Shown in pieces: positions 1 to 64,000 of a DNA stretch of 64,000 bases. The stretch lies in sequence record OM135583.1; one strand, written 5' to 3'. The notes under the pieces are model-generated. The model was not told the origin of the DNA, did no database searches, and saw only the letters and a program-made list of their open reading frames with translations. The translations under genes were made by a program, and so were the position numbers. Numbering within the stretch: position 1 is the stretch's first letter; each line of letters starts with the position of its first letter. The stretch is from Escherichia phage EP01.

Positions 1-964
1 GCGTTGAAAGCTGTTCAAATGAATGCGTACATTCAGAAACTTTATCTTTAATTTTAGAAACAACTTTATCACCAGAACTTAATTGTGACAAACAGGTTGG
101 ACATAATCCACCTTCGTGATACATATTAATGACTTTATTATACGAGTCAATTTTTGATTTAATTAAAAATGCTTCTTGACCGATTTTATTAAATGCATCA
201 GTCGGGTCTTCATCCAAAACAATATTAACTAATCTTTCATTAGCTTCTTCTATTTCCGATTTTAGCGTTCTAGCTTCTTTTGCCAAATCATCATACATAT
301 TCTGCAGACGAGTAAGGTTATCACCAGTTAATTTTTTCTGGCGTTCAACGTTATCATTATATATTTTAATTTGTTGGATAATACTATCTTTTTTAACATC
401 AAGCACTTGGTTTTGTGAATTTAATTCACGTATTAGTGCTTTATTAAGCTTATCCATTTCAGCTAATGTTCCTACCTCAAGCAGGTCTTCCACAAGCTTT
501 CTTCGCGCAGGGGTCGACAAACCCATGAAAGGGGTATACCCTGCTGTACCAAGGACAACAATCTGCTTGAAACTGGCATATGACATTCCGATAAGCTGTT
601 CAAATTCTGCTTGGAAATCTTTACTGCTGGCAGATTCATTAAGACGTGTACCGTTAACGGTGATTTCGAAAACGTTTGGTTTTTGTCCTCTTTTGATATA
701 GTACTTTTTCTCATCATATTCCATCCACAGTTCAACTAAAAGTTCTTTCTTATTTGTGCTGTTTATTAATTGACCTTTCTTTACATCACGGAATGGCTTG
801 CCAAAAAGCCCAAATGTGATGGCTTCTAACATAGTAGACTTACCACCGCCATTTCGTCCAGTAATAAGAGTTTTTTGAACCTTATCTAATTGAATGTCAA
901 CTCCATTTTGACCAACTGACATTATATTTTTATATTTTACTCTATTAAGTTTAAATGATTTCAT
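1..964 (-). CDS. 46: Recombination endonuclease subunit gp46 (Rad50/SbcC-like ATPase), N-terminal ~321 codons; continues beyond window start
   Basis: Minus-strand frame open from ATG at 964 to position 1 (absent from ORF track because no stop in window); begins MKSFKLNRVKYKNIMSVGQNGVDIQLDKVQKTLITGRNGGGKST (Walker A); adjacent to gp47 as in T4. Confidence 0.85.
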   Translation of the reverse strand, partial: MKSFKLNRVKYKNIMSVGQNGVDIQLDKVQKTLITGRNGGGKSTMLEAITFGLFGKPFRDVKKGQLINSTNKKELLVELWMEYDEKKYYIKRGQKPNVFEITVNGTRLNESASSKDFQAEFEQLIGMSYASFKQIVVLGTAGYTPFMGLSTPARRKLVEDLLEVGTLAEMDKLNKALIRELNSQNQVLDVKKDSIIQQIKIYNDNVERQKKLTGDNLTRLQNMYDDLAKEARTLKSEIEEANERLVNIVLDEDPTDAFNKIGQEAFLIKSKIDSYNKVINMYHEGGLCPTCLSQLSSGDKVVSKIKDKVSECTHSFEQLST

Positions 965-979
965 TTTGTATCCAATTGT

Positions 980-1834
980 TCACAATGAAGAAAATTCTTT
1001 AACTAAAGCCTGTAATGAAGCCTCTATTGGATATCCATTCTTAACTAACATTTTCCTAAACATCACATGTTTAGGACGATTATATGATATCCACAATTCA
1101 TACAATTTATCTTTATTATCCCAATGATAGCCTTTTCGTCTAGATGCTATATGAGCTTTTCTAATCTCCGGATTTTTCCAACTAGCAGCTACTGAATTTG
1201 ATATAGCTATTTTATATTCAGGTTTTGATAAAGCAGCACGAACAGCCTTTTGGTGTTTAATTTTATTTTCTTCGTTATTAAACCATTCCCTTGAAGCCAT
1301 TGAAATTTTTTGTTTTGTTTTAAAATTATTTAATCTTTCTTTGTTATCTTTCCTATTTTTTGCTACTGAAAAATATTTTAATGCCCTTTCTCTAGCAGCA
1401 TTTCTATTTTGCGGATTTGAATAATACTGTTGAAGCCTTTTTGATATTGTGTCACTTACATCTTGTTTTATAAAACTATATTCAGCAGCTATTAAATCAA
1501 CTTCGGCTAAAGATAAATTTTTATATGTTTTTCCTGACATCATTCTATTTAAAGCATTTAGCATTTTTCCATTTTTACCTTTTGCTAATAAGAAGTGTGC
1601 TTTAAAATGATTAAAATGACTTAAATTAACTAAATTCCATGTAGATTTTAAATATTCAGGAAATATTGATTTAGGAAGCACGTGGTGTGCTTCCGTTTTA
1701 CCTGGAGTTTTAACAGTTGAATTCATAGAAATAAAATTAATGTAAGACTTGGCGTCTTCTTCACTCAACGCTAATTTTTCAACTAATTCCTTTATTAAAA
1801 ATTCATCATTAATGTCAAGTTTAAAATTCTTCAC
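980..1834 (-). CDS. Free-standing HNH homing endonuclease (mob-like)
   Basis: 284 aa; EAHHVLPKS...N...H HNH-type motif; basic C-terminal region; inserted between genes 47 and 46. Confidence 0.75.
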   Translation of the reverse strand: MKNFKLDINDEFLIKELVEKLALSEEDAKSYINFISMNSTVKTPGKTEAHHVLPKSIFPEYLKSTWNLVNLSHFNHFKAHFLLAKGKNGKMLNALNRMMSGKTYKNLSLAEVDLIAAEYSFIKQDVSDTISKRLQQYYSNPQNRNAARERALKYFSVAKNRKDNKERLNNFKTKQKISMASREWFNNEENKIKHQKAVRAALSKPEYKIAISNSVAASWKNPEIRKAHIASRRKGYHWDNKDKLYELWISYNRPKHVMFRKMLVKNGYPIEASLQALVKEFSSL

Positions 1835-2094
1835 AAAAGATTCCTTTTAATGTATCTTTTAGACCATTCTATCATATCATCATAATCTAAAAAGTATTCA
1901 TCAAATTCAGCCATGCAAACAACACCTTGTGCTGCTTTTGATGTGATATAAATTATTCCAACATATCTAGAATCTTCTTCGGTGTAATCAATATTTGCTA
2001 TGAATTCATCGTTAATGTCAAATGTCGAAAACTTCACAGTATGCATCCTTAATACAAGATACAGCCATATCTTGTAATGATTTAGGTGTGTCAT
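1831..2094 (-). CDS. Hypothetical protein
   Basis: 87-aa ORF on coding strand; N-terminus VKFSTFDINDEF resembles N-terminus of adjacent HNH gene; start uncertain. Confidence 0.5.
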   Translation of the reverse strand: MTHLNHYKIWLYLVLRMHTVKFSTFDINDEFIANIDYTEEDSRYVGIIYITSKAAQGVVCMAEFDEYFLDYDDMIEWSKRYIKRNLL

Positions 2095-2281
2095 TATCTA
2101 AAATGTTGAAGTTAAAAGATACAGCCCAGTCAGTGCAGACCGTGACCTTTTTAATACAATTATCTTCAACCTCTAACGGTTCAAACCAATATTCAATAAT
2201 TTCTTTATGCCCAATATCATCTTTTACTTCACATTCAAAATGCTGACTCATCATAACATTTTTAAATTCATCAAAAGTCAT
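2018..2281 (-). CDS. Hypothetical protein
   Basis: 87-aa ORF immediately downstream of gp47, same strand. Confidence 0.55.
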   Translation of the reverse strand: MTFDEFKNVMMSQHFECEVKDDIGHKEIIEYWFEPLEVEDNCIKKVTVCTDWAVSFNFNILDNDTPKSLQDMAVSCIKDAYCEVFDI

Positions 2282-3297
2282 TGTGTTGCCTCTACATATA
2301 ACTGATTTGCATATTGAATAAGTGCTTCGCGATCAGAATCAGTGATGTCTGGAATTGCATTAATGTATTCTTCCATCAACGTCTGAAGAGATTGAACTTC
2401 AACTTCTTCGCTATCATCTGACTCGACAGAGTTATCAATCTTTGACACAACTCGTAATGAATGCACAACTTTTTCTAGTTCAGATTCGAACTTCGTCAGA
2501 TTTTTGTCTACCTCAGTTACTATAACACGTACTGATAGATTTGTAAAATCTTTATAGTCAATTTTTCCCTTAAATGGATATTGAATTCGACGATGCCAGG
2601 TAGTGTTGTTTGGAATAAATTCCATTCGTTCTGTTTCTGTATCAAACATCCAGAACCCGCGAGGGTCATTCTCGTCACCTGCAGTTAATGTCCATGGTGT
2701 CCCAATATATCTGACGTTAGCAGCCTCAGAGATAGTATGGAAGTGACCAGACCACACTTCTTTGTAAGTCTTAAGGAAATCAGGTTCAAGACCATGAGAT
2801 TTCATTCCTTTATAAAAATAGAATCCATTCAGTTCCCAGTGACCGACACAAAAAGAAGCAGATGAAGTTTTGATGTGTTCAAGAATTTCGCCAGTATTTT
2901 CTTCACACATCCAAGGAATTAAATCAATCAAACATCCGTCAAAATCTACTGTAGTAGGCTTATCATATACTTTAACATTAGGATATTTAGCCAAAAGCTC
3001 AGTAGAAGCATTTGGATGCATTACATTTTTATAGTGGAGATCGTGATTTCCTACAATAGTATGTAATGTGATTCCAGCGTCATCAAGCATTTGAACTATT
3101 TCACGTGCAAACTCCATAGTTTTATGCGTAATCGCTTTTCGCACATCAAAAATATCACCGTATTGAATCCATGTAGTAATTCCGTTTTTCTTAGAATATT
3201 CTATCGCTTGCTTAATTCCGTCAAGTTGAATACCGCGAATCCATTCATCGTCAGCTTTAACGCCTAAATGCCAATCACCTAAATTTAAAATTTTCAT
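2278..3297 (-). CDS. 47: Recombination endonuclease subunit gp47 (Mre11-like metallophosphatase)
   Basis: 339 aa (same length as T4 gp47); N-terminal GDWHLG phosphoesterase motif, GNHD motif. Confidence 0.93.
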   Translation of the reverse strand: MKILNLGDWHLGVKADDEWIRGIQLDGIKQAIEYSKKNGITTWIQYGDIFDVRKAITHKTMEFAREIVQMLDDAGITLHTIVGNHDLHYKNVMHPNASTELLAKYPNVKVYDKPTTVDFDGCLIDLIPWMCEENTGEILEHIKTSSASFCVGHWELNGFYFYKGMKSHGLEPDFLKTYKEVWSGHFHTISEAANVRYIGTPWTLTAGDENDPRGFWMFDTETERMEFIPNNTTWHRRIQYPFKGKIDYKDFTNLSVRVIVTEVDKNLTKFESELEKVVHSLRVVSKIDNSVESDDSEEVEVQSLQTLMEEYINAIPDITDSDREALIQYANQLYVEATQ

Positions 3298-3473
3298 ATA
3301 TCAAGAACCGTCATTGAAATGCAAAATAAAATTATTGAAATAAATCCATCTGGAGTACTAAAGAACCCAATCCAACATGCTCTAGTGAATAGATAAAATG
3401 CAAGAAAAAGTATCACATATCCAAGAAATATCATTATATCAAACTCCGTATAAAGCTAAAGGGCCGAAGCCCT

Positions 3474-4676
3474 TTATTTTGTAATAATGTCAAACTGTTC
3501 TTTAAAGCAGAAGCTTGAATCTTGATGCTGATACAGAAATTCATAAGCTTTTTCACGTTCACGGTCATAAAGAGCTCGATCAGATGACAGTTCTTTAATA
3601 CGTTCAAATGTTGATTCCATGTCATTTTCATCAAACCAAACGATACCGCTATCATGAGAAATTAACGGAGTATTATCAACACGGAATTTTAAATTTTCAC
3701 CAGTAGATTTCCAAAATACTGGAATTGTTCCGCATGCACCAAGCTCGAGATGAGTGTATTCTAAAGAACGTTGTAGATATTTTTTATCTAATTTACTCAG
3801 CTGATAACCAAATCCGGATTTACTCATACGTTCAAGCATTTCGCTATTTACATAACGATCGAGAATTTGCGTTGGCAAATTAGGAGCAATTTTAATTTGG
3901 TCTACTTGATGAAGACGATAATACTCATATGGAATTCCTTTTTCTTTAATAGGAATGAATGCTGGAGAACGTTCCAGACCTTCCATAATAGTACTTAGTC
4001 CTGCAGGTTTAAGATGTTTTTCGTGAAAATCAAACATCTGGTAAAAACCTTTCCATGTAGTCGTACGACCAATCCAACGGTTGATATTCATGTTAATTTC
4101 AGAAACATCTTTCCAGTAGGTTGATCGAACCTTCGCAATATCCATAGGAGGCTGAAAGTTATATACGGTCGGTGCTTCTTCAATATCATCAAACAAAGAA
4201 ACAGTTTCCGGATACCATTCTTTCATTAAAACTTTATTAAAATCGCCATTATCAGAATGACTAAAAATAACATCAGCTCGACGAACAGTTTCTTCTAATC
4301 CCAAATTTCGGCGTAAAGAAAGAGAAGAATGGTCATGCTGATAAACTACAACACGAACCGAAGGTTTAATATTATCAATAATTTTTTTATAGTTATTAAT
4401 TGTGTCTTCTTCGACTGAAGTAGCAGGAACTGAATTGATAATTAGAATATCACAATCATTTACCAGCTTAAGTGTTTTATCGTATTCTTTTGCCAATAAA
4501 ACCGGAATTGAAAATGATTTATAATCATGCGCGCAATTACGAGTAAATGATTTATCTTTAGCATAAACCAAAGTTACTTCATGACCATTTTTAATAAACC
4601 AATCACGTTGCTCAAGAGAAAATTTAGTTACACCGCAACCTTCAAGACCTCGAGCCATAAAAATACATACTTTCAT
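3474..4676 (-). CDS. a-gt: DNA alpha-glucosyltransferase
   Basis: 400 aa (T4 a-gt length), position between 47 and 55 as in T4. Confidence 0.85.
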   Translation of the reverse strand: MKVCIFMARGLEGCGVTKFSLEQRDWFIKNGHEVTLVYAKDKSFTRNCAHDYKSFSIPVLLAKEYDKTLKLVNDCDILIINSVPATSVEEDTINNYKKIIDNIKPSVRVVVYQHDHSSLSLRRNLGLEETVRRADVIFSHSDNGDFNKVLMKEWYPETVSLFDDIEEAPTVYNFQPPMDIAKVRSTYWKDVSEINMNINRWIGRTTTWKGFYQMFDFHEKHLKPAGLSTIMEGLERSPAFIPIKEKGIPYEYYRLHQVDQIKIAPNLPTQILDRYVNSEMLERMSKSGFGYQLSKLDKKYLQRSLEYTHLELGACGTIPVFWKSTGENLKFRVDNTPLISHDSGIVWFDENDMESTFERIKELSSDRALYDREREKAYEFLYQHQDSSFCFKEQFDIITK

Positions 4677-4919
4677 TTAATATCCTCATTGTTTTGGTTT
4701 ATTTTACCAAAAATTTATAAAGCAATATAGGAGCCGAGGCTCCTATCCACATAATACACCATACAGAGGCTCATTAGAGCTTCTAAATTTTATGCGCTTA
4801 TACGTTATAGTTCCTTCTGCTTTAGCTTTATCGTGAGCCTCTTTAAAGCGCCTCATCATTTCTACTTTAGAGGAACGAATTTTATTATAATCTATTTCAG
4901 AAGTCTGGGTGTTCATCTT

Positions 4920-5126
4920 TCACAGTTGCCACCATTTTTTGACTTGATAGGAATCAACCCACACTTTCATATTAGGGTCTGCTCTTACAATAGGAGGATT
5001 AACTTCTTTAATTGAACTATCATGGTATTCTTTTTCAGAAATTTTCACACAAAGATGGCCGTTCAAAGATTCAGTAAATCCTGCATTAATTTTAAGACGC
5101 TTGAATTTTACGTGTGTAAGCATCAA
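4920..5126 (-). CDS. Hypothetical protein
   Basis: 68-aa ORF on coding strand between a-gt and gene 55 region. Confidence 0.45.
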   Translation of the reverse strand: MMLTHVKFKRLKINAGFTESLNGHLCVKISEKEYHDSSIKEVNPPIVRADPNMKVWVDSYQVKKWWQL

Positions 5127-5409
5127 TCATATCCTCAATCTGTGATCTAGTAGTCTTCCAAAGAATACTAATGAGTTCATCGTTATATGGCTGTTTTAGA
5201 ATATCCCGACTTTTCTTGATAGCATATTCGTATTGAGCAAAATTATTGTTTTCAGCTGCAATTTGAGCGTGTTTATAAAGACGGTTCAGTTCGCGTTTAT
5301 TTTTAGACAATAACTTATTTGCTTTTCTTTCTGCTTCAAGACGGTTCTTTTCTTCAATAGAAGAAATAAGCTTTTCCACTTCATCATTAATTTCGGGTTT
5401 ATCAGTCAT
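5092..5409 (-). CDS. Hypothetical protein (coiled-coil)
   Basis: 105-aa ORF, charged helical sequence. Confidence 0.6.
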   Translation of the reverse strand: MTDKPEINDEVEKLISSIEEKNRLEAERKANKLLSKNKRELNRLYKHAQIAAENNNFAQYEYAIKKSRDILKQPYNDELISILWKTTRSQIEDMIDAYTRKIQAS

Positions 5410-5410
5410 A

Positions 5411-5629
5411 TTATTTCTCTAATATAAAATAAAAATCATCATCTGTTAAATGATACCGATAGTTTAATTCTACACCATTAGATTTAAAAGCGGTATCATA
5501 CGGATTTTCTGGATCAATATCAATGTCAAGAGCTAAAACTTCCCTGAGATACATTTTAAGTAAATAGGGAATAGCTTCAACTTCAGGTATTTCTTCCAAG
5601 AATCCGGAGAGGTTAATCGTTAGCCTCAT
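5411..5629 (-). CDS. Hypothetical protein
   Basis: 72-aa ORF directly downstream of gene 55. Confidence 0.6.
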
Positions 5630-6170
5630 ATAAAAAATCCAAACTAGGAGAATCGTCTACAACACTTTTCTTTTCAGCCCCTGGTGTTCTATAGGTTGAT
5701 TCTTCGTAATGCGTCATTTTATCGTAGATGTCTTGAATAAAAGTTTCATCTACTAACGCAACCATATCGTCGTCACGACTGTCATAGACATTGTGAACGA
5801 AGTAACTATATTTCTTTGCAACTTCCTTACGTTCTTTTTTAATACGTTGGACGAATGCATTAAAACAAGCTTGAGTTATATATGCATGTGGGTTTTTATA
5901 TTTCGTTTCATCAAAATTATGAAGCCCCTTAATAGAAGCTTCTATACCATCTGCAATCATTTCTTGTTTCCAGGATTGGGTGTATCCTGAAAAGTTGAAA
6001 CGTTTAGATAAGCCTTCTGCAATAAGCATAATGGCTAATCCGATAGTATCATTCTGACGAACTACTTTATTTGGGTCTTTATTATTTGCTAATTCTGTTT
6101 TCCAATCAATAATAGCTTGTAAAAGCTCTTTATTGTTTACGTAATTATATTTAGGCTTAGTTTCTGACAT
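5613..6170 (-). CDS. 55: Late-transcription sigma factor gp55
   Basis: ATG at 6170 preceded by GAGGTG SD gives 185 aa (T4 gp55 length); track start at 6176 is GTG; [21 protein letters not shown]. Confidence 0.9.
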
Positions 6171-6252
6171 TTTCACCTCTTAGCTCAATTCATAGATCTA
6201 TTATATCATAATATTTGAAGATCTATCTTAAAGCATAGAGGATGAATCAATT

Positions 6253-6474
6253 TCACGCATTCATTAAGTTAGCCGCTTCAAGAGCTGCATCTAGTGAATC
6301 AAATTGGTCAACGTATTCAATCAATTCGCCGTAATTAGCATATAACCACCATTGGCTAAATTCATACTCAAGGATAAATCCGTTTCCTTCAATTTGAGTT
6401 AAACCAATGCCATTTGTATTTACTTCATATCCGGCAAGACGCAAATCGTTAATAAGAGCTTCATTCATATTCAT
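6253..6474 (-). CDS. Hypothetical protein
   Basis: 73-aa ORF, ATGA overlap with upstream gene. Confidence 0.6.
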   Translation of the reverse strand: MNMNEALINDLRLAGYEVNTNGIGLTQIEGNGFILEYEFSQWWLYANYGELIEYVDQFDSLDAALEAANLMNA

Positions 6475-6797
6475 ACCTTAGTAATTTTCAGATCAGCAAA
6501 TTTTTTCTTGCGTTGATTTTTCATACGACGAATAGTTTTATCGGAAATTTCATGTTTTTGATAAGCTTTAGATTCTACACCAAAAGCTTTAACATCAAAT
6601 TCTGACAGGATATATTGAACCAACAATTCACGGACAGTATTTCGTCCAATCTTCTGATCATTCTGTTTCATCGTCTGATGAAGCTCTTTTTCCCATTTAT
6701 CCAAAATTTGAGGAGTTACAATATCGCCTTTTTCTAGCAGAGAAACTACTTTATCATATGCATAAGAATTGATGGCGTTTTTAATTTGAATAGTCAT
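6471..6797 (-). CDS. Hypothetical protein
   Basis: 108-aa ORF on coding strand. Confidence 0.6.
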   Translation of the reverse strand: MTIQIKNAINSYAYDKVVSLLEKGDIVTPQILDKWEKELHQTMKQNDQKIGRNTVRELLVQYILSEFDVKAFGVESKAYQKHEISDKTIRRMKNQRKKKFADLKITKV

Positions 6798-6832
6798 ACA
6801 TTATCCTCAATTGCGTTAAAATTTTATTATCC

Positions 6833-6850
6833 AAAAAGGGCCGAAGCCCT
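6833..6850 (-). terminator. Hairpin terminator
   Basis: Minus strand AGGGC-TTCG-GCCCT followed by TTTTT. Confidence 0.5.
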
Positions 6851-7053
6851 TAGCTAAACTGTTTGGCACCTTTCCAGCCTTCATACATCATTGCAGCTGA
6901 TATTAATATTGCTCCTGAGCAACTTGAATATTTGTGATTCCAAAACCAGTTTAGAAAAACTTCGTCATCAATACCCTGGGCTATCATATTTTCAAAGAAC
7001 TGACGACGAGCTTCGGCAATTCGTTGCGATAATTTAGATTCAGGATTCATATT
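6850..7053 (-). CDS. Hypothetical protein
   Basis: Track ORF 6850..7134 trimmed to internal Met (MNPESKL) to avoid overlap with upstream gene. Confidence 0.5.
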   Translation of the reverse strand, partial: NMNPESKLSQRIAEARRQFFENMIAQGIDDEVFLNWFWNHKYSSCSGAILISAAMMYEGWKGAKQFS

Positions 7054-7057
7054 TTCC

Positions 7058-7351
7058 TCAGCTATAACGATAGCACTCGTTTGATTTGCGCTTAGCAACT
7101 CGTTGAGAAGTATTGTAATCAAAATCGTCATCAATGTAAACTGATTTTTTCAACTTTCTTACTTCACTACGCAATTGACGATTTAGCTCATCTTTAACTT
7201 CTGAATCAATGCCTTTCATTCTACGCCATTTATCAGAGCGAAAAATGTTTTCAACCATATCTTTATGACTTACACCATCAGGAGCTTTACGCTTTCCGAA
7301 ATAGTCATAATCACGTACTTTTAAATCTTTACGACGATACGTTTTACCCAT
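7058..7351 (-). CDS. Hypothetical basic protein
   Basis: Track ORF 7058..7396 trimmed to internal Met (MGKTYRRK); lysine/arginine rich. Confidence 0.5.
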   Translation of the reverse strand: MGKTYRRKDLKVRDYDYFGKRKAPDGVSHKDMVENIFRSDKWRRMKGIDSEVKDELNRQLRSEVRKLKKSVYIDDDFDYNTSQRVAKRKSNECYRYS

Positions 7352-7520
7352 GGAGTTTAATTTCCTTAGCAACTGAACTAAATACAGCACGGTCACAAAT
7401 CATGTGTTTGTTCCATTTAAGTACAGTATAATGAACATCTAGATCATCTACTGCTGTAACAATAACAATATGTCCGTTAACACGATAATACTGGTCCCTT
7501 TTAATCTCTTTATCAACCAT
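7344..7520 (-). CDS. Hypothetical small protein (58 aa, below track threshold)
   Basis: ATG at 7520 about 30 nt downstream of an early-promoter -10; MVDKEIKRDQYYRV... Confidence 0.4.
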   Translation of the reverse strand: MVDKEIKRDQYYRVNGHIVIVTAVDDLDVHYTVLKWNKHMICDRAVFSSVAKEIKLHG

Positions 7521-7548
7521 ATCAAATCCTCAAAGGCAATTCATATGT

Positions 7549-7581
7549 TAATAATACCACAGTTTGAACTTCTTGTAAACA
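7549..7581 (-). promoter_or_regulatory. T4-type early promoter
   Basis: Minus strand GTTTAC (7580-7575), 18 bp, TATTAT (7556-7551); precedes 58-aa ORF. Confidence 0.55.
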
Positions 7582-7652
7582 ACTTTGTGAAAATTATTTT
7601 AGGGAATGATAAGAAGTGAATGATAGTTAGAATGGTAATATACAGAATGTGA

Positions 7653-7674
7653 GAAAGAAAGGCCCAGAGGGCCC
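7653..7674 (-). terminator. Hairpin terminator downstream of nrdH
   Basis: Minus strand GGCCC-TCT-GGGCC followed by T-rich tract. Confidence 0.45.
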
Positions 7675-7677
7675 GTC

Positions 7678-8001
7678 TTAGTCTTCTATGATATCTCTAT
7701 CATATCCAAGTGAAATGAGAGTTTCTTTGAAGTGTTTAATGTTCTTTTGTCTAGAATCATTGATGAAAATGACTGGATAACGAATGTTAAGAGATGTGAA
7801 TCCAGCGCGTTTAGCAAGAGATACAATCAGTGGACGATCATACTCAATCTTACCATTATTTGTAAGAACTTTATAGAAAGTAAAAGGAGCATTGAGCTCC
7901 TTTAGAAGTTTTGTAACTGATTGACATCCAGGACAACGACCTACTTCATCTGGAATTCCATAGACTTCAATCTTATTCTTTAAGTTCGAGTTTTGTTCCA
8001 C
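7678..8001 (-). CDS. nrdH: Glutaredoxin-like protein NrdH
   Basis: CPGCQ redox motif in KIEVYGIPDEVGRCPGCQSV; start uncertain (in-frame GTG at 8001; longer track ORF overlaps upstream gene). Confidence 0.7.
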   Translation of the reverse strand: MEQNSNLKNKIEVYGIPDEVGRCPGCQSVTKLLKELNAPFTFYKVLTNNGKIEYDRPLIVSLAKRAGFTSLNIRYPVIFINDSRQKNIKHFKETLISLGYDRDIIED

Positions 8002-8284
8002 GAGAAATAATTCCTTGATAAGCCCAGTATGGCGGGTTAACAGAATCATCGCCAGAATTTTCTTCAGGAAAATAAACCTGGATAACAAATCCAGATGCAT
8101 CAAAGGTAAAATAAACCGTAGGTAATTCACCTAACAATTCAGCGCGGTTATTAATTTCTTCAAGTTCTCGTTCTCGTCCAGCCCAAAAACTAGGATTTAG
8201 ACTACATTCATAGAAATAATAGTCATTACCGAACATATCAAAACCCTTCCAACTCTCTACCACATACCGCTCAAAACTAATCAT
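7973..8284 (-). CDS. Hypothetical protein
   Basis: 103-aa ORF on coding strand. Confidence 0.6.
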   Translation of the reverse strand: MISFERYVVESWKGFDMFGNDYYFYECSLNPSFWAGRERELEEINNRAELLGELPTVYFTFDASGFVIQVYFPEENSGDDSVNPPYWAYQGIISRGTKLELKE

Positions 8285-8286
8285 AA

Positions 8287-8526
8287 TTAAGCCTTTTTAT
8301 CAAGAACAGCATTCAGTTTGTTAGTAATTTTATCCAGACGCTCATTGAACTCGCTAGAAGATAGTCCTTTTTCTGGAGAAATTAAGCTAATCACGAAAAA
8401 TATAGCAATAAAAGGAATAAGAAAAATAGCACCAACTGCCATAAACAAAAAGAACGTTACAGTTGTAAGAAAATCAGCTAAACCTTTACGAAATTTATAC
8501 ATATTTACCCTTAATTGATTAACCAA
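8287..8526 (-). CDS. Small membrane protein
   Basis: 79 aa with a long hydrophobic segment TTVTFFLFMAVGAIFLIPFIAIFFVISLI. Confidence 0.6.
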   Translation of the reverse strand: MVNQLRVNMYKFRKGLADFLTTVTFFLFMAVGAIFLIPFIAIFFVISLISPEKGLSSSEFNERLDKITNKLNAVLDKKA

Positions 8527-8616
8527 GCATTGATAAGTACTAAACTATACTGCGAATAAAATTCTGGACCAAAATGAAAAATCATATCATTTATAGTATC
8601 AATAATATAATTCAGT

Positions 8617-9087
8617 TTAATCATGTTTCCACACCCCATCGGTATTTGACCAAAGTCGCTGATTATCTGAACCTCGCCACAGCTTTTTGGTCGGAAGATT
8701 TTTCTCATACTTCCCATCAATAATAACATCAACATATTTAAGCATTTCTAGTTGTTTAATATCTTCAAATTTATATCCTGTCCACAACCAAATGCTTTTA
8801 TTTGGATAAAGATTTTTTACCGTTTGAACAATGCAATGAACAGCATCTCGGTTATCAGGATAAAGAGGGTCACCTCCAGTTATAGTTAATCCTTCTATAT
8901 AATCATTATTCAAACATTCAATTAATTGTTCTAGTGTTTCACCAGTGAATGGAACGCCATTTCTAGCATTCCATGTTGATTTATTATAACACCCTTCACA
9001 TTTATGCAAACACCCCGTAACGAAAAGAACGACCCTGCATCCAGGGCCATTCACAAAATCGCAGGGATAAAATCTATCGTAATTCAT
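8617..9087 (-). CDS. nrdG: Anaerobic ribonucleotide reductase activating protein (radical SAM)
   Basis: 156 aa; CLHKCEGCYNK cysteine cluster; directly downstream of nrdD. Confidence 0.92.
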   Translation of the reverse strand: MNYDRFYPCDFVNGPGCRVVLFVTGCLHKCEGCYNKSTWNARNGVPFTGETLEQLIECLNNDYIEGLTITGGDPLYPDNRDAVHCIVQTVKNLYPNKSIWLWTGYKFEDIKQLEMLKYVDVIIDGKYEKNLPTKKLWRGSDNQRLWSNTDGVWKHD

Positions 9088-10901
9088 TGGTGTTTAATCC
9101 TATGCATGATTTCTTTATTTTTGCCAAGATTAAATCCGCGCTCGTTCGGATTTCCCAAATAGCCACATGTTCTTCTTATTGTGTTCATCTTTTTAGGATC
9201 AGTTTCTCCACAAATAGAACAAACAAATCCGTTTTCAGTAGGAGTCATTTCATGGGTACTTCCACATGTAAAACATTTATCTACTGGCATATTAACACCA
9301 AAATAATCTAAATGTTGTGCAGCATAATCCCATACAGCCTCAAGACCTTTTAGGTTATTTTTCATATCAGGAAGTTCAACATAAGAAATGTGACCACCTG
9401 TCGCAATGAAATGATATGGTGCTTCACGAGAAATCTTTTCAAATGGAGTAATATTTTCTTCTACCGAAACGTGGAAACTGTTAGTGTACCAGCCTTTATC
9501 GGTAACATCTTTTACACTTCCATATTTTTCGGTATCAAGTTTACAGAAGCGGTAGCACAGGTTTTCAGCAGGTGTAGAATACAAACTAAAAGCAAAACCG
9601 GTTCTTTCGGTCCACTGCTTAAGACGAGCATTCATTTTAGTTAAAATTTCTTGTCCAATATCACGACCGACAAGAATATTCAATTCGTGAATACCAATGT
9701 ATCCTAGGGACACTGAACTTCTACCGTTTTTAAATAACTCAATTATGTCATCGTCAGGTTTAAGACGAACCCCGAATGCACCTTCTTGATAAAGAATAGG
9801 AGCAACAGTCGCTTTAACTCCTTTTAAGGAACTGATTCTACACATCAAAGCTTCAAAACATAAATCCATTCGTTCATTGAACAATTCGGCAAATTTCTGT
9901 TCATTGAACTGTGTTCCAATATAAGAATCTAACGCAATTCGAGGAAGATTCAGTGTTACAACACCAAGATTATTACGTCCATCAAGAATTTCATTACCAG
10001 TCGAATCTTTCCATACGCCCAAGAAACTACGGCAACCCATTGGAGAAACAGGAATAGATGAACCAGTGATAGCTTTATTGTTCTTAGCCGAAATGATGTC
10101 AGGATACATTCTTTTGCTTGCACACTCTAGAGCAAGCTGCTTAATATCATAGTTCGGATCGTCTTTATAAAGATTAACACCTTCTTCAACGAACATAACA
10201 AGTTTAGGGAAAATAGGAGTTATCCCGTCACGACCAAGACCTTTAATACGATTTTTCAGAATTGCTTTCTGAATCATTCGTTCAGTCCAGTCAGTTCCCG
10301 TACCAAATGTAATTGTTACAAAAGGCGTTTGTCCGTTTGAGCTAAAGAGAGTATTTACTTCGTATTCATAAGCTTGGAATGCATCGTATACGTCTTTTTC
10401 TGTTTTAGATTGGGCATAATTCAATGCATCAGCGATTTGCCATTTTTCTGCGTCCTCAATATGTTTTGCGTAGGTGCGTTTAACATAAGGAGAAAGGACT
10501 TTATCTACATTCGCAAAAGTCGTTCCGCCATATTGATGGGAAGCAACCTGCGCAGTAATTTGTGCCATAATTGCAGTAGCAACGCCGATTGATTTAGGAG
10601 TTTCAATCTGCGCATTACCGAGCTTAAATCCGTTCTCAAGCATTCCTTTTAAATCTACTAAACAGCAATTAGTAAATGGAAGAGCGGGGGAATAATCAAT
10701 ATCATGGAAATGGATAATTCCGCTTTCATGCGCTTTCATAATAAAAGACGGGACCATATTTTTGGCAATGTGTTTAGACACAATACCAGCCATAAGGTCC
10801 CGTTGAGTTGGAAAAACACGAGAATCTTTATTAGCATTCTCGTTTAAAAGGTCTTTATTAGTTTTATGAATTAATCCTTCAATTTCTTTTTCAATTGTCA
10901 T
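9084..10901 (-). CDS. nrdD: Anaerobic ribonucleoside-triphosphate reductase (glycyl radical enzyme)
   Basis: 605 aa uninterrupted; C-terminal glycyl radical motif RRTCGYLG; Cys-rich zinc ribbon CFTCGSTHE...CSICG. Confidence 0.95.
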   Translation of the reverse strand: MTIEKEIEGLIHKTNKDLLNENANKDSRVFPTQRDLMAGIVSKHIAKNMVPSFIMKAHESGIIHFHDIDYSPALPFTNCCLVDLKGMLENGFKLGNAQIETPKSIGVATAIMAQITAQVASHQYGGTTFANVDKVLSPYVKRTYAKHIEDAEKWQIADALNYAQSKTEKDVYDAFQAYEYEVNTLFSSNGQTPFVTITFGTGTDWTERMIQKAILKNRIKGLGRDGITPIFPKLVMFVEEGVNLYKDDPNYDIKQLALECASKRMYPDIISAKNNKAITGSSIPVSPMGCRSFLGVWKDSTGNEILDGRNNLGVVTLNLPRIALDSYIGTQFNEQKFAELFNERMDLCFEALMCRISSLKGVKATVAPILYQEGAFGVRLKPDDDIIELFKNGRSSVSLGYIGIHELNILVGRDIGQEILTKMNARLKQWTERTGFAFSLYSTPAENLCYRFCKLDTEKYGSVKDVTDKGWYTNSFHVSVEENITPFEKISREAPYHFIATGGHISYVELPDMKNNLKGLEAVWDYAAQHLDYFGVNMPVDKCFTCGSTHEMTPTENGFVCSICGETDPKKMNTIRRTCGYLGNPNERGFNLGKNKEIMHRIKHQ

Positions 10902-11371
10902 TTTAAACTCTTTCTAAGCTGCTTCTTAAATGAAGCTATTAATTGTGTTTTAGTGTCAGATTCATTATATTCAAATCCTCTTTGAAGCATCTCAGCCATC
11001 ATTTCCTCTTTTCCTAAACGAGAAAATTCCTTTGATTTATCTCCAACAAAGTTAGGGTGAATATTGTTTTGGGTGTAATCGGATTTTAAATAAGTAAGTA
11101 AATTTTCTAACCATTCAAGATAATCAACACCTTGTCCCTTTAAGCCAGAACGATTAAATTTATGCTTCATTTGACCTTCTGCAGCATTACAGAGATTACA
11201 CAGCAACCCACGTACCTTTCCTGCTTTTGGTCCATTTAATTCATGGTCATGGTCAAGGTGATTAGCTTGAACATCAGGATTTAGTTCTCGTTGGCAAATT
11301 AAGCATTTACCGTTTTGTGCATTATAAAATTTTTGTTTTTCTTCTTTGTACAATTTGCCAGTCAATAACAT
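10898..11371 (-). CDS. 49: Endonuclease VII (Holliday junction resolvase)
   Basis: 157 aa (T4 gp49 length); Cys cluster CLICQ...CNLCN; position next to nrdD. Confidence 0.9.
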   Translation of the reverse strand: MLLTGKLYKEEKQKFYNAQNGKCLICQRELNPDVQANHLDHDHELNGPKAGKVRGLLCNLCNAAEGQMKHKFNRSGLKGQGVDYLEWLENLLTYLKSDYTQNNIHPNFVGDKSKEFSRLGKEEMMAEMLQRGFEYNESDTKTQLIASFKKQLRKSLK

Positions 11372-11589
11372 AATAAAACCCTTACCTTGAATAGATAAGG
11401 GTATTTATTATTTTCAAGTATTGTAAAACATTCGATGCAATCGCTTATATTGTCGAATCATCTTTTTAGTAGGACGAGAATAAGTTCCTATACAAGTGGT
11501 CATATTAGGGTCAGTAGGACTTCCTTTAATAAAAAGTTTCCAAACCTTACCACCATTTAACTTTTCAGTATAAACCAATTCAGTTTTCA

Positions 11590-12054
11590 TTAAAATGCTC
11601 GGTCAGAAAAAGAAATTTGAGTTTCAAGCCATTCAATATATTCTGCCGCAGCTTGCATCAAATTTCCTTCATAGCCATCGTTGTTTTCTTGCGCAGCTAA
11701 TTTAGCTAATGCATATGAAATGCGTTCACCTTGAAAAGCGGCTTTAGGTTTATGAATAGCTTGATCAACTCGTTCTACAACTTCTTCAATCTCGCCATTT
11801 TCTACTGATTCAGTGTTCCATAGGCACCAATATGTAATTGGCTTATCATAGATGTTAATAACCTTTCCGTCAGAAAGTTCAATTTCAATAATTCCAGTAT
11901 CAGGTTCTATATCATCTTCACATTCTTTTGCAAGTTCACGAACTTTAAAGACAGTACCTGCACTAAGTTCCGGCCAGTAATTACACAGACCTTTATCAGC
12001 ATGATTAATTCTAAACCACTTATCTACTGTAATCATGTCCCATCTCCATATCAA
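11590..12054 (-). CDS. Hypothetical protein (occupies the T4 pin position)
   Basis: 154-aa ORF between gene 49 and nrdC; identity with Pin not verifiable by eye. Confidence 0.5.
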   Translation of the reverse strand: MIWRWDMITVDKWFRINHADKGLCNYWPELSAGTVFKVRELAKECEDDIEPDTGIIEIELSDGKVINIYDKPITYWCLWNTESVENGEIEEVVERVDQAIHKPKAAFQGERISYALAKLAAQENNDGYEGNLMQAAAEYIEWLETQISFSDRAF

Positions 12055-12159
12055 TTAAGTCATTTATCGTAGGTTCATTATATACTGTTTCTTCATCAGT
12101 GTAAACCGGTTCTTCCGGCTCTGGCTCTACAGTTTCCCATCTAGCCGCCCACCAAGGTT

Positions 12160-12480
12160 TTATAGCGTAATCCATTCTCGTATTGTCTGAGTTACTACAC
12201 GTTCACGGGGCTCGACTAGTTCAACAGTCGGAACTGCATAATACCAGTCAGAATAGTAAGAACCTGAGCGAGATTCATTTACAGACACATGAACGTTATG
12301 TTTTGGACTAAAATAAACGCACTGCCGATATTGGCATTTGCCATCTTGTACCCAATCTTCTATTTCGACAGGTTTAAGATAATCCGAAAAATCGAAATCA
12401 TAATTTTCTGAAAATGCATCATGGTCTTCGATGATTTCACTCAGAACTGCATCAACATCTAATTTATTTTCAATAGTCAT
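12160..12480 (-). CDS. Hypothetical protein
   Basis: 106-aa ORF on coding strand. Confidence 0.6.
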   Translation of the reverse strand: MTIENKLDVDAVLSEIIEDHDAFSENYDFDFSDYLKPVEIEDWVQDGKCQYRQCVYFSPKHNVHVSVNESRSGSYYSDWYYAVPTVELVEPRERVVTQTIREWITL

Positions 12481-12490
12481 TTGTCACCAA

Positions 12491-12661
12491 TTAATTTCGC
12501 AATTTATTAAGTTCTTCATAATCAATCCAGGATTCTAATCCTGATGGCAAATCAGATTCAATTTCCCAAAGAAGCTCTTCAATTTTCTGAAGACGATCTA
12601 ATTCTTCAGCTGGAATAGTAACCATTGACGGAGTTCTTGATACACTAATATCGTAAATCAT
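12491..12661 (-). CDS. Hypothetical protein
   Basis: Track ORF 12491..12700 trimmed to internal Met to remove overlap. Confidence 0.5.
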   Translation of the reverse strand: MIYDISVSRTPSMVTIPAEELDRLQKIEELLWEIESDLPSGLESWIDYEELNKLRN

Positions 12662-12663
12662 AT

Positions 12664-12879
12664 TTACCCCAGTTTGACCATGCAATCGCCATATTTCCAT
12701 TTAGAAATAGACTTTTCACCGTTAGAATAATAAACTTCGAGTTTAGCACGATTATTTTTAATTTGAATAACCTTTGCTGTCATCAAAGTTCCATACCCGT
12801 AATAAACTGCAACCTCATCACCTACATATACCGCGCTTCCGCGGTAGTCATGGATATAATCAGTTCCTTCGAGCATCAT
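12664..12879 (-). CDS. Hypothetical protein
   Basis: 71-aa ORF, ATGA overlap with nrdC. Confidence 0.55.
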   Translation of the reverse strand: MMLEGTDYIHDYRGSAVYVGDEVAVYYGYGTLMTAKVIQIKNNRAKLEVYYSNGEKSISKWKYGDCMVKLG

Positions 12880-13139
12880 TTAAAGTATTCCCGCAATTGG
12901 TCAAATCCACCAATATGACTTCCATCAGGAGCAAATACTTGTGGCATCGTCAGTCCAATTTGAGTATCACGACCCAGTTTAGTTAGAAGCTCAGCGATTT
13001 TCTCATCATCAAAAACACCTTTTTCCGGCATAATGTTGATAAATTCAAACGGCTGTTTCTTCACAGTCAAGAGACGTTTTGCATTATCGCAATACACACA
13101 TTTATGGATGTTGCTATCATAACCATATACTTTAAACAT
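12876..13139 (-). CDS. nrdC: Thioredoxin/glutaredoxin NrdC
   Basis: 87 aa (T4 NrdC length) with CVYC active site. Confidence 0.92.
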   Translation of the reverse strand: MFKVYGYDSNIHKCVYCDNAKRLLTVKKQPFEFINIMPEKGVFDDEKIAELLTKLGRDTQIGLTMPQVFAPDGSHIGGFDQLREYFK

Positions 13140-13140
13140 A

Positions 13141-13383
13141 TTATTCCTTAATTCCTAGTACTTGTTTAAAAGTCTCGTCGTAATCAAGACTTTGACCTGT
13201 TTGTTCTTTATGTTTGTATATAATATCACTTACTTCTGATAGCATATTTTTATATGAACGAGTTAAAGCAGATTTAAGCACGCTGTATCTATCAGGAAAT
13301 TTACCATGTTCATTATAATAAGCTATTGCTAATTCACGGACTGCTTTTTCAGCAATCTCCATATATTCTTTACGCTTTGTCAT
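13141..13383 (-). CDS. Hypothetical protein
   Basis: 80-aa ORF. Confidence 0.6.
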
Positions 13384-13687
13384 TTTCTTCTCGGTTAAAT
13401 CGGTGTTTGCAATGACGACATTTATAACAAAGATTACTAGTCTGCCAATGAACTAATTGTACCTGTTCGGTACCACATTTTGGGCAGTTCGGAACATTCT
13501 TAGAAGCCCTTTCGCGGCGTTCAACCATAACCATAATGGCATCCCAAGCAGGAGGTTTAAAATCTAAATCGTCACAACCATGAATCTTTCCACGCATTTC
13601 CAGATCGTCTTCTTCACCAGCCATAATAATTTTAATTAGACTGGAATTACTTGAAGCTGCAATATCTTCTAATAAGCGCTTTTTCAT
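13370..13687 (-). CDS. Zinc-ribbon protein
   Basis: 105 aa; C-terminal [11 protein letters not shown]...[11 protein letters not shown] four-Cys ribbon. Confidence 0.6.
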
Positions 13688-14613
13688 TTCAATACCTCAA
13701 TAGCATTACGTAAACCATTTGCTTTGGCGGTTAAAGCCTTAAAAACTTTAGTATGCTCTTCAATCTGTTTTTCAACTTCAATTAAGCGTGTATTAAGATA
13801 TTCACGTTCTTCACTCAGGTTATCAACCTTTTCTACTTTAGGTTCTTTTACAACTGGCTTATATGTATTAGGGTTCTTCAGTTTAATTAGAATGCGTGAA
13901 CTGTACAGCATTGAACCATTATCTTCGGTTTCGTCATACATTTCCACTACGTCCATCATCTCCACCATCGTGCAGAGTTTATAAGACAACGAACGAATAG
14001 TTTTGTTATGCTTATTAATTTCTCTAGCTGTCATGGTGCCGAGATTACGTGAGTAATAATAAGGAACCTGGATATTAATTAATACTGATGAACCACCTGG
14101 CTTGTGTGTTACTTCATCAGCAATAACCCAGTCCTTAACATGAACTGTATTTGTACGGTCATCGCCCGCGGTAAATAGTTTACGAGCATGCTTAAAAAGC
14201 ATATTCACTTGGTCATTGAATTGACAAGCGAATTTATCAGCAAATTTAGTTTCAGGAATGGTAGATAACCAATCAGCCAAATGGGTCTTTTTAACATCGT
14301 TAACAATGGTAAATTCAACCAAATCGGTTATAGATGTCGCAGATTTAATGAAGCTCGGCTTCATAAAGTTTTTAATGTTATCACTAGCTACAGTAGAAGA
14401 TAACAGACGAGAACGTTTAAACCATTGAAGCAAATTGCCTAACGAATGAGAATAAGCGTTTTGAGTATCTTTACAGATATGATTTTCCTGCCCAACATAT
14501 TGAAGGAAATCACGAAGAATATTATTGATTACTGTTCTGTGTCCGATCTGATAATTACGGTGTTTAGTAATAAGACTGTCAAAATAATCAATATAATGTT
14601 TACGAGTTTTCAT
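13684..14613 (-). CDS. Hypothetical protein, member 1 of tandem paralog family (C-terminal coiled coil)
   Basis: 309 aa; shares internal motif (YKLCTMVEMMDVV) and C-terminal heptad-rich tail with next three genes. Confidence 0.65.
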   Translation of the reverse strand: MKTRKHYIDYFDSLITKHRNYQIGHRTVINNILRDFLQYVGQENHICKDTQNAYSHSLGNLLQWFKRSRLLSSTVASDNIKNFMKPSFIKSATSITDLVEFTIVNDVKKTHLADWLSTIPETKFADKFACQFNDQVNMLFKHARKLFTAGDDRTNTVHVKDWVIADEVTHKPGGSSVLINIQVPYYYSRNLGTMTAREINKHNKTIRSLSYKLCTMVEMMDVVEMYDETEDNGSMLYSSRILIKLKNPNTYKPVVKEPKVEKVDNLSEEREYLNTRLIEVEKQIEEHTKVFKALTAKANGLRNAIEVLK

Positions 14614-14665
14614 GTTCTTCTCACTTGGTTAATGATTTATGCTCCGAGCCATCCTTGGCTTTAAA

Positions 14666-15667
14666 TTACTTAATTAGCTGTAAAGCTTGTTCCAAACGAT
14701 CAAGGCGATTAACAGATTCTTCCCAAATCATTTTAGCCTGCTCATATTCTTTCTGCGCTTTATTAGAAATTTCTAGAGCATCTTTATAAGCTTTTTCTAG
14801 TGCAATAACTTCTGGACGAATTTCTATCGGTTCAGGTGAATCATCAAGATTATCCATTAGTTCCTCAAGGGTAGTTTCTTCTTTAGGAGTATTCACAATT
14901 TCATCACATTTTTGTTGGTAAATTTCTTTATCAGTCGGTGAATAAGCGCATTTCACTTCACGAAGGCTAATTATAATTTTATATCCTTCCCAACCACACA
15001 TATTCTTAAAAGGATAAGTATGAATATTTTCTACCGTTTCCATACAAAGTAATGCGGTTTCTAATTGACGAGTTATAGTGCTAGCAATTGAGAAAAATTT
15101 ATTAATATTCTTTTGGTTAGTTTCTGGTGTAAAAAATCCATAATTCACAAAAATAGATACTTTATTTTTATCAAGTTCATATTCTTTTATGATAATCATA
15201 TCAGAAGCCAAAGGATGAATTTGACGATAATCGCCATAACATAATTTAGAAGCTGATTTTAGAATCTGTCCTTTGAAAAGTCTGAAATTACTAATCCAAC
15301 GACGAGTAAAAATATTCTCAGGGTCTTCTTTATTATTAAGATGATAAGAATTAACATCACCGAACCAATTATATCCTACTACATCTTTGGTTCGTTTAAT
15401 TTCTTTCCCAAAATTACCAAGAATATCCCGATTAACCAAATATGAAAGAAGACGAGACTCTTTAAAGGTTTTCTTGATAACATCTTTATCTACACGGCTA
15501 GAAATTTTACGAATTTCATGAATAAATTTAGCAGAAGAAACAATACTCGCGTCAACGCTATTGAGCCATTGATTGATAATAGAAATAACGCTATTTTGAC
15601 CAAACACCGGTATAGCTTTATCATCAATAACACTATTGAATGATTTGATATATTCGTTACGAGTCAT
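14666..15667 (-). CDS. Hypothetical protein, paralog family member 2
   Basis: ATG at 15667 with GAGGAG SD (track start 15718 lies inside promoter); motif F..GQILKSASKL and C-terminal coiled coil. Confidence 0.65.
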   Translation of the reverse strand: MTRNEYIKSFNSVIDDKAIPVFGQNSVISIINQWLNSVDASIVSSAKFIHEIRKISSRVDKDVIKKTFKESRLLSYLVNRDILGNFGKEIKRTKDVVGYNWFGDVNSYHLNNKEDPENIFTRRWISNFRLFKGQILKSASKLCYGDYRQIHPLASDMIIIKEYELDKNKVSIFVNYGFFTPETNQKNINKFFSIASTITRQLETALLCMETVENIHTYPFKNMCGWEGYKIIISLREVKCAYSPTDKEIYQQKCDEIVNTPKEETTLEELMDNLDDSPEPIEIRPEVIALEKAYKDALEISNKAQKEYEQAKMIWEESVNRLDRLEQALQLIK

Positions 15668-15693
15668 ATTAATCTCCTCAGTAGAAAGTAAGA

Positions 15694-15726
15694 ACATTAT
15701 ACCACATCCTTGTGGCAAAGTAAACT
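15694..15726 (-). promoter_or_regulatory. T4-type early promoter
   Basis: Minus strand GTTTAC, 18 bp, TATAAT (15701-15696), then GAGGAG SD and ATG 15667. Confidence 0.6.
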
Positions 15727-16753
15727 AGTTCAGTGCATTTAGTGCATTGTTCAGTTTAGAACGTTGCTTCGTAAGATTTTTGACTTTTTCTTGAGCTTTT
15801 TCTAGCATCTTTTCAGCTTCTAACACTTCATTAGTTGCTTTAACTAGTTCATCATCTACTGCTTTAAGAGAATTCTCAATCGCATCTGCATGCCATTTTT
15901 CAACAGGTTTAAGACTCGGATTTTCAACAGGAAGAAAACTCACTTTATTAAGTTTACATGCATCTATATTGCTTGAGCTATACATCCAAAATTTAGGATC
16001 GTTTGATGAGTAATTGGATAAATTTAAATTTAAGTTATCTTGCACTTCCTGCTTTTTCTCTTGCGGGACTTCGTCCTTTCTCAAAAAATCGTATTTAAAT
16101 GAAACGATCATATCAAGTTCATATGTTGTTGTGTCTAATTTAAATCGCTCAAAACGAGGTAAAATCTTAGACTGAACATCGGCAACAACATCCATATACT
16201 TAAATGCTTCTGTCAACTGCGATTTAAGGCATTCGCAAATTGAAAGAGAATTTTTTGTATTAGGTTTAAAGCTAATTCGTGCAGTTCTATTATTTTCTTT
16301 TAATGGTCTTACTTCCATCTGAAGAGTATAACCATCAAATTTCAGATTCTTTAAGTTAATATCAGAACCTTTTAATCGACTCGCAGTTGATAAAATTTGC
16401 TTTAATTGTCTACGGAACAGAGCAATAAATCTCCATTCAATACGATAATGATTTGGATTGAAAAATCCAGATGATAAATCGACCTTACTTTGACCAACGC
16501 CTTGAACAAATAGAGGATTTTTATAATCAATAGTTTTACAGAAATCGGTGAGCTGCTCACGAGCAGTCATTTGCGTAATATACCCTGCTTTACTAAAATT
16601 ACGCACCCATTCACTGCTATTCGTATACTTAAAGTGATGAATAACACGATTAACTTTATCAGGGTCTAAATTATTTTCACACAAAAATGTCATAACATCA
16701 CGAGTATAACTGGCATTACGAACCTTATCTTCAATTTGAGAACGAGTTTTCAT
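15725..16753 (-). CDS. Hypothetical protein, paralog family member 3
   Basis: 342 aa; motif FRRQLKQILSTASRL, C-terminal coiled coil. Confidence 0.65.
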   Translation of the reverse strand: MKTRSQIEDKVRNASYTRDVMTFLCENNLDPDKVNRVIHHFKYTNSSEWVRNFSKAGYITQMTAREQLTDFCKTIDYKNPLFVQGVGQSKVDLSSGFFNPNHYRIEWRFIALFRRQLKQILSTASRLKGSDINLKNLKFDGYTLQMEVRPLKENNRTARISFKPNTKNSLSICECLKSQLTEAFKYMDVVADVQSKILPRFERFKLDTTTYELDMIVSFKYDFLRKDEVPQEKKQEVQDNLNLNLSNYSSNDPKFWMYSSSNIDACKLNKVSFLPVENPSLKPVEKWHADAIENSLKAVDDELVKATNEVLEAEKMLEKAQEKVKNLTKQRSKLNNALNALN

Positions 16754-16761
16754 AGTGTTCC

Positions 16762-17667
16762 TTAAGATTTAAGTAAATCAACAATTTTAATTAATTTTTC
16801 ACGCTCAGATTTAGCTTTATTACTCAATCCAGATAGTCTGAAAATTTCATCGTCATACTGTTGAATAGAAATATTCAGCTCTTCAATTTGCTTATTAAAA
16901 TAATCAATTTGTTCAGAATGTTTTTCATTACTACGAACTGGTACAGGTTTCGTAAGCAATTTAGTTGAACTGGATTCATCCGGGCGATAAATCAAAATAC
17001 AATTTGAACCAATCGGGCATTTTGTACCAGATGAATATTCTAATGTTCCAGCTTCTTTTAAAACTTCAAAAGCTAAACAGAGATGATGCCCCATATTAAC
17101 ATAATCTGTAGAGTGAGCTCTGATGTAATAATCATCTCCACGAATACTAAATTTAAAGCATTTAAGGTCTTCTGTATTATTGGTCTTAAAAATCATTTGT
17201 TTATCTAGACCTTTAGCTAATCGAGCGCCCAATGCTAATAATCGTCGTTGATTTTCCCACAAATCCGCAATCATTTGATCGAATGATAATTTCGGCATTA
17301 GTCGACCATAAAGGTCATATCCTTTATTATAATTACGAAGGATTTCACTCGCATTAATACGAGACAATGCTCCAATTTTATTAAGGGCTTTCATAATGCG
17401 ATTAGATAAACTCATTCCAGATCCGCTTGTTCGCTGTAAATGTTTTTCTAATCCAAAGCCAATATCAACTTTAAACTTATCTAAAATTTCGGCATGAACA
17501 TCTCTGTCAATAACATTCAAATCCAAAGTTGGGTTAAATCTATGAAAAAATTTATCTGGCTCTCCACGACGAAATACAGTCCATTCATTCATCATTTTTT
17601 TATTAACTAAAGATTTAATTACTGCATTGACATTATTAATTACTACTGACATATTTTCCTCACTCAA
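16762..17667 (-). CDS. Hypothetical protein, paralog family member 4
   Basis: 301 aa; motif WENQRRLLALGARLAKGL, C-terminal coiled coil. Confidence 0.65.
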   Translation of the reverse strand: MSEENMSVVINNVNAVIKSLVNKKMMNEWTVFRRGEPDKFFHRFNPTLDLNVIDRDVHAEILDKFKVDIGFGLEKHLQRTSGSGMSLSNRIMKALNKIGALSRINASEILRNYNKGYDLYGRLMPKLSFDQMIADLWENQRRLLALGARLAKGLDKQMIFKTNNTEDLKCFKFSIRGDDYYIRAHSTDYVNMGHHLCLAFEVLKEAGTLEYSSGTKCPIGSNCILIYRPDESSSTKLLTKPVPVRSNEKHSEQIDYFNKQIEELNISIQQYDDEIFRLSGLSNKAKSEREKLIKIVDLLKS

Positions 17668-18061
17668 TTTTACTAATTACGTGGAATAAGATTGAACAGA
17701 CTATATAAGTACCACATATAGATTGAACTAATGCCATTCCAAAGAACCAAACAATATTATCAAACAGTGTCTGTTTTACGTCGAAAGGACGTAAACTTAC
17801 AGTAATATTATCACCTTTTTCTATTGAAGAATACATCTCTGGGGAAATATATTCACTAAATCTATAACCGTCTTTAAGTTCATATACAGCAATAAACGAT
17901 AAACTAGACCCCTTTCCTTGTGTTCCTGTAATGGTATTAACTACAGTAACATCATAATCTTTATAGTGCATATAATCATTAATTGCGTAATAACCATATG
18001 CAACTACTACACATAAACAACATATCAATAAATTCAATCTTTTAATTATCAACTGTTTCAT
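17660..18061 (-). CDS. Membrane protein
   Basis: 133 aa; N- and C-terminal hydrophobic helices. Confidence 0.6.
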   Translation of the reverse strand: MKQLIIKRLNLLICCLCVVVAYGYYAINDYMHYKDYDVTVVNTITGTQGKGSSLSFIAVYELKDGYRFSEYISPEMYSSIEKGDNITVSLRPFDVKQTLFDNIVWFFGMALVQSICGTYIVCSILFHVISKIE

Positions 18062-18116
18062 AATAATCTCAATTAAAAGTGCTTAGAACCATTATACCAT
18101 CCTTGGTATAAAGCGG

Positions 18117-18644
18117 TTATGCGAGTACCGTCTTTAACCGTTCTTCAAACTTCCGAAGAGTATTTTGGCGTTCAGCTCTTTGCTTTTTGTAAGTTTCAAT
18201 ACGCTCTGAAATGAGAGAGTATCGTTCATTTACTGATTCTTTCATAAAATCAGGAATTTTACGAGAAGCTTTAATCTCATCAAATTTATCAATAACAGCT
18301 TGCTCTTCAGCAATTAAGTTATCATACATTAAAATATCTTTCTTGATGAACTCAATATCTTCTTGAGTTACACGAGATAATTTAGATGCTTTATCCTTTT
18401 TGTACTGTTCGTTAGTATCACGAGACCAGTGTAATGTACGATTTTTATTCGTATTTTTGTAAATTTCGACAATACCAATCTCATCAATAATAACGATCCA
18501 ATTCCAACGGGATTTGTAAATTTGTCCTCCATCAACAGTGATTTCACCTCCGATTGAGATGTCGTTAAAGAACTTGCTTTGTGCTTCAGATTTAAATTTA
18601 CCATCATTGTAATTTACCAAGTTGAAAATATCTTTAGCGTTCAT
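18117..18644 (-). CDS. Hypothetical protein
   Basis: 175 aa; ATG at 18644 with GGAGGAA SD downstream of early promoter. Confidence 0.65.
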   Translation of the reverse strand: MNAKDIFNLVNYNDGKFKSEAQSKFFNDISIGGEITVDGGQIYKSRWNWIVIIDEIGIVEIYKNTNKNRTLHWSRDTNEQYKKDKASKLSRVTQEDIEFIKKDILMYDNLIAEEQAVIDKFDEIKASRKIPDFMKESVNERYSLISERIETYKKQRAERQNTLRKFEERLKTVLA

Positions 18645-18671
18645 TTTCTGTTCCTCCGTAGTTGATAGTTG

Positions 18672-18703
18672 TATAGTACCACAGAGGAACAGTCTTGTAA
18701 ACC
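18672..18703 (-). promoter_or_regulatory. T4-type early promoter (cassette)
   Basis: GTTTAC (18702-18697), 18 bp, TACTAT (18678-18673); SD GGAGGAA and ATG 18644. Confidence 0.6.
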
Positions 18704-18704
18704 A

Positions 18705-19019
18705 CTAAAAGAAACTTCTTTCACAATTTTTTCCACTGAACCATGCGCTCACTGCTTTCTTAGTCTCAGGAGCAGTGTTATCCATAAACCATTCAAAGGC
18801 AGCCTTTTTATGATTCTGGAGGGCTTCTCGGGCTTTAATCTGCTCACGGTCTATTAACACTAACATATGAGCCTTTCTTGTCACCATGGGCTTCTTATGA
18901 TTTTTTGAATACTCCCAGTCATTTGTCCATCGCATTGTCGTTGCGAATTGAAATACAGCTTCTTTAATCTTAGTTTCGTAAATTTCACGAGCCTTTGAGT
19001 ATAACATCACTACCTCCAT
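18705..19019 (-). CDS. Hypothetical protein
   Basis: 104-aa ORF. Confidence 0.55.
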   Translation of the reverse strand: MEVVMLYSKAREIYETKIKEAVFQFATTMRWTNDWEYSKNHKKPMVTRKAHMLVLIDREQIKAREALQNHKKAAFEWFMDNTAPETKKAVSAWFSGKNCERSFF

Positions 19020-19108
19020 TCACCTGTTTAATTCTAGTCATCTTTTTAATGGCAGTCCATATAATCTATTTCTGAACTGCCTTTTTGTCATAGAAGTCCT
19101 CTTATGAA

Positions 19109-20077
19109 TTATTTCAGAAGAGTAACCTCAGCAATTTCTTCCCAACCGTTTTTGTCGGTCATAATAAAGTCAGCAAGATAAAGAGCAGTACGCAGTGAAA
19201 CATTTCGTAAACGATTAACATTAACTTTCATCCATGATAATGCTTTATAAGTTTCTTCATCAGAAAGACCGCGCTTTTGCATCATGTCAGTTGAAAGAAT
19301 AACATCTTCAACCCTGACCATAATTTCTTCATTAGTGTGAACACCCAAATCCAAATAAACTGAGCGGGACACTAATGCTTGTAAGTGTGGAGCAAGTTTA
19401 GTACCACGGTCTAATTCGCGGTCAATGTCAACGTTTGTGATAAAAACAATCGTTCCTTTAAATTCAAACTCACGGTCAATGCCTTTTTCTTCTAAGTAAG
19501 AAGATGCAGTGCTCCAGCAGACTTTACGGGTCTCTCCAGTGTCCAGAGCAGCTTTTAGAAGATTAAGAATGTCCATATCAGAGAAAACATCCACATCATC
19601 AATCAAAAGGACAGAATTCTCTTCACGATTATTCCAAAGCTGTTCATAAAGACCAATACCAGAGATTTTACCATTAATGCTTTTATATTCAATGTATCCA
19701 TTATCATTTGCTTTATTTAAAGCTTTATCTAAAGAATACGTTTTACCAATACCTGCTGCGCCAGAGATAATTAATGAACGAATATTTCCATTAATAATAC
19801 CATTCGTCATCATTCCCATAACATTAAATCTTTTATTAATGCGGGTTTTCATATCTTCATATGATTCTTTAACTTCTTCAACTTTTACACCATCATATGA
19901 AATATCTGATTTGTAAACCCAAACACCGCGACGTTTACCGTCAATTTCAACAAAAACTTTACCATCTCCTTGTGCATCTACCGGAGCATTATCTGGGAAC
20001 CATTCGCCTAAAAGCTCAAAAGTTCCAGAGATTTCTTTACCGAAGTAGATACCCTTATTGATAGTTACAGTTTTCAT
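19109..20077 (-). CDS. P-loop NTPase (AAA-like ATPase)
   Basis: Walker A SGAAGIGKT, Walker B VLLIDDVD; ATG at 20077 with GGAG SD (track start 20089 is TTG). Confidence 0.7.
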   Translation of the reverse strand: MKTVTINKGIYFGKEISGTFELLGEWFPDNAPVDAQGDGKVFVEIDGKRRGVWVYKSDISYDGVKVEEVKESYEDMKTRINKRFNVMGMMTNGIINGNIRSLIISGAAGIGKTYSLDKALNKANDNGYIEYKSINGKISGIGLYEQLWNNREENSVLLIDDVDVFSDMDILNLLKAALDTGETRKVCWSTASSYLEEKGIDREFEFKGTIVFITNVDIDRELDRGTKLAPHLQALVSRSVYLDLGVHTNEEIMVRVEDVILSTDMMQKRGLSDEETYKALSWMKVNVNRLRNVSLRTALYLADFIMTDKNGWEEIAEVTLLK

Positions 20078-20113
20078 TTTATTCTCCAAATCTGTATCAG
20101 TAGTTGATAGTTG

Positions 20114-20145
20114 TATAGTACCATAAAGCTTTATGCTTGTAAACC
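20114..20145 (-). promoter_or_regulatory. T4-type early promoter (cassette, directly downstream of hairpin terminator)
   Basis: GTTTAC (20144-20139), 18 bp, TACTAT (20120-20115); near-identical to 18672 and 35519 cassettes. Confidence 0.6.
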
Positions 20146-20163
20146 GTTTTGTGAAAAAATTTT

Positions 20164-20194
20164 AAAATAAAAAAGGGGACCTCTAGGGCCCCCC
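20164..20194 (-). terminator. Rho-independent terminator
   Basis: Minus strand GGGGGGCCC...GGTCCCC hairpin followed by TTTTTTATTTT; just downstream of stop of 20206..20691. Confidence 0.6.
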
Positions 20195-20205
20195 TTTGTG
20201 TTGAT

Positions 20206-20691
20206 TTATTCCATTTCTACTATATGCATGTTCTTTTTGCTATCAAAATATATGTTTTTAACTATTAACTCAGAATTAATTGGCAGTAAAAACTCTCTTT
20301 CATAATCTACCATACAAAGATTATCATAAAGCTTGTTAAGCTTATCATCGTCAGTTTGGCCAGATTCTTCAATTGCGATTAAATTTTCTAAAATGTCAAT
20401 CATAGCAGTCGAATAGTCAAAAACGTTTGCATTTTTTAACACTACTAAAACATTAGTCATATAGCGTTCTGCAGCAAACGTTTCAGCTATATGAGACTCA
20501 CTGCTAAAGGAAGTTATTCTTTTAAATTTGATTCTCCTATTAACTTCAAACTTATAAGATAGCACTTCCTCTATTGTAAGTCCTCTAAAAAGTATGTCTT
20601 TAATCTCAAGTTTGTCTTTAATGTAATCATTAACACGCTTATGATTAAAATCATTAATTTTGTTGCCAAGGCATTGCATTAAAATATGCAT
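20206..20691 (-). CDS. Hypothetical protein
   Basis: 161-aa ORF flanked by hairpin terminators and early promoter. Confidence 0.6.
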   Translation of the reverse strand: MHILMQCLGNKINDFNHKRVNDYIKDKLEIKDILFRGLTIEEVLSYKFEVNRRIKFKRITSFSSESHIAETFAAERYMTNVLVVLKNANVFDYSTAMIDILENLIAIEESGQTDDDKLNKLYDNLCMVDYEREFLLPINSELIVKNIYFDSKKNMHIVEME

Positions 20692-20736
20692 TGTATTCTC
20701 CTCAATTTTTAAAGAGCAATTAATTAACTACACATA

Positions 20737-20768
20737 TATTATAATATGCTTTGCGACAGAAGTAAACA
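20737..20768 (-). promoter_or_regulatory. T4-type early promoter
   Basis: GTTTAC (20767-20762), 18 bp, TATAAT (20743-20738). Confidence 0.55.
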
Positions 20769-20789
20769 ACTTTGTGACGTCATTTTAAA

Positions 20790-20814
20790 CAAAAAAGGGA
20801 GCCCGAAGGCTCCC
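20790..20814 (-). terminator. Rho-independent terminator
   Basis: Minus strand GGGAGCC-TTCG-GGCTCCC followed by TTTTTT; directly after stop of nucleotidyltransferase-like gene. Confidence 0.65.
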
Positions 20815-20816
20815 TA

Positions 20817-21830
20817 TCATTTATAATAACTTCGATGGTTTTCAAGATACACCCTCTCAAGGAAGTCATCCCAGAAACCCATGTCTACTTTTTGCTGCAT
20901 ACCGTTCTTAGAAGCTTCAATTGATGCTGCTTCTACTTGATCGACCACATCTTCCAAAAACTCTTGAACCGTTTTAAATGGATGTTTACCCAACTTCACG
21001 TCGAGAATAAATGGAGCATCTTGGAGTGGATAGACTAAGTCACCAGTTTTGTAAATTTCCAATAGTTGGAGTCCACCGCGGCAAGCATGACTCAGTGCTT
21101 TCCAGTCAATGCCCTCATTCGCTTCAGCTTTACGAGCACGTTCGCCGTATTCAGCATCAAGTTTATTCAAAGACTGCTTAAGCTCAATAAGAGAAAGAGT
21201 TGTCTGATATTTACGACCCAACACAGTATAGAACATTTGTGGGCCTGTTTTCTCATGATTATGGAACACCCATTCACAGAATTCGTTTTCTGGAAGACGA
21301 TGTTTAATATCTTCTACACGAGTACGACGTTGCTTAGTCGAACCATCTTCTCGGTAATCAACCCACTGATCGGGGATTTGATTAACTACTTTCAATACAT
21401 CACGTAATGCAGCCAAACGAGAACCCTTAACACCATATTTAGAAGCTTGCTTGCGGACATATCCTAAATAGGATTTCATGTTAGTCGTATAAAAACGAGA
21501 ACGATTGTCTTGAATAAACTTCCATACATCAGGCAAATCAGATTTAACCACTAGCTCAGGTGGAGTGTGAAGCATATCCAATGCTACAGTTTCACCATCT
21601 GCTGCTAATTTAAAGAAATACTTAAGACTGTATAGTTCATGGTCAATATCATCTTTAGTGTTTTTAGATGATGTGTTGTTAGTGTTTTTACTCATATGCT
21701 CTTTAACATTTCCGATAAGAATATCACGAGCAGGAGGAACAAAGATTTCTTTAAAATCTACATCAGATTCTGGAGTAGAAGTTCCATAAAGATGACTACC
21801 AAAATAGCTTTTCATTACTGTTTTCATCAT
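20817..21830 (-). CDS. Pol-beta-superfamily nucleotidyltransferase-like protein
   Basis: 337 aa; N-terminal GS-x10-DVD motif (YFGSHLYGTSTPESDVDF) typical of minimal nucleotidyltransferases. Confidence 0.6.
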   Translation of the reverse strand: MMKTVMKSYFGSHLYGTSTPESDVDFKEIFVPPARDILIGNVKEHMSKNTNNTSSKNTKDDIDHELYSLKYFFKLAADGETVALDMLHTPPELVVKSDLPDVWKFIQDNRSRFYTTNMKSYLGYVRKQASKYGVKGSRLAALRDVLKVVNQIPDQWVDYREDGSTKQRRTRVEDIKHRLPENEFCEWVFHNHEKTGPQMFYTVLGRKYQTTLSLIELKQSLNKLDAEYGERARKAEANEGIDWKALSHACRGGLQLLEIYKTGDLVYPLQDAPFILDVKLGKHPFKTVQEFLEDVVDQVEAASIEASKNGMQQKVDMGFWDDFLERVYLENHRSYYK

Positions 21831-22288
21831 TCAGCCTTATATTCAATAACAGGACATACTTTAGCTTTACGAGCTTTTAAAAATTCGACGATAATAGATT
21901 TCTTGGGTTTAATAGGAGGTAAACCTTTATACGCCCTATCAATATTTTCTACATGTAAAGCATAATCCTTTTTCCATTTATAATCTTTATATTTTTCATG
22001 TAGTTGTGCAGGAATAACAAATGAACCAATAATAAGTAAAACAAGCAAAATGGCAAGTATAAATGCTGATGGAATAAGAGTCCATAAACTACCAAAAATA
22101 AGCCATTTCTGCATGATTTCTGCGCAGATGATAGTTAGACCTGCGAGTATAGTACATCCGAAAAAAGAAACGAAAAATGTAGGAATAACAATAGACCAAA
22201 AATATGCACACAGTGTCTTAGGTCGTTTCCATTCATCATTAAACATTTTGAATAATTTATAGTGCCAAGAGCTTTCATTAATAATCAT
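21827..22288 (-). CDS. Membrane protein
   Basis: 153 aa with at least two hydrophobic helices. Confidence 0.6.
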   Translation of the reverse strand: MIINESSWHYKLFKMFNDEWKRPKTLCAYFWSIVIPTFFVSFFGCTILAGLTIICAEIMQKWLIFGSLWTLIPSAFILAILLVLLIIGSFVIPAQLHEKYKDYKWKKDYALHVENIDRAYKGLPPIKPKKSIIVEFLKARKAKVCPVIEYKAE

Positions 22289-22290
22289 AA

Positions 22291-22812
22291 TTATCCTTTC
22301 ATTGAAGGTGTAACAGTTGTTAAATACTTAATCATAGCTTCAGCTTCTGATTTTGATAATGAAATTTCTCCATTGTTTTGACGAATAGAAATAAAATCCG
22401 GATGACGGTCACCACCAGCTTTTAAAACACACATATAAGTATCAGTTTCATCTTCAATATCTGAAATGATTGAAGCAGTTCCGCATGAATGTGGTTTTTG
22501 ATAAATCAATACAGCTTTTCTTCCGCCATTTGACTGTTCATAAACTTTTAACACATCAAACAAATCACTTCTTTTATCAATAGCTAAAATGTTATTTTCA
22601 TCTTCAATGTTAAATCCTTCGGATACTTCATAAAGTGTCACCCATAAATCACCGATGTCAATAACAGCATTTACTTTTCCATGACTTTCAAGAGCACGGC
22701 AAATTTTCTTGATTTCGTCATAACTCATTTTAATAATATCATCTCCTTGAATAAGGAAGATGTCATTTTTAAATTCAACACGAATTAAACCGCTTTCACT
22801 TGAAATAAACAT
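22291..22812 (-). CDS. Hypothetical protein (tandem paralog A)
   Basis: 173 aa; C-terminus SKSEAEAMIKYLTTVTPSM similar to next gene. Confidence 0.6.
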   Translation of the reverse strand: MFISSESGLIRVEFKNDIFLIQGDDIIKMSYDEIKKICRALESHGKVNAVIDIGDLWVTLYEVSEGFNIEDENNILAIDKRSDLFDVLKVYEQSNGGRKAVLIYQKPHSCGTASIISDIEDETDTYMCVLKAGGDRHPDFISIRQNNGEISLSKSEAEAMIKYLTTVTPSMKG

Positions 22813-22818
22813 ATTTCC

Positions 22819-23376
22819 TCACTTTGAAATCATAGTTGGAATGACAGAATCAAGATAAGTCTTTAGCGCAATAGCTTCGTCTTTGGTAAATGTGACAATA
22901 TGTGATCGAAAATCGTCAATTTGACGAATAGTTAAGACATCTCCTTCTTCATAACATTTTGATACATTTAAAACAGTTTCATCATTCTGATTGCAAGCGT
23001 TAGTAATAATAGCATTGCAATTTTTGAGCCATTTTAAACTATGTTTTCTTTCATTAGAATAATAAAAATATTTAATCTTATCTATAAAACTATCCCAATG
23101 GATAACTGATAAGCATATTGACTCGCTTTCAATATTAAATCCTGGGCATGAAGAATAAAAATGAATTTTATGCTCATCATTAATGCTTACAATTTTATCA
23201 GTATAAGGATTTTCAATTTGGGTTAAATGAATGATTTCACTAGGCGTAAAATATAGCATATCGTCTTCTTGCGTCAAACGATACATATTATTTACTTTTT
23301 CTATAGCCAATTCACCAAAAAGTGAACTAACTTCTAATACTAATCGTTTCATATTGATTCTCTTCGACTCACTCAC
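22819..23376 (-). CDS. Hypothetical protein (tandem paralog B)
   Basis: 185 aa; C-terminus TKDEAIALKTYLDSVIPTM. Confidence 0.6.
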   Translation of the reverse strand: MSESKRINMKRLVLEVSSLFGELAIEKVNNMYRLTQEDDMLYFTPSEIIHLTQIENPYTDKIVSINDEHKIHFYSSCPGFNIESESICLSVIHWDSFIDKIKYFYYSNERKHSLKWLKNCNAIITNACNQNDETVLNVSKCYEEGDVLTIRQIDDFRSHIVTFTKDEAIALKTYLDSVIPTMISK

Positions 23377-23510
23377 AATTACATACTCCTTTGAATAATA
23401 TCAATAATGTTGTTCACCAGATTATAAGTAAACATTGGGTAATTATATTGAATCATCACATACACAACAAACAAAACTTTCATTCTCTTCTCCTTGGCAG
23501 TTGACAAGAT

Positions 23511-23542
23511 TACTATATCATAACCTTGCCAACTTGTAAACC
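23511..23542 (-). promoter_or_regulatory. T4-type early promoter
   Basis: GTTTAC (23541-23536), 18 bp, TATAGT (23517-23512). Confidence 0.5.
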
Positions 23543-23706
23543 ATTAAATGACGTTTTCAATAAAATTCTGAAGCTTTGTGTGAGCATCAATCATGATTTT
23601 CATTTCTTCCTTTGCGAAAGCTGTACCTCTTTCACGAGAAGAATACTCATAATCAGAAACTGCATTAGCATATTCTTCAATTAGCTTCATTAAAAACATC
23701 TGCTTT

Positions 23707-23901
23707 TCAGTTTTCATTATTCCACCTAATCATTTCAAGATATTGAACTAACTTAGCTTTGGATTTATCCAAATCCTTTTTAGCCGCTTCTATACCATCG
23801 TATGAATATCCTTCACAATGCTCAACTGCCAATTGGTATGAATCTATTTCAATATCACGTGCTAATTTAATGATTTTTTCAAACTGTTCACGTGTTAGCA
23901 T
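23707..23901 (-). CDS. Hypothetical protein
   Basis: 64-aa ORF. Confidence 0.5.
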   Translation of the reverse strand: MLTREQFEKIIKLARDIEIDSYQLAVEHCEGYSYDGIEAAKKDLDKSKAKLVQYLEMIRWNNEN

Positions 23902-23903
23902 AC

Positions 23904-24107
23904 TTAAACTCTCGTATTGTGATCGATAATTTCATCAAGAAACATATCTAAAGCTTCTACAGCATTATCAACTTTAGCTTCAAGTTCTTCAGCGCCTTTA
24001 TTTGCAATGCCTGCCGAAAACCAAGCAAAGTCACTAAGTTCCTCGTCTGCTTTGCGAATTAAAGCTACCAATTCTTTAATTTTATCTGCTTGTTCTATAC
24101 TAAGCAT
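23904..24107 (-). CDS. Hypothetical protein
   Basis: Track ORF 23904..24143 trimmed to internal Met. Confidence 0.5.
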   Translation of the reverse strand: MLSIEQADKIKELVALIRKADEELSDFAWFSAGIANKGAEELEAKVDNAVEALDMFLDEIIDHNTRV

Positions 24108-24295
24108 TATTCCACCACATATGAAAGAGAGAACATTGCACACGCCATATGAGTTGCAGCTTCATCACACATATCATAACGTTTCTTAAGAAGTTCTACA
24201 AGCTCTTCACTGGTAACTTCATCCATGTCGACGAAAAAATCACCATTAATGATGACGTAGATATTTCCTTCTTGATTAAGTGCTTCAATTTTCAT
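24107..24295 (-). CDS. Hypothetical protein
   Basis: ATG at 24295 with GAGGAGAA SD just downstream of early promoter (track start further upstream). Confidence 0.55.
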
Positions 24296-24312
24296 GATGT
24301 TCTCCTCTTTAT

Positions 24313-24344
24313 CCGATGGTTGTATAGTATCACAGCTCAAATGG
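24313..24344 (-). promoter_or_regulatory. T4-type early promoter
   Basis: GTTTAC (24343-24338), 18 bp, TACTAT (24319-24314); SD and ATG 24295. Confidence 0.55.
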
Positions 24345-24363
24345 AAAGTAAACCGGTAAAATG

Positions 24364-24385
24364 AAAAAAGTCTCCCGAAGGAGAC
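24364..24385 (-). terminator. Rho-independent terminator
   Basis: Minus strand GTCTCC-TTCG-GGAGAC followed by TTTTTT. Confidence 0.6.
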
Positions 24386-24390
24386 TAATG

Positions 24391-24777
24391 TTATTCGAGG
24401 GAAAGAAGATACTTACTTTGATAAAACATTCCAGTAATATCATCTATCGTGCTTTGAATGGCTGGAGGCATTTCTTTGTAAATGCTGTTAGATTGGTCTA
24501 GTATACGATCAATCATTTTAATTGTGTCGGTAGGAAGTTTACTAGCATCTGGAATTGAAGGTGTGTATTTTCTACCAGAATACCCCAAATATTGCTCACC
24601 AAATTTATCAATCAAATCTGGCAACTCGGAGAAAATAAAATCGTATGCTTTGTGTCTAGCATAACTTTTAGTTTCAAAATGTGCAGAATGAAAATAAGCT
24701 TGTGCAGCCATTAATAAACCTAAGTATTCATCTGCCTTTGAAGGTTTTCCACTTTGTGAAAAGTCGCTGAATTTCAT
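24391..24777 (-). CDS. Hypothetical protein
   Basis: 128-aa ORF followed by hairpin terminator. Confidence 0.6.
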
Positions 24778-25067
24778 TCAGTCTCCAATTTAATGTTCAT
24801 AATTCTAGCGTATGATTGTGCCATCTCCGCGCCTCGCTCTATACATTCAAAATCGGAAGAGCACGGGTCATTTTTATAGGTCGTTCGCATAAAACTATAG
24901 AACTGTTCAGATGATTCTACGCTTTTATTTTCAAAAAGCATATAAACGTGTCTAATACCAGATTCCATAAATTTATCAAAATGAGGATCGACATTCGCTT
25001 CAATCGATGGAGATAAAACAAATGACAATCCTAGCATGGCAAAAAGTGCCGTTGCTTTTAAGGCCAT
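24774..25067 (-). CDS. Secreted/periplasmic protein (signal peptide)
   Basis: 97 aa; N-terminal MALKATALFAMLGLSFVLSPSIEA signal-like sequence, Cys pair. Confidence 0.6.
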   Translation of the reverse strand: MALKATALFAMLGLSFVLSPSIEANVDPHFDKFMESGIRHVYMLFENKSVESSEQFYSFMRTTYKNDPCSSDFECIERGAEMAQSYARIMNIKLETE

Positions 25068-25079
25068 AAAGGCCTCCTA

Positions 25080-25292
25080 TCATTTTTGTCCTGTATTTAC
25101 TTTGTGCCGGTGCACGGCCTTAACTTTATCAAGGTATTTTTCAAAATTTCGCAATCTAGTATAGTCTGCCGGAGATTGGTTGAGCGATACTTCTCGACGC
25201 AAAGCTGAAATGATATTTCCAACTTCCCTACGAATTTCATCTAATTGAAGCACAGTAAGATTGCGAAGTTGCTTTTCAGTTAATTGTAGCAT
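25080..25292 (-). CDS. Hypothetical protein
   Basis: 70-aa ORF. Confidence 0.5.
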
Positions 25293-25334
25293 ATATACCC
25301 CTTTAGTTAGATAAACCTATTTATAACTTTTGTA

Positions 25335-25916
25335 CTAACCAAGCTTTTTAGTTAATTCATTCCAATGTTTTCTACACAAAGAAACATAAATTTCATCACC
25401 AATACAGATTTGATCACCTTCTTTAACTGGTGTTCCATCTTCCATTAATCGAGCTGTCATAATCGCTTTTTTACCGCAATGACAAACTGCCTTCAGTTCA
25501 ATAAGTTTATCTGCAATCGCCAAAAGTTCTTTAGAACCTTCAAATAATTTTCCGGCGAAATCAGTCCTTAGACCATAAGCCATAACAGGAACATTATATG
25601 TATCGACAATTCGGCTTAATTGATGCACCTGTTCAGTTTTTAAAAACTGTGCTTCATCTACAAATACACAATGAATATCTTTTTGTGCTTCAGCCCATTT
25701 ATAGAACTCAAAAATATCCATATCATCTGTAATAATATTCGCTTCCTGTTTAATTCCAATGCGAGAAACGACTTCACAGACAGAATCGCGAGTATCAATA
25801 GCAGGCTTAAGAACTAATACACTCATTCCACGTTCTTTATAATTATGCGCAGCAGTCAAAAGAGAAGCAGATTTTCCAGCATTCATTGCTGCATAAGTAA
25901 AAATTAAACTCGCCAT
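25335..25916 (-). CDS. tk: Thymidine kinase
   Basis: 193 aa (T4 Tk length); P-loop AAMNAGKS; zinc site CHCG...C. Confidence 0.92.
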   Translation of the reverse strand: MASLIFTYAAMNAGKSASLLTAAHNYKERGMSVLVLKPAIDTRDSVCEVVSRIGIKQEANIITDDMDIFEFYKWAEAQKDIHCVFVDEAQFLKTEQVHQLSRIVDTYNVPVMAYGLRTDFAGKLFEGSKELLAIADKLIELKAVCHCGKKAIMTARLMEDGTPVKEGDQICIGDEIYVSLCRKHWNELTKKLG

Positions 25917-25917
25917 C

Positions 25918-26106
25918 TTAGTCCTTAGTTAAATTTTCTAAATATGTTTCTAAATCATTTTCAGCTTTATCGATAGATTTTACTAATTCGTAGTATGTTT
26001 CAGCATCTCCATAATCCGAAGCCAATTCAAAAGATAAATCTCGTTCTAAACTAATAATTTCGCTGATTAAAAATCGTATTTCATTCTTTTGTTCGCGAGT
26101 AATCAT
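25918..26106 (-). CDS. Hypothetical protein
   Basis: 62-aa ORF downstream of tk. Confidence 0.5.
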   Translation of the reverse strand: MITREQKNEIRFLISEIISLERDLSFELASDYGDAETYYELVKSIDKAENDLETYLENLTKD

Positions 26107-26309
26107 AAGGAATTTATATAATCAATAAGTTCTTGTTCTTTATCGTCGAAATCTTTACACAGTTCTTCGTATTCGTCGGTATTAAAAGGACCGCATTCAT
26201 CGCAAACTTTTTCCAATTCACTATTTTTATCAATAACTTCGTGAATAAGAGAAAACAGTCTGTCTTTTTGTTCTTTACTTAAACTCATAACCATGTAACC
26301 TTTAAGCAA
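26103..26309 (-). CDS. Hypothetical protein
   Basis: 68-aa acidic ORF. Confidence 0.5.
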   Translation of the reverse strand: MLKGYMVMSLSKEQKDRLFSLIHEVIDKNSELEKVCDECGPFNTDEYEELCKDFDDKEQELIDYINSL

Positions 26310-26497
26310 TATTCTTCTACATGTTGTTTACGACCTTTCCTATCAATAAAGGTATATTCAACGAATGTTCCAATATAGTCTTTATCTACATCATGTGGAC
26401 TATTAATTGGGCATTTAGTACGGCAAATGCGTTCCCATTGACGAATAATTTCCGCTTTATTTTTAGGGTCAAACGGATGCGGGTAATGTGCTTTCAT
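26285..26497 (-). CDS. Hypothetical protein
   Basis: 70-aa ORF. Confidence 0.5.
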   Translation of the reverse strand: MKAHYPHPFDPKNKAEIIRQWERICRTKCPINSPHDVDKDYIGTFVEYTFIDRKGRKQHVEEYCLKVTWL

Positions 26498-26948
26498 AAT
26501 CCACCACTATTAAATCAATATCAGGAGTAAACATGTCGATTAATTTAGAAACCTTATCCCAATCGCCTCCAGCAATACCGCAACCTATGCGTGGAATGTA
26601 AATTACTGGTTTAAACAAAAGGGTTTCTGCCTGTAAATTTAATTCTATCATGCAATTTACTAAAGCACCATAATCAAGATTAGGACCCGGTTCGTATTGC
26701 GTATACAGATTATAGCATATACCAAATCCCGTAGGACTATGCTTAAAAACAATAGACATATCGCCTAATTTATCACGAGAACCGTATTCGGTAGTGGTTT
26801 TATCTATTTCTAAAATTTTGGGATAGGCTCTTGCTAATTGACCCGCTACGCCAGAGCCCATTGTGTGGAAGCAGTTGCACCCATGCGCAATAATATTACC
26901 TTGAAGAAATAGGGCGACAATATCGCCCTTGATATATTTTACAATCAT
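26469..26948 (-). CDS. Macro-domain protein (Poa1p-like, Macro_2 type)
   Basis: 159 aa; HGCNCFHTMGSGVAGQLARAYP matches the HxCNC...GxG(I/V)A signature of Poa1p-like ADP-ribose-processing macro domains. Confidence 0.7.
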   Translation of the reverse strand: MIVKYIKGDIVALFLQGNIIAHGCNCFHTMGSGVAGQLARAYPKILEIDKTTTEYGSRDKLGDMSIVFKHSPTGFGICYNLYTQYEPGPNLDYGALVNCMIELNLQAETLLFKPVIYIPRIGCGIAGGDWDKVSKLIDMFTPDIDLIVVDYESTLPASV

Positions 26949-27286
26949 CTAGTACTCAATCCTCGATTATAAGAATCTACCAAACGGTCAACCATTGAAT
27001 GACAAGCGGCTTTATCTTTCTCCTCCGCAACTGAACATTCTAAGGTATTCCACTTTTTAGCATATCGTTTTAATAAAGTATCATTTTTGTATCTGCTTGA
27101 TTTATCTCTTTCTCCGTCTTTATATGCATATATTAATTTCTGCGCAAATTCAGCTTGGCATGCTTTATTTTTCCCGCAATAATCCGCGGCAGTACGGTTT
27201 ACATACTCTCTAACTTCAGAATATGATATATCTGCTAACGCAGAAAATGAAATTAATCCTACACATAAAACCAAAATTTTAGTCAT
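26945..27286 (-). CDS. Secreted protein (signal peptide)
   Basis: 113 aa; MTKILVLCVGLISFSALA signal-like N-terminus. Confidence 0.6.
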   Translation of the reverse strand: MTKILVLCVGLISFSALADISYSEVREYVNRTAADYCGKNKACQAEFAQKLIYAYKDGERDKSSRYKNDTLLKRYAKKWNTLECSVAEEKDKAACHSMVDRLVDSYNRGLSTR

Positions 27287-27824
27287 TTACTATTTCCAGT
27301 AGTTTATTATTTTTAAGGTAGTTAGCCTTTTCTAGGACTTCAGAAGCATATTTAGAACCTGCTTTAACATTCCATCCCGAATTATAAGAGGATATTGCCT
27401 TTCTTATATCGCCCTTATGTATATTTAACCAATAAGAAAGTTCAATGTACGCCCAGGAAGCTGAATTGGACCGTTTATTCAACATTCTTTTTATTTCGGC
27501 ATCGGTCATATTATAACCAAGTTCCTTAACTCTTGCTCGCATAGTCGGCAAATAATTTTGGAACATTCCATAGGCATGATGCTTTGGTTTAGATTTTAAA
27601 TTAACTCCGGCAGAGCTTTCTTGCCATAAAATAGCAGCCATTATATGACCTAATCCGCTCTTGTGGATATTTTTGTGTGTTTTATATTTTCCATCCTTAG
27701 AAAATTGTTCCCCGAATTGATACGCGTAACGCATGTTATCGAGTTGGACATTACTGAAAGTATGCTCGGAGCTATGTGCCATCATAGAAATGGCCAATAG
27801 ACCAGCGAGTAGTGCTTTTCTCAT
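27279..27824 (-). CDS. Lytic transglycosylase-like protein (SLT domain) with signal peptide
   Basis: 181 aa; signal-like N-terminus MRKALLAGLLAISMMAHS; AILWQESS catalytic-type motif. Confidence 0.65.
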   Translation of the reverse strand: MRKALLAGLLAISMMAHSSEHTFSNVQLDNMRYAYQFGEQFSKDGKYKTHKNIHKSGLGHIMAAILWQESSAGVNLKSKPKHHAYGMFQNYLPTMRARVKELGYNMTDAEIKRMLNKRSNSASWAYIELSYWLNIHKGDIRKAISSYNSGWNVKAGSKYASEVLEKANYLKNNKLLEIVND

Positions 27825-27831
27825 GCTTACC

Positions 27832-28293
27832 TCATTGAGTTTTAATTACTGCTTTAGAAGCCTTTCCTGGTAAACGACGACTGTTGATAATTGCCATCCT
27901 GCACTGAAGTGACGGGTCTTTGAACTTCGCATTAGGTTTACAAACTGTAAATCCAAGCCAAAGATTTCCATCTGTGATTTCTAAACGTCCAGGACGATAT
28001 TCAACCCCATCAATAAAATCCTCATCAATGTCAGGACGTGGAGGCATACTCAGGAATTCATTAACTTCTAAAACGTGGTCTTTTATTTTATGGAATAATT
28101 CAAAAACATATGTCTCATCAATCTCCCGTTGAATTGCACGATCAAGAAGATGCTGAGAATATTTTAGATGAAACGATGAGACCCCTGCTGCTTTTGATGC
28201 CTCACGAATCTCATTGTTAATTTGACGAAACTCCGACTCAAAGTGACGACGGAGCTTATTTCGACGGATAAAAACTTCTGTGTTGATAGTCAT
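27832..28293 (-). CDS. regB: Site-specific endoribonuclease RegB
   Basis: 153 aa (T4 RegB length); position after tk; classical early promoter directly upstream. Confidence 0.8.
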   Translation of the reverse strand: MTINTEVFIRRNKLRRHFESEFRQINNEIREASKAAGVSSFHLKYSQHLLDRAIQREIDETYVFELFHKIKDHVLEVNEFLSMPPRPDIDEDFIDGVEYRPGRLEITDGNLWLGFTVCKPNAKFKDPSLQCRMAIINSRRLPGKASKAVIKTQ

Positions 28294-28319
28294 GTTATTC
28301 TCCTCTTAACTGATAGAAA

Positions 28320-28351
28320 AATTATACCACAGTCAAGAGGAAAAGTAAACA
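28320..28351 (-). promoter_or_regulatory. T4-type early promoter of regB
   Basis: GTTTAC (28350-28345), 18 bp, TATAAT (28326-28321), then GAGGAGAA SD before regB ATG. Confidence 0.7.
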
Positions 28352-28352
28352 G

Positions 28353-28631
28353 TTATTCTTTAAATCTAATCAATTTATTCATAGACTTTGAAACTTCTGC
28401 ACGAACCTCATGTAAGTTTTTAAGCTGTTCAAGACGCTGCTCATAGTAAGCAATTTCATCTTCTTCGAGACAGTCCTGTGAATCTTCTTTAAGATAACGC
28501 GCATAGTCCTGGAAAGCGTTACGAATTACTTCCTGGAAATCATCAAGACTTTGAATTTTCTTAGGAGCAACAGATACACGACGAGGGGCAGTATAATACT
28601 CATAACCAAGCCCTGCGCTTAATTGAGCCAT
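28353..28631 (-). CDS. Hypothetical protein
   Basis: Track ORF 28353..28673 trimmed to internal Met (MAQLSAG). Confidence 0.5.
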
Positions 28632-28897
28632 TAATATTTTTCCTCTGGTTGGAACACAGCACGACAAGCCCACATACTGGCTTCTTTGAGTTTAGTTTTA
28701 GCAATAGTTAACTGATCAAGGCTTTCAGCATAATTCTTCGCGAATTCACAGTCTTCACAATTATCTAGTGCTTCCCAGAATTCATCATATAAAGCATCAA
28801 AGATAAGTCCTAAACGAACTTCAGCATCTTTGATAGCATTCACTTTACCGATTTTCTCTTCAGTATGTGGCTTATAACCCTTAATATCTTCAATCAT
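28631..28897 (-). CDS. Hypothetical protein (vs.4/Acb2-position small protein; identity unverified)
   Basis: 88-aa ORF in the vs-regB gene block; cannot confirm Acb2 homology by eye. Confidence 0.5.
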
Positions 28898-29111
28898 ATT
28901 TTACTTCCTCACCAGTACCCAAATCATATTCAACTAAACGAATAGGTTCATGAATGCCATATCCCTGAACAGAAATTTCTGTCGTAGGATAAATTCCACT
29001 AATATCACCCATGTTCCACGCTTCATTAAATTGCTGTTCGCCTGAATTACTAAACCACTCGGCGAAAGCATTTAGCACATCTTCAGAACCTTCAATAATT
29101 ATCTTTGCCAT
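28890..29111 (-). CDS. Hypothetical protein
   Basis: 73-aa ORF. Confidence 0.5.
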   Translation of the reverse strand: MAKIIIEGSEDVLNAFAEWFSNSGEQQFNEAWNMGDISGIYPTTEISVQGYGIHEPIRLVEYDLGTGEEVKYD

Positions 29112-29485
29112 TACAAACTCTCAGTAAAGGTACGAGCGATAACGTCGCGCTGCTGTTCCGGAGTCAGAGAGTTAAAGCGAACTGCATAACCGGATACACG
29201 GATGGTCAGCTGCGGATATTTTTCCGGATGCTTAACTGCATCTTCCAGAGTTTCGCGACGCAGAACGTTAACGTTCAGGTGTTGACCACCTTCAATTTTA
29301 ACTGTAGGTTGTGTTTCAATTTCAATTTCACGGGCATGCAAACCATAGAAAATTTCTGGGTCTACAAAAGAGTCCTCTTTAAAAGTTTTAGAGACAATAA
29401 TTCGTGCTTGAATACCATCTTCAAAATAAATAGTACCTTTATGCGTGCCTTCAAGAATTTGATATGCTTTCATATAACCTCTCAA
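29111..29485 (-). CDS. Autonomous glycyl radical cofactor (GrcA/YfiD-like; T4 Y06I-type)
   Basis: 124 aa; C-terminal ~60 aa [59 protein letters not shown] matches E. coli GrcA with glycyl radical motif RVSGY. Confidence 0.9.
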
Positions 29486-29808
29486 TTAGAAAATAAATTT
29501 ATCCAAGATTGCTCTTTAATTAAAAATGGCTCAGAATCATATGCCATTAAACTTTGGGTGATTAGTCCTTTAAAAGGTCCATCAATAAATTCCATGGCAA
29601 AATATGGAATTTTATTCATTAATCTTGCATTAGGAGCAGTGCACAAAACTCTACATCCTTTGAATACGCCTTTTTGTAATTTGTATTGCTTAGGATAAAA
29701 TTCGCTCAAGACATTGTTATTTGCCAAAATTTCAAAATGATTCACCAATTTATTTTTAATAGTTTTTGGCGAAAAATAAAGATATTCGAAAAGCTGAGTG
29801 TCTGTCAT
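29482..29808 (-). CDS. Hypothetical protein
   Basis: Track ORF 29482..29862 trimmed to Met at 29808. Confidence 0.5.
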
Positions 29809-30395
29809 CATTGCATTCCAATTACGAAAAACTGTGGACGAGTAATACCACCAATGCAGCATTTACTATTGCAACAGTGGTGCACAGTTTCAATATGAAT
29901 ATCGTAAATTTTATCCATATCAGGAGATTTAACAGGCTCATCGATTATATACAAAATCCGCGAAAGCGATAAACCTCTGAACTTGCTTCCTTTATTACCG
30001 ATAAAGCTACGGACAGAATCAGTAAATAAGCGGAATCGAATATCATCGCTAGAATAACGAGAAAATTCTTTTTTAATGTGGCCCGCAGAAATTTTAGCGT
30101 AAGCTGAAGTATTAGAAAGAACAATAACTGTTCCACCATCATACAGCCAATTAGCAGCAAAGTTAGTCACAGCAGTTGATTTACCAGATTGTCTGCCACC
30201 ATCTAAACGAAGTGTGCAATACTGTTTGAGTAAGTCTTCAAATGGTGGGATATAATCGTTTTTACAAATTTCTTCTACTCTAGCATCAGAATGGTGTGTA
30301 AAAGCATTCATCAGGGATAGATAAGGACCAGTTAAAAATGTTCTCATTTTGTTATCTCTAAATTTGGGCCATTCCGTGGCGCATGAATTGTCCAT
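29808..30395 (-). CDS. P-loop NTPase-like protein
   Basis: 195 aa; GGRQSGKST Walker A-like motif; start may be internal Met (MRTFLTG). Confidence 0.55.
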   Translation of the reverse strand: MDNSCATEWPKFRDNKMRTFLTGPYLSLMNAFTHHSDARVEEICKNDYIPPFEDLLKQYCTLRLDGGRQSGKSTAVTNFAANWLYDGGTVIVLSNTSAYAKISAGHIKKEFSRYSSDDIRFRLFTDSVRSFIGNKGSKFRGLSLSRILYIIDEPVKSPDMDKIYDIHIETVHHCCNSKCCIGGITRPQFFVIGMQ

Positions 30396-30524
30396 TTCTG
30401 TATTTACCCATTACCGCACTTGGGCTCGACCTTATTACAGGTTGGCGGGAATCCCTCACAGAATTATGAGGTCCAGCTTGTTCCCATGTTATTTGAATGT
30501 AAATAGGCCTAAGTATAGGCCTTA

Positions 30525-31103
30525 TTAATTACCACGGGCTGCATTAGCAACGGCATAAGCGTACTGAACATTAGCGTCCTTAAACGTACCTTTAGAGGTA
30601 TCTATTTCTGCCTTAAAGCCGCCTTTAGCCATAACATCGGCAAATTCTTTACGGAAAGCCATTGCATCAAGACCTTTCCATGATGATTTGTGCTTGGCGA
30701 ATTCAAGACCAGCGTAGTTGACAGCCTTAGCTAATTTATTATCAATGACCCATTTACCGGCTTTAGGCACAAACTTCGGACCTTTTTGTTTAGAGAACAG
30801 TTTTAAATTCCAGCGACGAAGATCACTGTCGGCTTTAACAAAAGCTGCGTCTAAGTTACTAGCAACAACATCTTCAATATGAGCAAATTTAAGTCCGTCA
30901 ACTTCAATATTTAGATCGTTACGCCAGCGAAGTCCTTCCCAAGCGAAAGCTTTAAAGTCAGAAGCTTTTGTGGCTAGATATCGTTCAAGTGGAGCAGTTT
31001 TAGGGTCAAAGCCGTTTCCGCCACGATAAGTCCACTCATCTTTATTAATGCCTTTGGCCTTTACTACAGAAGCTTCAGCAATAAATTCTTGATACGTTTT
31101 CAT
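30525..31103 (-). CDS. ipIII: Internal head protein with capsid-targeting sequence (IPIII-like)
   Basis: 192 aa; N-terminal MKTYQEFIAEA capsid-targeting sequence; size and position next to e match T4 ipIII. Confidence 0.7.
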   Translation of the reverse strand: MKTYQEFIAEASVVKAKGINKDEWTYRGGNGFDPKTAPLERYLATKASDFKAFAWEGLRWRNDLNIEVDGLKFAHIEDVVASNLDAAFVKADSDLRRWNLKLFSKQKGPKFVPKAGKWVIDNKLAKAVNYAGLEFAKHKSSWKGLDAMAFRKEFADVMAKGGFKAEIDTSKGTFKDANVQYAYAVANAARGN

Positions 31104-31129
31104 TTTTGTTCCTATTGTTTTAATTCATG

Positions 31130-31447
31130 TTATTCTTTAGGGAAGTTTTTAGAGTATGCGTCATAAAGTTTATTACCGATGCGTCGGAAAACTCTAGCTG
31201 CAAAACGGTTTTCAGGGTTTTTAATCATGATTTGCATCATGTAAGTTCCTGCATCCGAAAGAGCTTCTTCATAGTACCCATTAATTTCTTTAAGAGTCCT
31301 ACGTTTACCACCAGGACCATCAACAGTAATTTTCCATTTACCTGTAGAAGTGCGACTTGGCGGCTCAACTTGTTCAATCCAGATATAACCGCCTTCTACA
31401 CGTTGTCCTTGGGCAGATTCTGCAATAAATTCTTTAAACGTTTTCAT
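31130..31447 (-). CDS. ipII: Internal head protein with capsid-targeting sequence (IPII-like)
   Basis: 105 aa; N-terminal MKTFKEFIAES; own early promoter upstream. Confidence 0.65.
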   Translation of the reverse strand: MKTFKEFIAESAQGQRVEGGYIWIEQVEPPSRTSTGKWKITVDGPGGKRRTLKEINGYYEEALSDAGTYMMQIMIKNPENRFAARVFRRIGNKLYDAYSKNFPKE

Positions 31448-31483
31448 ATGGTTCCTTTAAATATTTTAATTAGTAACTATGAA

Positions 31484-31515
31484 TATACTATCACAGTTCT
31501 AGGAGAAAGTAAACA
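31484..31515 (-). promoter_or_regulatory. T4-type early promoter of ipII-like gene
   Basis: GTTTAC (31514-31509), 18 bp, TAGTAT (31490-31485). Confidence 0.55.
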
Positions 31516-31518
31516 ACT

Positions 31519-32049
<531 letters not shown>

Positions 32050-32505
32050 TTAAAAGAGGTTGTTCATTATTCGGTAAAGTGAAGGACCCATCACATATTG
32101 CCACTGAGTACGAGGAATAAGAGCAAAAGCATCCATCTCTGGAATCATAACGCCATCTTTATTTTCAAAATAAGACTCGCAATGGCAATTTCTAAACATC
32201 TCATGCTCTACTGGAATCGTATAATAAAACAGATGTAAGTCTTTATTACTAGAATATTTAAATACACCTAGGTCTTCTAGAAGGTCTGGATTATAATTGT
32301 TAAAACCAGTCTCTTCTAAACATTCTCTTCGTGCTGCATCTAGTGCGCTTAAATCAGAATTTTCTACGCGGCCCTTTGGGATATCCCAGCGATGTGCCAT
32401 CATTCCAGGCTTACGAGAACCAGTAACCCGTCCCATGAATAAATCTTTATCTTCTGTCATAAAGATAATACCAGCTGATAATGTTTTCATTTTAATTTCC
32501 TGCAT
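32050..32505 (-). CDS. nudE: Nudix hydrolase NudE
   Basis: 151 aa; Nudix box GRVENSDLSALDAARRECLEETG. Confidence 0.9.
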   Translation of the reverse strand: MQEIKMKTLSAGIIFMTEDKDLFMGRVTGSRKPGMMAHRWDIPKGRVENSDLSALDAARRECLEETGFNNYNPDLLEDLGVFKYSSNKDLHLFYYTIPVEHEMFRNCHCESYFENKDGVMIPEMDAFALIPRTQWQYVMGPSLYRIMNNLF

Positions 32506-32990
32506 TCAGTGATAAAGTTATTTAAATTTTGAGTATATTTCTTTTCATCAAAAATCTTTTGTTGTCTGCGTAGCCGCCATGGCATTTCAATGAACGTGTA
32601 CCATATCCCAGATAATATTGCTGCTGTAAAAATATTAACAAGTATGGTTAAAAGAATCCAATCTCCTATTCTGTCCATTGGATTTTTTATAAAAAAGTAA
32701 AATACGAATGATGTCACAGGAAAACTAATAATATACCACAGAATCATAATTTTATCTGTGAACCAATCAGCGTTCGTTAACTTAGCGCGGCCATTTTGAA
32801 TACATACAAACTTATCATCTGTTGCAGTAGATGGCTTAACTGGTTGATATCCCATTCTAAACTCCCTAATCAGCAAATTTTTCATATCTTCGGAACAGCC
32901 ATTCCAGTCAACTCTATCAACTGAAATGCCATCATCCCCGTCATCTAAATCATACCAGCGAGTTTTTAAAATCATTTGATTTTCCTGCAA
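32487..32990 (-). CDS. Small membrane protein (tandem family member)
   Basis: 167 aa; two TM helices; C-terminal NNFITECRKLK. Confidence 0.6.
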   Translation of the reverse strand: MQENQMILKTRWYDLDDGDDGISVDRVDWNGCSEDMKNLLIREFRMGYQPVKPSTATDDKFVCIQNGRAKLTNADWFTDKIMILWYIISFPVTSFVFYFFIKNPMDRIGDWILLTILVNIFTAAILSGIWYTFIEMPWRLRRQQKIFDEKKYTQNLNNFITECRKLK

Positions 32991-33346
32991 TCACTCACAA
33001 ACTCTTTCATTGATTCATTTTCAATATAAGACATGTAGTTATTATATTCTTTTAATTGTATTTTGTAATCCTTTTTTCTTTGCCAATTTATTTTAAAATT
33101 ATCATAATGAAAATATAAAATGATACTAAAGAATGAAAATAATGAAATTGCTATAGTATAATGAAGTTCACTCCAAACTTCTATTATATCTACTATACCG
33201 CTGACGTTACTGCGGATGTTTAAAATAATACAGTCAATCATTAATCCAATAAGACTACCAGCAAGAGCTGCAGCCAACGCCACAGCAAAAATTAAAAATG
33301 ACTCAGAAAAAGAATATTTGACTTTATTTAGTTTTGGCTTTTGCAT
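32972..33346 (-). CDS. Small membrane protein (tandem family member)
   Basis: 124 aa; two TM helices; C-terminal KEFVSDCRKIK. Confidence 0.6.
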   Translation of the reverse strand: MQKPKLNKVKYSFSESFLIFAVALAAALAGSLIGLMIDCIILNIRSNVSGIVDIIEVWSELHYTIAISLFSFFSIILYFHYDNFKINWQRKKDYKIQLKEYNNYMSYIENESMKEFVSDCRKIK

Positions 33347-33741
33347 CGTGATTCCTTAACAAATTTCATAATTTCATTAAATTCATACATATTTAGTTTA
33401 AGCTGGTGTTCCTTTTTAATCTTTTTACACTGAGCTTTCCATTCACGTACACGTTTACGATAATGCCTTCCTTGATACCAATATCCTACCCAATTTACAG
33501 GTACCAATAAAAATGGAACTACTAATGGAAGAATTAATACTAACAAAAATATTACGCCAGATTCAATATCAGTCATAAAGTCTATAACCATTCCAACAAT
33601 CAATAGAATTACAAATGATATAGCTGTCACAGGACCTATTAATACATCAGTAGGAATTAGCTGGCGCTTTAATTCATACTTCAAAGGTTTACTTGGAAGG
33701 TATAGTGATGGCTTTGACATATTCTCTACATTCCTTAACAA
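33328..33741 (-). CDS. Small membrane protein (tandem family member)
   Basis: 137 aa; two TM helices; C-terminal IMKFVKESRCK. Confidence 0.6.
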   Translation of the reverse strand: MLRNVENMSKPSLYLPSKPLKYELKRQLIPTDVLIGPVTAISFVILLIVGMVIDFMTDIESGVIFLLVLILPLVVPFLLVPVNWVGYWYQGRHYRKRVREWKAQCKKIKKEHQLKLNMYEFNEIMKFVKESRCKSQN

Positions 33742-34297
33742 ATTTTTCTAGTAATAAATCACTTTCAAAATTAGGATTTTCCACTAATTTATCAAAAAGA
33801 TCATCAACAATATTCAAGATATTTCTTTTACTAAGAATACGTTTATTTTCATGCTTCGTTTCAGAATCAACTATAAGAGTAAAGAAATATTTCTTTCCCT
33901 GAAATTTTACTGTAGTATCAATATAGAATAAATTTGACTTTTGTAAGTTACGTTTAAACCATGCGTCACTTAAACTATAAACACCGAGATAATCAAAATC
34001 GTCGTTTAAATAACATACTGTCCATTCAGGAGAAATGAAATCAGTAAATTCAACATCAAAATCACACGTCAATGAATGAATTGATTCAATACTGTTAATA
34101 AGTATTCCAGGACGTATTAAAGACTTTTTACCTCTGGAAAATCTTCCAGAAAGACTTTCATCAGTTTCATATGAAGAACCCCAATAATAATTACGTCCTT
34201 CTGCCATACGTTTAAGAGCATTTAGTAATTGGTCTGGAACATCAACCTGTCTTTGGAACTCTTCAAACATTGAATTGAAATCATTTTGCATTCTCAT
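33689..34297 (-). CDS. Hypothetical protein
   Basis: 202 aa; C-terminal EKFVKECREYV related to downstream membrane-protein family. Confidence 0.6.
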   Translation of the reverse strand: MRMQNDFNSMFEEFQRQVDVPDQLLNALKRMAEGRNYYWGSSYETDESLSGRFSRGKKSLIRPGILINSIESIHSLTCDFDVEFTDFISPEWTVCYLNDDFDYLGVYSLSDAWFKRNLQKSNLFYIDTTVKFQGKKYFFTLIVDSETKHENKRILSKRNILNIVDDLFDKLVENPNFESDLLLEKFVKECREYVKAITIPSK

Positions 34298-34338
34298 TCC
34301 TATTTACTCCAAGTAATAGGGGCCGAAGCCCCTTATCA

Positions 34339-34932
34339 TTATTTCAGAGAATTAATGTATTCCTGAACATCGGCAGAGGTGGTTTCAACCCCGGAAATAT
34401 TACCGTTAAAGGTTTCAACTCGAGCAAGAGTATCTTCAATATCAACCTTAGTTAGCGCTGCGATTTCAACTACATCATCAGCAGTACTAATTCCAAGGGC
34501 ATTTGCCGCACGAGTTTCACGGATATATTCCAATTTAACTGCAAGTTCTTGGCGAGCATCATCTAACTCAACTACTTTCTTGGCGATTTCAATTCGCATT
34601 TCAGCATACCCATCAGCTTTAGTAGTCAGCTGTTCAGCTGTTCGACGATATAGCAAGCCAAGTTTAGCATGCATTGTTACATCTTGACCTTCGGAAAGAA
34701 GCTTGCGAATTTCACGCTCTTTTGATTCAGCCTGTTTATTCTTTTCAACAATAAGTTCACGAATACGTTTTTCTTCATTAATAGATTTAACAGAAGCAGT
34801 TTTTAGGTCTTTAATTTTATCAAGTAATTTTGCTGCTGCAGCGGTATACTGTTCTTCAACAGATAGATTTTTAGCCATAGCAGAACCAAGTTTAGTGCGA
34901 ATAAAATCAACAATTTTCTTCAGTGTGTTCAT
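34339..34932 (-). CDS. Coiled-coil protein (possibly PspA/IM30-like)
   Basis: 197 aa, extended heptad-like charged helices; PspA resemblance is tentative. Confidence 0.55.
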
Positions 34933-35221
34933 AGTATTTCCTTAGGTTAATTAAGATTTAAAATCCATGAGAGTATTATACTCCGGATAGTTTGTAAACT
35001 ATTTCAACATCGCCTTTTGCTGCTTTATAACCTTCAGCCCAAGATACAACCGAGTTTTTATCTGAAGATTCAAATTCTGGCATTGGACTTTCATCAATGT
35101 TCACACAGTATGTTTCTTCATTTTCGTCAAACCAAATAGTTAAAGTAGTCATTTATTTCTCCGCTTCTGTGATTGTTTTGATAAGTCTATAATAACACCG
35201 TCCTTGGTGTTTGTACACCAC

Positions 35222-35539
35222 TTATTTCATATTATTGAAATATTCTTCTGCGATTTCATCGTTATCGTGGTAAACTTTAGAAGACAGTTTAACATAACCT
35301 TCAGCAGTGAACATATTAATCACAACTTTTACAGTATACCACTGACCGTCTTCATTACCCATTACTGCGTAAGTTTCAAACATCGGATGGTCAGGACCGA
35401 TGACTTTAATATCATTCACTGTACGACCGAAATCTTCTGAAACGCATTTCATAAAGAAGTTGAACAGTTCGCCGTAATTATCCATTTCATTCTCCAAGTT
35501 GTTTTTCTGTATCAGTAGTTGATAGTTGTATAGTACCAT
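35222..35539 (-). CDS. Hypothetical protein
   Basis: 105 aa; early promoter directly upstream. Confidence 0.6.
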   Translation of the reverse strand: MVLYNYQLLIQKNNLENEMDNYGELFNFFMKCVSEDFGRTVNDIKVIGPDHPMFETYAVMGNEDGQWYTVKVVINMFTAEGYVKLSSKVYHDNDEIAEEYFNNMK

Positions 35540-35550
35540 GGAAGAACGGG
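35519..35550 (-). promoter_or_regulatory. T4-type early promoter (cassette)
   Basis: GTTTAC (35549-35544), 18 bp, TACTAT (35525-35520). Confidence 0.6.
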
Positions 35551-35694
35551 GATGTAAACAGTTTTGTGAAAAAAATTTTTTAAAAAGTTTTAGGGAATTC
35601 TAGGACAGGGAGGGGCAATTAAAGGATAGGATAATATATTATAAAGGGTAGAAACTAAATGATTCTTAGAGAGGTCCAGAAAGGCCTAGATACC

Positions 35695-35719
35695 AAAAAG
35701 CCCTATCATTTAGATAGGG
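35695..35719 (-). terminator. Rho-independent terminator after internal-protein-like gene
   Basis: Minus strand CCCTATC-loop-GATAGGG followed by TTTTT. Confidence 0.55.
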
Positions 35720-35727
35720 ATTTAAAA

Positions 35728-36291
35728 TTATTTATCTAGTTTAGCTATTATAGCTTCTGCGGCAGCTTTTAGTTTAGATGCGGTGTTAATACGATTTTTA
35801 ATTTCAGTATACGCATCGCCAAGAACGTCAAGGCTATCAGAATAAACGCTTACACTATTGCGTTCGCTATTTGAAATAGAACCTTTAGTTTTACGATCAA
35901 AATCGATGTACACGTCTTGAAGATCACGGGCTGCCTTCTTTGCATCATCCAATGCATCAAGAGCTTTATTCAAAGCATTAACGTATTTTTTAGTGTCGAA
36001 CATATTCTTAGAAATTTTAACAGGCGCACGTTCAGGAGTAGCTAAGGCAGATTTAGGAACCTGAGCGCCAGATGCCAGTTTCTTAGAAATTTTGAAAAAT
36101 GCTTTATTGAATTTATTTTCTTGACTCATCGTAAAAGAACTATTATCAATGTTATACATTTCAATAGCTTTAGCTTTCCACTTAAGAAAATCGCCACGGT
36201 CTTTTGGGTCCAATTGGAAGAATACTTTAGTAAGTTCTGCTTCAGATGGTAATTTTGCTGCTTCGGTTAAAAATTCGGCATAAGTTTTCAT
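35728..36291 (-). CDS. Internal-protein-like gene with capsid-targeting sequence
   Basis: 187 aa; N-terminal MKTYAEFLTEAAK capsid-targeting-like sequence; hairpin terminator just downstream. Confidence 0.65.
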   Translation of the reverse strand: MKTYAEFLTEAAKLPSEAELTKVFFQLDPKDRGDFLKWKAKAIEMYNIDNSSFTMSQENKFNKAFFKISKKLASGAQVPKSALATPERAPVKISKNMFDTKKYVNALNKALDALDDAKKAARDLQDVYIDFDRKTKGSISNSERNSVSVYSDSLDVLGDAYTEIKNRINTASKLKAAAEAIIAKLDK

Positions 36292-36381
36292 TTAAAATCC
36301 TTGAAATAATCTATCGGTTGGTTATTAATTATTTATTACTTTGTTATTATCCGTAACAGCGTTATCCGAGTGATTCAAACT

Positions 36382-36408
36382 AAAAAGCCCCAACCTTTCG
36401 GTCGGGGC
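36382..36408 (-). terminator. Rho-independent terminator ending the tRNA/small-RNA transcription unit
   Basis: Minus strand GCCCCGACC-GAAA-GGTTGGGGC stem/tetraloop followed by TTTTT. Confidence 0.7.
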
Positions 36409-36412
36409 TAAG

Positions 36413-36725
36413 CCTTGCGGCAACCTTGTCGGGGTTCCACCTGCTAAGGCAAGTGTTTGTACGAAACGCCGGGATTCGAACCCGGTTATTAAGCAGTTGA
36501 CGCTACTTAATATTTTTAAAAGGCCATATCTCGACCATATCCGAACGTTCCGTCAAAAACGCTACTCGGCTTACGGCAAAGATATTTCCTCGAATCGATA
36601 ATTCGGTGCGCCGTTTCTGCTGTGATGTAAGAGGGCATCAACAAATCATAAAGATTTATTAACACAATTCCTTACCCAGGGAACATCAGTCCGACGACTT
36701 ACCGGTAGCGACCCGGTTTCTTGTT
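36413..36725 (-). ncRNA. Candidate small stable RNA(s) (T4 rnaC/rnaD-like) downstream of tRNA-Arg
   Basis: ~310 bp with no ORF, GC-richer than surroundings, contains tRNA-like T-arm (CCGGGTTCGAATCCCGG on minus strand, ~36462-36485) and ends at strong terminator. Confidence 0.35.
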
Positions 36726-36802
36726 TGGTCGAGGCAGAAGGATTCTAACCTTCAACCAACGGATTAGAAATCCGTTGCTCTATACAATTGAGCTATGCCT
36801 CG
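36726..36802 (-). tRNA. tRNA-Arg (anticodon UCU), CCA encoded
   Basis: Hand-folded cloverleaf: acceptor CGAGGCA/TGCCTCG, anticodon loop TTTCTAA, T-loop; 5' end overlaps stop of segB ORF. Confidence 0.8.
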
Positions 36803-37470
36803 TAGTTAAAATTCATTTTTCGACCTTTAAACCATCCTTCTGGAATTGGGTCAGTTTTCTTAATACGTTTAGAAACTTTTTCATCTAATGAATGAATCCA
36901 CATCATACCAAATTGGGAATTCTTTTCACCTTGTTGGTGTTTATTTCTGGCGTGAGATTCTTTCATTTTATTAATAGTTTCAGGAGTATGGGTCTTACCC
37001 AAGAAAGATTTAGTATTTAAAAATTTCTCTCTATACTTAGGATTATCCCAAAGCTGTTTAAACCTTTCTGAACCCATTTTACGGTATTTTTCTTTAAGGT
37101 CTGGGTCGTTCTCAAATCTGATTTTAAAAGCGGCAGCTCCTTTTAAGGAAGCTTCTTTCTTTTTATCCAAATATTCTTTAGTGTTTAAATGGCCCCAACC
37201 ACCTTCACCACCTAATTTCAAATTATAAACATCAGGGCGCTTTAAAAACTCTTCAGTCACAATATTCTTTTCTGACTCAAACATAGAGGTTTTATCGTCA
37301 AAGAACTCTAATATTTCTTTAGAAAAATTTTCTATACCATACTTGTCTTGGGCTCTTTTTAATAATTTACCAGAACCCATATATCCATCATCTAAATTTT
37401 CGGTAGAATGAGCGCCTATATAGATTTTATTATTAATTTTATTTGTTATTTTATAAATGTAATGGAACAT
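36793..37470 (-). CDS. segB: GIY-YIG homing endonuclease (SegB-like) inside tRNA cluster
   Basis: 225 aa; N-terminal YIYKITNKINNKIYIGAHS GIY-YIG motif; located between tRNA-Ile and tRNA-Arg. Confidence 0.85.
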   Translation of the reverse strand: MFHYIYKITNKINNKIYIGAHSTENLDDGYMGSGKLLKRAQDKYGIENFSKEILEFFDDKTSMFESEKNIVTEEFLKRPDVYNLKLGGEGGWGHLNTKEYLDKKKEASLKGAAAFKIRFENDPDLKEKYRKMGSERFKQLWDNPKYREKFLNTKSFLGKTHTPETINKMKESHARNKHQQGEKNSQFGMMWIHSLDEKVSKRIKKTDPIPEGWFKGRKMNFNYEA

Positions 37471-37511
37471 AAATATCTCCTATTTCTAAGAGTATTTATG
37501 CTCCCAAAATA

Positions 37512-37583
37512 TGGCCCTGGGTGGAATTGAACCACCATCTGGCGATTATGAGTCGCTTGCTTGAACCTTCCAGCTACAGGGCC
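37512..37583 (-). tRNA. tRNA with CAU anticodon (T4 tRNA-Ile-like; Met not excluded)
   Basis: Hand-folded: acceptor GGCCCTG/CAGGGCC, anticodon loop CTCATAA, T-arm GGTGGTTCAATTCCACC. Confidence 0.75.
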
Positions 37584-37589
37584 TTGATA

Positions 37590-37662
37590 TGCTGATTGAC
37601 GGAATCGAACCGCCGACGTCCTCATTACAAGTGAGTTGCTCTACCTACTGAGCTAAATCAGC
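37590..37662 (-). tRNA. tRNA-Thr (UGU)
   Basis: Acceptor GCTGATT/AATCAGC, anticodon loop CTTGTAA, T-loop GGTTCGATTCC. Confidence 0.8.
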
Positions 37663-37669
37663 GAAATTA

Positions 37670-37756
37670 CGGAGGCGATAGGATTTGAACCTATGAGTCG
37701 CCGGAGCGACTGCCGGTTTTCAAGACCGGTGCATTAAACCACTCTGCCACGCCTCC
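37670..37756 (-). tRNA. tRNA-Ser (UGA), long variable arm
   Basis: Acceptor GGAGGCG/CGCCTCC, anticodon loop CTTGAAA, long variable arm, T-loop GGTTCAAATCC. Confidence 0.8.
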
Positions 37757-37758
37757 AG

Positions 37759-37832
37759 TCTCCGCGGCAGGATTTGAACCTGCGACATTCTGCTCCCAAA
37801 GCAGACGCTCTACCAAACTGAGCTACACGGAG
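37759..37832 (-). tRNA. tRNA-Pro (UGG)
   Basis: Acceptor CTCCGTG/CGCGGAG, anticodon loop TTTGGGA, T-loop GGTTCAAATCC. Confidence 0.8.
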
Positions 37833-37844
37833 TAAATTAAATTT

Positions 37845-37916
<72 letters not shown>

Positions 37917-37922
37917 AAACTT

Positions 37923-38009
37923 TGGTACGAGAAGTGGGACTCGAACCCACAAGGAAATCATTCCGCAGCATTTTAAGTGCTGTGCCTTTACCAATTTGAC
38001 CATTCTCGC
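37923..38009 (-). tRNA. tRNA-Leu (UAA), long variable arm, CCA encoded
   Basis: Acceptor GCGAGAA/TTCTCGT, anticodon loop CTTAAAA, T-loop GGTTCGAGTCC, ACCA 3' end. Confidence 0.8.
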
Positions 38010-38010
38010 G

Positions 38011-38083
38011 CTGGGAATAAAGGACTCGAACCTTTGCATCCTGGAATCAAAATCCAGTGCCTTACCAACTTGGCTAATTCCCA
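38011..38083 (-). tRNA. tRNA-Gln (UUG)
   Basis: Acceptor TGGGAAT/ATTCCCA, anticodon loop TTTTGAT, T-loop GGTTCGAGTCC; tRNA order Gln-Leu-Gly-Pro-Ser-Thr-Ile...Arg matches T4. Confidence 0.8.
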
Positions 38084-38180
38084 ATTATTAACAAAGGCTC
38101 TCAGGAAAGAACCCTTGATGATAGAGGGTATTAATCAATGCGATATGAGTTAATAATAACAAATAATTCTTAAAGCATAT

Positions 38181-38468
38181 TTACCATTTATGATAATACA
38201 TATTTACGATACATTCAAGACCCAAAGGATTCTTGAAAATATCATATTCAAGAGGACCTTTTTCTGTTTCAATAAAGAAATCAAAATTTACTGTATTAAA
38301 TTTACGGTCTTCCTTCACTAATTTAACTTGAGAAGATGAACGGTCAATGTAAACCTTTTCAACTTCAAAACATGTTAAAATGCCATAATCATCAATCAAG
38401 GCTTTAGCCGCATCTTGATCATATTTATATCCATTTTCAATGGATGATACTTTAGCGTAAAGAATCAT
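38181..38468 (-). CDS. Hypothetical protein
   Basis: 95-aa ORF. Confidence 0.55.
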   Translation of the reverse strand: MILYAKVSSIENGYKYDQDAAKALIDDYGILTCFEVEKVYIDRSSSQVKLVKEDRKFNTVNFDFFIETEKGPLEYDIFKNPLGLECIVNMYYHKW

Positions 38469-38470
38469 TA

Positions 38471-38653
38471 TTAACCTTTAGAAATTTTATCCATAACAAT
38501 AGCGATTAAACCAATTAAAAATGCTACTACAAGTGAAAAAACATTTTCTGCTGTAGTCAATAATCCGCATATAAATCCAACAAACATTGAAAAACTAAAA
38601 GCGGAAGCAGAAATTGCAATAGCAACATTTCGAATTAATTCACAACGTTTCAT
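38471..38653 (-). CDS. Small membrane protein
   Basis: 60 aa, largely hydrophobic; cassette promoter upstream. Confidence 0.55.
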   Translation of the reverse strand: MKRCELIRNVAIAISASAFSFSMFVGFICGLLTTAENVFSLVVAFLIGLIAIVMDKISKG

Positions 38654-38680
38654 TTTATTCTCCTCAGTAGTTGATAGGGT

Positions 38681-38712
38681 AATAGTATCACACTACTACC
38701 CAGAAGTAAACA
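38681..38712 (-). promoter_or_regulatory. Early promoter, internal-protein cassette
   Basis: GTTTAC (38711-38706), 18 bp, TACTAT (38687-38682), conserved UTR ...CAACTACTGAGGAGAATAAAATG. Confidence 0.6.
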
Positions 38713-38714
38713 AC

Positions 38715-38939
38715 TTATTCCGCTCCAGCAGCTTTCAAAAGCTTTTTAAGATTAGCAGTGCCACGAGCAGAAAACGTGACTTTACCATCCTTTTCACTAA
38801 TAGAGCCAGTTAACTTAGAAAGTTTATCGCTAGGAATTTTTTTAAAATCACTTAATGTACCATCAAAAGTTTTCGTAACAATTGGTAGTTCATCTTCATG
38901 TCTTTTAGCTTCAGCGATAAATTTTTGATAAGTTTTCAT
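38715..38939 (-). CDS. Internal-protein-like gene with capsid-targeting sequence (cassette 1)
   Basis: 74 aa; MKTYQKFIAEA N-terminus; own promoter cassette. Confidence 0.7.
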   Translation of the reverse strand: MKTYQKFIAEAKRHEDELPIVTKTFDGTLSDFKKIPSDKLSKLTGSISEKDGKVTFSARGTANLKKLLKAAGAE

Positions 38940-38966
38940 TTTATTCTCCTCAGTAGTTGATAGGGT

Positions 38967-38998
38967 AATAATATCACTACCCTATCTAAAAGTAAACG
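38967..38998 (-). promoter_or_regulatory. Early promoter, internal-protein cassette
   Basis: GTTTAC (38997-38992), 18 bp, TATTAT (38973-38968). Confidence 0.6.
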
Positions 38999-39007
38999 GT
39001 TTATAAA

Positions 39008-39316
39008 CTATTTTATTCCGCGTGATGCAATTGTGTTCTGCCGTTTAGCACCAGTTTGTTTAAAGTCATGATTGTCGATTTGATCGGTACGAGCAACTCC
39101 GAATGATGATTTGATTTTAGCTTTAGATCCTTTAGTTATAGAAATAAACATCTCGGAAGCCCCTTTCTTAAAGTCCGAGGCGATTACTTCAACGCCGTTC
39201 TTAGCAAGTGACCTCAGAATTGCTTCCGCATACTCATCATCAAGACCCGCTTGAGTATAAATAATGAATGTCTTTGGTGCAGCCGCTTCATTGATAAATT
39301 CTTGGTAAGTTTTCAT
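39008..39316 (-). CDS. Internal-protein-like gene with capsid-targeting sequence (cassette 2)
   Basis: 102 aa; MKTYQEFINEAA N-terminus. Confidence 0.7.
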   Translation of the reverse strand: MKTYQEFINEAAAPKTFIIYTQAGLDDEYAEAILRSLAKNGVEVIASDFKKGASEMFISITKGSKAKIKSSFGVARTDQIDNHDFKQTGAKRQNTIASRGIK

Positions 39317-39345
39317 TTTATTTTCCTAATTAATTTTGATAAGGT

Positions 39346-39377
39346 AATAGTACCACAACCCTATTTAAAAGTAAACT
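39346..39377 (-). promoter_or_regulatory. Early promoter, internal-protein cassette
   Basis: GTTTAC (39376-39371), 18 bp, TACTAT (39352-39347). Confidence 0.6.
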
Positions 39378-39649
39378 CATTTTAAATAAATTGCGTATTT
39401 TTTATAACCCGCTGACTCATGACGAAGACCCTTATCATTAGCAAAACGCTCAATGTTGTTAATTTGATTCTGGTCAAGTTCAGAGATGTCAAACACGAAA
39501 TAGTTACGTTTGTTACCAACTGTTACATAGTCAGTTAAATCAATACCATATAGGTAATTGATGTTATCAATCATAGTCTTGACAGCTTTGCTAATTTTTA
39601 CTTTTTCGTTAAAAGTAGCTTCATTGATAAATTCTTTAAATGTTTTCAT
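39377..39649 (-). CDS. Internal-protein-like gene with capsid-targeting sequence (cassette 3)
   Basis: 90 aa; MKTFKEFINEAT N-terminus. Confidence 0.7.
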   Translation of the reverse strand: MKTFKEFINEATFNEKVKISKAVKTMIDNINYLYGIDLTDYVTVGNKRNYFVFDISELDQNQINNIERFANDKGLRHESAGYKKYAIYLK

Positions 39650-39676
39650 TTTATTCTCCTCAGTAGTTGATAGGGT

Positions 39677-39708
39677 AATAGTATCACAACTAAAACCCTA
39701 TGTAAACA
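39677..39708 (-). promoter_or_regulatory. Early promoter, internal-protein cassette
   Basis: GTTTAC (39707-39702), 18 bp, TACTAT (39683-39678). Confidence 0.6.
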
Positions 39709-39725
39709 ACTTTGTGAAATATTTA

Positions 39726-40013
39726 TTACAAAAGATTTTTAGCAATAATCTTGAGATGTGCCGCAGAAATGTGTTTAGCTTTAAACAACGCAGTTTCTTC
39801 AGCAGGAGAGATAATGATTGTAGCACCATCCTTTTTAGCAGACCACCCATCACCTAGGTAAACAGTACCTTTGATTTCTTCGCCATCAACCAAACTAATC
39901 ATTGGTTTACCTTCTCGTCCTTTATTTGCTTTAATAACTTCAGAAGTAAGAGTAGCTTCAGTAATAGTAGAAACCGGGATAGTTGTAGAAGTAAATTCTT
40001 TGAAAGTTTTCAT
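39726..40013 (-). CDS. Internal-protein-like gene with capsid-targeting sequence (cassette 4; ipI position)
   Basis: 95 aa (T4 IPI precursor length), MKTFKEFTSTT N-terminus, adjacent to 57B as ipI is in T4; sequence identity with T4 IPI not verified. Confidence 0.65.
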   Translation of the reverse strand: MKTFKEFTSTTIPVSTITEATLTSEVIKANKGREGKPMISLVDGEEIKGTVYLGDGWSAKKDGATIIISPAEETALFKAKHISAAHLKIIAKNLL

Positions 40014-40042
40014 TTTATTTTCCTAATTAATTTTGATGAGAT

Positions 40043-40074
40043 AATAGTATCACTACCTCATCAGCGTGTAAACA
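40043..40074 (-). promoter_or_regulatory. Early promoter, internal-protein cassette (ipI position)
   Basis: GTTTAC (40073-40068), 18 bp, TACTAT (40049-40044). Confidence 0.6.
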
Positions 40075-40085
40075 ACTTTGTGAAA

Positions 40086-40782
<697 letters not shown>

Positions 40783-40783
<1 letters not shown>

Positions 40784-41508
40784 TATAGTACCTTTAGTGT
40801 ATTTTTAATTTTAGAAAAAAGTTCTTCAAGAGAACCATCGTTTGTAATTACTAAATCACCATCACGAATTGGCAATCCAGCTTCTGTAATATGAGTATCA
40901 TTGGATTTTTGACCAGGACGAACTACATGAATTACTGTAGCACCCATCGCCCTAGCCGCATCCATTTCATGATCTTGACGAGTATCAGGAACGATATAAT
41001 AATCATAACCTGAGTTAAATTTATCAAGATAATCTAAAGCAAATAATTTTACCCAATACATGCGGTCGAAGTTATTAACAATCAAATCCGTACCTAGGGC
41101 TTGCATCAGACGACGGACTGACCATTGATCTTCAATATTATTTATAACGTCAGCAATCTTGTTAAATGCTACGAAAGTAACTGATTCCTTTCCTTCGTCA
41201 TCAAAAACAAACACACCTTTAATTGGGATTTTACTATTAAGATAGCAAAATGCTTGTTCCATAATCGTAATTACTTCTAATTTAGTCAGATTTAAATTAG
41301 TCTCACGATCATAGTCAATTCCTTCAAACTCTTTACGAGTTAAGCAAGGATAGTCAGTGTTTGCTGCAAATACGCCCCATGCATAAGCCAATGCATCCTT
41401 AATAGGACCAGCAAGTTGATATTTAACTGCAGAATAATTATTCATGATAAAATCTGCGGTAGTATCTTTTCCACTACGCTTTACACCACTTAAAAAGATT
41501 AGTTTCAT
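40783..41508 (-). CDS. 1: dNMP kinase gp1
   Basis: 241 aa (T4 gp1 length); P-loop GVKRSGKDT. Confidence 0.93.
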
Positions 41509-41557
41509 ATGTTTCTCCTCAAATTTAGTTAAGATTATAACACATGAAACTGAAGCA

Positions 41558-42088
41558 TTAAACTTCTGCTATAATTTTACCATCTTTTTCTACTTGAAAA
41601 TACGTATAAGGAATCGTTGCTGTACATACTAAAGCTGGGTCTGAATCTTCCGTGTAGCTAAATTCTACTTCAGACAGGTCAGAAACCCAAGGCTTATAAA
41701 AATTTATTGACATCACGATTTCAGTTTTACTATTATCTAAAATGTAAAGCGTAATGTATTCAGGACCTGTTTTTTGGGCAGTATTTTCACCCGTAAGATA
41801 GTTACTAGTTCCTAGCATCCATTCATACATTCCTATCCACGACTTAAGCTCTTCATCAACTATAAATCTCACAATGAGTGGGTCGTACTCAAATGTAACT
41901 CCTGGACGTTGCGCTCTGCCTAGTCCAAACGGCCCAGTCACGGTATCAGTAACAGGTATTCTAATTCCTGGAATAGGAACTGACTGAGCATTTAAAGTAA
42001 AAGCAGATGTAGTATTACTATGTGGTATTGATACTACAAAGTTAGTTGTATTTGCTTGGTTAAAAATTTGTTGTAGTGCTTGCGACAT
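41558..42088 (-). CDS. 3: Tail completion and sheath stabiliser gp3
   Basis: Internal Met (MSQALQQ) gives 176 aa as in T4 gp3; longer track ORF probably overextended. Confidence 0.8.
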   Translation of the reverse strand: MSQALQQIFNQANTTNFVVSIPHSNTTSAFTLNAQSVPIPGIRIPVTDTVTGPFGLGRAQRPGVTFEYDPLIVRFIVDEELKSWIGMYEWMLGTSNYLTGENTAQKTGPEYITLYILDNSKTEIVMSINFYKPWVSDLSEVEFSYTEDSDPALVCTATIPYTYFQVEKDGKIIAEV

Positions 42089-42194
42089 ATATTCCTCATA
42101 ATGCTTTATAAATGTTGGTGGTATAATGGGTCTAAGTCCCTTCCATTCAATTCCAATTAGAACAAACAATAGAAAAGAATGGAAGATAATAGAA

Positions 42195-43019
42195 TTAGAT
42201 ATTTGACCAGACTTTGTTTACAGAGAAACGTTTTCCTTTTGAAACGAACTGCTGAAGTGGCATCAACACAACGTTCGCCCAGTCTTTCGGGGCGATTTCA
42301 ACAAGACTACCCATGATATTACCAGGTATATATGCCTTAATCATTTGGTCTGCACCCCTAAATCCTTTCACTTGACTCCAATCAATTTTTAATTTCGTTT
42401 TATTAGTAATAGTAGGTGTATTTGAATATTGCTTTAAAAGCTCTTCTAGAAACTGTTGACGAGCTTTAGGTGGAATATAGTGCAAGTTCAATCCGTACAT
42501 TAAATTATGTTTACCTAAACCAAGGTAAATTATCAAAGGAAATTTATCCCAATAAGGAAGAGTTTCTTTGTGTTTAGCATCGTAAGCAAAAGCATATATT
42601 CGTCCCGGCTGCGGGCGAACAACTTTATGTCCTTTTACTTGCTTAATAGTTTCAGCAAACCACTTTCTGGTTTTATTATTAATTGCTGCACCTTCATTAC
42701 GAATTTTATCACGCAATGTTTGCCTGAATGAATTTATCATAAGCAGTTGTCTTTCTTGCTTATTGAGTTTATTCATTGGTTTTGATTCAAGCTTTTGAAT
42801 CTTTTCAGCCGTTTTAATTCCTGAAGCATATTTTGACATTGCCGAAGTAAACGTAGAGTATTTGATTCCTCTTTCTTCAGCAAATTGCTTTCCTGTCATT
42901 CCTTTTGCTTTGGCCTTTTTGTATTCAAGACCTATCTGAATCCATTTCTTTTCGTTTAATGATTGCTTAACCTTTGGAACTTGGGGAGTGCTTTCATTAA
43001 TTATTTGAAAAATAGCCAT
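42195..43019 (-). CDS. 2: DNA end protector gp2
   Basis: 274 aa (T4 gp2 length); position. Confidence 0.88.
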
Positions 43020-43471
43020 TATGCCCCCTTAAAGCCAAGAGCTCGTAATCCATCTTCTGTTAAAATTCTAAATTTTATTCCACGCTTTTCAGCTAAAGAT
43101 TGTGCTGCTTTCCATTTGTCAGTATTAACGGAATATGTATAAATTTCATTCATAAATCTTTTCTTCGCTGCAGTTGTTAGATGTGCTGGTTTAACTGGTG
43201 GTTGTGTTTCTTTTTTAGGTTTTATTTCAATAAAAAATTCTTGTCCAGAAGAATCTTTCATCCAAATATCCATGAAGTATCTACGTTTTTTCCCTTCTGC
43301 ATTACAAAAATAAGGAATTACTGCTGTTTCACTACCCCATGCAATAATTTCTGGATTTTTATCTAACCATTCAAAAAAGAATTTTTCCCAATTTGATCTA
43401 TACGTAATTTTTTTAGGGTCACCTCTATATTTTGATATATTTTTAGGAACCCATTTTCCAGAATATGCCAT
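43019..43471 (-). CDS. 4: Head completion protein gp4
   Basis: 150 aa (T4 gp4 length); divergent from gene 53. Confidence 0.88.
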
Positions 43472-43482
43472 TGGATTCTCCT

Positions 43483-43490
43483 TATAAATA
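43483..43490 (+). promoter_or_regulatory. Late promoter (TATAAATA) for gene 53
   Basis: Exact TATAAATA 29 nt upstream of gp53 ATG. Confidence 0.6.
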
Positions 43491-43497
43491 GATAATA

Positions 43498-43505
43498 TAT
43501 TTATA
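43498..43505 (-). promoter_or_regulatory. Late promoter (TATAAATA) for gene 4, divergent from gene 53 promoter
   Basis: Minus-strand TATAAATA 27 nt upstream of gp4 ATG. Confidence 0.5.
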
Positions 43506-43518
43506 AACAGGAGGGCCC

Positions 43519-44109
43519 ATGCTCTTTACATTTTTTGATCCGATTGAATATGCGGCCAAAACGGTGAATAAAAACGCGCCGACTATTCCTATGACAGATA
43601 TTTTTAGAAACTATAAAGACTATTTCAAACGTGCTCTTGCGGGATACCGCTTACGTACTTATTATATTAAAGGTTCACCACGCCCGGAAGAATTAGCAAA
43701 TGCTATATATGGAAATCCACAGTTGTATTGGGTTTTATTGATGTGTAATGATAATTATGATCCGTATTATGGATGGATTACTTCGCAAGAAGCTGCTTAT
43801 CAAGCATCTATACAAAAATACAAAAACGTAGGTGGAGACCAAATAGTATATCACGTGAATGAGAATGGTGAAAAATTTTATAATTTAATATCATACGATG
43901 ATAATCCATATGTTTGGTATGATAAAGGCGATAAAGCTAGAAAATATCCTCAATATGAAGGAGCACTTGCTGCTGTTGATACGTATGAAGCTGCTGTTCT
44001 TGAAAATGAAAAACTTCGTCAAATAAAAATAATAGCAAAATCAGACATCAATTCATTTATGAACGACCTTATACGTATAATGGAGAAATCTTATGGAAAT
44101 GATAAGTAA
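43519..44109 (+). CDS. 53: Baseplate wedge protein gp53
   Basis: 196 aa (T4 gp53 length); late promoter TATAAATA 29 nt upstream. Confidence 0.9.
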   Translation: MLFTFFDPIEYAAKTVNKNAPTIPMTDIFRNYKDYFKRALAGYRLRTYYIKGSPRPEELANAIYGNPQLYWVLLMCNDNYDPYYGWITSQEAAYQASIQKYKNVGGDQIVYHVNENGEKFYNLISYDDNPYVWYDKGDKARKYPQYEGALAAVDTYEAAVLENEKLRQIKIIAKSDINSFMNDLIRIMEKSYGNDK

Positions 44110-45820
44110 TAACCTCAACTGGTTTGTTGGTGTTGTTGAAGATAGAATGGACCCATTAAAATTAGGTCGTGTTCGTGTTCGTGTGGTTGGTCTGCATCCA
44201 CCCCAAAGAGCGCAAGGCGACGTAATGGGTATTCCAACCGATAAATTGCCATGGATGTCAGTTATTCAACCTATAACTTCTGCAGCAATGTCTGGAATTG
44301 GAGGTTCTGTTACAGGGCCAGTAGAAGGAACTAGAGTTTATGGTCATTTTTTAGACAAATGGAAAACTAACGGAATTGTCCTTGGTACTTATGGCGGAAT
44401 AGTTCGCGAAAAACCTAATAGACTTGAAGGATTTTCTGACCCAACTGGACAGTATCCTAGACGTCTAGGAAATGATACTAACGTATTAAACCAAGGCGGA
44501 GAAGTAGGATATGATTCGTCTTCTAATATTATCCAAGATAGTAATCTAGACACTGCGATAAATCCCGATGATAGACCGCTATCAGAGATTCCAACTGATG
44601 ATAATCCAAATATGTCAATGGCTGAAATGCTTCGCCGTGATGAAGGATTAAGACTAAAAGTTTATTGGGATACTGAAGGATATCCGACAATTGGCATTGG
44701 TCATCTTATCATGAAGCAGCCAGTTCGTGATATGGCCCAAATTAATAAAGTTTTATCAAAACAGGTTGGTCGTGAAATTACCGGAAATCCAGGTTCTATT
44801 ACAATGGAAGAAGCGGTAACTTTATTTGAACGTGATTTAGCTGATATGCAACGTGACATTAAATCACATTCTAAAGTTGGCCCAGTTTGGCAAGCAGTTA
44901 ATCGTTCTCGTCAAATGGCATTAGAAAATATGGCATTTCAGATGGGTGTTGGCGGTGTAGCTAAATTTAACACAATGTTAACTGCTATGTTAGCCGGAGA
45001 TTGGGAAAAAGCATATAAAGCTGGTCGTGATTCATTGTGGTATCAACAAACAAAAGGCCGTGCATCCCGTGTTACCATGATTATTCTTACCGGTAATTTG
45101 GAATCATACGGTATTGAAGTGAAAACACCGGCTAGGTCTTTGTCTGCAATGGCTGCTACTGTAGCAAAGTCTTCTGACCCGGCTGACCCTCCTATTCCGA
45201 ATGATTCAAGAATTTTATTCAAAGAACCTGTTTCTTCATATAAAGGTGAATATCCGTATGTTCACACAATGGAAACTGAAAGCGGTCATATTCAGGAATT
45301 TGATGATACCCCTGGGCAAGAACGATACAGATTAGTTCATCCGACTGGAACGTATGAGGAAGTATCACCATCAGGAAGAAGAACAAGAAAAACTGTTGAT
45401 AATTTGTATGATATAACAAATGCTGATGGTAATTTTTTGGTAGCCGGCGATAAAAAGACTAACGTCGGTGGATCAGAAATTTATTACAACATGGATAATC
45501 GTCTTCACCAAATAGATGGAAGCAACACAATATTTGTGCGTGGCGATGAAACTAAGACAGTTGAAGGTAATGGAACTATCCTAGTCAAAGGTAATGTTAC
45601 TATTGTAGTTGAAGGTAATGCTGACATTACAGTTAAAGGAGATGCTACCACTTTAGTTGAAGGAAATCAAACTAACACAGTAAATGGAAACCTTTCTTGG
45701 AAAGTTGCTGGGACAGTTGATTGGGACGTTGGTGGTGATTGGACAGAAAAAATGGCATCTATGAGTTCTATTTCATCTGGTCAATACACAATTGATGGAT
45801 CGAGGATTGACATTGGCTAA
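44093..45820 (+). CDS. 5: Baseplate central spike / tail lysozyme gp5
   Basis: 575 aa; OB-fold N-terminus, internal T4-lysozyme-like domain (MLRRDEGLRLKVYWDTEGYPTIGIGH), C-terminal VEGN beta-helix repeats. Confidence 0.95.
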   Translation: MEMISNNLNWFVGVVEDRMDPLKLGRVRVRVVGLHPPQRAQGDVMGIPTDKLPWMSVIQPITSAAMSGIGGSVTGPVEGTRVYGHFLDKWKTNGIVLGTYGGIVREKPNRLEGFSDPTGQYPRRLGNDTNVLNQGGEVGYDSSSNIIQDSNLDTAINPDDRPLSEIPTDDNPNMSMAEMLRRDEGLRLKVYWDTEGYPTIGIGHLIMKQPVRDMAQINKVLSKQVGREITGNPGSITMEEAVTLFERDLADMQRDIKSHSKVGPVWQAVNRSRQMALENMAFQMGVGGVAKFNTMLTAMLAGDWEKAYKAGRDSLWYQQTKGRASRVTMIILTGNLESYGIEVKTPARSLSAMAATVAKSSDPADPPIPNDSRILFKEPVSSYKGEYPYVHTMETESGHIQEFDDTPGQERYRLVHPTGTYEEVSPSGRRTRKTVDNLYDITNADGNFLVAGDKKTNVGGSEIYYNMDNRLHQIDGSNTIFVRGDETKTVEGNGTILVKGNVTIVVEGNADITVKGDATTLVEGNQTNTVNGNLSWKVAGTVDWDVGGDWTEKMASMSSISSGQYTIDGSRIDIG

Positions 45821-45854
45821 TATACTTCCAATGAGCGCTGATTTAGGAGAATCC

Positions 45855-46349
45855 ATGGAAGGTTCTTCTATCGACGTCACCTTTACCGCTCAGTTAGAAA
45901 CAGGTGAAACGTTAGTATCTATAAATATAACTAGTTACGAAGAAACTCCTGGAGTTTTAGTAGAAGAAAATCGTTTATATGGAACGTATGAATCTGTGTT
46001 TGGATTTGGAAATGACGCATTAAAATATCGTTTAGATGATGAATTTAAAACTGCTGCTTCATGGGAAGACCTTCCAACTGATTCTAATACTCAGTTATAT
46101 TTGTGGAAAGCTCCTCAAAACCTCCAGAAGACATTCACTTACGAAGTAACATTAATATATGACTACCAAGAACAAAGCGAATCTGGAGGTTCTGGCAGTA
46201 ATTCTAGGTCATCTTCTGATACTACTGAACCAACGAATCCTCCAGCTCCAATAAGAAAAACTCTTGTTAAAAATTACACAAAAACTATAGTTGGAAATTG
46301 GAGTCGTTGGGCTAATAAATTGAGAAGCTATGTGTATGAGAGGCCATAA
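45855..46349 (+). CDS. 5.1: gp5.1-like hypothetical protein
   Basis: ATG at 45855 with AGGAGAA SD (track ORF starts 45792 inside gene 5). Confidence 0.6.
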
Positions 46350-46643
46350 ATGTCAGGATTAAGCTATGATAAGTGTGTTACTGCTGGCCATGAAGCGTGG
46401 CCTCCAACAGTTGTGAATGCTACACAAAGTAAAGTATTCACTGGAGGAATTGCTGTTCTCGTAGCAGGTGATCCAATTACAGAACATACAGAAATTAAAA
46501 AGCCATATGAAACACATGGCGGAGTGACACAACCCAGAACTTCTAAGGTATATGTCACTGGAAAGAAAGCTGTTCAAATGGCTGATCCAATATCATGCGG
46601 TGATACTGTGGCTCAGGCATCATCTAAAGTATTCATTAAATAG
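46350..46643 (+). CDS. 5.4: PAAR-repeat spike tip protein gp5.4
   Basis: 97 aa (T4 gp5.4 length). Confidence 0.85.
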
Positions 46644-46651
46644 GATTTAAA

Positions 46652-48634
46652 ATGGCAAATACCCCTGTAAATTATCAATTAACAAGAACAGCAAATGCTA
46701 TTCCCGAGATATTCGTCGGGGGTACATTTGCTGAAATAAAACAAAACCTCATTGAATGGCTTAATGGTCAAAATGAATTTTTGGATTATGATTTTGAAGG
46801 CTCAAGATTAAACGTTCTGTGCGACCTTTTGGCTTATAATACATTATACATTCAGCAGTTTGGTAATGCTGCCGTGTATGAAAGCTTTATGCGTACTGCT
46901 AACTTACGTAGTTCAGTAGTTCAAGCTGCACAAGATAATGGATATTTACCTACTTCAAAATCAGCTGCTCAAACTGAAATTATGCTAACTTGTACAGACG
47001 CATTGAATAGAAATTACATTACTATTCCTCGTGGTACTCGCTTTTTAGCATATGCAAAGGATACTTCTGTTAATCCTTATAACTTTGTCTCTACCGAAGA
47101 TGTTATTGCTATTCGCGATAAAAATAACCAATATTTTCCGCGTTTAAAATTGGCCCAGGGACGTATAGTAAGAACTGAAATCATTTATGATAAATTAACA
47201 CCTATTATCATTTATGACAAAAATATAGATAGAAACCAAGTTAAGCTGTATGTTGATGGAGCAGAATGGATTAACTGGACAAGAAAGTCAATGGTTCATG
47301 CTGGTTCTACATCAACAATTTACTACATGCGTGAAACTATTGATGGAAATACTGAATTTTATTTTGGTGAAGGTGAGATTTCTGTTAACGCGGCAGAAGG
47401 AGCATTGACTGCTAATTATATTGGAGGTCTTAAGCCTACCCAAAACTCTACGATTGTTATTGAGTATATCAGTACTAACGGTGCAGATGCGAATGGTGCA
47501 GTCGGATTTTCATACGCAGATACATTAACAAATATAACTGTCATCAATATTAACGAAAATCCAAATGATGACCCAGATTTTGTTGGGGCAGATGGCGGCG
47601 GCGATCCAGAAGATATTGAGCGTATTCGCGAATTGGGTACTATTAAACGCGAAACCCAGCAACGCTGCGTAACTGCGACTGACTATGATACATTCGTTTC
47701 AGAGAGATTTGGTTCTATTATTCAAGCGGTTCAGACTTTCACTGATTCTACTAAACCTGGTTATGCATTTATTGCTGCTAAACCTAAATCAGGATTATAT
47801 TTAACTACTGTACAACGTGAAGATATTAAAAATTATCTCAAAGATTATAATTTAGCTCCTATTACGCCATCAATTATTTCTCCTAATTATCTTTTTATTA
47901 AGACTAATTTAAAAGTCACATATGCTTTAAATAAGCTGCAAGAATCCGAACAGTGGCTCGAAGGTCAAATAATTGATAAAATTGATCGTTATTATACCGA
48001 AGATGTAGAAATTTTTAACTCATCTTTCGCTAAATCTAAGATGTTGACATATGTAGATGATGCAGATCATTCTATCATTGGCTCATCAGCGACAATTCAA
48101 ATTGTTCGTGAAGTACAAAACTTCTATAAAACGCCTGAAGCAGGTATTAAATACAATAATCAAATAAAAGACCGTTCTATGGAATCTAATACGTTTTCAT
48201 TTAATTCTGGACGAAAGGTTGTAAATCCTGATACTGGTTTAGAAGAAGATGTATTATATGACGTTCGCATAGTATCAACAGACCGAGATTCTAAAGGAAT
48301 TGGTAAAGTTATTATTGGTCCATTTGCTTCTGGTGATGTTACAGAAAATGAAAACATTCAGCCATATACAGGCAATGATTTTAATAAATTAGCAAGTTCC
48401 GATGGACGTGACAAATACTATGTTATCGGTGAAATAAATTATCCAGCTGACATGATTTATTGGAATATCGCTAAAATTAATTTAACATCCGATAAATTTG
48501 AGGTTCAGACTATTGAGCTATATTCTGATCCAATAGACGATGTTATTTTCACACGCGATGGTTCACTGATTGTATTTGAAAATGATTTACGTCCACAATA
48601 CTTAACTATCGATTTGGAGCCTATATCACAATGA
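46652..48634 (+). CDS. 6: Baseplate wedge protein gp6
   Basis: 660 aa (T4 gp6 length). Confidence 0.93.
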   Translation: MANTPVNYQLTRTANAIPEIFVGGTFAEIKQNLIEWLNGQNEFLDYDFEGSRLNVLCDLLAYNTLYIQQFGNAAVYESFMRTANLRSSVVQAAQDNGYLPTSKSAAQTEIMLTCTDALNRNYITIPRGTRFLAYAKDTSVNPYNFVSTEDVIAIRDKNNQYFPRLKLAQGRIVRTEIIYDKLTPIIIYDKNIDRNQVKLYVDGAEWINWTRKSMVHAGSTSTIYYMRETIDGNTEFYFGEGEISVNAAEGALTANYIGGLKPTQNSTIVIEYISTNGADANGAVGFSYADTLTNITVININENPNDDPDFVGADGGGDPEDIERIRELGTIKRETQQRCVTATDYDTFVSERFGSIIQAVQTFTDSTKPGYAFIAAKPKSGLYLTTVQREDIKNYLKDYNLAPITPSIISPNYLFIKTNLKVTYALNKLQESEQWLEGQIIDKIDRYYTEDVEIFNSSFAKSKMLTYVDDADHSIIGSSATIQIVREVQNFYKTPEAGIKYNNQIKDRSMESNTFSFNSGRKVVNPDTGLEEDVLYDVRIVSTDRDSKGIGKVIIGPFASGDVTENENIQPYTGNDFNKLASSDGRDKYYVIGEINYPADMIYWNIAKINLTSDKFEVQTIELYSDPIDDVIFTRDGSLIVFENDLRPQYLTIDLEPISQ

Positions 48635-51600
48635 CAGTAAAAGCACCTTCAGTCACTAGTCTCAGAATTTCCAAGTTATCCGCAAATCAGGTGCAAGTAC
48701 GCTGGGATGACGTTGGTGCTAATTTCTACTATTTTGTAGAAATCGCTGAGACAAAAACAGACTCGGGGGAAAATCTCCCGAGTAATCAATACAAATGGGT
48801 TAACTTAGGATATACTGCAAATAACAGCTTCTTTTTTGATGATGCCGACCCATTGACATCGTACATTATTAGAGTAGCTACAGCTGCGCAGGATTTTGAG
48901 CAGTCTGATTGGATTTATACTGAAGAGTTTGAAACTTTTGCTACAAATGCTTATACATTTCAAAACATGATTGAAATGCAATTAGCTAATAAATTCATTC
49001 AGGAAAAATTTACTCTTAATAATTCTGACTATGTTAATTTTAACAATGACACTATAATGGCTGCATTGATGAATGAATCGTTTCAATTCAGCCCGTCATA
49101 TGTTGATGTTTCATCAATAAGTAATTTTATTATTGGTGAAAATGAGTATCATGAAATACAAGGTTCTATTCAGCAAGTATGTAAGGATATTAACCGAGTT
49201 TATTTGATGGAATCAGAAGGGATTCTATATCTTTTTGAGCGTTATCAACCTGTAGTTAAAGTATCTAATGATAAAGGACAAACCTGGAAAGCTGTAAAGC
49301 TCTTCAATGACCGTGTAGGATATCCTTTATCTAAGACTGTATATTACCAATCTGCGAGCACAACATACGTTCTAGGATACGACAAGATTTTCTATGGCCG
49401 CAAATCTACTGATGTTAGATGGTCAGCTGATGATGTCAGATTTAGTTCGCAGGATATAACATTCGCTAAACTTGGTGATCAACTTCATTTGGGATTTGAT
49501 GTTGAAATCTTTGGTACTTATGCTACATTACCTGCAAATGTGTATCGTATAGCTGAAGCTATTACTTGCACCGATGATTACATTTACGTTGTCGCCAGAG
49601 ACAAAGTTAGATACATAAAAACGAGTAATGCACCTATAGATTCTGATCCATTATCTCCGACATATTCGGAAAGACTTTTTGAACCTGATACAATGACTAT
49701 AACCGGAAATCCTAAAGCAGTATGCTATAAAATGGATTCTGTCGGTGATAAAGTTTTTGCTCTTATTATTGGTGAAGTTGAAACATTAAATGCTAATCCT
49801 AGAACATCAAAAATAATTGATTCTGTTGATAAAGGAATATATGTTTTAAATCATGACACAAAAACGTGGAAAAGAGTTTTTGGCAACACTGAAGAAGAAA
49901 GAAGACGTATTCAACCGGGGTATGCGAATATGTCAACTGATGGTAAATTAGTTTCTTTATCATCGAGTAATTTTAAATTTTTAAGTGATAACGTTGTTAA
50001 TGACCCTGAAACTGTGGTGAAATATCAGTTAATCGGTGCTGTTAAATATGAATTTCCTCGTGAATGGTTAGCTGATAAGCATTATCATATGATGGCATTT
50101 ATAGCAGATGAAAAGTCTGATTGGGAAACTTTTACTCCTCAGCCGATGAAATACTACGCTGAACCATTCTTTAACTGGTCTAAAAAATCTAACACACGTT
50201 GTTGGATAAACAACTCTGATAGGGTTGTAGTAGTTTATGCTGATTTAAAATATACTAAAGTTATAGAAAACATTCCTGAAACATCACCAGATAGATTAGT
50301 TCATGAATACTGGGATGATGGCGATTGTACTATAGTAATGCCAAATGTTAAATTCACTGGATTTAAAAAATATGCATCTGGGATGCTTTTCTATAAAGCC
50401 TCTGGTGAAATAATTTCTTACTATGATTTTAACTATCGTGTTAGAGACACTGTCGAAATTATTTGGAAGCCAACTGAAGTATTTTTAAAAGCATTTTTAC
50501 AAAATCAAGAGCATGAAACTCCTTGGTCGCCTGAAGAAGAGCGTGGATTAGCTGACCCTGATTTAAGACCATTGATTGGCACAATGATGCCTGATTCTTA
50601 TTTGTTACAGGATTCGAATTTTGAAGCATTTTGCGAAGCATATATTCAATATCTTTCTGATGGATATGGAACTCAGTATAACAATTTACGAAATTTAATT
50701 CGTAACAAATATCCGCGAGAAGAGCACGCGTGGGAATATTTGTGGTCAGAGATATATAAAAGAAACATTTATTTAAATGCTGATAAACGTGATGCTGTTG
50801 CAAGATTTTTCGAATCACGCAGCTATGATTTTTATTCCACTAAAGGAATTGAAGCATCATACAAATTTCTTTTTAAAGTTCTTTATAATGAAGAAGTTGA
50901 AATTGAAATTGAATCTGGGGCTGGTACTGAATATGATATAATCGTTCAATCTGATTCTTTGACTGAAGACTTAGTAGGACAAACGATTTATACAGCTACA
51001 GGAAGATGTAATGTTACTTATATAGAAAGAAGCTATTCTAACGGTAAATTGCAATGGACCGTAACTATTCATAATCTTTTGGGAAGATTAATTGCTGGTC
51101 AAGAAGTTAAAGCAGAAAGACTCCCTAGTTTTGAAGGCGAAATTATTCGTGGGGTTAAAGGAAAGGATTTGCTTCAAAATAATATAGACTATATTAATAG
51201 AAGTCGATCATATTATGTAATGAAAATTAAATCCAATTTACCTTCTTCCCGCTGGAAATCTGACGTTATTCGTTTTGTTCATCCAGTAGGATTTGGATTT
51301 ATAGCAATTACCCTTTTAACGATGTTTATTAATGTTGGTTTAACTCTTAAACACACAGAGACTATAATTAATAAATACAAAAACTATAAATGGGATTCTG
51401 GATTGCCTACTGAATATGCTGATAGAGTAGCTAAATTGACTCCAACCGGTGAAATTGAGCATGATTCGGTAACAGGCGAAGCAATTTATGAACCTGGCCC
51501 AATGGCTGGTGTAAAATATCCTCTTCCTGATGACTATAATGCTGAAAATAATAATTCAATATTTCAAGGTCAATTGCCATCTGAACGACGTAAATTAATG

Positions 51601-51729
51601 AGTCCTCTATTTGATGCATCTGGAACAACATTTGCACAATTTAGGGATTTAGTTAATAAACGTCTAAAAGATAATATAGGAAATCCAAGAGACCCTGAAA
51701 ATCCAACACAGGTTAAAATAGATGAATGA
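48631..51729 (+). CDS. 7: Baseplate wedge protein gp7
   Basis: 1032 aa (T4 gp7 length). Confidence 0.93.
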   Translation: MTVKAPSVTSLRISKLSANQVQVRWDDVGANFYYFVEIAETKTDSGENLPSNQYKWVNLGYTANNSFFFDDADPLTSYIIRVATAAQDFEQSDWIYTEEFETFATNAYTFQNMIEMQLANKFIQEKFTLNNSDYVNFNNDTIMAALMNESFQFSPSYVDVSSISNFIIGENEYHEIQGSIQQVCKDINRVYLMESEGILYLFERYQPVVKVSNDKGQTWKAVKLFNDRVGYPLSKTVYYQSASTTYVLGYDKIFYGRKSTDVRWSADDVRFSSQDITFAKLGDQLHLGFDVEIFGTYATLPANVYRIAEAITCTDDYIYVVARDKVRYIKTSNAPIDSDPLSPTYSERLFEPDTMTITGNPKAVCYKMDSVGDKVFALIIGEVETLNANPRTSKIIDSVDKGIYVLNHDTKTWKRVFGNTEEERRRIQPGYANMSTDGKLVSLSSSNFKFLSDNVVNDPETVVKYQLIGAVKYEFPREWLADKHYHMMAFIADEKSDWETFTPQPMKYYAEPFFNWSKKSNTRCWINNSDRVVVVYADLKYTKVIENIPETSPDRLVHEYWDDGDCTIVMPNVKFTGFKKYASGMLFYKASGEIISYYDFNYRVRDTVEIIWKPTEVFLKAFLQNQEHETPWSPEEERGLADPDLRPLIGTMMPDSYLLQDSNFEAFCEAYIQYLSDGYGTQYNNLRNLIRNKYPREEHAWEYLWSEIYKRNIYLNADKRDAVARFFESRSYDFYSTKGIEASYKFLFKVLYNEEVEIEIESGAGTEYDIIVQSDSLTEDLVGQTIYTATGRCNVTYIERSYSNGKLQWTVTIHNLLGRLIAGQEVKAERLPSFEGEIIRGVKGKDLLQNNIDYINRSRSYYVMKIKSNLPSSRWKSDVIRFVHPVGFGFIAITLLTMFINVGLTLKHTETIINKYKNYKWDSGLPTEYADRVAKLTPTGEIEHDSVTGEAIYEPGPMAGVKYPLPDDYNAENNNSIFQGQLPSERRKLMSPLFDASGTTFAQFRDLVNKRLKDNIGNPRDPENPTQVKIDE

Positions 51730-52726
51730 TTCAAGTGTTATCTATCGTGCGATAGTTACTTCAAAATTTAGAACAGAAAAAATGTTGAATTTTTATAATT
51801 CAATTGGAAGTGGTCCGGATAAAAACACTATCTTTATCACATTTGGAAGATCAGAACCGTGGTCATCAAATGAAAATGAGGTGGGATTTGCCCCACCTTA
51901 TCCCACCGATTCTGTATTAGGTGTAACTGACATGTGGACTCATATGATGGGAACCGTGAAGGTTCTTCCATCTATGCTTGATGCAGTTATTCCTCGTCGA
52001 GATTGGGGAGATACTAGATATCCGGATCCATACACATTTAGAATTAACGATATTGTAGTATGTAACTCAGCTCCTTACAATGCTACCGAATCAGGCGCAG
52101 GCTGGTTAGTATATCGTTGTTTAGATGTTCCTGATACCGGAATGTGTTCAATTGAGTCTTTAACTAATAAGGATGAATGCCTTAAGTTAGGTGGAAAATG
52201 GACTCCTTCCGCGAGGTCAATGACTCCTCCTGAAGGTCGAGGAGACGCAGAAGGAACAATCGAGCCTGGAGACGGATATGTTTGGGAATATCTTTTTGAG
52301 ATTCCGCCTGATGTGTCTATAAATAGATGCACGAATGAATATATCGTGGTTCCTTGGCCTGAGGAATTAAAAGAAGACCCGACTAGATGGGGATATGAAG
52401 ATAATCTCACATGGCAGCAAGATGATTTTGGATTAATTTATCGGGTTAAGGCAAATACTATCCGTTTTAAAGCATATTTAGATTCAGTTTATTTTCCTGA
52501 AGCTGCATTGCCGGGAAATAAAGGATTTAGGCAAATATCAATAATCACGAATCCTCTTGAAGCTAAAGCTCATCCAAATGACCCAAACGTTAAAGCTGAA
52601 AAGGATTATTATGATCCAGAAGATTTAATGAGGCATTCGGGCGAAATGATTTATATGGAAAATAGGCCACCTATTATTATGGCAATGGATCAAACAGAAG
52701 AAATCAATATTCTGTTTACATTTTAA
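51722..52726 (+). CDS. 8: Baseplate wedge protein gp8
   Basis: 334 aa (T4 gp8 length). Confidence 0.93.
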   Translation: MNDSSVIYRAIVTSKFRTEKMLNFYNSIGSGPDKNTIFITFGRSEPWSSNENEVGFAPPYPTDSVLGVTDMWTHMMGTVKVLPSMLDAVIPRRDWGDTRYPDPYTFRINDIVVCNSAPYNATESGAGWLVYRCLDVPDTGMCSIESLTNKDECLKLGGKWTPSARSMTPPEGRGDAEGTIEPGDGYVWEYLFEIPPDVSINRCTNEYIVVPWPEELKEDPTRWGYEDNLTWQQDDFGLIYRVKANTIRFKAYLDSVYFPEAALPGNKGFRQISIITNPLEAKAHPNDPNVKAEKDYYDPEDLMRHSGEMIYMENRPPIIMAMDQTEEINILFTF

Positions 52727-52730
52727 CTTA

Positions 52731-52756
52731 AGGGAGCCCATGGGCTCCCTTTTTCT
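52731..52756 (+). terminator. Rho-independent terminator after gene 8
   Basis: GGGAGCCC-ATG-GGCTCCC hairpin followed by TTTTT. Confidence 0.65.
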
Positions 52757-52757
52757 T

Positions 52758-52765
52758 TATAAATA
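52758..52765 (+). promoter_or_regulatory. Late promoter (TATAAATA) for gene 9
   Basis: Exact TATAAATA 25 nt upstream of gp9 ATG, just after hairpin terminator. Confidence 0.6.
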
Positions 52766-52789
52766 CTATAAACTCATAAGGAAACCGCT

Positions 52790-53656
52790 ATGTTCATTCA
52801 AGAACCAAAGAAATTGATTGATACCGGCGAAATTGGTAACGCTTCTACTGGTGATATCTTATTCGACGGTGGTAATAAAATTAATAGTGATTTTAACGCA
52901 ATTTATAATGCGTTTGGCGATCAACGTAAAATGGCAGTAGCAAATGGCACTGGAGCAGATGGCCAAATTATCCATGCTACTGGATATTATCAAAAACACT
53001 CTATTGCAGAGTACGCAACTCCAGTGAAAGTTGGCACTAGGCATGATATTGATACCTCTACTGTAGGTGTTAAAGTTATCATTGAAAGAGGCGAACTTGG
53101 CGACTGCGTTGAATTTATTAACTCAAATGGATCAATATCAGTTACTAATCCTTTAACGATTCAAGCTATTGATTCAATTAAAGGCGTTTCAGGTAATTTG
53201 GTAGTAACTAGCCCATATAGTAAAGTAACTTTACGCTGTATTTCATCTGATAATTCTACATCTGTTTGGAATTATTCTATTGAAAGTATGTTTGGACAAA
53301 AGGAATCACCAGCTGAAGGTACATGGAATATTTCTACATCCGGATCAGTTGATATTCCACTATTTCATCGTATTGAATATAACATGGCTAAATTGTTAGT
53401 TACATGTCAATCGGTAGATGGAAGAAAAATTAAAACGGCAGAAATAAATATTCTTGTGGATACTGTTAATTCAGCGGTCATTTCTTCTGAATATGCTGTC
53501 ATGCGGGTTGGGAATGAAACCGAAGAAGACGAAATCGCTAATATTGCATTTAGTATTAAAGAAAATTATGTAACGGCGACTATAAGTTCTTCAACTGTCG
53601 GTATGAGAGCAGCAGTTAAAGTTATCGCTACGCAGAAAATCGGGGTGGCTCAATAA
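52790..53656 (+). CDS. 9: Baseplate wedge / long tail fiber socket protein gp9
   Basis: 288 aa (T4 gp9 length); late promoter upstream. Confidence 0.93.
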   Translation: MFIQEPKKLIDTGEIGNASTGDILFDGGNKINSDFNAIYNAFGDQRKMAVANGTGADGQIIHATGYYQKHSIAEYATPVKVGTRHDIDTSTVGVKVIIERGELGDCVEFINSNGSISVTNPLTIQAIDSIKGVSGNLVVTSPYSKVTLRCISSDNSTSVWNYSIESMFGQKESPAEGTWNISTSGSVDIPLFHRIEYNMAKLLVTCQSVDGRKIKTAEINILVDTVNSAVISSEYAVMRVGNETEEDEIANIAFSIKENYVTATISSSTVGMRAAVKVIATQKIGVAQ

Positions 53657-55461
53657 TGAAACAAAATATTAATATCGGTAATGTTGTTGATGATGGTACC
53701 GGTGACTACCTGCGTAAAGGTGGTATAAAAATAAATGAAAACTTTGATGAACTTTATTATGAACTTGGTGATGGAGATGTTCCATATTCAGCCGGTGCCT
53801 GGAAAACTTATAATGCTTCATCTGGACAAACACTAACGGCAGAATGGGGAAAATCATATGCCATTAATACTTCGTCTGGAAGAGTAACTCTACAACTTCC
53901 TAAAGGAACTGTTAATGATTACAACAAGGTAATTAGAGCTAGAGACGTATTCGCTACATGGAACATCAATCCAGTTACTTTAGTAGCTGCTTCCGGAGAT
54001 ACAATTAAAGGGTCGTCATCATCGGTTGAAATTAATGTTCAATTTAGTGATTTAGAGTTAGTTTATTGCGCTCCAGGACGTTGGGAATATGTCAAAAACA
54101 AACAAATTGACAAAATTGCTAGTTCAGATATTAGTAATGTAGCTCGCAAAGAATTTTTAGTTGAAGTTCAAGGACAAACTGACTTTTTAGATGTTTTCAA
54201 TGGAACTAGTTATAATGTCAATAACATCAGAGTAAAACATCGTGGTAACGAATTGTATTACGGTGATGTATTTAGCGAAAACAGTGACTTTGGCTCTCCG
54301 GGCGAAAATGAAGGCGAATTAGTTCCTCTTGATGGATTTAATATTAGGCTAAGACAGCCATGTAATATTGGTGACACCGTTCAAATTGAAACATTTATGG
54401 ATGGTGTATCACAATGGAGAAGTTCATATACAAGACGCCAAATAAAAGTACTAGATTCAAAACTAACATCAAAGACTTCTTTAGAAGGAAGCATTTATGT
54501 TACTGATTTATCGGCGATGAAATCAATTCCATTTTCTGCATTTGGATTAATTCCTGGTGAACCCATTAATCCTAACTCTCTTGAGGTTCGTTTTAATGGA
54601 ATTTTACAGCAGCAGGCTGGAACAGCTGGATATCCTCTGTTTTTGTGTGAAGGCGCTAATTCAGATACGCAAGAAGGATGTATATCTCTTGGTGGCGAAT
54701 GGAAAGAATCAAACACCGATTATTCTATAGAATATGAAGACGGAAAACCTATCAGTCTTTTATTTGATAGAAAATTTGAATCCGGTGACATTATCGTTAT
54801 AACATGGTTCAATAATGATTTAGGAACTCTTTTAGAAAAAGATGACATCATTGAATTGACTGATGACCGTTATGTTAGTAAAGGGTCAGCTACTGAAGTT
54901 ACCGGTGATGTGGCCTTAACAGATTTTGATAAAATCGGTTGGCCAAATGTTGAAAAAGTTGATTCTTATACTAGAACGTATAATTCAATATCATCTATTT
55001 TCGACAGCATTTATCCTGTTGGTTCAATTTATGAAAATGCTATAAACCCAAATAATCCGGTGACTTATATGGGATTTGGTTCATGGAAATTATTTGGTAA
55101 AGGACAAGTTTTAGTAGGATGGAATGATGATGTTACGGATCCAAACTTTGCTTTAAACAATAATGATTTAGATTCTAGCGGAAATCCTTCACATACTGCC
55201 GGTGGAACAGTTGGAACAACATCAGTAACGCTTGAAAACGCAAATCTTCCTGCGACTAAAACCGACGAAAGAGTTTTAATTGAAGACGAAAATGGATCGG
55301 TTATTATTGGAGGTTGCCAATATGATCCAGATGAAACTGGTCCTATATATACAAAATATCGTGAAGATTACGCAACAACAAACTCTTCACATACTCCTCC
55401 TGCTAATATTAGTAATATTCAACCGTCTATTACTGTATACCGTTGGATAAGGATTGCATAA
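53656..55461 (+). CDS. 10: Baseplate wedge protein gp10
   Basis: 601 aa (T4 gp10 is 602 from memory). Confidence 0.93.
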
Positions 55462-56120
55462 TGAGTTTACTTAATAATAAAGCGGGAGTTATTTCCCGCT
55501 TAGCAGATTTTCTTGGTTTTAGAACTAAGAAAAATGATATTTCGGTTATGAATAATCAGCCAGTAGGCGCTGTAACAATTTCACAAATAGCAAAAGGTTT
55601 TTATGACCCAAATGTAGAATCTGCTATTAATGATGTTAGAAATATGGCAGAGCAACAGGTTGGAACTGTATTAGTTAATATAAGTGGCGTATCTCCTACT
55701 GGCGTGCAGCAAACAGACTACTGGTCATTTGAAGGAACTGTCAATGATACTTCAGCCAAACCAGGTGACCCAGTTATTGTTAACATGTTTGGCATTCCTG
55801 TTAAAGCTACTAATGGAATGACTTCAATCGAATTTACCAGTGCCGTTAGAATAGCTCTACAGGAAATGGTAGCAAAATTTATTGCAATTGATTCATTTGA
55901 AGACCATCCTACCATAGGAAATAAAATACAAGTTAAGTATTTAGATAACCAAGAACATATCTTAGAACAATACTCTGATAAAGGAATTACTTTCAAACAG
56001 GAAATAATTTCTCCTTCTAAACCTGGGTACGGAACTTGGCAATTATTAGGTGCGCAAACTGTTACGCTAGATAGCCACACACAACCTACAGTATTTTATT
56101 ATTTTGAGAGAGTAGCATGA
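55461..56120 (+). CDS. 11: Baseplate wedge / short tail fiber connector gp11
   Basis: Start at MSLLNNKAG (TAATG overlap with gp10 stop) gives 219 aa as in T4. Confidence 0.9.
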
Positions 56121-57673
56121 GTAACAATACATATCAGCACGTATCAAATGAATCAAAATATGTTAAATTCGATCCTACTGGATCGAATTTTCCTAACACT
56201 GTTACGACAGTGCAGTCTGCATTATCAAAAATAAGTAATATCGGCGTAAATGGTATTCCTGATGCAACTATGGAAGTTAAAGGAATAGCAATGATTGCGT
56301 CAGAACAAGAGGTTTTAGATGGAACTAATAATTCTAAAATCGTTACGCCAGCTACATTAGCAACAAGGTTATTATACCCAAATGCTACTGAAACTAAATA
56401 TGGTTTAACGCGTTATTCAACAAATGAAGAAACGTTAGAAGGCTCAGATAATAATTCATCAATAACGCCGCAAAAACTGAAATACCATACTGACGATGTG
56501 TTCCAAAATAGATATTCGTCTGAGTCATCAAACGGGGTTATTAAAATATCATCTACACCTGCAGCTTTAGCTGGAGTTGATGATACTACGGCAATGACTC
56601 CATTAAAAACGCAAAAACTTGCAATAAAATTAATTTCACAAATAGCTCCTTCCGAAGATACTGCATCAGAATCTGTGAGAGGTGTAGTTCAATTATCTAC
56701 TGTTGCGCAAACTCGTCAAGGAACTCTCCGCGAAGGATATGCAATTTCTCCGTATACCTTTATGAATTCTGTTGCAACACAAGAATATAAGGGTGTTATA
56801 CGTTTAGGAACACAATCGGAAATTAACAGTAATTTGGGAGATGTTGCAGTAACGGGTGAAACACTAAATGGTCGAGGAGCTACTGGTTCTATGCGTGGAG
56901 TAGTTAAATTAACGACGCAAGCCGGTATTGCCCCTGAAGGTGATAGCTCTGGTGCATTAGCATGGAACGCAGATGTAATTAATACTCGTGGTGGACAAAC
57001 TATTAATGGTTCTTTAAATTTAGACCATCTTACAGCAAATGGAATTTGGTCACGCGGCGGTATGTGGAAAAATGGCGATCAACCTGTTGCCACTGAAAGA
57101 TATGCGTCCGAAAGGGTTCCAGTCGGAACTATTATGATGTTTGCGGGTGATTCAGCACCTCCTGGTTGGATTATGTGCCACGGTGGAACCGTCTCAGGTG
57201 CCCAATTTCCTGATTATAGAAACACAGTTGGAACAAGATTTGGTGGTGATTGGAATAATCCTGGTATTCCTGATATGCGAGGTCTTTTTGTTAGAGGAGC
57301 TGGCACAGGCAGTCATATTTTAAATCAACGCGGACAAAATGGTTATGGGAAGGATAGACTTGGTGTAGGATGCGACGGAATGCATGTTGGTGGTGTTCAG
57401 GCACAACAAATGTCATACCATAAACATGCTGGTGCCTGGGGGGAAAATGGAAATAACAGAGGTTATGCACCGTTTGGCGCATCTAATCGCAGTGGATATT
57501 TAGGCAATGGTAAAAGCGCCGACTGGGACAACCATTTGTTCTTTACTAACGACGGATTTGAAATGGGTGGTGCTCGTGACTCGTTTGGCACGTTAAACCG
57601 TGAAGGATTAATTGGTTATGAAACTAGACCATGGAATATATCATTAAACTATATTATTAAAGTTCATTACTAA
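56117..57673 (+). CDS. 12: Short tail fiber protein gp12
   Basis: 518 aa; position and T4-like C-terminus. Confidence 0.92.
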
Positions 57674-57682
57674 GGATTACAA

Positions 57683-59140
57683 ATGATTGAATTAAAAGAG
57701 TTACCTTTTGTTGATAGCGTTCCTGGCGAAGGCCAGGAACGTATTTCATGGATTAAAAATGGTGAAGAAGTATTAGGAGCTAGTACTAAGTATGGAAATG
57801 ATGGATCAATGAATAGACCAATTGTTTCCGTGTTTAAAAACGTCGAAGTTCTTGATGAAAATGTGGGAATTCTTAAAACTGCCATTGAAACATCACAGAA
57901 AGATATTAAAACAATTCAAGGAGTTTTAGATGTATCTGGTGATATTGAAGCTTTGGCCCAAATAAGTATCAATAAAAAGGATATTTCTGACCTTAAAACG
58001 CTAACCAGTGAACATACAGAAATATTAAATGGGACTAATAGTACGGTTGACAGCATTCTTGCTGATATTGGTCCATTTAACTCCGAGGCCAACTCTGTAT
58101 ACAGAACGATCAGAAATGATTTACTATGGATAAAGCGTGAACTTGGACAATATACAGGCCAAGATATTAATGGTCTTCCTGTTGTAGGAAATCCTAGCAC
58201 AGGAATGAAGCATCGCATTATTAATAATACTGATGTCATTACTTCACAGGGAATACGTTTAAGCGAATTAGAAACAAAATTTATTGAATCTGATGTAGGT
58301 TCTTTAACTATTGAAGTTGGTAATCTTCGTGAAGAGCTTGGACCAAAACCACCATCATTTTCACAAACCGTTTACAGTCGCTTAAATGAAATTGACACTA
58401 AACAGACAACAGTTGAGTCTGACATTAGTGCTATTAAGACCTCAATAGGATATCCAGGAAATAATTCGATTATTACGAGTGTTAATACAAACACTGATAA
58501 TATTGCATCTATTAATTTAGAGCTAAATCAAAGTGGAGGTATTAAACAGCGTTTAACCGTTATTGAAACTTCTATTGGTTCAGATGATATTCCTTCGAGT
58601 ATTAAAGGCCAAATCAAAGATAATACAACTTCAATCGAAGCTCTAAATGGAATCGTCGGTGAAAACACTTCATCCGGTTTAAGAGCGAATGTTTCGTGGT
58701 TAAACCAAATTGTTGGAACTGATTCTAGCGGTGGACAACCTTCTCCTCCTGGGTCTCTTTTAAACCGAGTTTCTACAATTGAAACTTCTGTTTCAAGCTT
58801 GAACAACGATGTTCAAAACCTACAAGTAGAGATTGGTAATAACAGCACAGGAATTAAAGGACAAGTTGTAGCGTTAAATACTTTAGTAAATGGAACTAAT
58901 CCAAACGGTTCAACTGTCGAAGAACGTGGATTAACCAATTCAATAAAAGCTAACGAAACCAACCTTGCATCAGTTACACAAGAAGTGAATACAGCCAAAG
59001 GTAGTATATCTTCTCTGCAAGGTGATGTTCAAGCTCTACAAGAAGCAGGTTATATTCCTGAAGCTCCAAAAGATGGTCAAGCTTACGTTCGTAAAGACGG
59101 CGAATGGGTATTACTTTCTACCTTTTTATCACCAGCATAA
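57683..59140 (+). CDS. wac: Fibritin (whisker antigen control)
   Basis: 485 aa coiled coil; C-terminal foldon [27 protein letters not shown]. Confidence 0.97.
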
Positions 59141-59145
59141 CATGG

Positions 59146-59161
59146 GGCCGCAAGGCCCCAA
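59146..59161 (+). terminator. Hairpin downstream of wac (weak terminator or RNA stability element)
   Basis: GGGGCC-GCAA-GGCCCC tetraloop hairpin; no clean U-tract. Confidence 0.35.
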
Positions 59162-59172
59162 AGGATTTTTAA

Positions 59173-60874
<1,702 letters not shown>

Positions 60875-60915
60875 TAAATATTATAAACTAATTAAAGCCC
60901 AGATTAGGAGAAATC

Positions 60916-64000
<3,085 letters not shown>

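Follow-up and report, generated by a model that had tools for sequence, protein, structure and literature searches.

The 64,000-nt stretch of Escherichia phage EP01 DNA analysed here (sequence record OM135583.1; hereafter, the window) carries a gene for a 187-residue protein that, judging from its sequence, probably represents an internal head protein like those of T4, dispensable to the phage. Its gene would be transcribed late, its product would be targeted to the prohead by a capsid-targeting sequence (CTS) and processed by the protease gp21, and its location would represent a third ip-type locus.

The ORF (Table 1) is intact, starts with ATG, and its translation begins MKTYAEFLTEAAKLPSEAEL. 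It is a real gene under purifying selection, with a dN/dS of 0.09–0.11 relative to the allele of Shigella phage CT01 (dS of 0.15). The window belongs to a Tequatrovirus, and its closest record is Escherichia phage ECO07P1 (99.9% over 1 kb). The ORF is present in 164 of the 684 phage records that match this 1-kb region, at an identity of 83–100% (at least 95% in 163 records). Every database name we saw for it is “hypothetical protein”, and PHROGs places it in phrog_2280, a family of unknown function.

The gene order of the window is T4-like. It runs from ipIII and an ipII-like gene through e, nudE and e.2–e.8 to the 187-aa ORF, continues with an rnaC/rnaD region, tRNA-Arg, segB, seven tRNAs and trna.2-like genes, and ends with four ip-type genes followed by 57B. 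An earlier note, made from the sequence of the window, had placed the gene next to the tRNA cluster, and this location holds: eight tRNA genes (36726–38083) lie on the same (−) strand as the ORF, separated from it by the rnaC/rnaD-type region. The gene is thus situated between the rnaC terminator and e.8, with the tRNA cluster between it and the ipI locus, and is outside both classical ip loci (the denV–e region and the 57B–tRNA region). Location at a classical ip locus is a habit of the internal protein class and not a part of its mechanism.

Table 1 Features of the 187-aa gene and its surroundings in the window.
Feature	Coordinates	Strand	Basis or source
187-aa CDS including stop codon	35728..36291	−	phrog_2280; “hypothetical” in every record seen
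Codons 1–10, MKTYAEFLTE, CTS-type leader; predicted gp21 cut after E10 (between LTE and A)	36262..36291	−	CTS determinants, PMC9026906; Alt sites, PMC5694885
Residues 13–75, predicted N-terminal helical domain, the part of the body common to all family members	36067..36255	−	AlphaFold2 with alignment, block pLDDT ~67–81
Residues 76–98, predicted disordered linker	35998..36066	−	AlphaFold2, alignments
Residues 99–187, predicted C-terminal antiparallel helical hairpin, variable domain	35731..35997	−	AlphaFold2, alignments
AATAAATA, T4 late-promoter motif, commonest variant (A at −13), 46 nt 5′ of ATG	36330..36337	−	PMC2988020
AAGGA, Shine-Dalgarno-like, 7–11 nt 5′ of ATG	36298..36302	−	Direct sequence reading
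Intrinsic terminator hairpin, 10-bp stem and T run, closes the tRNA/rnaD/rnaC unit upstream of the gene	36386..36409	−	Also in T4
Intrinsic terminator hairpin, 7-bp stem and T run, 9 nt past the stop codon	35701..35719	−	
AAAAAGCCC, lower copy of the 9-bp direct repeat (terminator tail) bounding the 687-bp unit	35695..35703		
AAAAAGCCC, upper copy of the 9-bp direct repeat (terminator tail)	36382..36390		

Two features of the neighbouring RNA genes were observed in passing. The interval 36386–36720 (−) is homologous to T4 rnaC/rnaD, which encode the stable species 1 and 2 RNAs, and matches no Rfam family at the gathering threshold; the eight tRNAs are the only RNAs reported. A 225-aa ORF (36793–37470, −) lies between tRNA-Arg and tRNA-Met, where T4 has segB, which encodes a GIY-YIG homing endonuclease. 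ECO07P1 carries tRNA-Asn and tRNA-Tyr in its place, which shows that the tRNA cluster is itself polymorphic.

A CTS-type leader with a predicted gp21 site

The protein begins with MKTYAEFLTE followed by AAK. In T4 IPIII, the first ten residues are enough for packaging, and positions 4 and 7 weigh most in targeting while positions 8 and 10 weigh most in processing (PMC9026906). The leader of the 187-aa protein is identical to that of IPIII in seven of ten residues, including Y4, F7 and E10, and matches the CTS type at all ten positions. Position 8 is a leucine where IPIII has an isoleucine, a replacement that still fits the [L/I]-x-E rule for gp21 sites. The CTS-type start claimed in the earlier note was therefore confirmed. 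Mass spectrometry has identified LTE-619 and ITE-6 as gp21 sites of T4 Alt (PMC5694885), and the leader of the 187-aa protein ends in the former tripeptide, a motif match by which cleavage is predicted. A search for gp21 sites, which the earlier note had suggested, thus returned LTE at residue 10 and, at the level of the motif, an [LI]xE at this place in all homologs inspected (see below). As this is the sole [LI]xE in the protein, the 177-residue mature part should survive maturation intact.

The similarity to other CTS-bearing proteins is confined to the N-terminus but is not trivially short. In BLASTP comparisons with the six other CTS genes of the window, every best alignment was N-terminal: identity was 63–75% over residues 1–11 or 1–12 with ipIII, ip102 and ip90, and the alignments with the remaining three were longer and weaker. 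When the first ten residues were removed from all proteins, BLASTP found no match among the CTS genes of the window better than E ~1, and an hhalign comparison of the family profile with IPIII aligned the first 26 residues and nothing beyond. This bears out the statement that the rest of the protein is unrelated to the ipIII- and ipII-like genes. The same note had named, as grounds for discarding its proposal, a similarity limited to the first 4–5 residues and imposed by a conserved cassette start. The match reaches ~12 residues and covers Y4, F7, L8 and E10, so the similarity extends past the first 4–5 residues, and the upstream sequences differ.

When the 64-kb window was translated in six frames, a relaxed CTS pattern appeared five times, invariably where a (−) strand ORF begins. 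Its chance of occurrence, roughly estimated from residue frequencies, is ~1e-8 per ORF start. Four tandem CTS genes (74, 102, 90 and 95 aa) fill the ipI locus (38715–40013, −). Each is preceded by a near-identical early-promoter/RBS cassette with GTTTAC, a −10 element of the TAcTATT type, and gaggagaataaaATG or aggaaaataaaATG; no late motif is present within 60 nt of the ATG of any of the four. The sequence upstream of the 187-aa gene is unrelated to these cassettes. A leader imposed by a shared recombination cassette was considered and rejected, because the upstream sequence differs from that of the ip cassettes and the leader is kept at the protein level among homologs that are 20% identical.

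A late promoter motif and two terminators frame the gene

The T4 late promoter has the sequence TATAAATA, and an A at its first position, A(−13), is found in 9 of 50 listed T4 late promoters (PMC2988020). The motif upstream of the 187-aa gene is of this A(−13) variety. ATAAATA occurs 21 times on the two strands of the 64-kb window, and the chance of finding the late motif in the span before the gene is ~0.002. In the window, several further [TA]ATAAATA sites stand before presumed late genes, such as that for lysozyme e, identified by synteny with T4, and those for gp53 and gp4, as their N-termini suggest.

Two terminators bracket the gene. No sigma-70-type promoter was found in the stretch from the upstream terminator to the ATG, and the next one (35558..35530) belongs to e.8. 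The late motif in this setting suggests that the gene is transcribed late, at the time of prohead assembly.

These data bear on the reading that the ORF is simply one of the accessory genes of the e.1–e.8 block, with early or middle expression, or a spurious or decaying ORF, whose N-terminal match is fortuitous. The hyperplastic region in which it resides is full of small genes without known function, and the RB69 copy is frameshifted. Against this, there is a terminator directly upstream and no sigma-70-type promoter before the gene, dN/dS is ~0.1, the late motif recurs at every homologous locus described below, and the leader pattern, at ~1e-8 per ORF start, is found elsewhere in the window at ip genes only. 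We regard this reading as very improbable and as nearly excluded.

A syntenic family across the Tevenvirinae

A phmmer search of 1.84 billion representative sequences identified a 204-aa relative (P0013) with 32% identity, and tblastn with this protein as a bridge retrieved 350 phage records. Homologs with 20–45% identity, all of them members of phrog_2280, fill the same slot in at least eight other genera; this slot directly follows the last tRNA gene and precedes the e.8/e.6 homologs. The slot is occupied in RB69 and JS09 (Mosigvirus), IME08 (Dhakavirus), KMB19 (Karamvirus; placed from tRNA distances), Marfa (Marfavirus), Kosakonia phage 305 (Kanagawavirus), EcS1 (Kagamiyamavirus) and KP185 (Jiaodavirus).

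We examined 23 loci from nine genera: 14 were taken from IMG/VR and eight from GenBank or Logan, and the remaining one is that of the window. In all 23, (i) an [LI]xE ends at residue 10 (residue 9 in the Jiaodavirus protein, which is one residue shorter), (ii) the protein has an aromatic residue at position 4, hydrophobic residues at positions 7 (F or I) and 8, and Glu at position 10, and (iii) nATAAATA is located 33–46 nt before the ATG. The late motif takes the form TATAAATA in ten loci, AATAAATA in four, GATAAATA in seven and CATAAATA in two; 13 of the 23 loci thus have another base (A, C or G) where the first T would be. A same-strand tRNA gene is present within 1.4 kb upstream in 22 of the 23 loci. 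Many homologs have a second site 5–8 residues further on, as in MLNFKEFIAE SDSDMITE followed by AG, which would give a propeptide of 15–18 residues; the range stated for T4 internal proteins is 10–19 residues (PMC9026906). In alleles other than that of the window, the [LI]xE sites past the one at the leader number 0–3, and their positions are not conserved.

The leader is the best conserved segment of the protein. Between the window and IME08, it is identical in eight of ten residues, while the N-domain is 20% and the C-domain 17% identical. Better conservation of the leader than of the body argues that the leader is not a remnant of an old recombination event. This is pertinent to the reading in which the protein is made late but stays in the cytoplasm, unpackaged, and its CTS-like N-terminus is a non-functional relic of ip ancestry or recombination. 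Such a relic would be in line with the departure of the leader from MKTY in several genera (MLNF, MLKF, MYTF, MKF), with the annotation of the gene as “hypothetical” everywhere, and with the missing proteomic support among the listed rows for ValerieMcCarty04 virions (see below). A non-functional leader should have decayed; instead, it is the part best kept, while the body has fallen to ~20% identity, and the residue pattern at positions 4, 7, 8 and 10 is retained in 23 of 23 loci. Furthermore, the sequence 5′ of the ATG is unlike that of the ip cassettes, so that recent cassette recombination is no explanation. We consider a relic leader rather improbable.

By sequence and synteny, the 187-aa gene is the Tequatrovirus allele of a conserved Tevenvirinae family that is absent from T2, T4 and T6. 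The earlier note had placed the gene off the classical ip loci, which stood; the gene is no solitary addition but one member of this family.

Besides the family, the phmmer search of 1.84 billion representatives returned weak matches to an fn3 protein and to P0014 only. The latter, an 869-aa metagenomic protein, consists of five tandem repeats of ~127 residues, each of which resembles residues 3–65 of the 187-aa protein (33% identity; E of 1e-5 in a single comparison), and contains no informative Pfam domain.

Presence and absence among T-even phages

In T4, e.8 and rnaC are separated by a 285-bp gap that contains no ORF. In an alignment, T4 displays a single copy of GGGGCTTTTT directly followed by GGTATCTA at the exact junction. 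At this point in the window, the rnaC terminator is followed by a 687-bp unit and by another terminator, which ends in GGGCTTTTT and adjoins GGTATCTA. The 9-bp repeat AAAAAGCCC starts at 35695 and 36382 in the window and is present as one copy in T4. T2 and T6 also lack the gene, and RB14 carries it as RB14ORF136. Patchy presence among close relatives is, as expected, the pattern of accessory ip genes.

Recent insertion of the unit as a moron was considered and rejected, since synteny in nine genera makes loss from T2, T4 and T6 more parsimonious. The comparison thus argues that the gene probably occupied this site ancestrally and disappeared from the T2, T4 and T6 lineages.

Several variants of the locus were seen in relatives. 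Between rnaC and the 187-aa gene, many of them possess a second paralog from phrog_2280 (for example, in Shigella phage SF2-1, positions 2416–2890 of locus L003), which is split over two frames: a 97-aa ORF (MKSYAQFLNE followed by AVL), comprising the N-domain and linker, overlaps an 89-aa ORF that resembles a C-domain of the Karamvirus type. This paralog could be a frameshifted pseudogene or a genuine two-ORF arrangement. RB69 is a Mosigvirus, but its RB69ORF149c/148c (L005, 5001–5563) corresponds to the Tequatrovirus allele in frameshifted form, with near-identity up to residue ~120; JS09, another Mosigvirus, has a divergent allele at the same site, which points to allele replacement between genera. 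The CT01 allele (L016, 1201–1689) has an in-frame deletion of 25 residues of the linker between two KISK repeats and retains both domains. A 118-aa metagenomic protein with 13 member sequences (P0011) is a chimera of residues 97–122 of the 187-aa protein and the C-terminal part of NudE, joined at a shared AAR, which suggests that natural deletion variants without the whole e.8–e.2 block exist.

Domain architecture and virion proteome evidence

Family members consist of the leader, a helical N-domain of ~60 residues, a linker, and a C-terminal helical hairpin of ~90 residues, as predicted by AlphaFold2 and alignments. The pLDDT of the AlphaFold2 models was 62 without an alignment and 66 with an alignment of 17 sequences. 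With the family alignment, block means were ~67–81 for the N-domain and 64–75 for the hairpin, and the linker and leader were unstructured. The linker is short in the allele of the window, long and rich in Pro, Ala and Lys in most other genera, and deleted in frame in CT01. Jiaodavirus alleles are 66% identical to those of Karamvirus and Marfavirus in the N-domain and 6–13% in the C-domain. Judged by sequence identity, the Jiaodavirus C-terminal domain is unrelated, and the C-domain is modular. The Tequatrovirus, Mosigvirus/Dhakavirus/Karamvirus and Jiaodavirus types represent at least three unrelated or barely related versions of it.

The predicted mature protein has 177 residues, a mass of 19.7 kDa, a pI of 9.46, 26 Lys, 6 Arg and no Cys (20.2 kDa, pI of 9.65, 24 Lys and 8 Arg for the IPIII of the window), and the pI is 9.5–9.9 across family members. 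In T4 heads, it is the lysines of the internal proteins that contact DNA (PMC3012670). Searches of Pfam, NCBIfam, PADLOC, PDB sequences and a fold library yielded no informative match and no relative with a solved structure. The sub-threshold matches were those of cytochrome b562 to the C-terminal helices and a weak TonB-spacer match to the JS09 linker.

The earlier note had also proposed virion proteomics. CsCl-purified virions of two Jiaodaviruses, ValerieMcCarty03 and ValerieMcCarty04, have been analysed by LC-MS/MS (PMC13119998), and ValerieMcCarty04 carries an ortholog (VMC04_131, WKM80661.1) that is absent from its sister ValerieMcCarty03. For this Jiaodavirus ortholog, whose virion proteome was the one that could be mapped, the listed rows of the ValerieMcCarty04 virion table contain neither an entry for WKM80661.1 nor any tryptic peptide expected from it (PMC13119998). 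The table is in accession order, and its listed rows extend beyond WKM80661.1 and include neighbouring accession numbers. The IPI-like protein WKM80648.1 is represented by high-scoring peptides in the same virions; the number of spectra for the IPI-like protein was 1 in one of the two sister phages and 26 in the other (PMC13119998). The missing peptides are evidence against abundant packaging of this distant ortholog, which we weight lightly considering (i) its different C-domain, (ii) the limitation of the check to the listed rows of the table, and (iii) the erratic detection of internal proteins.

A literature search found no virion proteome of a phage that carries the allele of the window. 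The fPS-65/fPS-90 paper and the p000v papers contain no proteome, ph0021 was analysed by SDS-PAGE only, and the ECLFM1 report gives bands without usable identities. A proteome of phiR1-RT is published, but no homolog was found in the tRNA region of this phage. Petrov et al. (2010) do not mention internal proteins.

The proteomic result would also suit a different fate of the protein, namely that of a late-made accessory of the prohead core or of assembly, which the leader targets to the prohead and which is then degraded or expelled at maturation, so that it is absent from virions and is not injected. The T4 prohead core proteins gp22, gp67 and gp68 are degraded or expelled in this manner. The leader, its cleavage site and the late motif are equally expected of such a protein, the long C-terminal helical hairpin, as modelled, is scaffold-like, and the conservation and synteny of the family between genera contrast with the high polymorphism of the classical internal proteins. 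The gp22/gp67/gp68 class, however, has multiple internal gp21 sites, whereas the allele of the window has a single [LI]xE, at the leader, and no obvious internal ones. Furthermore, T2, T4 and T6 build heads without the gene, and the basic, lysine-rich composition suits DNA-associated internal proteins. We thus consider it unlikely that the protein is such a core accessory.

Discussion

Combining these observations, we favour an internal head protein that would act as follows. The gene, isolated between two terminators, would have a gp55-type promoter of its own (AATAAATA at −46) and be transcribed late. The leader MKTYAEFLTE would carry the precursor into the prohead core, where gp21 would cut it off after LTE10 to expose the predicted new N-terminus AAKLPSEAELTK. 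The basic, lysine-rich mature protein would remain in the head with the DNA and enter the cell along with it. Late transcription, targeting, cleavage, retention and ejection are all put forward here on the strength of sequence features, and the suggestion of the earlier note that the gene encodes a further injected internal protein away from the classical ip loci holds at this level: the leader, the LTE site, the late motif and the basic, lysine-rich body are all in place. Against this reading stand the missing peptides of the Jiaodavirus ortholog, the replaced first T of the late motif in 13 of the 23 loci, the position off both classical ip loci with an upstream region unlike that of the ipI-locus cassettes, and the outcome of the structure and family searches, which offered no hint of function. 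The locus, the conservation across genera, the modular architecture of the N- and C-domains, and the absence from T2, T4 and T6 are new; the proposed mechanism is the established CTS pathway.

The closest known counterpart is IPIII (ipIII, window 30525..31103). The two proteins share a ten-residue MKTYxEF[IL]xE leader with a terminal [IL]xE site of the gp21 type. Both are dispensable and occur in some T-even relatives but not in others, and their mature size, pI and Lys, Arg and Ala content are nearly equal, with no Cys in either, although these are bulk properties only. Unlike IPIII, which is encoded in the denV–e region, the 187-aa protein is encoded at the tRNA/rnaC–e.8 junction, displays no similarity to IPIII past residue ~12 (BLASTP) or ~26 (hhalign), and has a predicted fold of two helical domains and a disordered linker. 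Packaging of IPIII and its inhibition of GmrSD(ECOR17) have been demonstrated (PMC12373910), whereas packaging of the 187-aa protein is a prediction from its sequence.

The T4 ipI gene and the genes of the ipI locus (38715..40013 in the window), too, have CTS-type leaders on otherwise unrelated small proteins and undergo gain, loss and allele replacement between close relatives; polymorphic ip genes of this locus, Ip4–Ip10, were reportedly described by Repoila et al. in 1994. They are, however, shorter (74–102 aa in the window versus 187 aa), each has the shared early-promoter/RBS cassette in place of a late motif and an unrelated upstream sequence, and they are shuffled, whereas the 187-aa family is syntenic over at least nine genera.

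T4 Alt is a head-packaged 70-kDa ADP-ribosyltransferase with an ART fold that is encoded off the ip loci and enters the cell together with the DNA. Its N-terminal propeptide is removed by gp21 at ITE-6, and it also uses LTE-619 (PMC5694885). The 187-aa protein resembles Alt in having a short N-terminal leader with a (here predicted) gp21-type site and a gene away from the ip loci, but lacks an enzymatic signature.

The layout of the locus is reminiscent of the PeSL or moron-type cassettes of T4-type hyperplastic regions, which are defined by a strong early sigma-70-type promoter (Arbiol et al. 2010, PMC2839356). It is likewise a self-contained promoter–ORF–terminator unit bounded by G/C-rich stem-loops, and it is precisely missing in T4 at a 9-bp repeat derived from terminator tails (GGGCTTTTT). 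Unlike in PeSL cassettes, its promoter motif is of the late type with no sigma-70-type early promoter, and its synteny across genera argues for an ancestral gene as opposed to a recent insertion.

In an infected cell, internal proteins act before any other phage protein. The targets of T4 Ip1, Ip2 and Ip3 are three different GmrSD type IV restriction enzymes, one specifically blocked by each, and the three proteins are unrelated to one another (PMC12373910). Given these activities, and a conserved N-domain combined with a swappable C-domain, our preferred guess by analogy is that the 187-aa protein may serve after injection as an early-acting anti-defence or DNA-protecting effector; in BLASTP and hhalign comparisons it has no sequence or fold kinship to IPI*, IPII or IPIII past the leader. 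A bolder proposal, which we put forward tentatively as a possibility, is that the family forms a third conserved class of injected T-even protein, composed of a delivery module and a swappable effector. Packaging and ejection would be the task of the conserved leader and N-domain together with the flexible Pro/Ala/Lys linker, while the C-terminal helical domain would be swapped between lineages against different host defences. If this is true, T4-like phages own a general injected anti-defence platform that was overlooked as T2, T4 and T6 had lost it.

The literature on GmrSD inhibition speaks of two ip loci (PMC12373910), and a third with a conserved family would add candidate injected counter-defence proteins. 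The practical gain is modest at this stage, that of a candidate packaged protein. Hundreds of sequenced T4-like phages that infect Escherichia, Shigella, Yersinia, Klebsiella, Enterobacter or Kosakonia, many of them under consideration for therapeutic use, carry a member of the family, and the 687-bp unit may help explain differences in host range between near-identical phages. Reliance on T2, T4 and T6 has left this widespread gene family unnamed.

Follow-up and report, generated by a model that had tools for sequence, protein, structure and literature searches.

The ipI locus of Escherichia phage EP01 carries four internal-protein genes with capsid-targeting sequences and a probable role in counter-defence

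We analysed a 64,000-nucleotide stretch of the Escherichia phage EP01 genome (OM135583.1; hereafter the window), in which the interval between 57B and trna.4 is very probably an ipI hyperplastic locus of a Tequatrovirus, encoding four capsid-targeted, injected internal proteins that act in anti-defence and were assembled into an array by cassette recombination. Of the elements of this reading, the identities of the genes, their motifs and cassettes, and the junctions between phages come from the present analysis; for the function of the targeting sequence, cleavage by gp21, injection and the activity of IPI it relies on the T4 literature. The array is a well-described variable internal-protein locus of a T4-like phage, and a textbook phage counter-defence hotspot; it contains nothing new in kind, because published phage genomes already carry an identical array. 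As the original prediction had noted from the sequence, four consecutive small genes encode proteins of 74, 102, 90 and 95 aa, and all four open reading frames were found on the minus strand. The gene order is 57B, ipI, ip9, ip7, the 74-aa ip gene and trna.4, with the following features:

40086..40541, minus strand: 57B, upstream border of the locus, Acb1-family anti-CBASS phosphodiesterase (Pfam PF23474 Acb1 at 2.6e-60)
40014..40085, minus strand: cassette preceding ipI; 40044-40073 is the early promoter GTTTAC-N15-TGA-TACTAT, with a hairpin spanning its -10 element; 5′ UTR subtype TTAGGAAAATAAA
39726..40013, minus strand: ipI, internal protein I, 95 aa (Pfam PF11634, PDB 2JUB, PHROG 4363)
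39650..39725, minus strand: cassette preceding ip9; promoter 39678-39707, 5′ UTR subtype CTGAGGAGAATAAA
39377..39649, minus strand: ip9 allele, 90 aa (RB15 Ip9 identity, PHROG 7673)
39317..39376, minus strand: cassette preceding ip7; promoter 39347-39376, 5′ UTR subtype TTAGGAAAATAAA, weak hairpin (fold z about 0)
39008..39316, minus strand: ip7 allele, 102 aa (T2 Ip7 identity, PHROG 2667)
38940..39007, minus strand: cassette preceding the 74-aa gene; promoter 38968-38997, GAGGAG 5′ UTR subtype
38715..38939, minus strand: fourth capsid-targeted open reading frame, 74 aa (PHROG 8765)
38654..38714, minus strand: fifth cassette, driving trna.4 and no ip gene; promoter at 38682-38711, GAGGAG 5′ UTR subtype
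38471..38653, minus strand: trna.4, 60-aa hydrophobic membrane protein (PHROG 1692 at 2.6e-34)

The ip genes lie between 57B/Acb1 and trna.4 with the tRNA cluster, a position identical to that in T4 and T2. The product of trna.4, annotated in T2 and UFV-AREG1 as 'Trna.4 predicted membrane protein', has no targeting sequence, and its gene marks the downstream border of the variable locus. A second ip locus of the Ip2/Ip3 type is located separately at 30525-31447. The four mature proteins are small (64-92 aa) and basic (pI about 9.0-9.7) and, as had been proposed, unrelated to one another past the targeting sequence: pairwise global alignment scores were negative, and the proteins belong to four different PHROG families, each represented in 107-290 phage records at 80-99% identity. 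Ip7, Ip9 and the 74-aa protein had no significant match in Pfam and none in PADLOC. Searches against T-even ip variants placed all four proteins in catalogued internal-protein families, three of them with published names. Since the families are catalogued and the array is already present in UFV-AREG1 and KIT06, the suggestion that the four genes form a new, diversified set of payloads was rejected.

The 95-aa gene is ipI itself rather than a new payload. Its product consists of a 19-residue propeptide (MKTFKEFTSTTIPVSTITE/A, the stroke marking the cut) and the 76-residue mature IPI*; residues 20-95 match Pfam PF11634 IPI_T4 at 2e-53 (178.7 bits against a cut-off of 25) and are identical at 75 of 76 positions to 'Internal protein I' of PDB 2JUB. 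Relatives occur in 290 phage records. The T4 and window proteins share their length, the 19-residue propeptide and the place of the gene beside 57B, but their mature parts differ by a single conservative Val-to-Ile substitution. In addition, ipI stands alone in T4, with one copy between 57B and trna.4 as the original prediction had stated, whereas three further ip genes follow it in the window. T4 IPI* is known to block GmrSD, a type IV restriction enzyme, in its E. coli CT596 form; from its near-identity to this protein, window IPI would be expected to inhibit GmrSD restriction of glucosyl-hmC DNA.

All four proteins begin with a capsid-targeting sequence: MKTFKEF in IPI and Ip9, MKTYQEF in Ip7 and MKTYQKF in the 74-aa protein. 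According to the published determinants, targeting depends on residue 4 being aromatic, residue 7 being Phe, and residues 8 and 10 for processing (PMC9026906); on inspection, all of these were present in the four proteins. At the DNA level, the motif ATGAAAACNTWYMAARAATTT occurs six times in the window against 0.01 expected, four of them at the ipI locus and two around 31 kb, in the second ip locus. In an IMG/VR scan for this motif, the matches listed were mostly single and probably chance occurrences in AT-rich contigs, which makes the scan unusable as a census. A gp21 site, (L/I)-x-E with a small residue after it, is predicted from sequence in each protein. The I-x-E-A site of the original prediction is found at residues 8-11 in the 74-aa protein (IAE/A), Ip7 (INE/A) and Ip9 (INE/A) but not in IPI, in which ITE/A at residues 17-20 would be cut after residue 19 instead; this I-T-E/A site fits the 76-residue mature IPI*. 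By analogy with T4, the N-terminal targeting sequence would dock each protein into the scaffolding core of the prohead, and its propeptide would then be removed by the prohead protease gp21, which cleaves (I/T)-x-E sites behind the Glu. The basic mature proteins would remain in the head with the DNA and, because they would be injected along with it, would reach the cell before any phage gene expression. Accordingly equipped with targeting sequences, Ip7, Ip9 and the 74-aa protein are presumably packaged in heads.

The original prediction had given each gene its own promoter/5′ UTR cassette, and the pattern GTTTAC-N15-TGN-TAYTAT was indeed found upstream of every ip gene (the window has 10 matches where 0 are expected, five of them in the ipI locus). 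However, positions 38655-40085 hold five cassettes rather than four, the fifth driving trna.4, and the quoted 5′ UTR CAACTACTGAGGAGAATAAA precedes only two of the four ip genes. There are two 5′ UTR subtypes, with CAACTACTGAGGAGAATAAA in the 74-aa and 90-aa genes and CAAAATTAATTAGGAAAATAAA in the IPI and Ip7 genes. The hairpin of the ipI cassette has a 13-bp stem (-14.8 kcal/mol, z = -3.9). The longest stem averaged 8.1 bp in 32 ip-locus cassettes, compared with 4.1 bp in 15 other early promoters; over 16 cassettes, 87% of stem cells were paired, as against ≤ 64% when the partner was slid, and six pairs were changed on both sides. These hairpins are not intrinsic terminators, because they lack a T-run and a scan returned no terminator-like site. 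No late-promoter consensus was seen directly upstream of any of the four ip genes; all five promoters are of the early type, and the sequence by itself does not account for a supply of internal proteins at the time of prohead assembly.

The combination that characterizes IP-locus elements, a T4 early promoter with an AT-rich stem-loop repeated between ip genes, is thus present in five copies. It resembles the PeSL elements (Arbiol et al., 2010; PMC2839356) in that short, repeated intergenic units of promoter and hairpin flank non-essential genes and offer homology for modular shuffling. Unlike the PeSLs of RB49/phi1-type phages, which pair a sigma-70-like promoter with an adjacent GC-rich stem-loop acting as terminator, the ipI locus has T4 early-type promoters and AT-rich hairpins that overlap the -10 element instead of lying ahead of the promoter, and does not carry the PeSL combination. 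The PeSL authors likewise regarded IP-locus elements as analogues and not homologues (PMC2839356).

Comparison with other phages supports cassette-mediated shuffling, with junctions within the cassette and at ATGAAA. The same four-gene array was found in UFV-AREG1, where the products are annotated as internal proteins, and in KIT06, whose locus is 99.6% identical to that of the window. The number of ip genes at the ipI locus is one in T4, two in T2, three in F13076, four in UFV-AREG1, KIT06 and the window, and 0-2 in 36 IMG/VR loci, so that four is the highest among the loci compared. Specifically, the T4 ipI-to-trna.4 intergenic region corresponds to the window ipI-to-ip9 region up to ATGAAA with 1 nt different, and the T2 ip7-to-trna.4 intergenic region is nearly identical to the window region between ip7 and the 74-aa gene. 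F13076 carries an ip9-ip7-ip74 block (ip74 being the 74-aa gene) without ipI, and the cassette between ip5 and ip7 of T2 is chimeric, changing from one type to the other at the -10 element. Very probably, an arrangement of the T4 type, with ipI alone, and a block of the F13076 type (ip9-ip7-ip74) were brought together by homologous recombination in the ~60-nt early-promoter/5′ UTR cassettes and the common ATGAAAAC... gene starts.

Such shuffling at the ip locus was proposed by Repoila et al. (1994), as cited in PMC2839356, PMC4122927 and PMC3012670, and more than 30 T-even ip variants are given in PMC2839356 with reference to Comeau et al. (2007). As far as these citing papers describe them, the polymorphic T-even ip loci (Repoila et al., 1994; Ip4-Ip13 and others) share with the window a varying number of unrelated small basic proteins that have only the targeting sequence in common, as well as the 57B-to-tRNA site flanked by repeated early-promoter and stem-loop elements (PMC2839356). 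Window Ip7 and Ip9 are named alleles from that work, and the locus does not differ in kind from the loci it describes.

Ip7 combines the targeting sequence MKTYQEFINE/A with a basic mature protein of 92 aa, is 93% identical to annotated T2 Ip7 (PHROG 2667 at 3.6e-41) and has relatives in 283 phage records. When folded without an alignment it gave a poor model (pLDDT 61.5), which was left out of fold searching, and an exhaustive search of representatives for remote homologues yielded four clusters only. One of these, containing a 1005-aa membrane protein with EYEEYI repeats, was rejected as an Ip7 homologue, the match being a spurious one to the targeting sequence. In phage OLB35, we observed a chimeric Ip7::Ip9 remnant without a targeting sequence. 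The 74-aa protein consists of MKTYQKFIAE/A and a basic mature protein of 64 aa; it matches PHROG 8765 'internal virion protein' at 1.4e-26 and is 100% identical to an annotated hypothetical protein of phage EP01. Its relatives (107 phage records) come mainly from Klebsiella and Escherichia T4-like phages, and no consistent ip number was found for it.

Some of these genes could be decaying passengers of cassette recombination that are no longer expressed, packaged or useful in EP01. The KIT06 copy of the 74-aa gene is frameshifted, which makes the gene dispensable at least in this closest relative, and the OLB35 remnant and the degraded hairpin of the Ip7 cassette (fold z about 0) point the same way. 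We nevertheless consider decay improbable in the window: its four open reading frames are all intact, as are the targeting sequence, Shine-Dalgarno sequence and promoter of each, and every family is conserved, with 107-290 phage records at 80-99% identity.

The original prediction of a capsid-targeted, injected set swapped through common cassettes is borne out by the cross-phage junctions and the literature; an anti-defence role for Ip7, Ip9 and the 74-aa protein is what we infer beyond this. Silas et al. (2025; PMC12373910) showed that Ip1, Ip2 and Ip3 of T4 are inhibitors of one GmrSD enzyme apiece, a different one in each case, and predicted that other proteins of the Ip locus have targets of this class. 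By analogy, Ip7, Ip9 and the 74-aa protein would most likely each neutralize a further defence of the first-response kind, with other variants of the GmrSD family as the most probable targets. They share with T4 Ip2/Ip3 the delivery logic of targeting sequence, packaging and injection and the prediction of one type IV restriction variant each (PMC12373910), but no common sequence; likewise, neither sequence nor fold similarity to Ip1 was found for the three proteins. IPIII is active without its targeting sequence when supplied inside the cell. Following the 2025 result for Ip1-3, the three proteins are obvious candidates for a GmrSD screen.

Alternatively, Ip7, Ip9 and the 74-aa protein might be mainly structural or physico-chemical parts of the head, i.e. 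basic counter-ions that aid prohead core assembly or DNA condensation and have no specific host target. All mature forms are small and basic (pI about 9.0-9.7), each T4 head contains ~360 copies of each internal protein, an IPIII mutant shows slower head assembly and a smaller burst (PMC9026906), and lysines of internal proteins touch DNA phosphates (PMC3012670). However, IP genes are dispensable on laboratory hosts (PMC9026906), all three T4 internal proteins have specific GmrSD targets (PMC12373910), and siphoviruses that lack a T4-type core encode the payload of Ip9 as a free protein of 72 aa. Moreover, the mature sequences are unrelated and vary among close relatives, so that an arms race fits better than a generic charge role. 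A mainly structural function is, in our view, very unlikely.

Ip9 comprises the targeting sequence MKTFKEFINE/A, a short linker and a payload domain of ~72 aa. It is 87% identical to 'Ip9' of phage RB15 (UniProt Q38376), matches PHROG 7673 at 3.6e-54 and has relatives in 182 phage records; its AlphaFold model (pLDDT 89) matched no known inhibitor fold in the fold search. Outside the T-even phages, the domain is ~50% identical to early proteins of Kagunavirus and Seuratvirus, siphoviruses in which it occurs as a free 72-aa form without a targeting sequence and is encoded by the first gene of an early operon. No known anti-defence families were found among the gene neighbours of these homologues. 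The domain is also ~31% identical to the C-terminus of a 755-aa Kuttervirus protein, which has no relative in Pfam or PDB and whose adjoining genes are annotated as structural.

None of the Kagunavirus, Seuratvirus and Kuttervirus phages is known to make glucosyl-hmC DNA, and the occurrence of the Ip9 domain in them argues against a target strictly specific for this modification. The payloads might then be injected effectors against targets other than GmrSD, in other defences or in host takeover, and the locus a mixed toolkit instead of a set of inhibitors of GmrSD subtypes. The neighbouring 57B is Acb1, an anti-CBASS enzyme, so the region gathers several kinds of counter-defence, and Alt, which is also packaged, is a host-takeover enzyme (PMC9026906). 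On the other hand, the Ip-locus proteins tested so far, three of three, act against a GmrSD enzyme with strict one-to-one specificity (PMC12373910), and enzymes of the GmrSD/DUF262 family vary widely and might act against DNA that carries other modifications. Overall, we regard a mixed toolkit as rather unlikely and GmrSD-family variants as the more probable targets.

More tentatively, the Ip9 payload could be a portable anti-defence domain with three modes of delivery: packaged via the targeting sequence in T-even phages, made as a free early protein in Kagunavirus and Seuratvirus, and carried as a C-terminal domain in Kuttervirus. If so, the target of Ip9 would be a defence common to enterobacteria rather than a glucosyl-hmC-specific enzyme, and T-even internal proteins would have been recruited by adding a targeting sequence of ~10 residues and a linker to existing early anti-defence genes. 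That siphoviruses have the Ip9 payload free of a targeting sequence, and Kuttervirus has it as a C-terminal domain, may be a new observation, and such homologues in unrelated phages provide a route to the Ip9 target outside the T-even system.

The ipI locus was analysed over window 38400-40600 on the minus strand, and four consecutive ORFs that open with a capsid-targeting sequence were found at 38715-40013, as originally predicted. The genes of the locus and its downstream neighbours, in transcription order, are:

40086-40541, minus: 57B, 151 aa; Pfam Acb1 (anti-CBASS phosphodiesterase), 2.6e-60
39726-40013, minus: ipI, 95 aa
39377-39649, minus: ip9, 90 aa
39008-39316, minus: ip7, 102 aa
38715-38939, minus: 74-aa ip gene (ip74), 74 aa
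38471-38653, minus: trna.4, 60 aa, hydrophobic, without targeting sequence
38181-38468, minus: trna.2, 95 aa
36793-37470, minus: SegB-like GIY-YIG homing endonuclease gene, PHROG 314, between tRNA-Arg and the other seven tRNA genes

Since 57B, usually labelled 'RNA ligase' or 'hypothetical' in records, matches Acb1, the ip array directly adjoins a second counter-defence gene. Beyond trna.2 lies an eight-gene tRNA cluster, interrupted by the endonuclease gene. SegB is reported to promote segmental amplification of the adjoining anti-defence tRNA locus in a 2026 paper that makes no mention of the ip locus (PMC13096335). The window lacks trna.3, trna.2 following trna.4 after 2 nt (38468-38471); T4 (L164 3919-4329), UFV-AREG1 and KIT06 carry a trna.3 of 126-136 aa between the two.

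The four ORFs begin with MKTFKEF (ipI and ip9), MKTYQEF (ip7) and MKTYQKF (74-aa gene). Capsid targeting is determined by residues 4 and 7 and processing by the prohead protease gp21 by residues 8 and 10 (PMC9026906); these determinants were found in all four proteins. The I-x-E-A motif expected after the targeting start is present at residues 8-11 of the 74-aa protein, Ip7 and Ip9 (IAE|A or INE|A), but IPI has ITE|A at residues 17-20, yielding the known 76-residue mature IPI*. At the DNA level, the 64-kb window contains six copies of the motif ATGAAAACNTWYMAARAATTT (0.01 expected), four of them at the ipI locus. The other two copies, at ~31 kb, open ORFs beside the lysozyme gene:

30525-31103, minus: 192-aa ORF, PHROG 5341 'internal virion protein', IPIII-sized, starting with the targeting sequence
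31130-31447, minus: 105-aa ORF, PHROG 3966, starting with the targeting sequence
31519-32013: lysozyme gene e, adjoining this second ip locus

With both loci counted, the number of capsid-targeted proteins encoded in the window rises to at least six.

Protein searches, which the original prediction had called for, named the products. The 95-aa protein is, judged by its sequence, IPI itself: residues 20-95 match Pfam PF11634 (2e-53), and 75 of these 76 are identical in 2JUB, the solved structure of IPI*. The 102-aa protein is Ip7 (93% identity to annotated T2 Ip7), the 90-aa protein is Ip9 (87% identity to RB15 Ip9, UniProt Q38376), and the 74-aa protein falls into PHROG 8765 'internal virion protein', with 100% identity to a hypothetical protein of phage EP01. 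Among 50,697 phage records searched, relatives were found in 290 for IPI, 283 for Ip7, 182 for Ip9 and 107 for the 74-aa protein. After the targeting sequence the proteins are indeed unrelated; the mature parts share no similarity, and all are basic and 64-92 aa long (pI 9.0-9.65).

The source of the region is a Tequatrovirus (99.6% identity to KIT06, 95.3% to UFV-AREG1 across the locus), and the exact four-gene array is already in public genomes. UFV-AREG1 has the same genes in the same order, labelled as internal head or virion proteins. KIT06, the closest relative, also has all four, but a frameshift disrupts its 74-aa gene, which is annotated there as a 42-aa ORF (L003 1847-1975) and is intact in the window (38715-38939). 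T4 carries ipI alone, in agreement with the original prediction, T2 carries ip5 and ip7, and F13076 has ip9-ip7-ip74 without ipI. Four Mosigvirus-like IMG/VR genomes (L011, L012, L014 and L015, ~5529-6032) have the order 57B, 74-aa ip, 90-aa ip9; unlike in the window, their ip genes lie 1-2 nt apart with no cassette between, and the order differs as well.

Intergenic regions aligned across the window, T4, T2 and F13076 bear on how such arrays arise. The T4 ipI-to-trna.4 spacer equals the window ipI-to-ip9 spacer but for 1 nt as far as ATGAAA, after which the genes diverge; likewise, the T2 ip7-to-trna.4 spacer equals the window ip7-to-ip74 spacer up to the gene start. The F13076 ip9 is attached to another 5′ UTR, and within the T2 ip5-to-ip7 cassette one type gives way to the other at the −10 element. 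These matches and switches thus place the junctions in the promoter/5′ UTR and at the shared gene start, and the window array reads as T4-type and F13076-type arrangements united. The proposal of a diversified set swapped by cassette recombination is supported by these alignments, yet this model is not new, being credited to Repoila et al. 1994 in PMC2839356, PMC4122927 and PMC3012670. Overall, the observation holds with corrections, and its interpretation was already published.

Several corrections concern the cassettes. Every intergenic space (60-76 nt) contains GTTTAC-N15-TGN-TAYTAT, a T4 early-type promoter with extended −10 element, which was matched 10 times in the window (0 expected), five of these matches falling in the ipI locus. 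Each ip gene does have its own cassette, but there are five rather than four, the fifth (38654-38714) serving trna.4. Two 5′ UTR subtypes are distinguished 3′ of the −10 element: CAACTACTGAGGAGAATAAA in the cassettes of trna.4, the 74-aa gene and ip9, and CAAAATTAATTAGGAAAATAAA in those of ip7 and ipI, so that, of the four ip genes, only two fit the consensus originally quoted. In the Shine-Dalgarno region (38654-40085), the three former cassettes have GGAG, and ipI and ip7 have AGGAA. The T4 RegB endoribonuclease cleaves preferentially at GGAG, and the subtypes may therefore differ in early mRNA decay. None of the ip genes has the late-promoter consensus TATAAATA immediately upstream; on the ip strand, its nearest copies are at 41139-41146 and 43498-43505.

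Four of the five cassettes can form a stem of up to ~16 bp across the −10 element (−14 to −16 kcal/mol, z ∼−3 to −4); in the Ip7 cassette this hairpin is degraded. Among the ip-locus cassettes of the window and related loci (32 distinct ones), the longest stem averaged 8.1 bp, versus 4.1 bp in 15 other early promoters sharing the same consensus. In 16 cassettes of one register, 87% of cells were paired versus ≤ 64% with the partner slid; the paired percentage is inflated, as these cassettes were selected for having their best stem in that register. Six of 12 stem pairs in this set changed on both sides, and the covariation score (0.301 versus 0.185 for shuffles) was reached by none of 500 shuffles. 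The expected transcription start is downstream of the 5′ arm, which would restrict the hairpin to read-through RNA or single-stranded DNA. It may serve in attenuation, processing or recombination; a terminator scan returned none, and the hairpin has no T-run.

In T4, the internal proteins join the prohead core and undergo trimming by gp21; at ∼360 copies each they stay beside the DNA and are injected (PMC3012670, PMC9026906). The four proteins here would follow the same route, from core entry via the targeting sequence to trimming and injection with the DNA. IPI* inhibits GmrSD of strain CT596 (T4 literature); Ip2 and Ip3 counter two different variants of GmrSD without cross-protection, and further variants were predicted as targets of the remaining Ip-locus proteins (PMC12373910). 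By analogy, Ip7, Ip9 and the 74-aa protein would be packaged and injected, each against a GmrSD variant; family, defence-database and fold searches gave no sign of activity for these three. The remaining value of the locus lies in these payloads and in the broader spread of the Ip9 domain.

The Ip9 payload (residues ∼20-90) has ∼50% identical homologues that begin at their own initiator Met, without targeting sequence, in Kagunavirus, at the head of an early operon, and in Seuratvirus. A more distant copy ends a Kuttervirus protein:

L160 2504-2722 and L161 2492-2716: Ip9 homologues, 72-74-aa early proteins of Kagunavirus and Seuratvirus
L163 3778-6045: 755-aa Kuttervirus protein with Ip9-like C-terminus, adjoining genes annotated as structural

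Residues 678-737 of the latter are ∼31% identical to the payload (PHROG 7673, 2.4e-8). Ip9 homology begins immediately after propeptide and linker, so the 'targeting sequence plus payload' design is seen directly. This occurrence outside T-even phages may be a new observation. The Ip9 structure, predicted with confidence (pLDDT 89), is a helix-strand-strand-helix-strand-strand domain and resembled no inhibitor among solved structures. An OLB35 'ip7 protein' (P0017, 77 aa), also without targeting sequence, is a chimera of Ip7 residues 29-80 and the Ip9 C-terminus (24-32 residues), apparently left by deletion or recombination between neighbouring ip7 and ip9 genes.
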